Notes: generated by a model from the letters alone, not told the origin. Counted from the first letter of the stretch, positions 1 through 32,000 are shown. The stretch: DNA of 32,000 bases from Geotalea uraniireducens Rf4 (GCF_000016745.1 NC_009483.1:2820001-2852000), one strand, 5' to 3'. Numbers and translations are program-made.

Positions 1-219
1 ACCAACCCTTTGACTCAGTGTGGAAATGCTGAATCGCATGACCAGTGGCAGAATCATAACCGCTATGCGCAGAATGTTTTCAGCCAGGGAAATCCAACCG
101 GGAATGTCCTTCCAGAACTGATCCGTCTTGTATGCGCTCGGAAGATAGCGCGCGAAAATAACGTTGAACACCAGAATTGGTAGCAACAGCCAGAAAGTGT
201 TTGCCAACAGTGACCTCAT
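1..219 (-). CDS. Membrane protein, first 73 codons only (gene runs off the window start)
   Basis: Absent from the ORF track because it has no stop in the window. The minus-strand ATG at 219-217 overlaps the TGA of ORF 216..617 as ATGA. The frame is open for all 73 codons to position 1: MRSLLANTFWLLLPILVFNVIFARYLPSAYKTDQFWKDIPGWISLAENILRIAVMILPLVMRFSISTLSQRVG. It has two hydrophobic helices. Confidence 0.5.
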   Translation of the reverse strand, partial: MRSLLANTFWLLLPILVFNVIFARYLPSAYKTDQFWKDIPGWISLAENILRIAVMILPLVMRFSISTLSQRVG

Positions 220-617
220 GAATTGCGTTGCTCCCTTTTGGCCCAGATGCATGACGGGATAAACGTGGCATATATCACGCCGTACAAAACGAACATCGGC
301 ATCAGCTTTGGCAGCGCTATGAATTGCGACATGGCGACAAGCACGGCGGCAATAGCCAGAATGCTCACGACAGGGAACAACGTAATCAGCAGAATGTCGG
401 CACGCTCAATCGGTTTCTTTTGCGCCCAGAACAACAGCACCGTCCAGCCGAGCATCAGCGCACCGGCAACACGTGAGACATAGAGATATACCGGGGATAT
501 CTCGAATGGCAGCGGTTGAAGCACGGAATTGGCAACCGTTGGTGAGAAGAGCAGCAGCGATGCCACAACATCGGCGACAATTCCGATCCAGTAGGAAGTG
601 ATCAGGAGTACTTTCAT
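216..617 (-). CDS. Small integral membrane protein (about 4 TM helices), function unknown
   Basis: 133-aa ORF with four long hydrophobic stretches (IGIVADVVASLLLF, VAGALMLGWTVLLFW, ILLITLFPVVSILAIAAVLVA, MPMFVLYGVIYATFI). It is translationally coupled (ATGA) to the next minus-strand ORF. Confidence 0.6.
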   Translation of the reverse strand: MKVLLITSYWIGIVADVVASLLLFSPTVANSVLQPLPFEISPVYLYVSRVAGALMLGWTVLLFWAQKKPIERADILLITLFPVVSILAIAAVLVAMSQFIALPKLMPMFVLYGVIYATFIPSCIWAKREQRNS

Positions 618-697
618 TGAACCTCTCGTTGCAGGCCTTCAGATGTTCAAATTCGTGCCGGAAAAACTATTTCGGTAGTGATAGATTCGCCCGTGTG

Positions 698-1609
698 TCA
701 GTAGTAGTTCAACGACTGGAATGAGCGGCGAATGGCCTTCCGGTGCGGACTGGCGTGATAGCCCATGATCAGGATGATCTTCGGCGAATTCCCCTCGGGA
801 AGCCCATATTTTTTCAACAAATCCCGTCGTCGCCCCACTACAGGAGCCGAGCAGCCGATCATACAGGTCCCCAGCCCCAGGGATTCGGCGGCAATCATGG
901 CATAGGTGCAGGCGATTATTGCATCAGCGCTGTCACAATAGGGTGAGGAATGAAACATGAGGGCCGCCGGCGCGTTGTAGAAAACATAGTCCGTCCCTCG
1001 TTCCTTGCCTTTGACCAGAATACGGCCCAGCGGCAGGATGAAGCTCTGGAACTGCTGCCAGACGCTTTTTTTCATGAACAGCCTGGAAAGCTGTTTCATG
1101 GCAGCGTTGTCGAACAGCTTCAAAAAACCCCGATACGAGTCGGCCGTGTCCCTTGCCAGTTCGGCGACCTTGTCCCGCCCATGAAAGACGGTCACGCCAA
1201 CCTCCCAGGGGGGTATCCCCATCGGTGCCGTAGCCGCAACTGCCAGCACTTGGTCGATCACCAGGCGCGGAACGTCATCCCCGGTAAATTTACGTATGCT
1301 CCGCCGTGCCAGCAGCAGCGCTGCCAACTGATCCGCATCCGCCCGGGATTCGAGCATGGGGAGATCGACAATATCGTCCGGATGCAGCCTGCGTCCCGTA
1401 ACGCTGATGCAATGTGCAGGGCAGACCATCATGCATTGACCACAGGCAATGCAACCGAACATGGCGGCATTGTCGATGGCGATCCCGGTGGCCGTTTGTG
1501 TCAGGACTTCGAGCGGGCAGATGGCTGCACACGCGCCGCATGCCGTGCAGGAGTTCCTGTCGATGACCGGATTGCCCGGCGCATCGCCGAGACTGGATAT
1601 GACACCCAT
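698..1609 (-). CDS. 4Fe-4S dicluster ferredoxin domain fused to a nitroreductase-family domain
   Basis: The N-terminus has two CxxCxxCxxxCP motifs (CTACGACAAICP, CIACGQCMMVCP). The rest resembles the nitroreductase fold (LLARRSIRKF...APMGIPPWE...GLGTCMIG). The 282-aa antisense ORF is a GC artefact. Confidence 0.85.
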   Translation of the reverse strand: MGVISSLGDAPGNPVIDRNSCTACGACAAICPLEVLTQTATGIAIDNAAMFGCIACGQCMMVCPAHCISVTGRRLHPDDIVDLPMLESRADADQLAALLLARRSIRKFTGDDVPRLVIDQVLAVAATAPMGIPPWEVGVTVFHGRDKVAELARDTADSYRGFLKLFDNAAMKQLSRLFMKKSVWQQFQSFILPLGRILVKGKERGTDYVFYNAPAALMFHSSPYCDSADAIIACTYAMIAAESLGLGTCMIGCSAPVVGRRRDLLKKYGLPEGNSPKIILIMGYHASPHRKAIRRSFQSLNYY

Positions 1610-2058
1610 ACGTTAACTCCTTTTGCATTCAATGATAAAAGATGCACTCAGCGGGGTCGTACCCATTCATTAGTATTCCCAGCGCGTAGTTTTCAAAGCG
1701 ATTGCCGACCACATCGACCAGAAGGTTCTGATCAATACTCAATCATTCGAGTTATCTCGTGTCAATACAATTTTCTACCCAAAAAACGTAGAAAATAACT
1801 TCTAACTTACTAAAGTGGTCATTACATGCCTTTTTGATCATGTCAGTTAGAGTCGTTGCCAGCTCTCCGATACAAATCGAACCATATGTTTTATTAGATG
1901 GTCACAATATCTTCTGGATGCCGGTCGCATTATCTTTTCCCATTAGTCACCACTATTTACATTTTATCTCACCTACAAGCGCTTTGTCGCAAACCTGATG
2001 CATAAGCATTTCGTTTGTGGCTATCCTTGATTAACATCGATCAAAGGGGGGCACAATC

Positions 2059-2718
2059 ATGCGTAACATTTCAATGAAAACAGTATGCATCGGCTTTCTG
2101 ATCACCTTGGCAGTTAACGGGCTGGTATTGGCGCAGGATCATCTTGAGGAGTTCGTAACCGCACAAAACCGGTTCGAGCATGGTCTCCGGGGCTCAAAGA
2201 GCGATAACGAACGGGCAGCAGAGCAATTCAAATCGTTGTCGGAACAGGAACAGGGGAATCCTCTTTTTCTGGCCTATTACGGCAGCACTTTCACCATCAG
2301 GTCCCGCGACGCCTTCATGCCATGGAACAAGTTGAAGCTTGGCGAGCAAGGTCTGGATATCATCGACAAGGCCCTCAGGATGCTTGCCCCTGAGCATGAC
2401 AAGGTCATGATGCGCGGGGTGCCGGTAAGCCTGGAGACAAGGCTGGTGGCGGTCAGCACCTTCCTCAAGGTTCCGGACAAGTATTTCCATCGCTTTGACG
2501 CGGGGCGGAGTTTGCTCACGGAGACGATGAAGAGCCGGCTATTCCAGGTTGCCCCCCCGCAGATCCAGGCCCGCTTCCACTTTCAAGCCGCATCCGTAGC
2601 GCAAAAGGAGCAAAAGAATGCTGAAGAGGCATGCCAACTCAAGCGCGTCCTCGAACTGGACCCGCAGGGGCGGGATGCGGATGCCGCTCGAGCCAGGCTG
2701 AAGGAGTTGGGGTTATGA
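2059..2718 (+). CDS. Exported helical (TPR-like) protein, first gene of the ABC/LolA-like module
   Basis: GGGGGG lies 7 nt upstream of ATG 2059. Signal peptide is MKTVCIGFLITLAVNGLVLA/QD. The body is helix-rich. Its stop overlaps the next start (ATGA at 2715-2718). Confidence 0.6.
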   Translation: MRNISMKTVCIGFLITLAVNGLVLAQDHLEEFVTAQNRFEHGLRGSKSDNERAAEQFKSLSEQEQGNPLFLAYYGSTFTIRSRDAFMPWNKLKLGEQGLDIIDKALRMLAPEHDKVMMRGVPVSLETRLVAVSTFLKVPDKYFHRFDAGRSLLTETMKSRLFQVAPPQIQARFHFQAASVAQKEQKNAEEACQLKRVLELDPQGRDADAARARLKELGL

Positions 2719-3410
2719 TCAGCACCATCAATGAACAGGCGGCCTGTCTGCTACGGCTTGACGGGGTGTCCAAGTCGTACTGGATGGGTCAGGCATACGT
2801 GCCGGCGGTGCGCGCGGTCACGTTGGCAGTCAGGTCAGGTGAATTTGCCGCACTCATGGGACCGTCCGGCAGCAGCAAGAGTACCCTGCTGAACATCTGC
2901 GGCCTGGTGGATCGCCCGGACACCGGCTATGTCAAGCTCGAAGGCGTGGAGATGGGGCGTCTCTCCCCGGAAGAATTGACCATGGTGCGCAGGGAAAAGA
3001 TCGGCTTCGTCTTTCAGGGATTCAACCTGGTTCCGGTCATGACGACCTTTGAAAACGTGGAGTATCCGTTGTTTCTCGCCAATGTGCCTGCAAAGGCGCG
3101 ACAGGAGCGGGTCCATGAGATGCTGGAACGGGTCGGTCTTGCCGAGCTGGAGCAGCGGCGCCCCGATGAGCTGTCCGGCGGCCAGCGGCAACGGGTGGCG
3201 ATTGCCCGGGCGCTGGTCAAGGTGCCGAAGCTGGTGATCGCCGATGAACCGACCGCCAATCTGGATAGCGTCACTGCCAACCAGATTGTCGAAGTGATGC
3301 ACGACCTGGGCCGCTTGAGCGGGACAACCTTTCTGATCGCGACGCACGATCCGCGCCTGACCGGACTGTGCGATCGAGTGATCACCATGAGCGACGGGGT
3401 GCTGCTATGA
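2715..3410 (+). CDS. ABC transporter ATP-binding protein (MacB/LolD-type)
   Basis: Walker A GPSGSSKST, signature LSGGQRQRVAIARAL, Walker B LVIADEPTANLD, H-loop ATHD. The track ORF starts at 2631, but ATG 2715 has AAGGAG 8 nt upstream and an ATGA overlap with the upstream stop. Confidence 0.9.
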   Translation: MISTINEQAACLLRLDGVSKSYWMGQAYVPAVRAVTLAVRSGEFAALMGPSGSSKSTLLNICGLVDRPDTGYVKLEGVEMGRLSPEELTMVRREKIGFVFQGFNLVPVMTTFENVEYPLFLANVPAKARQERVHEMLERVGLAELEQRRPDELSGGQRQRVAIARALVKVPKLVIADEPTANLDSVTANQIVEVMHDLGRLSGTTFLIATHDPRLTGLCDRVITMSDGVLL

Positions 3411-4627
3411 AATGGCTTGTCTTTGCCTGCAAGAATGTGCTGCGGAATCGGCGCCGTTCACTCATCACCGTCCTGATCGCGGCGGTCGGCACAGCCGGCG
3501 TGCTGGTAGGGGGCGGTTTTGCCCTGTTCACCTACGAGTCGCTGCGGGAGATGGCGGCGCGGGAGAACGGCCATCTCACCTTGGCGCACAAGAGTTACTT
3601 CGAGAGCGACGAAGATACCCCCATGCAGTATGGCTTGGCAGACTTCACGGCACTGAAGAGCCGCCTGGAGCAGGACAAGCGGGTACGCATGGCGCTTCCC
3701 CGCGTGCAGTTCTCGGGACTCCTCAGCAACGGTGACAAATCCTCGGTCTTCGTCGGTATGGGCGTTGATCCTGCGGGTGAATTCTACGCCAAGGGGCCGG
3801 CGATGCGGGTCGTTTCCGGCAGCACCCTGAGCCGCGGGCAGAAAACCGGCGCGGCCCCGGAAATCATGCTCGGGACAGAGCTGGCCCGGCAGATGAAAGC
3901 GGCGCCGGGCGCGGTACTGACACTGCTGTCAACCACCACCTCGGGAAGCCTCAATGTGCTGGATGTGGTGGTTCGCGGAATAATGACCGTCGGCGTTCCG
4001 GAAATAGACAAACGGCTGATATACGTCGATGTTCCCACTGCGCAACGGCTGCTTGTTACAGACAAGGTGAGCACACTGTCGGTGTATCTCCATGAGACCG
4101 CGCAGACGGACGAGATGCGAAAAGAGATCGCAGCCATGCTGCCGCAGTACAGCGTGCAGACCTGGCGCGACCAGGCATTTTACTATGTTGCGGTGCGCGG
4201 CCTCTACAACCGGATTTTCGGCCTGCTGGGGGCCGTGATCGTCGTCATGGTGGTATTTGCGGTATCGAACACCCTGGCCATGGCCGTTGTGGAGCGGACA
4301 CGGGAAATCGGCGCCCTGCGCGCCCTCGGGACCCTGCCATCGCAGATCGTGCGGGTCTTTGCCCTTGAGGGGCTGGTGCTCGGCGCAGCCGGCACAGCTC
4401 TCGGCATGCTGGCCGCCCTGTCCGCTTCCATCTTCTTCATGCTGGCCGATGTTCAGATGCCGCCGCCACCGGGCCGGTCGGTCGGCTATCCGTTGCAGAT
4501 CAACATCTCGCCCGAACTCTATCTGCTGACCACGCTCGTCATCATCGCGCTCTCCATTGCCGCGGCGTGGTTCGTCAGCAGGAAAATGGCGGCCAAACCG
4601 ATTGTGGAGGCACTGACCCATGTTTAA
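3407..4627 (+). CDS. ABC transporter permease, FtsX/LolCE-MacB family
   Basis: The N-terminus MKWLVFACKNVLRNRRRSLITVLIAAVG is the typical FtsX-family TM1. A large periplasmic domain follows, then three C-terminal TMs (ERTREIGALRALG motif). ATG 3407 overlaps the ATPase stop (ATGA). Confidence 0.85.
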   Translation: MKWLVFACKNVLRNRRRSLITVLIAAVGTAGVLVGGGFALFTYESLREMAARENGHLTLAHKSYFESDEDTPMQYGLADFTALKSRLEQDKRVRMALPRVQFSGLLSNGDKSSVFVGMGVDPAGEFYAKGPAMRVVSGSTLSRGQKTGAAPEIMLGTELARQMKAAPGAVLTLLSTTTSGSLNVLDVVVRGIMTVGVPEIDKRLIYVDVPTAQRLLVTDKVSTLSVYLHETAQTDEMRKEIAAMLPQYSVQTWRDQAFYYVAVRGLYNRIFGLLGAVIVVMVVFAVSNTLAMAVVERTREIGALRALGTLPSQIVRVFALEGLVLGAAGTALGMLAALSASIFFMLADVQMPPPPGRSVGYPLQINISPELYLLTTLVIIALSIAAAWFVSRKMAAKPIVEALTHV

Positions 4628-5354
4628 AAACCTACTTACAGGCACAGCGATCATCCTTTTCACGGCAATGGCGCAGGCCGCCGATGTCAAGACGCTCCTC
4701 AGGCAGGCGGACAGCTATCGCCTGGAATTCGACTCCATGCAGGTGGAGACCGAGGTACAACTGTTCAAGTCCGGCAAACTGGACAAGGAGCGGCTCTATG
4801 CAGTCTATCTCAAAGCCGGCCGCCGCTCCCTGGTGATCATGCAATCCCCCGGAGAGAAGGGGCAGAAGGTGCTGATGCTCGGCGACGCGTTCTGGCAGAT
4901 CATGCCCCAAAGCCAGCGGCCGATCCGGATCACACCGATGCAAAAGCTCCTGGGCGATGCCTCGGTGGGAGACATCGCGACCATGAACTGGAGTGAGGAT
5001 TACGACGGGATGGTTGCGGGAGAAGTCGTGGTGGGTGATATCCCCTGCCTGCACCTGACTCTCTCCGCACGAAGCAAGGGGGTGAGCTACCAACGGATCG
5101 AGCTCTATCTGGCGAAACAGGGGGCCAGACCGGTCAAGGCCGAACTGTATGTGGCTTCGGACCGGATCGCCAAACAGGCCACCTTTGCCGTCGAGCGTGT
5201 CCACGGTCGCCCCCGGGTGACCGCCATGACGATCACAGACCAGATTCAGATCGGACGAGAAACAGTCATCCGCTATCTGTCCCGGAAGCCACGGACCATC
5301 CCGGATGAGTATTACAACCCGATGTTCCTGACACGGAACGACATCAAGGAATGA
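4620..5354 (+). CDS. LolA-like outer-membrane lipoprotein-sorting / carrier protein
   Basis: Signal peptide MFKNLLTGTAIILFTAMAQA/AD. The body resembles the LolA_like family (..YAVYLKAGRRSLVIMQSPGEKGQKVLMLGDAFWQIMPQSQRPIRI..). GGAGG lies 9 nt upstream, and the start overlaps the permease stop by 8 nt. Confidence 0.75.
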   Translation: MFKNLLTGTAIILFTAMAQAADVKTLLRQADSYRLEFDSMQVETEVQLFKSGKLDKERLYAVYLKAGRRSLVIMQSPGEKGQKVLMLGDAFWQIMPQSQRPIRITPMQKLLGDASVGDIATMNWSEDYDGMVAGEVVVGDIPCLHLTLSARSKGVSYQRIELYLAKQGARPVKAELYVASDRIAKQATFAVERVHGRPRVTAMTITDQIQIGRETVIRYLSRKPRTIPDEYYNPMFLTRNDIKE

Positions 5355-6580
5355 AAGGTGTGCAGAGTAGTTCTTGTCATCCTGCTGGTTATGACCACGA
5401 ACCTGTACGCCGCCGAGGTTGCCGTCAAGTGCGGGCAATCCCGGAGCTCCACAGTCTCAATTCCGGCAGCCCATTCGCCCTCGGGGCGCCTCTGACCGAC
5501 TTCGGCAAGGATCGCTCCCGACAGGAGGTGGAACTGCGGGCCAGGCCATGGGACATCAATGTTGTCGCCACCGCCCGGGCGACTGTGCAGGAGCAGAGCA
5601 CGCCGGAGTACCGACTCACCATCAATGAACTGTACTACGACTTTTCGTTGCTGGGCGAACGCTTCGGCATCGGGAAAAAGATCCTCAGTTGGGATGTGGG
5701 CTTCGGATTCCGCCCTCTCGATGTTATTCAGCAGGAAAACCGTCGGGCGGTCTTTACCACGACCCTGGAGGGAGTGCCGTACCTTGCCTGGGAGAAATTC
5801 CATGGCGATGCGGCATGAATGCTCGTGTATGCCACCCCCGGCCGCGGCAAGGCCGGGATGCCACGCGATGACGAGTCGCTTGCCCTTAAATTCTATCAGC
5901 ATGAGGGAAACACCGATGTACATGCGATTGCGCGGCTGAGCGAACGCAATCATATCGAGGTCGGCAGCGCATTTACCAACGTGGCGGTGGAGAGTTTCGA
6001 GTGGCATGGCTCGCTGCTTTATCAGGAACAGTACGAGCGGTTGTACAATTCGCTGATCGGAACCACCGGCATGCCGATCAGCAGCAGCGATCCGATGACA
6101 AATCGTTTGGAGCGGCACGGCGTAAAGGCGCTTATCGGTTTCACCTGGACCGGACAGTCCGGGTTCTCGTTACTGGGAGAAGCATGGTATGACGCCGGTG
6201 CCTACTCGGCCGGTGAATGGCGGGCGGTGAAAAACCTTACCGAGCGGCAGGCCGCCCTGCTCGGGCAAGGCGTGCCGGAATCGGCGGTGCGGGGAAACAT
6301 TGCCTTCAGCACCCGCTATTTCGACCGGCCGAACCTGCTGCGCGAGAATCTGCTGTTACGGCTGTCCCATCGCCAGGAGGGGGGAAATCTCGAACCGGCA
6401 CTGGATATTCTCTGCACGCCTGCGGACGGGGGAGTGGTTGCCACGGCCTCCGTAGGGTACGAAGGTAACCGTTTTCGACTGGATGCCGGGGTTCGTCAGT
6501 TCGGCGGAGCGCGCAATTCCGCCTACCGCATGCTGCCGGATGAGAGGATCGTCTATTTTGCACTCCAGGGATTTTGGTAA
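5351..6580 (+). pseudogene. Outer-membrane beta-barrel protein of the export module, apparently disrupted (signal peptide out of frame plus in-frame TGA)
   Basis: Track ORFs 5351..5818 and 5819..6580 are in the same frame, separated only by TGA 5816-5818 (GCA TGA ATG). The sequence has alternating beta-strand character and an aromatic barrel terminus (..VYFALQGFW). A textbook signal peptide (GTG 5358 after AAGGA 5346-5350: M-CRVVLVILLVMTTNLYA/AEVAVK) sits in a different frame and stops at TGA 5493-5495. Confidence 0.5.
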
Positions 6581-6673
6581 TGCATGACACGTCTTCGGTT
6601 AGAGCTGCATGCTTGACAGTCGGCAACATGAAATTGGCTCTTGTATCCGTTGTATGATACTATTGGTAACCAT

Positions 6674-7777
6674 ATGACACAGCATACTAACCCATTGCAC
6701 CGTTCGGAGACGACCAGCAGACCCGGGCAGAACGGGGAACGATGCGTCTCGTTCACCCGTCTGATCAAGGACCTTGCCGTGGTTGTGCTCTTGATGCTGG
6801 TCCTTGCGGGACTACTGACCGCCTTGCTGGAACCGGGCTACCTGTTTCACCTGCGGTATACCCTTGCCATTGGCGTCTCAATCCTGCTGATATCCCATCT
6901 GTTGATGGCATGGCGCCGCACGAGCCACCTGGACTGGATGACTTCCGGCAGCGCCATCACCATGGGAACCGGCCTGGGCATTCTTCTCGGAACTCTTGCC
7001 AATGGGGCCGACCAACTTCTTCTGTTTGAAAAACATCCCAACCTGTTGGTGACAATACTGCTGGTTTCACTCGTCTTTGGCCCGGCAATCTCCTACTATT
7101 TTTACTCGCGCGGGGTTATTGCCGAAACAATGGCTGCGCTTCATCAGGAAGAGCTTGAGCGCATCTCCTCCGAACAGCGGCTGACCGAGGCCAATTTCAG
7201 GATGCTGCAGGCGCAGATAGAACCGCATTTTCTATTCAATACCCTTTCTAACATTCTCAGCCTGATCCGCACCAGACCGGATACTGCGGAGCAGATGCTG
7301 GGCAATTTCACCGATTATCTGCGCGCATCCCTGCAGCAGACCCGGGTCGACAGGATCAGCCTTCAGGAAGAACTGGCAATAGTTCGATCTTACCTCGATA
7401 TTATGACAGTACGGATGGAAAAACGACTGCAGTATCATATTGACGTACCGCCGGAATTGGATAACGTGATGGTGCCGCCACTGCTCATTCAGCCATTGGT
7501 GGAAAATGCCGTCAAACACGGCATAGAGCCGAAAGCTGAAGGTGGAGTAATCACCGTCCATGCGGAAAGGGAGAGCGACATGCTGATCCTGGAAGTCATC
7601 GACACCGGTGAGGGCATTTCTCCTTTAAGTTCCATGGGAGTGGGTATGACCAACATTCGTGATCGCTTGCAACTCCTTTACCAGGGGCGGGCGAGTTTAC
7701 AGGTAAGGGTAAGCGACCCGCAAGGCGTGACCGTAAGGCTGACCATTCTCCTGGATGCCGGGAATGCCCATGATTAG
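6674..7777 (+). CDS. LytS/YehU-type sensor histidine kinase
   Basis: The track start 6641 is TTG, and the first ATG is 6674. The protein has 4-5 N-terminal TM helices, then QIEPHFLFNTLSNI (His_kinase H-box), LIQPLVENAVKHG (N-box) and EVIDTGEG (G1). Confidence 0.85.
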   Translation: MTQHTNPLHRSETTSRPGQNGERCVSFTRLIKDLAVVVLLMLVLAGLLTALLEPGYLFHLRYTLAIGVSILLISHLLMAWRRTSHLDWMTSGSAITMGTGLGILLGTLANGADQLLLFEKHPNLLVTILLVSLVFGPAISYYFYSRGVIAETMAALHQEELERISSEQRLTEANFRMLQAQIEPHFLFNTLSNILSLIRTRPDTAEQMLGNFTDYLRASLQQTRVDRISLQEELAIVRSYLDIMTVRMEKRLQYHIDVPPELDNVMVPPLLIQPLVENAVKHGIEPKAEGGVITVHAERESDMLILEVIDTGEGISPLSSMGVGMTNIRDRLQLLYQGRASLQVRVSDPQGVTVRLTILLDAGNAHD

Positions 7778-8609
7778 CGCCTCCGGAAAGCGGCCGACCG
7801 CGATAATAGTCGATGATGAACCGCATCTGTGTGCGTTCTTGAAACGACAGCTCACCTCCTGTTGGCCGGAACTGGACATTCTGGCAGAGGCAAACAACGG
7901 GCCGGATGCGCTTCGTTTGATCGGGGAGCTGCATCCCGACGTGGCATTCCTGGATATACGGATGCCCGGGATCGATGGCCTGGATCTGGCGAGCCGGGTA
8001 GGAACGTTATGTCATGTCGTGTTCGTGACCGCCTATGATCAATATGCCATGCAGGCCTTCGAAAATGCGGCTGTCGACTATCTGCTCAAGCCGGTTGCCT
8101 TGGAGCGATTGAACAAAACCGTTAATCGATTGAAATCGCAACTATCCTCCGTCCCGCCGGATTTGTCGCCGCTGATTGCGAAACTGTCGGAACAGATCCG
8201 GCCCCAAAAACAGTACTTACAGTGGCTGCAGGTCTCGTCGCACAACGATATCGAGTTGATACCGGTTGATGAGGTGGAATTTTTTCAGGCATCGGATAAA
8301 TATACCCTGGTGGTAACCCGAAACACCGAACGGATAATGCGCAAGTCGCTGAAAGAGTTGGAAGAAGAGCTTGACCCGGAACGTTTTTGGAGGGTGCATC
8401 GCAATGCCATCGTCCGGGTGGCAGCGATAGCGCGAATTTCCCGTGATTTCAGAGGGCACCATGTCCTCCATCTCCACCAGGGTGGCCGTACCCTGGCTGT
8501 GGGGCGAAACTATTCTCATCTGTTCAGACAGATGAGACTTAAGCCTTCACCGTTAAGACCTAATACCCCCACTCATCGATCCGCCACGGGCCATCCGGTC
8601 GATCCCTGA
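7770..8609 (+). CDS. LytTR-family response regulator
   Basis: Receiver domain AIIVDDEP..VAFLDIRMPGIDG..VVFVTAY..DYLLKP. C-terminal LytTR domain (IELIPVDEVEFFQASDKYTLVVT..WRVHRNAIV). ATG 7770 overlaps the kinase stop TAG 7775-7777. ATGs at 7755 and 7764 are alternative starts. Confidence 0.9.
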   Translation: MISASGKRPTAIIVDDEPHLCAFLKRQLTSCWPELDILAEANNGPDALRLIGELHPDVAFLDIRMPGIDGLDLASRVGTLCHVVFVTAYDQYAMQAFENAAVDYLLKPVALERLNKTVNRLKSQLSSVPPDLSPLIAKLSEQIRPQKQYLQWLQVSSHNDIELIPVDEVEFFQASDKYTLVVTRNTERIMRKSLKELEEELDPERFWRVHRNAIVRVAAIARISRDFRGHHVLHLHQGGRTLAVGRNYSHLFRQMRLKPSPLRPNTPTHRSATGHPVDP

Positions 8610-9072
8610 CGAGGATGTACAGCCAAGGACCCACCCGCCCGCTGCCCAAGCTCCCACCTCTGGCCCGGATGTCAAATTCCGTTGTAAAGACCTTACGGGA
8701 GTCGAATGGGGTCATCTTTTCACGCACGCTGATGAGCCTAACTGAATCAAGCTTTTCGAACTCCCAGTCGATTCGAACGCCCGTCCTCCTCTCGTGCCAA
8801 CCCACAGAGCAGAGGGCCTCCATCGTGCGTGCGTCCTTCTCCGCCCAGGCTGCAAAGAACTTTCGGATGACTGCTTCTGGCTCAGCGGGCAGATAAGTAT
8901 GCGAATCAGCAGACGGAAACCCTACAGCCGATTGAACCGAAGCCATGGCTCGCTTCGACGCGTCGCCGAAGAACTGCCGAGAGTTTGTCTCGCGCGACAC
9001 CGTGCCACTCAGCAGCAGGGCGGCTACGAGTACTGCCAGAGCAATGACAATGCACGCCGAGAACCTGCGCAT
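8560..9072 (-). CDS. Membrane-anchored NTF2/SnoaL-like protein, function unknown
   Basis: ATG 9072 lies 5 nt after AGGAGG. Signal anchor is MRRFSACIVIALAVLVAALLL. The IRKFFAAWAEKDARTMEAL segment is typical of SnoaL-like folds. The track start 9144 has no RBS. Confidence 0.5.
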   Translation of the reverse strand: MRRFSACIVIALAVLVAALLLSGTVSRETNSRQFFGDASKRAMASVQSAVGFPSADSHTYLPAEPEAVIRKFFAAWAEKDARTMEALCSVGWHERRTGVRIDWEFEKLDSVRLISVREKMTPFDSRKVFTTEFDIRARGGSLGSGRVGPWLYILVRDRPDGPWRIDEWGY

Positions 9073-9242
9073 ATGCGCCTCCTTTGCATAAGTTGGATTC
9101 GATACGGCAATACTGTTTATGTTGGTCGGGCAGTTTAAGGTCATGCCCGGGACCGGAGCTAACAGCCCTCCTTGCAGTGGGCTATGGCCCTGAGTTGGTA
9201 TCTTTCCTCAGCATTGTGATCACCTCCTTCCCGTAGGCAATA

Positions 9243-10085
9243 TCAGGCCGGTTTTTTCCCGTAAACCTTGGCGCTCCAGATCTTGCCGGCCAATTCCTTG
9301 GCATATGAACCGATCCGCTTAGAAATCTGCGGAGTGCGGTCGAAGGCCTCGCCAAGGGCAGTTTCGGCAAACCCGGCGATCTGACCGGCGTCGTAAACCA
9401 GCCGGTCGAGCACCTTGACCTCTACCATTCCCGCTTCTCGCAACCCTTCCAGGTATGCCTCCTCACTGATCGCACCACTAATGCATGATGAATAGAGGGT
9501 CGGGATCGCGAGCAGTTCCGACGGCAGATCCTTGGCCACGATGTCCGAGACCAGCATCGTTCCCCCCGGTTTCAGCACCCGGAATATCTCTCGAAACACC
9601 TTCTGCTTCTCCGGTGACAGATTGATCACGCAGTTGGAGATGACCCAGTCCACCGACCCGCTTTCAACAGGCAAGGCCTCGATGATCCCCTTGCGCACCT
9701 CAACATTGGTAACTTTTGCGGCACGGATGTTTTCGTTAGCCTTGGCAATCATTGCATCGGTCATGTCGACGCCCATGACCCGTCCGGTGGGGCCGACTTT
9801 CTGCGCTGCCAGGAGCAGGTCAAGACCGGCGCCCGAACCGAGGTCGAGGACTACATCCCCCTCCCTGACCCCGGCATAGGCGAGCGGATTGCCGCAGGCA
9901 AACGAACTGGTTGTCATCTCAGCAGGCACAGAGGAGAGCTCTGTTGCCGAATAGCCTGCGAGAGTTGCGAGCGGCCCTTGTGGTGAAAGCGAACCGCAAC
10001 CGCAGCCACACCCCGCCGGGGCTGCTATTCTTTTTGCATAGTCTCTGCTTACCTCATTTCTGATTTCTTCTGCCGGTCTGCTCAT
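9243..10085 (-). CDS. arsM: Arsenite S-adenosylmethionine methyltransferase
   Basis: SAM motif I VLDLGSGAGLD. Conserved As(III)-binding cysteines lie in GCGCGCG, FACGNP, ISNCVINL and YSSCISGA. Overall colinearity with ArsM is good. GGAG lies 6 nt upstream of ATG 10085, and ATG 10091 is an alternative start. Confidence 0.85.
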   Translation of the reverse strand: MSRPAEEIRNEVSRDYAKRIAAPAGCGCGCGSLSPQGPLATLAGYSATELSSVPAEMTTSSFACGNPLAYAGVREGDVVLDLGSGAGLDLLLAAQKVGPTGRVMGVDMTDAMIAKANENIRAAKVTNVEVRKGIIEALPVESGSVDWVISNCVINLSPEKQKVFREIFRVLKPGGTMLVSDIVAKDLPSELLAIPTLYSSCISGAISEEAYLEGLREAGMVEVKVLDRLVYDAGQIAGFAETALGEAFDRTPQISKRIGSYAKELAGKIWSAKVYGKKPA

Positions 10086-10126
10086 TTTCATCTCCTTTTC
10101 TGGTTGAGTTTCCCTTGATAGTGTGC

Positions 10127-10150
10127 AAATGTGCACCCTAATGCACATTT
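10127..10150. promoter_or_regulatory. Perfect 9-bp inverted repeat AAATGTGCA-N6-TGCACATTT between arsR and arsM (candidate ArsR operator)
   Basis: Read directly from the sequence. It lies 42-65 nt upstream of the arsM start. Related TGCA-N3/6-TGCA palindromes occur upstream of arsR (10532-10549) and twice upstream of the ICL/PEPM gene (11470-11482, 11615-11627). Confidence 0.4.
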
Positions 10151-10164
10151 AAGGGCAAAAAAAA

Positions 10165-10518
10165 CTACTTGCAGCCGCCCGGACAGCACTCGTTGATGCA
10201 GGTGGTGATCAGCTCCACAATGGCTGCCAGCTTGGCGCGAAAGACAACGGCATTGACCATGTAATAGACATGGCGGGAGATCTTCTCACTGCTCAGGATC
10301 TCTGCTTCCTGCATGAACCGGAGGTGGCGGGAAATTACCGACCGGTCCTGGGGCAACGCCTTGGCAATGGCCGCGATATCCGAGCTGCCGTTCAAGATCA
10401 GGAACTTGAGAATCTGGACCCGTACCGGCTCGCTCAGGACCTTGAAGAATTTGGAGTCGAAATTGGCGACCAGTTCTTCGGCGTAACTCTCTCTGGTTTT
10501 GGTTTGCGTGTCATTCAT
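10165..10518 (-). CDS. arsR: ArsR/SmtB-family metalloregulator with a C-terminal cysteine cluster
   Basis: Winged HTH (FKVLSEPVRVQILKFLILNGSSDIAAIAKALPQDRSVISRHLRFMQEAEIL). The C-terminal CINECCPGGCK cluster is reminiscent of the C-terminal As(III) site of A. ferrooxidans-type ArsR. The start is ATG 10518 (MNDTQ), and the track start 10557 is upstream of the putative promoter. Confidence 0.85.
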   Translation of the reverse strand: MNDTQTKTRESYAEELVANFDSKFFKVLSEPVRVQILKFLILNGSSDIAAIAKALPQDRSVISRHLRFMQEAEILSSEKISRHVYYMVNAVVFRAKLAAIVELITTCINECCPGGCK

Positions 10519-10526
10519 ACCCCGAC

Positions 10527-10554
10527 TATATATGCATTTACGTGCACATGTCAA
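10527..10554 (-). promoter_or_regulatory. Putative sigma70 promoter of arsR (TTGACA-16-TATATA), very close to the ATG
   Basis: On the minus strand: TTGACA (10554-10549), a 16-nt spacer containing TGTGCACGTAAATGCA, then TATATA (10532-10527). The -10 hexamer ends 8 nt before ATG 10518. Confidence 0.4.
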
Positions 10555-10586
10555 CAAAAAGCTGGAATACGAACCTCAACGGACGA

Positions 10587-11441
10587 CTATTTGTTCAGAA
10601 GTTCCCTCGGCTTGAACAGGCTGTCAACATCCGCTTTGGTCAAGGTATCACTGAAGAGGGTTTCGTATGTTCCATGTTCGGCAAGCTCGGCCGCTATCTT
10701 TTTGGTGCATGCAAGCGCCGTTCGGAATGCCCCCGGGCCGATGCTCAGGCGCGACACACCCAGTTTATTCAGTTCGGGAACGGTTGGTGTGACCGGACTG
10801 GCAAAAATATTGATGGGGGCATCAATAGCTGCGACCAGACGTGCGATCATCTCACCGTCAAGCCAGCCGGGGATGAAGATGCAATCGGCGCCAGCCTGTC
10901 GATAGCTGTTGGACCGTTTCACCGTTTCCTGAAACTGGGCCTCCGGGTCGGAAAAACGAATCTGGTAGGTATCGGTCCGCGCATTTATTACCAAGGGAAT
11001 CCCGACGGAGGCAGCAGCTTCCCTGACGGCTTTCAGTTTCTCGCATTGAAAACCCGTATCAAAGAAGGGCTGATCAGGATTACCGGTGGCGTCCTCCAGA
11101 TTAATTCCCGCCACACCGGCCTTGATAACCCGCTCGACCGTCTCGACTACCTTATCGATTTCCTTTCCATAGCCCGCTTCGATATCGGCATTGACCGGAA
11201 GATCGGTATTTTTCGCGATACGTTCGATAACTTCCATCATTTCCGCAAAAGGAACACACTCCCCGTCCAGATAACCAAGAGAGGCAGCAATGGCGTAGCT
11301 TGTCGTACCGATGGCTTGAAATGAGGCATGTTCGAATATTCTGGTACTCGCCACATCCCAGGCATTGGGCAGAACCAGAGTACCCGGACCTTGATGAAGC
11401 CGAAGAAATGCTTCTGCCTTTTGTTTTTGTTTATCAAGCAT
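10587..11441 (-). CDS. Isocitrate lyase / PEP mutase superfamily protein (no KxCGH lyase loop visible)
   Basis: LVLPNAWDVASTRIFE, ADIEAGYG and GINLED are hallmark ICL/PEPM-superfamily segments. After LED the sequence reads ATGNPDQPFF instead of the K-[KR]-C-G-H gating loop of true (methyl)isocitrate lyases. AGGAGG lies 6 nt upstream of ATG 11441. Confidence 0.8.
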   Translation of the reverse strand: MLDKQKQKAEAFLRLHQGPGTLVLPNAWDVASTRIFEHASFQAIGTTSYAIAASLGYLDGECVPFAEMMEVIERIAKNTDLPVNADIEAGYGKEIDKVVETVERVIKAGVAGINLEDATGNPDQPFFDTGFQCEKLKAVREAAASVGIPLVINARTDTYQIRFSDPEAQFQETVKRSNSYRQAGADCIFIPGWLDGEMIARLVAAIDAPINIFASPVTPTVPELNKLGVSRLSIGPGAFRTALACTKKIAAELAEHGTYETLFSDTLTKADVDSLFKPRELLNK

Positions 11442-11699
11442 TGTACCCCTCCTTGAGGTCGTAATTTAATTGCAATGTGCAACCTTGATAACTTACCCAA
11501 CACCACGACAGGTGCTTTTTTTCGGTGTTCCATTAAGAAGCCGCAGCAAACTGACTACAGTATCCCGTCAAAAAGGGATCATGACTTTCCTTGGGTTAAA
11601 CTTAATCACAATATTTGCAAAATGCAAGTAAAATTTTGAAGGTGAGTGCATATTTTATAGCCACCTATTTTTGTGATAGTGCGAAATGTTTTTGCATTG

Positions 11700-12449
11700 C
11701 TATCGTGCTTCAAAGAATCGACCCTGCACGACAAGTAACTCTGTTGAGGATATAAAAGCTTCCAGCAGGTTCGTAAATGGCTCGACTGCCGACCTTTCTA
11801 CGGTTTCATTGGTGAAGGCGAACAGTGTTACCAGCGTCGGGTGCCGGGCATACCCGCTGCCGAAGCCGAACACACTCTTCACGCCGTGCGCTCCGACGAA
11901 TTCCTGTTTCGGCACGATCATCCGCCCCTGCGGATCCCTGTCAATCCCGGCATCCCTGATGTGGAGCATGCCGCGAAACTGATCCGCACGCCCCGTGGAA
12001 ACGACCTTCGTCTCCCAGTCATCGATCAGACCCAGGTCGAGCCCTACGCTCTCGAACTGCCGGGAGAGCATGGAGAGCGAGGATACGAATGAGGTGGAGG
12101 CCAGAGGGATGCAGCGGAAGTGCGATGAAGCACGGCGGTCGTTCCACGCCGCCATTTCTCCCCGGCTGCCTAGCAGGGTGAAGATGGGAGTAGCGCCGTT
12201 AATCAGATGTGATGTATTCGTGTCCCGCCCCCTGCCGTCCACGAAACGCCGGTCCTCTTCCGGCAGTTCTGCATAGGGGATGGTCATGAACAGCCGCAGC
12301 AACACAAGCGAGTCGCAAAATTGCCCGTAAAGCCTATCCATGAGCCTCTGTGCCGCCTCCTGCGCGCCGGCGCAACCGGCGATCTCGCCCATCCCCGCCT
12401 GCAACTCTTCATAATCAATTGTGGTGGCGTCAGACAAACGTTTTGTCAT
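11700..12449 (-). CDS. Hypothetical cytoplasmic protein (249 aa), no motif recognised
   Basis: ATG 12449 lies 5 nt after GGAGG (12459-12455) and 1 nt after the MFS stop (12453-12451). Codon usage is clean and there are no TM segments. The track start 12509 lies inside the MFS gene. Confidence 0.6.
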   Translation of the reverse strand: MTKRLSDATTIDYEELQAGMGEIAGCAGAQEAAQRLMDRLYGQFCDSLVLLRLFMTIPYAELPEEDRRFVDGRGRDTNTSHLINGATPIFTLLGSRGEMAAWNDRRASSHFRCIPLASTSFVSSLSMLSRQFESVGLDLGLIDDWETKVVSTGRADQFRGMLHIRDAGIDRDPQGRMIVPKQEFVGAHGVKSVFGFGSGYARHPTLVTLFAFTNETVERSAVEPFTNLLEAFISSTELLVVQGRFFEAR

Positions 12450-12450
12450 G

Positions 12451-13640
12451 TCATCCTCCGATCTCGAACACCGCGGTCCGCTCCCGGGAGAAGGCAAGCC
12501 ACGTCCCAATCAGGCTGACAAATGCCAGAATTCCCGCGCCCAGCATAATTTTCTCAGCCCCGTACATACCGGCAAGATAACCGCCAAGCAGCATCGATGC
12601 TATGCCGGGGGGGGTCAGCAGTGCGGTGATCGATCCGTAAACCCTCCCCCTTATATCCGCCCTGGTCACCCTGTCCCTTACGGAATGGATACCGACCAAT
12701 GTCGTGTAGAACAAGGCATAACTCGCCAGCACAATCGCCAAAGCCAGGTTGAAATCGTGTATGAGGCCAAGCGATGCAAACAACAGGTAGTGTGCGCCAA
12801 GTCCCACCACAACAAGCCTGGAAATCTCGACCCTTTTTGCGATAACCGGGCCGAAGAGACTGCCCGCAATGCTCCCCACTCCGATACAGGTCATGAACAG
12901 CCCGTACGCCGTGCTTCCCAGCCCGAAGTACATCTTCACATAGACCACGAACAACGATAGTTGCAATCCAAGGAAGAGCCTCCAGAAGATTGCTATGAAC
13001 GCCAGGAAGCGCAGGGAGCTGTCGTTGGCGATGTAGGCGATGCCAGCCTTCATGTTGGCCAGGATCCCTGCTGCGGTCCTGATGCCGGTGTCCGTACTGT
13101 CCTGGAGCCGAATTCGGGTAATGATGGCCGATGCAAAAAGATAGATAAGGCTCGTGAGTATCAAAAGCCAACGCGGCGTCCAGAGAACAGCGATCAGGCC
13201 TCCAGCGAAAGGGGCGACAATCCGGGCAATACTGAGAAGAATCAGAACCGTGGAATTTCCCTTGAGGTTGTTTTCCTTCTGCATGATCTCGGTCATGATC
13301 AAGGTTCTGACGTTCATGATCATCATGGCGAAGATCGAGATGACAAACCAGATGGGATAAATCCAGGCGATTCTGTCTACGAAGGCGATTGCTGTGATCA
13401 ACACCCCCATCGCCCCCGAGGCAACGGCAAAGACCTTCGTCCGGTCGTAACGGTCGGCAATCGTACCGTAGAGGGGAGAAAACAATCTGGGGATAAACGA
13501 GACCGAGGTGAATATCCCCACGTTCAGCGCGCTGCCGGTAAGGTTGTAGACTGCACGGTCATGACGAAGAAGACGAACTCGTAACCGAAGGCTGACAAGA
13601 GGTATCCCGCGAAAAAGTTTATCAAGTTTTTTCTGGACAT
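12451..13640 (-). pseudogene. MFS transporter (EntS/MFS_3-like) with a frameshift in TM1
   Basis: ATG 13640 lies 10 nt after AAGGAG. It encodes MSRKNLINFFAGYLLSAFGYEFVFFVMTV.. (a proper TM1) but stops at 13526-13524. The remaining 11 TMs (..AVYNLTGSALNVGIFTS..IADRYDR..) are in the frame of track ORF 12451..13662, whose nominal start is a TTG inside the RBS. The junction is near 13552-13560 (GTC ATG ACC GT|GCA GTC TAC). Confidence 0.6.
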
Positions 13641-13678
13641 GATTTCGTATCTCCTTAAACAAGTGTCAAAGCTGATGT

Positions 13679-13948
13679 TCACGGCCCCAGGAACTGGTAA
13701 CCGTTGCCCTCCATGACAACTTCAAACCCCTGTGATTTCCCGGCCTGCAAATTAGAGGAGAATGTCTCCATCTTGTCGGCGGCCCCTTTCCTCACGCGCT
13801 TGCCGATCTCAATGGCCGCCGTCACCTCCTGCGGGTCTGCGCCCGACTTCAAGGCTTTTTCCACATGAATCCGGAGACATGGCTGGCAGTTGGCGGTGAT
13901 AGATGCGCCCACGGCAATCAGTTCCCTTATCCTGTCGTTCAGTTCCAT
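13679..13948 (-). CDS. Carboxymuconolactone decarboxylase (AhpD-like) family protein with CxxC
   Basis: MELNDRIRELIAVGASITANCQPCLRIHVEKALKSGA is the CMD/AhpD core with a CxxC motif (89 aa). ATG 13948 follows a G-rich RBS. Confidence 0.8.
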   Translation of the reverse strand: MELNDRIRELIAVGASITANCQPCLRIHVEKALKSGADPQEVTAAIEIGKRVRKGAADKMETFSSNLQAGKSQGFEVVMEGNGYQFLGP

Positions 13949-14060
13949 AATTCCACCCCCTTGATATGGTTTTGCATCCGAGCCGTTCAGGTCGGACCAT
14001 TTGTAATTGAATAATAAGAGCATCCAGGATAAATGCGTAGATGTAATGGCTCAGATTTGT

Positions 14061-14099
14061 CATGGTAACAGTTATTGGTCGAAACAGACTGTTACCATG
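14061..14099. promoter_or_regulatory. Perfect 12-bp inverted repeat CATGGTAACAGT-N15-ACTGTTACCATG in the divergent MocR/CMD intergenic region
   Basis: Read directly: 14061-14072 is the reverse complement of 14088-14099. It lies 73 nt upstream of the MocR-like start and 113 nt upstream of the CMD start. Confidence 0.45.
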
Positions 14100-14171
14100 C
14101 ATTTTTGCGGAAACTGTATTTGTCTCACGTGACGAATTGGGGTAGAGTGGATTTAATTTCGGGAGGTTTCT

Positions 14172-15581
14172 ATGCTGCTCTATGAAGAGGTCGCCGACAG
14201 GATCGGCGGGATGATCAAGAATGGGACCTACCGGGCCGGCGAGCGAATCCCATCAATACGGGCCCTGAGCCGGCAGATGCGGGTCAGCGTCAACACGGTC
14301 ATGGAGTCCTACGCCCGGCTTGAAAACCTGGGAATGATCGAGGCGCGCCCCCAATCAGGCTATTACGTCTGTTCCAATCTTACGGATCCGGCGCGCCGGT
14401 CAGCCGTTGAGAGAGTTGGGGATATCGCACCGAATCCGGTTATCCTGGGAGATGTCGCCCTGGAGGTCATGCGCAACATAGCCAACCCCGCGCTCGTTCC
14501 GCTCGGCGGGGGCATACCGAATTCAGACCTGCTGCCGGTTGACAGATTGAACCGCATGCTTGCCTCCGAATCGAGGCGGTTCCGCCTGCAAAGCATTTCC
14601 TACCCGCCGCATCAGGGTCACAAGCGGCTTCGCACCCAGATCGCCAGGCGTTCGCTCAACTCCGGCTGCTCCCTGGCGCCCGATGATATCGTCATCACCT
14701 CGGGTTGCGTAGAGGCGATGAACCTGGCGCTTCAGGCGGTGTGCCGCCCCGGCGACACCGTGGCCATCGGCTCTCCAGTCTACCCCACCTTTCTCAAATC
14801 GATACAGTGGATGGGGCTGAAGGTGCTGGAGATCCCCTCCTCAGGCTCTGGGATGAACCTGGAAGTCCTCGACTACGCCATCCGGCACAACCCGGTCAGC
14901 GCCTGCATCACCATAGCCAACTTCAACAATCCGCTTGGGAGCCTCATGCCGGACGACCGGAAGCGGGAACTGGTAACTCTTCTGGCAAAGCACGACATCC
15001 CTCTCATAGAGGACGACGTCTACGGCGATCTGGCATACGGCCCAGTACGGCCCCCCTCGACCAAGGCCTTCGATGAAAAGGGGCTGGTGCTCTACTGCTG
15101 CTCGTTCTCCAAGACCCTGGCCCCCGGTTACCGGGTCGGTTGGATCGCCCCCGGCAGGTTCATGGAAAAGGTTGCCCAATTGAAGACACTGTTCAACATT
15201 GCCACCGCCTCGCCGACCCAGCTCGCCGTCGCCGAGTTCCTGACCAACGGAGGCTACGATCATCACCTGCGCACACTCCGCCGGGCCTATGCCAGACAAA
15301 CGGCTCTGGCGCGGGAAGCGGTCAGTCGCTATTTCCCGCCGGGAACACGGGTCAGCCGCCCCGAAGGGGGTTATATCCTGTGGGTGGAAATGTCGGAGGG
15401 GTTCGATGCCTTCGGTCTCTACGAGGCGGCCTTGCGGGAGGGGATCGGCATCGCCCCCGGATCGATCTTCACGTTGGGGGACAAATACAAAAACTGTCTC
15501 AGGCTTAATGCCGCCTTCTGGTCGGAACGGGTTGAAGAGGCACTGGAAACACTTGGTTGTTTGGCTGAAAAGATCGCGTAA
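14172..15581 (+). CDS. MocR/GabR/PdxR-type regulator (GntR wHTH fused to a PLP aminotransferase-like domain)
   Basis: N-terminal GntR HTH (IPSIRALSRQMRVSVNTVMESYARLENLGMIEARPQSGYYV). Fold-type I aminotransferase domain with PLP-lysine motif SFSKTLAPGYRVGW. GGGAGG lies 5 nt upstream of ATG 14172. Confidence 0.9.
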   Translation: MLLYEEVADRIGGMIKNGTYRAGERIPSIRALSRQMRVSVNTVMESYARLENLGMIEARPQSGYYVCSNLTDPARRSAVERVGDIAPNPVILGDVALEVMRNIANPALVPLGGGIPNSDLLPVDRLNRMLASESRRFRLQSISYPPHQGHKRLRTQIARRSLNSGCSLAPDDIVITSGCVEAMNLALQAVCRPGDTVAIGSPVYPTFLKSIQWMGLKVLEIPSSGSGMNLEVLDYAIRHNPVSACITIANFNNPLGSLMPDDRKRELVTLLAKHDIPLIEDDVYGDLAYGPVRPPSTKAFDEKGLVLYCCSFSKTLAPGYRVGWIAPGRFMEKVAQLKTLFNIATASPTQLAVAEFLTNGGYDHHLRTLRRAYARQTALAREAVSRYFPPGTRVSRPEGGYILWVEMSEGFDAFGLYEAALREGIGIAPGSIFTLGDKYKNCLRLNAAFWSERVEEALETLGCLAEKIA

Positions 15582-15703
15582 TGGGGTGGCTTATGTCCGC
15601 GGTTCCGTCCTGGTGATTGTGCTGCGATGCCCTAAATCATGTCCCCGAATTCTCAGTGTACCCAGCGCGATCGAGCATTATCGAGGCCAATTCCCTCCAT
15701 GAC

Positions 15704-16927
15704 TCAGAATCCACCTTCCGTCTCCCCGGTCCTGAGCGCCCTCTTGATCTCGTCGTTGATGCTCTCCGGCAGACCCTTCATCTCGATATCAAGGAACCCG
15801 CGAACGATGGCTGCCGTCGCCTCTTCACCGGTCAGCCCCCGTGCCATGAGGTACTCGATTTCTTCCGGGGCAATCTTCCCGACCGCCGCCTCGTGAGTCA
15901 TCTCCAGATCCTTTACGCTCCCCTCCAGCTCGGGAATGGCATGGATCTTCCCGCGGTCAGAAAGGATAAGCCCGCGGCACTCCAGGTGCCCCTTGACCCC
16001 TTCTGCCTCGCCGATGAAATGGCCCCGCGCCACTATGTTGCCACCCGTGGTGATGGCCTTCGAGACGGCCTCGGCCCTGCACCCCTTCGCCCGCAGGTAG
16101 ACCCGTGCGCCCACATCGATGTTCGACCCCTCCTGGGCGAGGAGGACGGAATTGAAGCGGACCGTGGCGTTTTCGCCCACGCAGTAGGCAGTCGGGTACG
16201 CCTGGAGGGTTTTTACCGGCTTCATGCAGATATAGTTGCTGATGAATACGCCGTTTTCTTCGACGATCGCGGCGGTTCTCGGCCGCACGGCAACCTCCGG
16301 CGCCCAGTTGTGGATCATGGTGAAGGTGAGCCGGGCATTTTTCTTCACGTAAAACTCCGAGACGCCGATGTGGAGACCCGACCTCACCCGGGGAGCCACC
16401 GTGCACCCGGTGATGATGTGCAGCTCGGCGCCCTCCTCGGCAATGACGATATTGTGGACGTTCTGGGCCAGGCCTTCCCGCGTCATGTAGAGACACGCCT
16501 GAAGGGGAACTTCGACCTTTGCGCCGGGAAGAGCCCGGAGAAAATAGCCGTGGTGCGGTTCAAGCTCGGCCCTGGCAGTGTACTTATCCGCATCCACCGC
16601 CAGGGCCTTCCACCAGTAATCCTTCAGCCAGTCGTACTTTTCCAGGGCTGCGCCGATATCCATCACCTCAAGCCCGCTCTGGTAGGCGGCAGCAAAAACG
16701 ACCGAATGGTCCATCTGGAAAAAGGACCCCATCCGGCAGGCCTCACCGGTATCGACTCCCACGCTCAAGGCCCTTTCCCGAACATCATCAGGCAGCTCCC
16801 GCAGCCCGGCAACCTTCCCGTGCTCAGCCGCCTCAGCCTGATAGGCGGCAAGGTCGATGTCGGGGCCGAACGGCGCAGGTTTTCCTGCTGCGGCTTCACT
16901 CTTCTTTTTCAGATCTATCCGCGACAT
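15704..16927 (-). CDS. SufB/SufD-family Fe-S cluster assembly scaffold protein
   Basis: Beta-helix-type SufBD core (..HNIVIAEEGAELHIITGC..RLTFTMIHNW..) and C-terminal ..EIEYLMARGLTGEEATAAIVRGF. The start overlaps the end of sufC. Confidence 0.85.
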   Translation of the reverse strand: MSRIDLKKKSEAAAGKPAPFGPDIDLAAYQAEAAEHGKVAGLRELPDDVRERALSVGVDTGEACRMGSFFQMDHSVVFAAAYQSGLEVMDIGAALEKYDWLKDYWWKALAVDADKYTARAELEPHHGYFLRALPGAKVEVPLQACLYMTREGLAQNVHNIVIAEEGAELHIITGCTVAPRVRSGLHIGVSEFYVKKNARLTFTMIHNWAPEVAVRPRTAAIVEENGVFISNYICMKPVKTLQAYPTAYCVGENATVRFNSVLLAQEGSNIDVGARVYLRAKGCRAEAVSKAITTGGNIVARGHFIGEAEGVKGHLECRGLILSDRGKIHAIPELEGSVKDLEMTHEAAVGKIAPEEIEYLMARGLTGEEATAAIVRGFLDIEMKGLPESINDEIKRALRTGETEGGF

Positions 16928-17655
16928 TGCACACACCCCTCGTACCCCTTCGTTCTGATGTCTTCCAGGAGATCCCGCGGGTTGCCCGAGCAGTAGACGG
17001 TGCCGTCGAGCATCACGTAGGCGCGATCGGCGTTCACGTAATCCAGGACATATCCCGAGTGGGTGACGATCAGCCCCGCCCTCCCCCTTTGCGCCGCGGC
17101 CTTCTCTTTTTCCAGGAGATCGTTGATCGCCCGGCCGACCAGGTTGATGTTCACCAGATCCACCCCAGAGTCGGGCTCATCGAGCATGATGAACGACGGC
17201 TCCTGTCCCATAAGCTGCAAGAGCTCGCTCCGCTTGATTTCGCCCCCGGAAAAACCGAGGTTGATATCCCTATCGAGGAAGTCGGCCAGATTCAGTTGAC
17301 GCGCCAGACCAAAGAGCTCATCTTCGTCCCTATGGCGTCTTTTCTCCATGCAGATGCGCAGTATCTCCCTGAGCTTGACCCCCCTGACCGCGGGCGGACG
17401 CTGGAAGGCCATGCCGATCCCGAGCCGTGCCCGCTCGTCTATGGCGAGCCCGGTGATGTCTTCGCCTCTGAAGAGTATCCGGCCGGATTCCACCCGGTAG
17501 TGCTCCACGCCCATGATCGTCTTGAGCAGAGAAGTCTTGCCGCAGCCGTTCGGGCCGAAAAGGACCGCAACAGTCCCCGCCTCGATCCGCAGGTTCACAT
17601 CCCGCAGGATCCGCTTTTCTCCGATCCTGACCGTCAATCCCGTTACCTCGATCAT
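16915..17655 (-). CDS. sufC: Fe-S cluster assembly ATPase SufC
   Basis: Walker A GPNGCGKTS, signature FSGGEIKRSELLQL, Walker B FIMLDEPDSGVD. SufC-typical length (246 aa) and adjacency to SufB/D. Confidence 0.9.
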   Translation of the reverse strand: MIEVTGLTVRIGEKRILRDVNLRIEAGTVAVLFGPNGCGKTSLLKTIMGVEHYRVESGRILFRGEDITGLAIDERARLGIGMAFQRPPAVRGVKLREILRICMEKRRHRDEDELFGLARQLNLADFLDRDINLGFSGGEIKRSELLQLMGQEPSFIMLDEPDSGVDLVNINLVGRAINDLLEKEKAAAQRGRAGLIVTHSGYVLDYVNADRAYVMLDGTVYCSGNPRDLLEDIRTKGYEGCVQCRG

Positions 17656-17764
17656 TCATGCATACCCGTTTCCATCCTCTCGCTACAATCCCCTATCCTA
17701 GAAGGGCAGGAAATATGCTTTCATGGCATCCTCCCGGGGCGTTATCTATGCCGCAGCGCGACGT

Positions 17765-18412
17765 TCACGGCTGGGGTGCAGTCCGCTCCCGGTCAGACAC
17801 CGTCCCCTCAAAAATCAGCGTCTCCCCCGTGAAGAACCTGCCGCTACCCTGGTGTTCCCAGAAGGTCTCCCTGCCGTCGCTGTAGCGTGCGCCTGAAGCG
17901 GATGGCGCGGCAGGCAGGGTCACACGACGCCCATCCGGCAGGGTAACGGTCACCAGGTTCCGGTCGAGGTCATAGGAAGCTGTTGCCGTTTTCCCATCCG
18001 CGGAACGATAGGTGGCAGTCGTTATGCGTGCTTCAGTAAGAACCGTCACCGTCAGGTCGAAACCTCGCAGCGGCGGGACCTCCTTTTCCCAGGAGCGGCG
18101 GTAGACCAACTTCACGGCTGACGTTCCCGGTTTGAGTGCAAAAACGCGGAAGGTGTACCGCCCGCCGGCACCGATGAGTGAAGAATCAAGCACAAAGGTC
18201 GGCTCGGGATCGGGCATCAGCACTATTCGATCGACATCGGCAAGCTCCCACGTATACCCGGTGGTCGGGTTGCCGTCCAGGGTGATAGAGATGGTCTCCC
18301 CGACAAGGACAGAAACGCTCCTGCCGCCGTCCTTCTCTGTCAGTTCGAGGGCTTTGGTAATGCAGGGAAACAGAAGTACGAGTAGCAGCGTGCACAGTGA
18401 CGCAAGGTTCAT
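17765..18412 (-). CDS. Exported fusion of a chagasin-type (I42) cysteine-protease inhibitor domain and a MliC-type lysozyme inhibitor domain
   Basis: Signal peptide MNLASLCTLLLVLLFPCITKA. Chagasin motifs GNPTTGYTWE, GAGG and RRSWE. The C-terminal half ATYRSADGKT..SGARYSDGRETFWEHQG matches the MliC/PliC pattern. ATG 18412 follows GGGGAGGG. Confidence 0.75.
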   Translation of the reverse strand: MNLASLCTLLLVLLFPCITKALELTEKDGGRSVSVLVGETISITLDGNPTTGYTWELADVDRIVLMPDPEPTFVLDSSLIGAGGRYTFRVFALKPGTSAVKLVYRRSWEKEVPPLRGFDLTVTVLTEARITTATYRSADGKTATASYDLDRNLVTVTLPDGRRVTLPAAPSASGARYSDGRETFWEHQGSGRFFTGETLIFEGTVSDRERTAPQP

Positions 18413-18552
18413 GTCATCCCTCCCCCATCGACGCTTGGAAACTAAATTATATCTTAAAAATTCAGCAGATAAAGACAGGTAGAAAAGTTTAATCAACTGG
18501 TTATAATATCAACAACGGGTAACGTGGACGAGAACGCCGGGAGGTGGCCACC

Positions 18553-18732
18553 ATGACGGATGCAGATGACGAAAAACTGGGCGAGAAGACGTCCCTGTAC
18601 TGTTCTGTCTGCGAAGAAGAGCGGACCTTCGTATGGGCAGTATGGAGTGGCGTGGAGTATTTTGGCTACCCACCGGAAAATGAATACGGCTGGGAGTGTA
18701 CCGTCTGTGGCAGTAAGGTTAGCGTGCCCTGA
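18553..18732 (+). CDS. Small zinc-ribbon protein (59 aa)
   Basis: GGAGG lies 8 nt upstream of ATG 18553. It has two CxxC pairs (CSVCEEE ... CTVCGSK). It lies 17 nt upstream of the CheR-like gene. Confidence 0.5.
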   Translation: MTDADDEKLGEKTSLYCSVCEEERTFVWAVWSGVEYFGYPPENEYGWECTVCGSKVSVP

Positions 18733-18749
18733 CCGCGTGACGGGACGGG

Positions 18750-19589
18750 ATGTCAGCGGAGGGGGGAGACGAGGCGGTGACCTTTGACCGGTTTCTCCAG
18801 GAAGCAGCCCTGCTTGAGGAGCTTGTATGGCGCAAGTACCGGCGTCGGTCGGCCCGCCACAGGGTCGAACTCCGCATGAAGGAGCTCGGTCTCGACGGTT
18901 TCGATGCCTACCTCGACCTCCTCCGCTCAGACCCGGAGGAGACGTCAGGGCTTGCCGACCTGATGCGGGTCACGGTGAGCCGTTTCTTCCGCGAGCGGGA
19001 ACAGTGGTCGACCCTTGCCGACAAGGTCATCCCCGCACTCCTTGCAGCGAAAACGGACGCGGATGTCCTCCGGGCCTGGAGCGCCGGCTGTTGCGGCGGG
19101 GAGGAGCCATACACGCTGGCGATGGTCTGGCTGGAGAGCATCGCCCCCTTTCATCCGGGGAGCGCAATCGAGATTATTGCCAGTGATATCGACGAGGCGA
19201 GCCTTGAGCGCGCCGGCGCCGCGCGTTACTACAGTAGTTCTCTGCGCGAAGTTCCGCCCGATGCTCGTGCGCGTTTCTTTATACGGGAAAAGGGGCTCTG
19301 GAGTCTTGCCGGTGAAGTGAAGGGGCTGGTGAGACTCGAACGACGGAACGTGATGAGCGATCCGCTTCCGTTCGGAATGGACCTTGTACTCTGCCGCTAC
19401 CTGGCATTCACCTACTACCGGGGCGAGCGGCTCCTTGCCGCGACGCTCCGCCTGTGGCAGGCCCTCAGGCCAGGAGGGGTTCTCATGGTGGGCAAGAAAG
19501 AGCGTCTTGCCGGGCCGTCGTCAGCTTTCTTCGAACCGTGGCCGGGATGCGATGGTTTTTACCGCAGGAAAGAGGTTCAATCGAACTAA
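18750..19589 (+). CDS. CheR-type SAM-dependent protein methyltransferase (orphan)
   Basis: CheR signature WSAGCCGGEEPYTLAM, followed by IIASDIDEASL and LVLCRYLAFTYY. No other che genes are in the window. The start is uncertain. Confidence 0.8.
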   Translation: MSAEGGDEAVTFDRFLQEAALLEELVWRKYRRRSARHRVELRMKELGLDGFDAYLDLLRSDPEETSGLADLMRVTVSRFFREREQWSTLADKVIPALLAAKTDADVLRAWSAGCCGGEEPYTLAMVWLESIAPFHPGSAIEIIASDIDEASLERAGAARYYSSSLREVPPDARARFFIREKGLWSLAGEVKGLVRLERRNVMSDPLPFGMDLVLCRYLAFTYYRGERLLAATLRLWQALRPGGVLMVGKKERLAGPSSAFFEPWPGCDGFYRRKEVQSN

Positions 19590-19631
19590 ATTGAAAGTAG
19601 CATTTAACCCTTCAGTTGCTGGTTTCAGCGA

Positions 19632-20009
19632 TCAGACCTGGATGACAAGCTCGGAGTATGCCGACAGAACCCCGTCCATCGTGACCAGGCGGAGCGGTTC
19701 GGAGATGGCTTGCGCGATCAGCATACGGTCGAAGGGATCTTTGTGATGATTGGCAAGCCCGGGGAGAGCAAGGGCGTGTTCGGGGGTTATCGGCAGAGGC
19801 TCGAAGCCGCTCGCGCGTATACCGGCCACTAGCTCGGCGGGGTCGGCTTCAAGCTTGCCGAGCCCGATCTTGATGACGGCCTCCCAGAGCGTTGCCGAGC
19901 TGATGTAGACGGTTTCAGCCTCTTGGATCATGGTCCGGGCAGCCATAGAAAGTTGGGGGGAGTCATCGAGCCACCAGAGGTAGATATGGGTATCGAGCAG
20001 GATTCTCAT
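19632..20009 (-). CDS. vapC: Type II toxin, PIN-domain VapC family
   Basis: MRILLDTHIYLWW (first acidic PIN residue) and ..DPFDRMLIAQA. 125 aa. ATGA overlap with the antitoxin gene. Confidence 0.9.
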   Translation of the reverse strand: MRILLDTHIYLWWLDDSPQLSMAARTMIQEAETVYISSATLWEAVIKIGLGKLEADPAELVAGIRASGFEPLPITPEHALALPGLANHHKDPFDRMLIAQAISEPLRLVTMDGVLSAYSELVIQV

Positions 20010-20245
20010 GCGCCAGCCTCGAAGGCATCGAGAACGTCATCGGGGAGAGGCGAGTCGAAGTCATCGGCAACCCTGATTTTCCCCTTCAGATAGCCGGGCC
20101 TGCGGACGGGCCTCTTCGCGCTATAGGGAACGAGCCGCGCCATAGGTTTATTCCCCCTGGCAATGACGACCTCTTCCCCCTCCTGGATCTCGTCAAGGAG
20201 ACGGGAGAGGTTTGTTTTCGCCTCATGCGTGTTGACGACCGCCAT
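20006..20245 (-). CDS. Type II antitoxin, Phd/YefM family
   Basis: MAVVNTHEAKTNLSRLLDEIQEGEEVVIARGNKPMARLVP is the canonical Phd/YefM N-terminus. 79 aa, directly upstream of vapC. Confidence 0.9.
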   Translation of the reverse strand: MAVVNTHEAKTNLSRLLDEIQEGEEVVIARGNKPMARLVPYSAKRPVRRPGYLKGKIRVADDFDSPLPDDVLDAFEAGA

Positions 20246-20477
20246 TGTCGCACCTCCATTAGCTTAGTCCAGTTTAGTTTACTGTGACCCGCGCACTTTG
20301 TCCACTATTTTGAAAGCCGAATACTCCGTTGAATCAGCTTCTCTCTTTTCCCCAGAATGCGGTCGGCAACAGGAAACGAACCGCTACATCGCCCGGCCCG
20401 CCGCCGCGACCGCCGCCGAACTCCACCAGTATTTCCATTAAATCCGAGCCCAAACTGAATCTCCCGAAAAAGTAAGT

Positions 20478-20915
20478 TTATTCTCTTTCCTCTTCCGTCA
20501 CTTTGTCCGCTTCGGCGTTACAGCGCTCTACCACTTCCCTGAGCCAGGCAATCTCATCGGGGAGAAACTGCTTTGAGTAGGGGGTGCCCACATTCAGCGC
20601 CCAGCGCAGTGGCGGCTGCGTCGTGGCGGCGAGCACATGCCCCGGCACCTCGACGCTGTCCACCTTGGCCTGCGCCCAGGCTTGCACACGCTCTTCGCTG
20701 TCGAAGAGCATCAGGTAGTCGTTTCCCTCCGACTCGATCACCAGCGGCAGCACCTGCCCTTCCGCACCACCTTCGCCTGCTTCAATCGCGTCCTGCTCGT
20801 TCAGGGTCGGGACGAAAAACGTGCTATTGAGGAAAAGATCATAAAACTTCGATTGGCTCTTGGCGTCGTTCATATCCTGGCGCAGGGTCTCCAGCGCCTT
20901 GTCCATTTCTGTCAT
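20478..20915 (-). CDS. SseB-family protein
   Basis: ..FYDLFLNSTFFVP....LPLVIESEGNDYLMLFDSEERVQAW.. matches the SseB N-terminal domain pattern. AAGGAG lies 7 nt upstream of ATG 20915. Confidence 0.65.
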   Translation of the reverse strand: MTEMDKALETLRQDMNDAKSQSKFYDLFLNSTFFVPTLNEQDAIEAGEGGAEGQVLPLVIESEGNDYLMLFDSEERVQAWAQAKVDSVEVPGHVLAATTQPPLRWALNVGTPYSKQFLPDEIAWLREVVERCNAEADKVTEEERE

Positions 20916-20991
20916 GGTTAACTCCTTTCGTTGCTTCATTGTTGTGGGGACGACCCGGCGCCCTCCCCTTCAGACTTCCTTCCCCTTTTAT

Positions 20992-21100
20992 CGTAGGGGC
21001 GCGGGCTTGCCCCACCCTGTTTTGATTGATTTTAAAATCCGAAACAAAGACACCTCAAAGGCGGACACCCAAAGACGGGCGGGCCAAGGCCGCGCCCCTA
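20992..21100. repeat. REP/MITE-like GC-rich palindromic element
   Basis: GTAGGGGCGCGG (20992-21003) is the exact reverse complement of CCGCGCCCCTAC (21089-21100). Each arm also folds locally (GGGGCgcgggcttGCCCC; GGCCaaGGCC core). Confidence 0.4.
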
Positions 21101-21125
21101 CAGGAGCTTACAAACACCATTCCTG

Positions 21126-21359
21126 CTAGTGGAAAGGGTGGTTAGTGGCAGGCACGAGGAGTTGCCCAACTGTCCCGCCGATGACCATAATGAACTCGCC
21201 AAAGTATCCGAACAGAAGGTGACCGGCCTCGTGGACTATCAGGTCAACCCGGTCGAGAAAACTTCCGTCCTCGAAGCTTCGGGCGCAGATGAAGCCGTAA
21301 ATCGCAAGCAGGACCGCTAAGCATGCCTTCGCGCAGTTGAGTTTTCTTTCAGTTGCCAT
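21126..21359 (-). CDS. Short membrane protein with an HExxH motif, possibly a truncated metalloprotease remnant
   Basis: One TM (CLAVLLAIYGFICA), then VHEAGHLLFGYFGEFIMVIGGTVGQLLVP, which resembles the start of small M50-like zinc proteases. It stops after 77 aa right next to the REP-like element. No SD is visible. Confidence 0.35.
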   Translation of the reverse strand: MATERKLNCAKACLAVLLAIYGFICARSFEDGSFLDRVDLIVHEAGHLLFGYFGEFIMVIGGTVGQLLVPATNHPFH

Positions 21360-21557
21360 ATTGGTCAGCTACTTCGAACTAGCATAAATTTGTTCGTACT
21401 TTAACGCGAATAGACTGATTTATAAAGCATGTAGGATAAATTATGAAATAAAAACAGATTATCAGGGCAAGTTGTAAACTTGATTACAGCAGATAGATAA
21501 ACAGACAAGAGCGTCCCCCGTGGTTTCCGATGGGTGCTCCGGTACCTATTGTTACCT

Positions 21558-21591
21558 AAAAATAAAAAAACTTCACGTTAAAACCGTGAAG
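21558..21591 (-). terminator. Rho-independent terminator downstream of the MBL hydrolase gene (bidirectional shape)
   Basis: Stem CTTCACG/CGTGAAG (21571-21577 / 21585-21591) with a 7-nt loop. On the minus strand it is followed by TTTTTTTATTTT. On the plus strand it is followed by TTTTGATTTT. Confidence 0.6.
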
Positions 21592-21603
21592 TTTTGATTT
21601 TCT

Positions 21604-21626
21604 TGGAGCGGGAAACGAGATTCGAA
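21604..21626 (-). other. tRNA-Gly 3'-end remnant (att-like site), not a complete tRNA
   Basis: The reverse complement is TTCGAATCTCGTTTCCCGCTCCA: T-loop, 3' T-stem, 3' acceptor strand, discriminator and CCA. It is near-identical to the 3' end of E. coli tRNA-Gly(GCC) as remembered (..TTCGAGTCTCGTTTCCCGCTCCA). The 5' T-stem partner and the rest of the tRNA are missing. Confidence 0.55.
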
Positions 21627-21640
21627 ATAGTCACACGTGA

Positions 21641-22906
21641 TCAACTCTTCTTCGTAGTACATGCTCTGTAAAGGTCCGCCGGAATGACATTTGCGAGAAG
21701 GGTGTTGTTAAACTGGGCTAGTGGACCATGATATTTGGGATGCGCCAGTGTTCCTTTGAGTGGGTCACCTTTATACCATGGATAATCCGGAACGACAGCC
21801 ATGGCCTGTTGAATCGTCTTATCCTTGTTGATAGTGATTACCAGCAGATCCGTGGCGATGGTAACATCACCACCGTAAAAGCAGCGAATATCAGCGTAGG
21901 CTGGATCGATGAGATCCGGATCATTCGGGAAATGTGTGGCCACTCCCAACCTGGGCTGGGTCTGGCTCATAATATAGCCGAAAGCTGATTGCAAGGTGTG
22001 GGAGTTCTCAATTACTTCTGCATTTAACGCTAGTACCTTGTAATAGCCTTCATCCCCTGGTTTGAGTCCTGTCTCCTTGGTTGTCCAGACGTCGGCGGGA
22101 GCGGCCATCTCATGGATCAGTATGTCAACCCCTTGTGCATGCTCAAGCACATAGTTGTTGGGCTTCGTGTCTCCGGTAAATACCATTGAGATCCCATTCC
22201 ACTCCAACTTGTAGCTAATGGAGCCATCCCGTGCATGTATGGCCGGAAAATGGGAGATTTTCACACCATTTTTGTGATAGGCAATACCCGGGTTTTTCAT
22301 GTAGCGCAACTCTTTGACTTTTAAATCGTAGCCATCACCGTCCCCTTTGTAGCCGGTAGGCAGGAAACTGAAGCTCTCCCGATGCCACTTAGCCATCTCC
22401 AGCAATTTCTTGCAGAAGAACCACGTCCCTTCGTTTTTCGTATCTCCGCTCGGCCCCCACACATTGAGAGCGCTTTTGCGGTCAGACGCGGGGCCAAAAC
22501 AGTAAATGGTCGTAAGATCGCTCATGTGATCCCCGTGCAAGTGGGTCAGAAACACCTTGTCCATCCTGCTGTATGGCACCCCCAGAGCAACATATTTGGC
22601 CACAACGCCTGATCCGCAGTCAAAGACGAACTGGTCCAAAGGCTTCCCGTTTTCACCGCCACCCACCTCGACATAGATACTGTTGCAAGCCTGGTTGATC
22701 CGGGGTGTATACCAGGTTCCACAAAATGTTATGCGCATCTCATCCGGCCCCAATGCTGTTCCAGGCTGGAAGCTCTGGTTTAATGTCTGCTGGCCGTTAG
22801 TATCTCCGGATGCAAGTGCCACTTGCCCGAGAGCATTGCCCGCTATGCATGCTCCGATTCCTAACCCGGAGATTTTCAACATGTCCCGACGTGAGATCTT
22901 TCCCAT
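21641..22906 (-). CDS. Tat-exported MBL-fold metallo-hydrolase
   Basis: AGGAGG lies 6 nt upstream of ATG 22906. Twin-arginine signal is MGKISRRDMLKISGLGIGACIAGNALGQVALA. The metallo-beta-lactamase motif is THLHGDHMSD. It is visibly lower in GC than the left 21 kb. Confidence 0.85.
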   Translation of the reverse strand: MGKISRRDMLKISGLGIGACIAGNALGQVALASGDTNGQQTLNQSFQPGTALGPDEMRITFCGTWYTPRINQACNSIYVEVGGGENGKPLDQFVFDCGSGVVAKYVALGVPYSRMDKVFLTHLHGDHMSDLTTIYCFGPASDRKSALNVWGPSGDTKNEGTWFFCKKLLEMAKWHRESFSFLPTGYKGDGDGYDLKVKELRYMKNPGIAYHKNGVKISHFPAIHARDGSISYKLEWNGISMVFTGDTKPNNYVLEHAQGVDILIHEMAAPADVWTTKETGLKPGDEGYYKVLALNAEVIENSHTLQSAFGYIMSQTQPRLGVATHFPNDPDLIDPAYADIRCFYGGDVTIATDLLVITINKDKTIQQAMAVVPDYPWYKGDPLKGTLAHPKYHGPLAQFNNTLLANVIPADLYRACTTKKS

Positions 22907-23022
22907 AACGTCCTCCTTTGTGTTTTTAAAATCTAAACACATCCCGATTGTAAACCCGACTCGTTTTCTCTTTCAGCACTCGCGCTGTGTATCAAGAGTC
23001 TTGGCTTGCCGTATTCTCGTTT

Positions 23023-23073
23023 AAAAAAACAAAGGCCGAGCAAACCAAAGGAACAACCTTCGGCAGCCCGGCC
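23023..23073 (-). terminator. Intrinsic terminator forming the expression platform of the riboswitch
   Basis: Minus strand: GGCCGGGCUGCCGAAGG-UUGUU-CCUUUGGUUUGCUCGGCC (imperfect long hairpin), then UUUGUUUUUUU (23033-23023). It lies 117 nt upstream of the MBL start codon. Confidence 0.6.
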
Positions 23074-23136
23074 ATCTTCATCTGAAGACCCGTTGCTTTC
23101 CGCCCCCCTCTCACGAAAGGTTTGGCTTTTTCGGTA
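23055..23136 (-). promoter_or_regulatory. c-di-GMP-I (GEMM-I)-type riboswitch aptamer
   Basis: Minus-strand RNA: UACCGAAAAAG-CC-AAA-CCUUUC-GUGA-GAGGGG-GG-CGG-A-AAGCAACGGGUCUUCAGAUGAAGAUGGCCGGGCUG-C-CGAAGGUU. The core aligns with Vc2 from memory (G-GC-AAA-CCAUUC-GAAA-GAGUGG-GA-CGC-A-AAGCC...GGGGUUA-C-CGAUGG). It has a GNRA tetraloop, an AAA bulge, and a compensatory GC>CC / GC>GG pair. Confidence 0.7.
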
Positions 23137-23172
23137 TATAGATTAACTATCGTAGATATAACATTAAAAATC

Positions 23173-23200
23173 ATTATATCTCTAAGATAGTTCTCGTCAA
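23173..23200 (-). promoter_or_regulatory. Near-consensus sigma70 promoter driving the riboswitch leader
   Basis: Minus strand: TTGACG (23200-23195), 16-nt spacer, TATAAT (23178-23173). The predicted TSS is about 30 nt before the aptamer. Confidence 0.55.
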
Positions 23201-23478
23201 TACTAGCTGTCGACTTATCTGGATTTCAGGGAGATGCCGCTGAATGGATGGAGACAGTTAGGGTGACTTGAAAGTTTGAGTACGCAGGCTCTAATCAAGT
23301 TATCAAGAAAGTATCTGACACGTTCCTTTCCTTGATCGCCTGGCTGTCATGGCGGGAGTGGTGGAGGCGTCAGGGAAGGCCAGAGAAGATTGTTTGAAAT
23401 TAACCTTTGCCGTTATATACTTAGAACGCCAAACATTGAGCGATCAGGAGACGGAAAGAAGCATACTAAGGAGTCATT

Positions 23479-23643
23479 ATGATAACAGACCAATCAGAAT
23501 GGAAAGTCAAAGCATCTCTGAAACCAGGACAGAAGGGTACCTTAAAACAGTATGAGGAGTTCGGCGATAAACTCTTCTGCGTCAGGTACCGCTATAAAGA
23601 CGGATTCAGAATTAAAACTGTAGAAATAAGCCAAGGTCTCTAA
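23479..23643 (+). CDS. Small conserved-looking ORF (54 aa), unknown function
   Basis: Below the ORF-track cutoff. AAGGAG lies 6 nt upstream of the ATG. MITDQSEWKVKASLKPGQKGTLKQYEEFGDKLFCVRYRYKDGFRIKTVEISQGL. The ..PGQ.GT...Y....L.CVRYRY......KTVE.. pattern resembles small hypothetical proteins seen near mobile DNA (from memory). Confidence 0.4.
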   Translation: MITDQSEWKVKASLKPGQKGTLKQYEEFGDKLFCVRYRYKDGFRIKTVEISQGL

Positions 23644-23679
23644 AAGGTAATGCAAGGGTTATTAAGATAGATGTTTAGT

Positions 23680-25014
23680 CAGTAACTTCCGGTTAGGTTT
23701 TTGCACGACGTTTCTTACGTTTCAACTGTCTAATTTTGTTTGAGTTACCTTGTATTCTTGTGCGACGGCTCTGCTGTTCGGCTGCTGCTTCATTTGCAAT
23801 CTGATTGCGTAATTCTCGTACCCTGCTAATGCTGACTGGCTCCTGGTGCTGCTCACGGCAATAGATGGCTAGCAGCAGATAGGTGATGAGACCACCAAGT
23901 ATTTGAACCATGAGACCATATTCGCTTCTGGCAATCAGGTGATACACCTTTAGGTGGCGTTTCCACCAACCGAAGAAGGTCTCTATGTTCCAGCGCAGTT
24001 TATAAACCTGGGCCACTTCTTCAGCCGTCAGGTCGTATCTGTTGGTTGCTACCCAGTAGTCCTTGCCGTCAATACGGTAACCAACAAGGCGCAGCTCTTT
24101 CTCAGTCTGGTTTATACCTTTGGTGCCGAGAAGTACTATCTGGTCATAGAAGACAATACTGTCAGGATTTACGGCATTCTCTCTGATGACGGTTTTGTGT
24201 GTATTCTCCCTGATACGGCAGACAAAAAACTTCTCGGCGGCCTGCCACTGGTCAAAGTGATTATGAGACTGATACCCACGATCCATGACACCGGTTTCGC
24301 CTTTGTCGATGATCTTATCAACAAAGGGGCGCTCACCCTCTTTACCGTCGGTCAGGAATATCTTCCTTGGAATACCACGGTTGATATCGAAGCCGATATG
24401 GGCCTTGGCCTTCTTAGAGCCGCTTCGGTAATCTGCCCATTCCATAGATAGAACAGCATCTATCAAAGAACCGTCTATGGATACCAGATTGCCAAGGTGA
24501 GCATATTCATCGGGAAGCACTCTGCCTGCTTGCTTGACAAGATGCCCGAATACCTCGGAAAGCTGTTCAAGACCACGGTTGTTGATTGCCTCAAAGAAAG
24601 AGCTCTTTTTGATTCCCTTGGGGGGAGCAACACATTCCTTGGCGAAGTCATCCTGATCCAGCGCCTGGAGAAGTTCGCTCCCGGAAGAGAACTCTTCCAA
24701 GTGATAAAAGATCAGGGCTTTTAGCTGATCATCGAAAGTCATTTGCAACGGGCGATACCCCCTGGATTCAAGTTCATTATCTGACTTGAATCTCTCAAAA
24801 ATCGGGGTAAGAAGCAATTTGAAAGCGCGTGATTTTCGTCTTTGTTTCAGTCGTTTGAACGGTCGCATATCGTAACTCCTGTAATATTGGATAGTTACGA
24901 GTGCGGACCACCGTTTTTTTACTCAAAGTCAAGCAAATAATGCGGTATAACGCTGATTTTACAACTTTTTTACATTCTCAAAGAACCTTGCAAAGACCAA
25001 ACCGGACAATGCTG
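23680..25014 (-). mobile_element. IS4-family insertion sequence (1335 bp) with 9-bp target-site duplication
   Basis: The direct repeat ATGTTTAGT is at 23671-23679 and 25015-25023. Imperfect terminal IRs are CAGTAACTTCCGGTTAGGTTTTTGC (left) and CAGCATTGTCCGGTTTGGTCTTTGC (right, reverse complement). There is a single DDE transposase ORF. Confidence 0.85.
23693..24868 (-). CDS. IS4-family DDE transposase
   Basis: 391 aa with DDE_Tnp_1-like segments (..VSIDGS.., ..GVMDRGY.., ..YKLRWNIETFFGWWKRHL..). The stop codon lies inside the left IR. Confidence 0.9.
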   Translation of the reverse strand: MRPFKRLKQRRKSRAFKLLLTPIFERFKSDNELESRGYRPLQMTFDDQLKALIFYHLEEFSSGSELLQALDQDDFAKECVAPPKGIKKSSFFEAINNRGLEQLSEVFGHLVKQAGRVLPDEYAHLGNLVSIDGSLIDAVLSMEWADYRSGSKKAKAHIGFDINRGIPRKIFLTDGKEGERPFVDKIIDKGETGVMDRGYQSHNHFDQWQAAEKFFVCRIRENTHKTVIRENAVNPDSIVFYDQIVLLGTKGINQTEKELRLVGYRIDGKDYWVATNRYDLTAEEVAQVYKLRWNIETFFGWWKRHLKVYHLIARSEYGLMVQILGGLITYLLLAIYCREQHQEPVSISRVRELRNQIANEAAAEQQSRRTRIQGNSNKIRQLKRKKRRAKT

Positions 25015-25074
25015 ATGTTTAGTAGACTATGTGGGGTTCCTGATAAAATGAAATTAAATCCTTTTAAATATGAA

Positions 25075-25105
25075 AAGCCCACCAATTGTTCGATGGGCTT
25101 CTTTT
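25075..25105 (+). terminator. Weak rho-independent terminator candidate
   Basis: AAGCCCA (25075-25081), 12-nt loop, TGGGCTT (25094-25100), then CTTTTACTCTT. Without the IS it would lie about 90 nt after the small ORF at 23479..23643. Confidence 0.3.
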
Positions 25106-25280
25106 ACTCTTACTTAACTGAATACCTTTTCAAGGTCTGTTCCGGATCAGCTACCTCCAGATCGTTACAACTTTCACTTATTTAACCTGCCTGGTGGAGT
25201 ATCTTCTATAGGATTGCCCTCCTTGTGCAGTATTTAATTCCTTCCAGCTGGTTTAAATCTAGCACTTAAATATTAAAAAA

Positions 25281-26602
25281 GGCTCTTCGTCATTTCAAGT
25301 GGGTAGAGCATATAGCCTGTTGAACTTGAGCCTACCTGCAATGAGGTAGGCCATTGATATCATGTTGCGAGGGTTGCGATACCCTCGGGCTCTTGCTTTT
25401 GCTGCCTGGATCAGGCTATTTACCCCCTCCAGGAAGCCGGTGGTCAGACCGCTGTCAAAGTGGCTCAAGATACCATCCCAATGCTCATTTACCGTTCGGG
25501 ACATTTTTTTAATAAGCCAGAGTGAACTTTTACTGGCGCTCTTGTGCCATTGAGTTAAGAGAGCCTCAGCTTCATGACGACTCTCGGCAAAGTAGACATT
25601 CTGCAGATTCAGCTTGTGCGTGTATGCCTCGACGCTTTTATGGCATTGGTTGGCAACTATGGTATCCAGTCGTTCCTGGTCTTCTGGCGTCAAGTTTTCT
25701 GGATTTTTGAGGAACAGGAACCGACTCTTCTTGAGAATTTCCGGGAACTGTCGGGCCTCTTCGGCCCTGATTTTACCCATCGCTTCATTCATCAACTTGA
25801 TGAGGTGAAACTTGTCGAAGGTCGTGACCGCGTTGGGTAACTGCTCTTTGACTCCCTTGATGAAGGCTTTTGACATGTCAATTGCCGCATCGGTTATCTG
25901 CTCAGGATCGCCGCCATGCTTCGCGAGGTCGGCAACAAAGTCCTTTACGGTCTCGTTGTCTTTGCCTTCGGTTCCGAACAGGAGTTTCTTCTGATCAAGA
26001 TCGAAGAAGAAGGTGACGTAATCATGGCCTTTTTTAACAGAGGTTTCATCGATGCCGATACGCTTGACGTCGGAAAAATCCTCTTTAGCTCGGGCCATTT
26101 CTACGTAGGCGTTGATTATTCGCCATAAGCGGGTATCGGTAACTGAGAACAGTCTGGCCATGACATTCACCGGCAGATCACGCGCCATGGTCATAACCAG
26201 CGCTTCGAACAACAGAGTAAAACCTGATCCGGCACGAGCCCATGGCACCTGAATTTGCTTCACGCCACAGCCTTCGTTAGGACAGTTAACCCGTGGCACC
26301 CAGGCATGAATATATGCTTCATATTGGAAGAAGTTCAGATGTCGCCATTCCTTCTCTGTGGTGTCATATGCAGGGGCAGGGGCACCACAGACCGGGCAGG
26401 GAAACGTTGCTCCCCGCTGAAAGTCGATGGTTATATCAAGGCGATTTGATTCCTTAGAAAAGGTAACCTCCGTAACTTCCCAGGGTGGGACAATGCCAAG
26501 AGCTACACCAAAAAGAGCTTCAGGTTGCATAAATCAGTAAAACCTCCGGGTAATGTAATGGATGCTCATTATACCATTACCCATTCACGGTGACGAAGAG
26601 CG
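25281..26602 (-). mobile_element. ISL3-family insertion sequence (1322 bp) with 8-bp target-site duplication
   Basis: The TSD TTAAAAAA is at 25273-25280 and 26603-26610. IRs are GGCTCTTCGTCATTTCAAGTGGGTA (left) and CGCTCTTCGTCACCGTGAATGGGTA (right, reverse complement). Confidence 0.85.
25295..26530 (-). CDS. ISL3-family transposase
   Basis: 411 aa. N-terminal zinc-finger region (CPVCGAP...CPNEGCG), then an ISL3 DDE core (IGIDETSVKKGHDYVTFFFDL.., AIDMSKAF.., FDKFHLIKL.., GFLEGVNSLIQAAKARARGYRN). Confidence 0.9.
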   Translation of the reverse strand: MQPEALFGVALGIVPPWEVTEVTFSKESNRLDITIDFQRGATFPCPVCGAPAPAYDTTEKEWRHLNFFQYEAYIHAWVPRVNCPNEGCGVKQIQVPWARAGSGFTLLFEALVMTMARDLPVNVMARLFSVTDTRLWRIINAYVEMARAKEDFSDVKRIGIDETSVKKGHDYVTFFFDLDQKKLLFGTEGKDNETVKDFVADLAKHGGDPEQITDAAIDMSKAFIKGVKEQLPNAVTTFDKFHLIKLMNEAMGKIRAEEARQFPEILKKSRFLFLKNPENLTPEDQERLDTIVANQCHKSVEAYTHKLNLQNVYFAESRHEAEALLTQWHKSASKSSLWLIKKMSRTVNEHWDGILSHFDSGLTTGFLEGVNSLIQAAKARARGYRNPRNMISMAYLIAGRLKFNRLYALPT

Positions 26603-26693
26603 TTAAAAAAACAGGCTATTAAATATATTTTTATCGGCGTATACTTTTAAAGTTGTGTTGGTAATAGCCTTCCATTGTCCTTAATCCGATAGA

Positions 26694-27113
26694 AATCGGA
26701 TAATGCATTTACACCTGTTTTAAAATCAGAGTTTAATCAGATTCTATCCGATGTTATCCGCGTGCAACGGTTTTTGATTCGTTTCCCAGGACAATCCCCA
26801 TGGAACATAAAACCCCCATCGCCTCACGCGGATCAAAATCTGATAAATTCGGATGAAAATCGGATAAAGCATTTACACCTGTTTTGAAATCAGACTATAA
26901 TCAGATTCTATCCGAAGTTATCCGCGTGCAGCGGTTTTGATTCGTTTCCCAGGACAATCCCCATGGAACATAACCCCCCCATCGTCTCACACGGATCAAA
27001 ATCTGATAAATTCGGATGAAAATCGGAAAAAGCATTTACACCTGTTTTGAAATCAGACTTTAATCAGATCCGATCCGAAGTTATCCGCGTGCAACGGTTT
27101 TGATTCGTTTCCC
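26694..27113. repeat. Tandem repeat, about 164-bp unit, 2.6 copies
   Basis: Units start at 26694, 26858 and 27021 (AATCGGA(T/A)AA(T/A)GCATTTACACCTGTTTT..). Copies are near-identical with a few substitutions or indels. The last copy is truncated at the DHH stop codon (27118-27120). Confidence 0.8.
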
Positions 27114-27117
27114 CACC

Positions 27118-27960
27118 TCAAGATACATGGAGCAGGGAATCGGGCAAACGGGTCGTGAAACCAGCCGCGTGGCGGTGACCACCTCCGCCGAAGCTCACAG
27201 CGATCGCCGCCACATCCGCCCCGTCAGGGCCAGATCTCAGCGACCATTTGCGCAGGGTGCCCTGATCCTGGTAGCCCGCCGCAAAGGGATGCCCTGCCGC
27301 CAGCTCGCCGACCAGGTCGCTCATGATCTCCTCGTAGCCATTGACCACCGGCACCCGGCAACCGGCAATGGTGGTCATGACCGCCTTTTCCAGGTGCAGG
27401 TCGATCATCCGCCGGCGGTAACGGTTGATGGCCTGCCCCTCGGCCACGAGTTCCTCCAGTGCCGCCGCGCTGCTGCAAAGCCTTTCCCAGGTGGCAAAAT
27501 CGAACGGCCGGGACATGAGCGCCGCATAGATGTCGTTGGTCCCATCCAGTGTAAAGCGCCACAGGTCGCGGTCCTGGACGTGGAGCAGCAGCCGGGGGGG
27601 CGGGGTGTCGTGGCAGAACTCCCATGCCAGCACCGCACCGGATTTGTCCATGTCGAAGACCAGCCGCAGGTTGTCGTGCTCCTGTTCCAGCCCTGCAAGA
27701 TCCATCTCGGCAGAGACATGATGGTCGATCACAGTCACCGTGCGGGCACGCCGGCACATCTCCTTCAGTACCGGCCGCCGGAAGGAGAAGTCGACGATCA
27801 GCACATCGCGGCCGGTCACATCGGGCGGCTCCTCACCGTGTACAGCGGCCGCAAAATCGCAGGGGCACTCCTCACCCCGGCGGAAATGGTCATAGAACGC
27901 ATAGGCAGCTGAAAATCCGTCGGGGCAGGTGCTGTGATAGATAACGAGTGGGCGTTCCAT
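27118..27960 (-). CDS. DHH/DHHA1-family phosphoesterase
   Basis: N-terminal VIYHSTCPDGFSAA, DHH motif TVIDHHVS, DHHA1 motif FGGGGHRHAAGF. 280 aa and GC-rich. The 270-aa antisense ORF is rejected. Confidence 0.85.
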   Translation of the reverse strand: MERPLVIYHSTCPDGFSAAYAFYDHFRRGEECPCDFAAAVHGEEPPDVTGRDVLIVDFSFRRPVLKEMCRRARTVTVIDHHVSAEMDLAGLEQEHDNLRLVFDMDKSGAVLAWEFCHDTPPPRLLLHVQDRDLWRFTLDGTNDIYAALMSRPFDFATWERLCSSAAALEELVAEGQAINRYRRRMIDLHLEKAVMTTIAGCRVPVVNGYEEIMSDLVGELAAGHPFAAGYQDQGTLRKWSLRSGPDGADVAAIAVSFGGGGHRHAAGFTTRLPDSLLHVS

Positions 27961-28046
27961 GGCTATTCCTCTTTCAGTCGAAGATCAGACTGCCTGTCCT
28001 TATATTCTACCAGCTCGCCGGGCATTGTGCCGCGCCCGGCTTGCAT

Positions 28047-28075
28047 ATTATATTTTATTTTTGCCCCTTCGGTAA
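28047..28075 (-). promoter_or_regulatory. Putative sigma70 promoter of the DHH gene
   Basis: Minus strand: TTACCG (28075-28070), 17-nt spacer, TATAAT (28052-28047). It is about 85 nt upstream of ATG 27960 and 25 nt from the MITE end. Confidence 0.35.
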
Positions 28076-28099
28076 GCACAAGAAACATCTACACATTTT

Positions 28100-28318
28100 C
28101 AGCGTTGTCCGGTTTGGTTTGTGCATCAAGGTTGTTAAGCCCCATTAGGGGCGTTCGAATGTAGCCGGGGGATTCATCCCCCGGATGAGATGCTATATTT
28201 CCCCACGTCACGTACGTGACGTGATGATATTTCGCCTGGATGACCGGGGAATGAATTCCCCGGCTACCAGTATTCTGTCCCTACGGGACGTAAGCAAAAA
28301 CCAAACCGGACAACGCTG
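28100..28318. mobile_element. 219-bp MITE derived from the IS4-family element, with 9-bp TSD
   Basis: Terminal IRs are CAGCGTTGTCCGGTTTGGTTT(G/T)TGC, of which the first 22 nt are identical at both ends. They match the IS ends at 23680 and 25014. The flanking direct repeat ACACATTTT is at 28091-28099 and 28319-28327. There is no ORF. The interior is built of palindromes (28165-28184, 28204-28223, 28244-28263). Confidence 0.75.
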
Positions 28319-28443
28319 ACACATTTTATAAATGTCGTTATCAGCGGATCTCCCGCTATTAAAAAATAAGATAAACCTGCAGCGGCAGCAGACGAAAAAC
28401 AGCTGGAAAACTGCACGCAAAAATTGGATATTTAATTGTTAAG

Positions 28444-29851
28444 TGACAAGTGTCAGGACATCGGTTACCCGGATGTGTCAAGACATCGGTTACCCTTAAC
28501 GCCCTTTTTTGTGTCAAGACATCGGTTACCTTCATTAGAAATATCAGCTACAATGTTCTCTGTGATTTCAACTTGAGGGGAGAACATCCGCATGGAAGAA
28601 GAACTCAGGAAACAAGCAGTCCAGCGCCATCTTGCAGGCGAATCACCCAAGGCAGTCTATACAAGCCTTGATCGCTCCAAGAAGTGGTTTTTTAAGTGGT
28701 TGAACCGGTATCAATCTGGCGCGACTGACTGGTACAAGGAACACTCAAGAGCGCCACTTAAAAGACCGTCTGAACTCAGCATCGTAGATAAGGAGATTAT
28801 TGTCTCCACCAGAAACCGCCTGGACTCGTCACCATTTGCACAGATTGGCGTTTCCGCTATCAAGTGGGAGCTGCATAAGCTGGGGTTACCGTTTCGCTCT
28901 GACAGCACCATTAACCGGACCCTGAAGCGGGAAGGACTCGTTAAAAAAAACGAGATATTCCCCCAAAGGGGTCGAGTACCCGTACTTTACCGAAGCCCTG
29001 TGCTGCAACAACATCCATCAGATGGATCTTGTTGGCCCCCGCTACATCAAGAGTGACGGCAGATTTTACTCGATGAATGTGATTGATCTGTACAGCCATC
29101 GGGTCTTCATCGAATCAAATCGCACCAAGGAGGATGACAACATTGCACAGGGTTTGCTGCGCTGCTGGAAGTCAATGGGGCTTCCCGACTTCCTGCAAAT
29201 GGACAATGAACTCAGTTTCCGTGGCAGTAACCGCTATCCGAGGTCACTTGGTCTGGTGCTGCGACTATGTCTCTACTTCGGCGTTCATCCTGTTTTTATC
29301 CCTGTTGCGGAACCGTGGCGCGATGGCGTAATAGAGAGCTTCAACGATACCTATGACAAAAAGTTTTTTCGCCGCCAGTGGTTCACAAGCTATTCCATGC
29401 TCAAGCGGCAAAGCAAGAATTTCCAGCAGTTTCACAACAAGAATCACCGTTACAGCTATCTCAAGGGGAAAACGCCACTGGAGGTTATTGAAGCTGACAA
29501 ATTCAAGCCCTTGACGCTGGGGCCAAATACCAGGATGCCAAAACTTGATTTTCTCCCGGACGGCACCATTTCGCTCATTAGATTTATCAGGAGCGATAGA
29601 ACACTTAACATCTTTGGCGAAAAATTTGAGGTTTCAAAAGACCTCGTCTATTCATATGTGCGAGCCATGATCGTAACGGAAATTCACACGCTGCAAGTGT
29701 ACCTGGGTGAAGACTTTGTTCAAAGCTTTGAGTACAGAATGCCTACAGAGTTCAGCTCATGAAATAGTATGCATAATCAGGGGGTCGGGTAACCGATGTC
29801 CTGACACTTTTTAGAGTTAGGCTTGGGTAACCGATGTCCTGACATTTGACA
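28444..29851 (+). mobile_element. rve-integrase-type IS (IS481/IS3-superfamily-like, 1408 bp), TG..CA ends, 6-bp TSD
   Basis: The TSD GTTAAG is at 28438-28443 and 29852-29857. Ends are TGACAAGTGTCAGG... and ...CCTGACATTTGACA. The 20-bp motif TGTCA(G/A)GACATCGGTTACC(C) occurs three times at the left (28451, 28476, 28512) and twice inverted at the right (29787-29806, 29825-29844). Confidence 0.75.
28592..29762 (+). CDS. IS transposase (HTH plus rve DDE core) split into two frames at an A8 run
   Basis: orfA 28592.. encodes an HTH region (..SLDRSKKWFFKWLNRY..). The +1 frame continues from the A8 run (28943-28950) as ..KTRYSPKGVEYPYFTEALCCNNIHQMDLVGPRYIKSDGRFYSMNVIDLYSHRV..MDNELSF..FIPVAEPWRDGVIESFN.. 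An A7 run would give one ORF of about 390 aa. Confidence 0.7.
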
Positions 29852-30006
29852 GTTAAGTTGCATAGTTAGTAACAGGTTCGGCACGCCGAACGTCAGACAA
29901 TATCAATCGGTAAGAAGTGAGAATGGTAAGCGCCCGGCTTTGGCACAGATAATGAAAGTTCGTTGTCCGGTGTTGACGTTACTGTTGTGAGCAAACACGA
30001 TCTAAC

Positions 30007-31848
30007 ATGGGAATGGTAATTATGCAGATACCTTACGTAAAAAATACGGTCAGCCCATGGTTCTTTGCGGTGCTTATTTTTGCATGTTTTACCGCTGCAG
30101 TTCCGCTCTATGCCGGTACCAATCAGTGGACGGGGATCGGCCCGGCTGGCGCAGACGTTCGCGCCCTGGCTGTGGACCCATTAACCGCGGACACCATCTA
30201 TGCGGCTACTTCTGCAGGAATCTTCAAGAGCGTTGACGCTGGCGGGAGTTGGAGTGCCGCCAATACGGGTCTCACGGCAAGCGATATGCGTGCATTCGCC
30301 ATTGATCCGCTTACCCCGACGACGCTCTATGCGGGGAGTACCACCGGCGGGGTTTTCAAGAGTGTCGATGGCGGCGGGAACTGGAGCTCAGCCAATAGCG
30401 GCCTTACAGCCAGCGATGTGCGCGCCCTGGCCGTTGATCCGCTGACTCCGGCAACAGTCTATGCTGGAACAGCCACCGGCGGGATATTTAAGAGTGTCAA
30501 CGGTGGCGGAAGCTGGAGTGCTGTCAACAGCGGCCTCACGGCAAGCGATATCCGCGCCTTGGCCGTGGATGCGGTCACCTCGACAACGGTCTATGCTGGT
30601 ACCGCTACCGGCGGGGTGTTCAGGAGTATTGACGGTGGTACGAGTTGGAGTGCCGCCAACAGCAGTCTCACGGCTGGAGATATGCGTTCTCTGGCTGTAG
30701 ACCCGCTGACCCCGGCAACGATCTATGGGGGCACAGCCACCGGCGGCGTCTTTAAGAGCGTCAACAGCGGCGTGAGCTGGAGCGCCGTCAATACCGGCCT
30801 TACCGATATGGTTGTTCAGACGCTCGTTATCGACCCGCTGACCCCGGCAACAGTCTATGCGGGCACCACAACCGGCGGCGTCTTTATGAGCAGCGATGGT
30901 GGCGACAACTGGCGTACCGTGAACGCCGGCCTCACCAGTACCACGATCCAGTCTATTGCCATAGGCAAGGCTGCCCCGACCACAGTTTATGCGGGCACCT
31001 CCGCAGTCGGCGTCTTCAAAATAACCACTGCCCCTGAGATTGCCATCTCACCGGCATCATTTAATTTCGGTAGCGTCACGGTCGCCATTCCGTCGCCGGC
31101 CCAGGGATTCACCCTCACCAATACCGGCCTGGCGGACCTCACGGTAAGCTCCATCACCGCTTCCGGCGGTGACAGCGCCATGTTCGGCGTGGCTGCCGGC
31201 AGCTGCCCGAGTCTGACCCCGACCCTCAAGGCCGGGACGGGTTGTACCGTTAATGTCACCTTCACACCTGCACTTTCCGGTGCAAAGACTACGAATCTTG
31301 TTGTTGCCTCCAACGCGGTAACAGCTCCGAACCTCACTGTTCCATTAACGGGTACCGGGGTGATTCAGACCTATCCACTCACCCTGTCTGTGATAGGTAC
31401 TGGTACCGTCAACTATTCAACCGGAGGGAGCTGCAGTACTTACTGCAGCCAATCATTCGACAAAGGCACGTCGATAACCCTCTCGCCGGTGGTTGATGCA
31501 GGCTCTGCTTTTGCCGGCTGGAGCGGTTGCCCCATGACAATGGGGGATTCCTGCCTCATTATTCTGAATTCACCGCTCACCATGACAGCTACGTTCAACC
31601 TGCTGCCGCTCGACGTGCCCCCCTCTCCGTCCATCCAGGCCGCCTACAATGCCGTGTTGGCAGGCGGCGTCATCAGGGTTACGGCAGCGCCCTACAGTGA
31701 AATCCTTACCTGCGACCGTAATATTTCTGTTGCCCTGCAAGGTGGCTATGATACGCTTTTCACAACCGTTAGCGGCTACACTACCCTGAACGGCAGCCTG
31801 ATCGTCAGCAACGGGACGCTGACTGTTGACGGGCTGGTGATTATGTAG
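30007..31848 (+). CDS. Secreted multidomain protein: 7-bladed Ycf48/BNR-like beta-propeller, choice-of-anchor-D-like Ig domain, and InlB-B-repeat-like domain
   Basis: Signal peptide ..WFFAVLIFACFTAAVPLYA/G. Seven repeats of 43-44 aa (VRALAVDPLTPATVYAGTATGGxFKSxDGGxSWSAxNxGLTASD). Then ISPASFNFGSVTV..FTLTNTGLADLTVSSI..CTVNVTFTP (choice-of-anchor D pattern). Then YPLTLSVIGTGTV..FAGWSGC. Confidence 0.8.
   Translation: MGMVIMQIPYVKNTVSPWFFAVLIFACFTAAVPLYAGTNQWTGIGPAGADVRALAVDPLTADTIYAATSAGIFKSVDAGGSWSAANTGLTASDMRAFAIDPLTPTTLYAGSTTGGVFKSVDGGGNWSSANSGLTASDVRALAVDPLTPATVYAGTATGGIFKSVNGGGSWSAVNSGLTASDIRALAVDAVTSTTVYAGTATGGVFRSIDGGTSWSAANSSLTAGDMRSLAVDPLTPATIYGGTATGGVFKSVNSGVSWSAVNTGLTDMVVQTLVIDPLTPATVYAGTTTGGVFMSSDGGDNWRTVNAGLTSTTIQSIAIGKAAPTTVYAGTSAVGVFKITTAPEIAISPASFNFGSVTVAIPSPAQGFTLTNTGLADLTVSSITASGGDSAMFGVAAGSCPSLTPTLKAGTGCTVNVTFTPALSGAKTTNLVVASNAVTAPNLTVPLTGTGVIQTYPLTLSVIGTGTVNYSTGGSCSTYCSQSFDKGTSITLSPVVDAGSAFAGWSGCPMTMGDSCLIILNSPLTMTATFNLLPLDVPPSPSIQAAYNAVLAGGVIRVTAAPYSEILTCDRNISVALQGGYDTLFTTVSGYTTLNGSLIVSNGTLTVDGLVIM
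30157..31026 (+). repeat. Intragenic tandem repeats of about 129 bp (7 propeller blades)
   Basis: The DNA-level periodicity is visible (GACCCGCTGACCCCGGCAAC(A/G)(G/A)TCTATG(C/G)GGGCAC recurs). It corresponds to the seven protein repeats. Confidence 0.6.
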
Positions 31849-31926
31849 CGAGCGATATCCCCTCCCGCCTTCCAGAGTTGTACGGCGGACAGGCGGCTGC
31901 GTCGGTCGGGTCAGCGCAGGCACAAT

Positions 31927-31969
31927 GTTATCCGCGTGAACGTTTTTGATCCGTTTCACAGAACAATCC
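31927..31969. repeat. Solo partial copy of the 164-bp repeat family
   Basis: GTTATCCGCGTGAACGTTTTTGATCCGTTTCACAGAACAATCC compares with the unit segment GTTATCCGCGTGCAACGGTTTTTGATTCGTTTCCCAGGACAATCC (26753 onward), with about 38 of 44 positions identical by eye. Confidence 0.45.
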
Positions 31970-32000
31970 GGCAACAGCTACAATATTTCAGAAAGCAGCT

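Follow-up and report, generated by a model that had tools for sequence, protein, structure and literature searches.

The window analysed here is a stretch of 32,000 nucleotides from Geotalea uraniireducens Rf4. It carries on its minus strand a gene for an MBL-fold hydrolase, preceded by a sigma-70-type promoter, a riboswitch aptamer and an intrinsic terminator that overlaps the 3' part of the aptamer. A ribosome-binding site (RBS) lies directly before the gene and a further terminator behind it. The features of this unit, in the direction of transcription, are as follows.

23173..23200, minus strand: sigma-70-type promoter, TTGACG (-35, 23200..23195), 16-nt spacer and TATAAT (-10, 23178..23173), matching 11/12 consensus positions
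23058..23135, minus strand: c-di-GMP-I (GEMM-I) aptamer, 78 nt, from Rfam covariance models
23126, minus strand: G equivalent to Vc2 G20, aptamer position 10, directly 5' of the P1a pair in the Rfam alignments
23099, minus strand: A equivalent to Vc2 A47, the first base past the P1a 3' strand in the Rfam alignments
23063, minus strand: C equivalent to Vc2 C92, part of an unpaired G-C dinucleotide that separates P2 from the P1 3' strand (RF03167 alignment)
23034..23073, minus strand: intrinsic terminator hairpin, -29.9 kcal/mol, z = -5.2 against shuffles
23023..23033, minus strand: terminator U-tract UUUGUUUUUUU, read from the sequence
22912..22917, minus strand: RBS AGGAGG, 5 nt ahead of the ATG at 22906, read from the sequence
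21641..22906, minus strand: MBL-fold hydrolase gene of the PNGM-1/'GntH' family, 421 aa, from Pfam, NCBIfam and a structure match
21557..21595, minus strand: intrinsic terminator behind the hydrolase gene, an 11-bp stem followed by TTTATTTTTA

The aptamer is a member of the c-di-GMP-I / GEMM-I family. In an Rfam scan (cmscan) the full aptamer matches RF03167 (c-di-GMP-I-GGC) with 69.4 bits against a gathering threshold of 59 (E = 1e-14). A second family of the clan is also above threshold on the full copy, where it is masked by clan competition because the scan shows the best family per clan only. With the first 10 nt of the aptamer removed, RF01051 (canonical c-di-GMP-I) has 48.9 bits against a threshold of 35, and RF03167 scores 53.7 and falls below its cut of 59. 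A covariance-model score above the gathering threshold was the check proposed in the sequence-only reading of this DNA, and the 82-nt GEMM-I-like element described there at 23136-23055 is the Rfam element (23135..23058) with one to three extra bases at each end. No further Rfam family is above threshold anywhere in the 32-kb window. A second, weak model match at 23419-23474 (14 bits, E = 0.39) is not significant.

Two stems of 2 bp and 6 bp, a conserved 3-nt AAA loop, a GNRA tetraloop and an AAA linker to P2 define GEMM-I (PMC1950547), and this layout is present in the window as CC-AAA-CCUUUC-GUGA-GAGGGG-GGC-GG-AAA-GC. P1a is formed by C11-G36/C12-G35 and is followed by the AAA internal loop, P1b pairs positions 16-21 with 26-31 beneath a GUGA tetraloop, and the AAA linker leads into the P2 hairpin at 39-71. 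P1 consists of C3-G75 and G4-C74; since it is only 2-3 pairs long, its stability rests on ligand binding. The family consensus for P1a is G-C/C-G, and the Rfam alignments bear out both the GNRA loop and the covariation at this pair that had been read from the sequence. The C-G/C-G version is common to more than 100 environmental copies, in a search whose pattern required that pairing. Among 107 distinct related aptamers, in an alignment fitted to the model and therefore biased toward the proposed structure, 92.7% of cells are paired and two-sided changes are found at 13 of the 21 pairs. These values are reached by none of 500 shuffles, and slid controls have at most 47.5% paired.

The promoter that had been noted at 23200-23173 is the sole site of its kind in the window. 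TTGACG-16-TATAAT occurs once in the 32 kb at up to one mismatch and the same spacing, with 0.08 sites expected and at least one present in 8 of 100 shuffles. The -10 box lies about 37 nt before the aptamer, and transcription would be expected to start near 23166. The leader in the window is about 65 nt longer than that of the closest relative, L082, whose hydrolase is 96% identical. The extra segment is located between the terminator and the RBS (window ~22925-23000, minus strand), holds a small hairpin directly before the RBS, and has no second copy in the window. The same segment, missing from L082, also contains a weak promoter-like site, CTGAAA-18-TACAAT (9/12 positions, 22976..22947, minus strand). 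If active, it would lead to expression independent of the riboswitch. An imperfect palindrome (AACTATC..AGATATAA / TTATATCT..GATAGTT) at 23134-23203, which surfaced as a spurious miRNA-like Rfam match, covers the -10 box and the predicted start. As a possible operator it was rejected, being not kept in L082, and it is probably due to chance.

The terminator 5' arm GGCCGGGCUGCCGAAGG (23073..23057) pairs with CCUUUGGU..GCUCGGCC. Of its 17 nt, 16 are aptamer positions 63-78, making up the 3' strands of P2 and P1, and the last is a G just 3' of the Rfam-defined aptamer. The 3' end of the aptamer thus doubles as the 5' arm of a terminator with a U-tract behind it, much as the sequence-only reading had it. 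The hairpin is absent from the list of a simple terminator scanner because its stem has internal bulges. Folding of the predicted transcript 23166..23022 gives a lowest-energy structure with the terminator, at -49.4 kcal/mol, compared with -20.2 kcal/mol when the aptamer pairs are enforced, and the minimum-energy fold of the whole leader likewise has the terminator hairpin in place of P1/P2. The modelling thus shows the predicted aptamer and terminator folds to be mutually exclusive, in agreement with the earlier claim. With the terminator fold far more stable, the default would be termination, and only co-transcriptional capture of the ligand would keep P2 and P1 closed, which points to ligand as the ON signal. 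A GEMM subtype with a GYRA loop and without a tetraloop receptor, in which a terminator overlaps the 3' side of P2 and more ligand gives more expression, was described in 2007, when 78 of 322 GEMM copies had such terminators (PMC1950547).

The hydrolase matches Pfam Lactamase_B_2, and public assemblies contain an identical protein of 421 aa. The unit is monocistronic on account of the terminator behind the gene. The nearest solved structure is PNGM-1 (PDB 6J4N; E = 1e-59, about 320 residues aligned). The HxHxDH metal-binding motif, THLHGDH, aligns to H91/H93/D95/H96 of PNGM-1, and the residue matching His-257 is also conserved. The NCBIfam model NF041257 (GntH_guanitoxin equivalog) scores 340.4 against a cut-off of 333. 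This margin of about 7 bits, the absence of toxin-biosynthesis-like genes among the scanned neighbours and the closeness to PNGM-1 suggest that the name 'guanitoxin biosynthesis GntH' is probably over-specific. The N-terminus, MGKISRRDMLK...ALA, has a twin-arginine motif (SRRDMLK), a hydrophobic stretch and an ALA site, and the RR motif is also found in the L063 and L086 homologs. The gene had previously been taken to encode a Tat-exported MBL hydrolase. The MBL fold and the twin-arginine motif stand; the Tat model TIGR01409 scores 13.1, below its cut-off of 16.7. The protein is putatively exported.

Hydrolase homologs and the sequences upstream of them were compared with the window, with percentages referring to hydrolase identity.

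L082 and L083, 96%: aptamer and terminator identical to those of the window
L084, 81%: aptamer present, interrupted by the contig end
L085, 73%: full aptamer, 69.6 bits
L086, 69%: only ~35 nt from the 5' end of the aptamer; compared with L085, a deletion of ~290 nt that takes in the rest of the aptamer and the terminator
P0010, P0016 and P0017, 66-67%: no riboswitch
L063 (Nitrospirae MAG), 42%: aptamer of 71.3 bits with the same terminator design; a PAS-domain gene lies between it and the hydrolase
79 other genome-derived homologs, 49% or less: no riboswitch

The aptamer, the terminator and their pairing with the hydrolase gene are conserved in metagenomic relatives of the hydrolase (96%, 81% and 73%). 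Over aptamer and terminator L082 is 100% identical to the window, whereas its promoter region and leader have diverged. The -35 and -10 hexamers are nevertheless the same in L082, a TTGACA box is present at a comparable distance in L085 and L063, and the RBS is kept in L082 and L084. In all five distinct leaders (window, L082, L084, L085 and L063) there is a terminator hairpin of -28 to -32 kcal/mol with a U-rich tract, and changes in its 3' arm preserve pairing, a G.U becoming G-C in L084 and A-U in L085 and L063. In L063 the riboswitch, the PAS gene and the hydrolase gene are on one strand and no terminator was detected between them. The weak match in L086 was rejected as a whole aptamer, there being no Rfam match, and the ~35 nt from the 5' end of the aptamer (L086 2950-3025) are a relic of riboswitch loss. 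The deletion would make expression of that hydrolase constitutive, and removal of the switch together with its terminator is the type of loss that would be expected of an ON switch.

The upstream regions of the 80 genome-derived homologs (identity of 49% or less) were searched with a single-sequence covariance model, which recovered the riboswitch in L063 only. An Rfam run on 20 of these 80 loci agrees, and since the custom model picks up divergent GEMM-I copies with as little as 23 bits in other sequences, its failure to find the element here is informative. The CC/GG-type aptamer core was also sought in metagenomes, and of the 120 loci retrieved none has an MBL homolog downstream. This confines the pairing to one hydrolase subclade and L063. 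Among the 29 metagenome copies most like that of the window, a downstream ORF could be called for 19, and roughly half of these 19 ORFs have signal-peptide-like N-termini, which would fit the known GEMM regulon. Clustered GEMM-I aptamers were seen on some of the metagenomic contigs, in pairs on L161 (8451-8530 and 8647-8726) and L197 (809-889 and 985-1069) and as three nearby copies on L108 (4628-4707, 5082-5160 and 5780-5861). Tandem GEMM-I arrangements have already been reported for Deltaproteobacteria, and G. uraniireducens carries about 30 GEMM-I riboswitches.

The unit is located in a stretch of low GC content, 44-50% at 21-27 kb against 57-61% in the flanks. The surroundings in the window include the following.

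17765-18496: fused chagasin-type peptidase inhibitor/MliC lysozyme-inhibitor gene
19632-20245: PhdYeFM/PIN toxin-antitoxin pair
20478-20939: gene for an SseB-domain protein
23693-24868: ISGur4 transposase (IS4 family, many copies in the genome)
25295-26530: ISL3-family element
29022-29762: rve-domain integrase fragment

Three transposase genes are present within 6 kb upstream of the riboswitch-hydrolase unit, and proteins of the window are on record as ABQ26629, ABQ26633, ABQ26641 and ABQ26642. The gene had been placed on an IS-riddled patch. There are IS elements in the low-GC stretch, but the nearest, ISGur4, stops about 470 nt before the -35 box, on its upstream side, and makes no contribution to the unit. 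The window and L082 are homologous only over 23237..21628, covering promoter, riboswitch and gene, which corresponds to L082 3732-5279 at 92-96% identity; the flanks are unrelated. This restriction to a shared block, together with the low GC content, suggests acquisition or movement of the unit as one block. An inverted repeat of 19 nt (84% complementary, 21472-21490 and 23288-23306) flanks the unit. Being outside the stretch common to the window and L082, it was rejected as a mobile-element end, and it is probably a chance occurrence.

The element is most probably a canonical c-di-GMP-I (GEMM-I) riboswitch that acts as a transcriptional ON switch, a reading given a probability of about 0.82. 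RNA polymerase would initiate about 30 nt upstream of the aptamer at the near-consensus sigma-70 promoter. Binding of c-di-GMP to the nascent 78-nt aptamer, through the equivalents of G20, A47 and C92, would hold P2 and P1 shut. With GGCCGGGCUGCCGAAGG then unavailable, the terminator would be blocked, transcription would run on for about 115 nt to the RBS, and read-through would lead to production of the 421-aa hydrolase with its twin-arginine motif. When the ligand is absent, the much more stable terminator hairpin would form and leave a transcript of about 140 nt. Several points go against this reading: most hydrolase homologs are without the riboswitch, the top Rfam model is GGC rather than canonical, P1 is very short, and the weak promoter-like site behind the terminator, if active, could drive the gene independently of the switch.

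Specificity for the ligand depends on the three pocket bases, which the Rfam alignments place at 23126, 23099 and 23063 and which are G, A and C as had been read from the sequence. G20 recognises G-alpha of c-di-GMP, where cGAMP-sensing GEMM-Ib aptamers carry A, A47 intercalates between the two ligand bases, and C92 is Watson-Crick paired to the ligand's G-beta (PMC6140456). On this comparison the pocket carries the canonical c-di-GMP signature, as opposed to the A20 cGAMP type or the GGC variant. With pocket bases and core as in Vc2, selectivity for c-di-GMP is expected, and c-di-GMP is the likely ligand. Of 109 related aptamers, 102 have C at the C92 equivalent. A cGAMP-sensing or bispecific GEMM-Ib riboswitch, with the gene answering 3'3'-cGAMP, might be considered given that the host belongs to the Geobacteraceae, where many GEMM-I copies sense cGAMP, and that some natural aptamers are bispecific (PMC6140456). 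The A20 that defines this type is, however, a G in the window, in every hydrolase-associated relative and in 108 of the 109 relatives aligned, G at this position being part of the pattern that retrieved most of them. Wild-type Vc2, with G20, has picomolar affinity for c-di-GMP and about 10 uM for cGAMP, thus discriminating against the latter by orders of magnitude (PMC6140456), and a cGAMP response is considered improbable. It is very improbable that the element belongs to the c-di-GMP-I-GGC class (RF03167) with an altered pocket suggesting a different ligand. RF03167 is the top family for the window copy and its relatives (69-71 bits against 59), but its consensus at the A47 equivalent is G, 'GGC' being read as positions 20/47/92 from the model consensus ...GACGC-G-AA.... 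The window, L063, L082, L084 and L085 all have A here, like RF01051, and the higher RF03167 score is due to overall similarity in P2 and P1, not to the pocket.

The low GC content of 21-27 kb and the two IS elements there could also indicate a decaying, non-functional copy on a horizontally acquired patch, the gene being expressed from another promoter. The weak internal promoter-like site and the loss of the switch in L086 would suit this. Against it, the perfect conservation of aptamer and terminator between the window and L082 is set in neighbouring non-coding DNA that differs, all pocket bases and helices are intact, and terminator pairing has been maintained through 3'-arm substitutions in four lineages; decay of the copy is accordingly given very little probability. 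A further proposal, speculative and rather unlikely, takes promoter, c-di-GMP ON switch and PNGM-1-like hydrolase as a compact cassette of about 1.6 kb whose regulation is retained when it moves between genomes; under it, the hydrolase might be a periplasmic or extracellular nuclease or phosphodiesterase that remodels matrix nucleic acids.

The riboswitch class, the subtype, the ON design through terminator overlap and the abundance in Geobacter are already established, and the element is one of a known kind. Standard Rfam annotation finds this copy. Clan competition labels aptamers with the G/A/C pocket as RF03167, as in the window (23058-23135), L063 (1219-1295), L082 (3834-3911) and L085 (394-471), and since these aptamers are canonical, automated annotation could mislead on ligand specificity. 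Only the pairing with a PNGM-1-like hydrolase is mildly new. The sequence-only reading knew of no description of a pairing with an exported metallo-hydrolase, and none of GEMM-I with a PNGM-1-like hydrolase was found in the literature searched, as far as its texts were available; such an MBL is not among the gene families in the available part of the 2007 GEMM gene table (PMC1950547). The conservation of a predicted c-di-GMP ON switch before several PNGM-1/'GntH' members gives a testable hint at a place of the enzyme in the exported proteome of the sessile, biofilm state. To our knowledge, no physiological role is known for this MBL-fold family.

PNGM-1 (PDB 6J4N) and the window hydrolase are alike in the HxHxDH motif and the His-257 match, and the window protein differs in having a 45-residue N-terminal extension that contains the twin-arginine motif. 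PNGM-1 itself acts as a very weak beta-lactamase and has tRNase Z-like activity; what it does naturally has yet to be established (PMC6882493).

Among the known RNAs the window element is closest in design to the GYRA subtype of GEMM-I (PMC1950547). The two share the build of two hairpins, the AAA loop and linker, a GNRA tetraloop (GUGA), the G20/A47/C92 bases, a site in the 5'-UTR and a competing terminator. No structural difference is seen except that P1a is C-G/C-G in the window where the consensus is G-C/C-G. An exported product, as predicted for the window gene, would be usual in the 'environment, membranes, motility' regulon. Vc2 (3IRW, 3MXH) has the same pocket nucleotides and core sequence as the window. 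It differs in its GAAA tetraloop and P2 receptor, whereas the window has GUGA and lacks the 11-nt receptor. We know of no description for Vc2 of a terminator-based platform like that of the window. The c-di-GMP-I-GGC model (RF03167) gives the window its best Infernal score, and P2 and P1 are very similar, but the diagnostic G at the A47 equivalent is A in the window. The Geobacter GEMM-Ib cGAMP riboswitches (e.g. Gs1761) have the same fold, occur in the same bacterial family and have the ON-switch terminator design in common with the window, and they differ in carrying A at the position-20 equivalent where the window has G.
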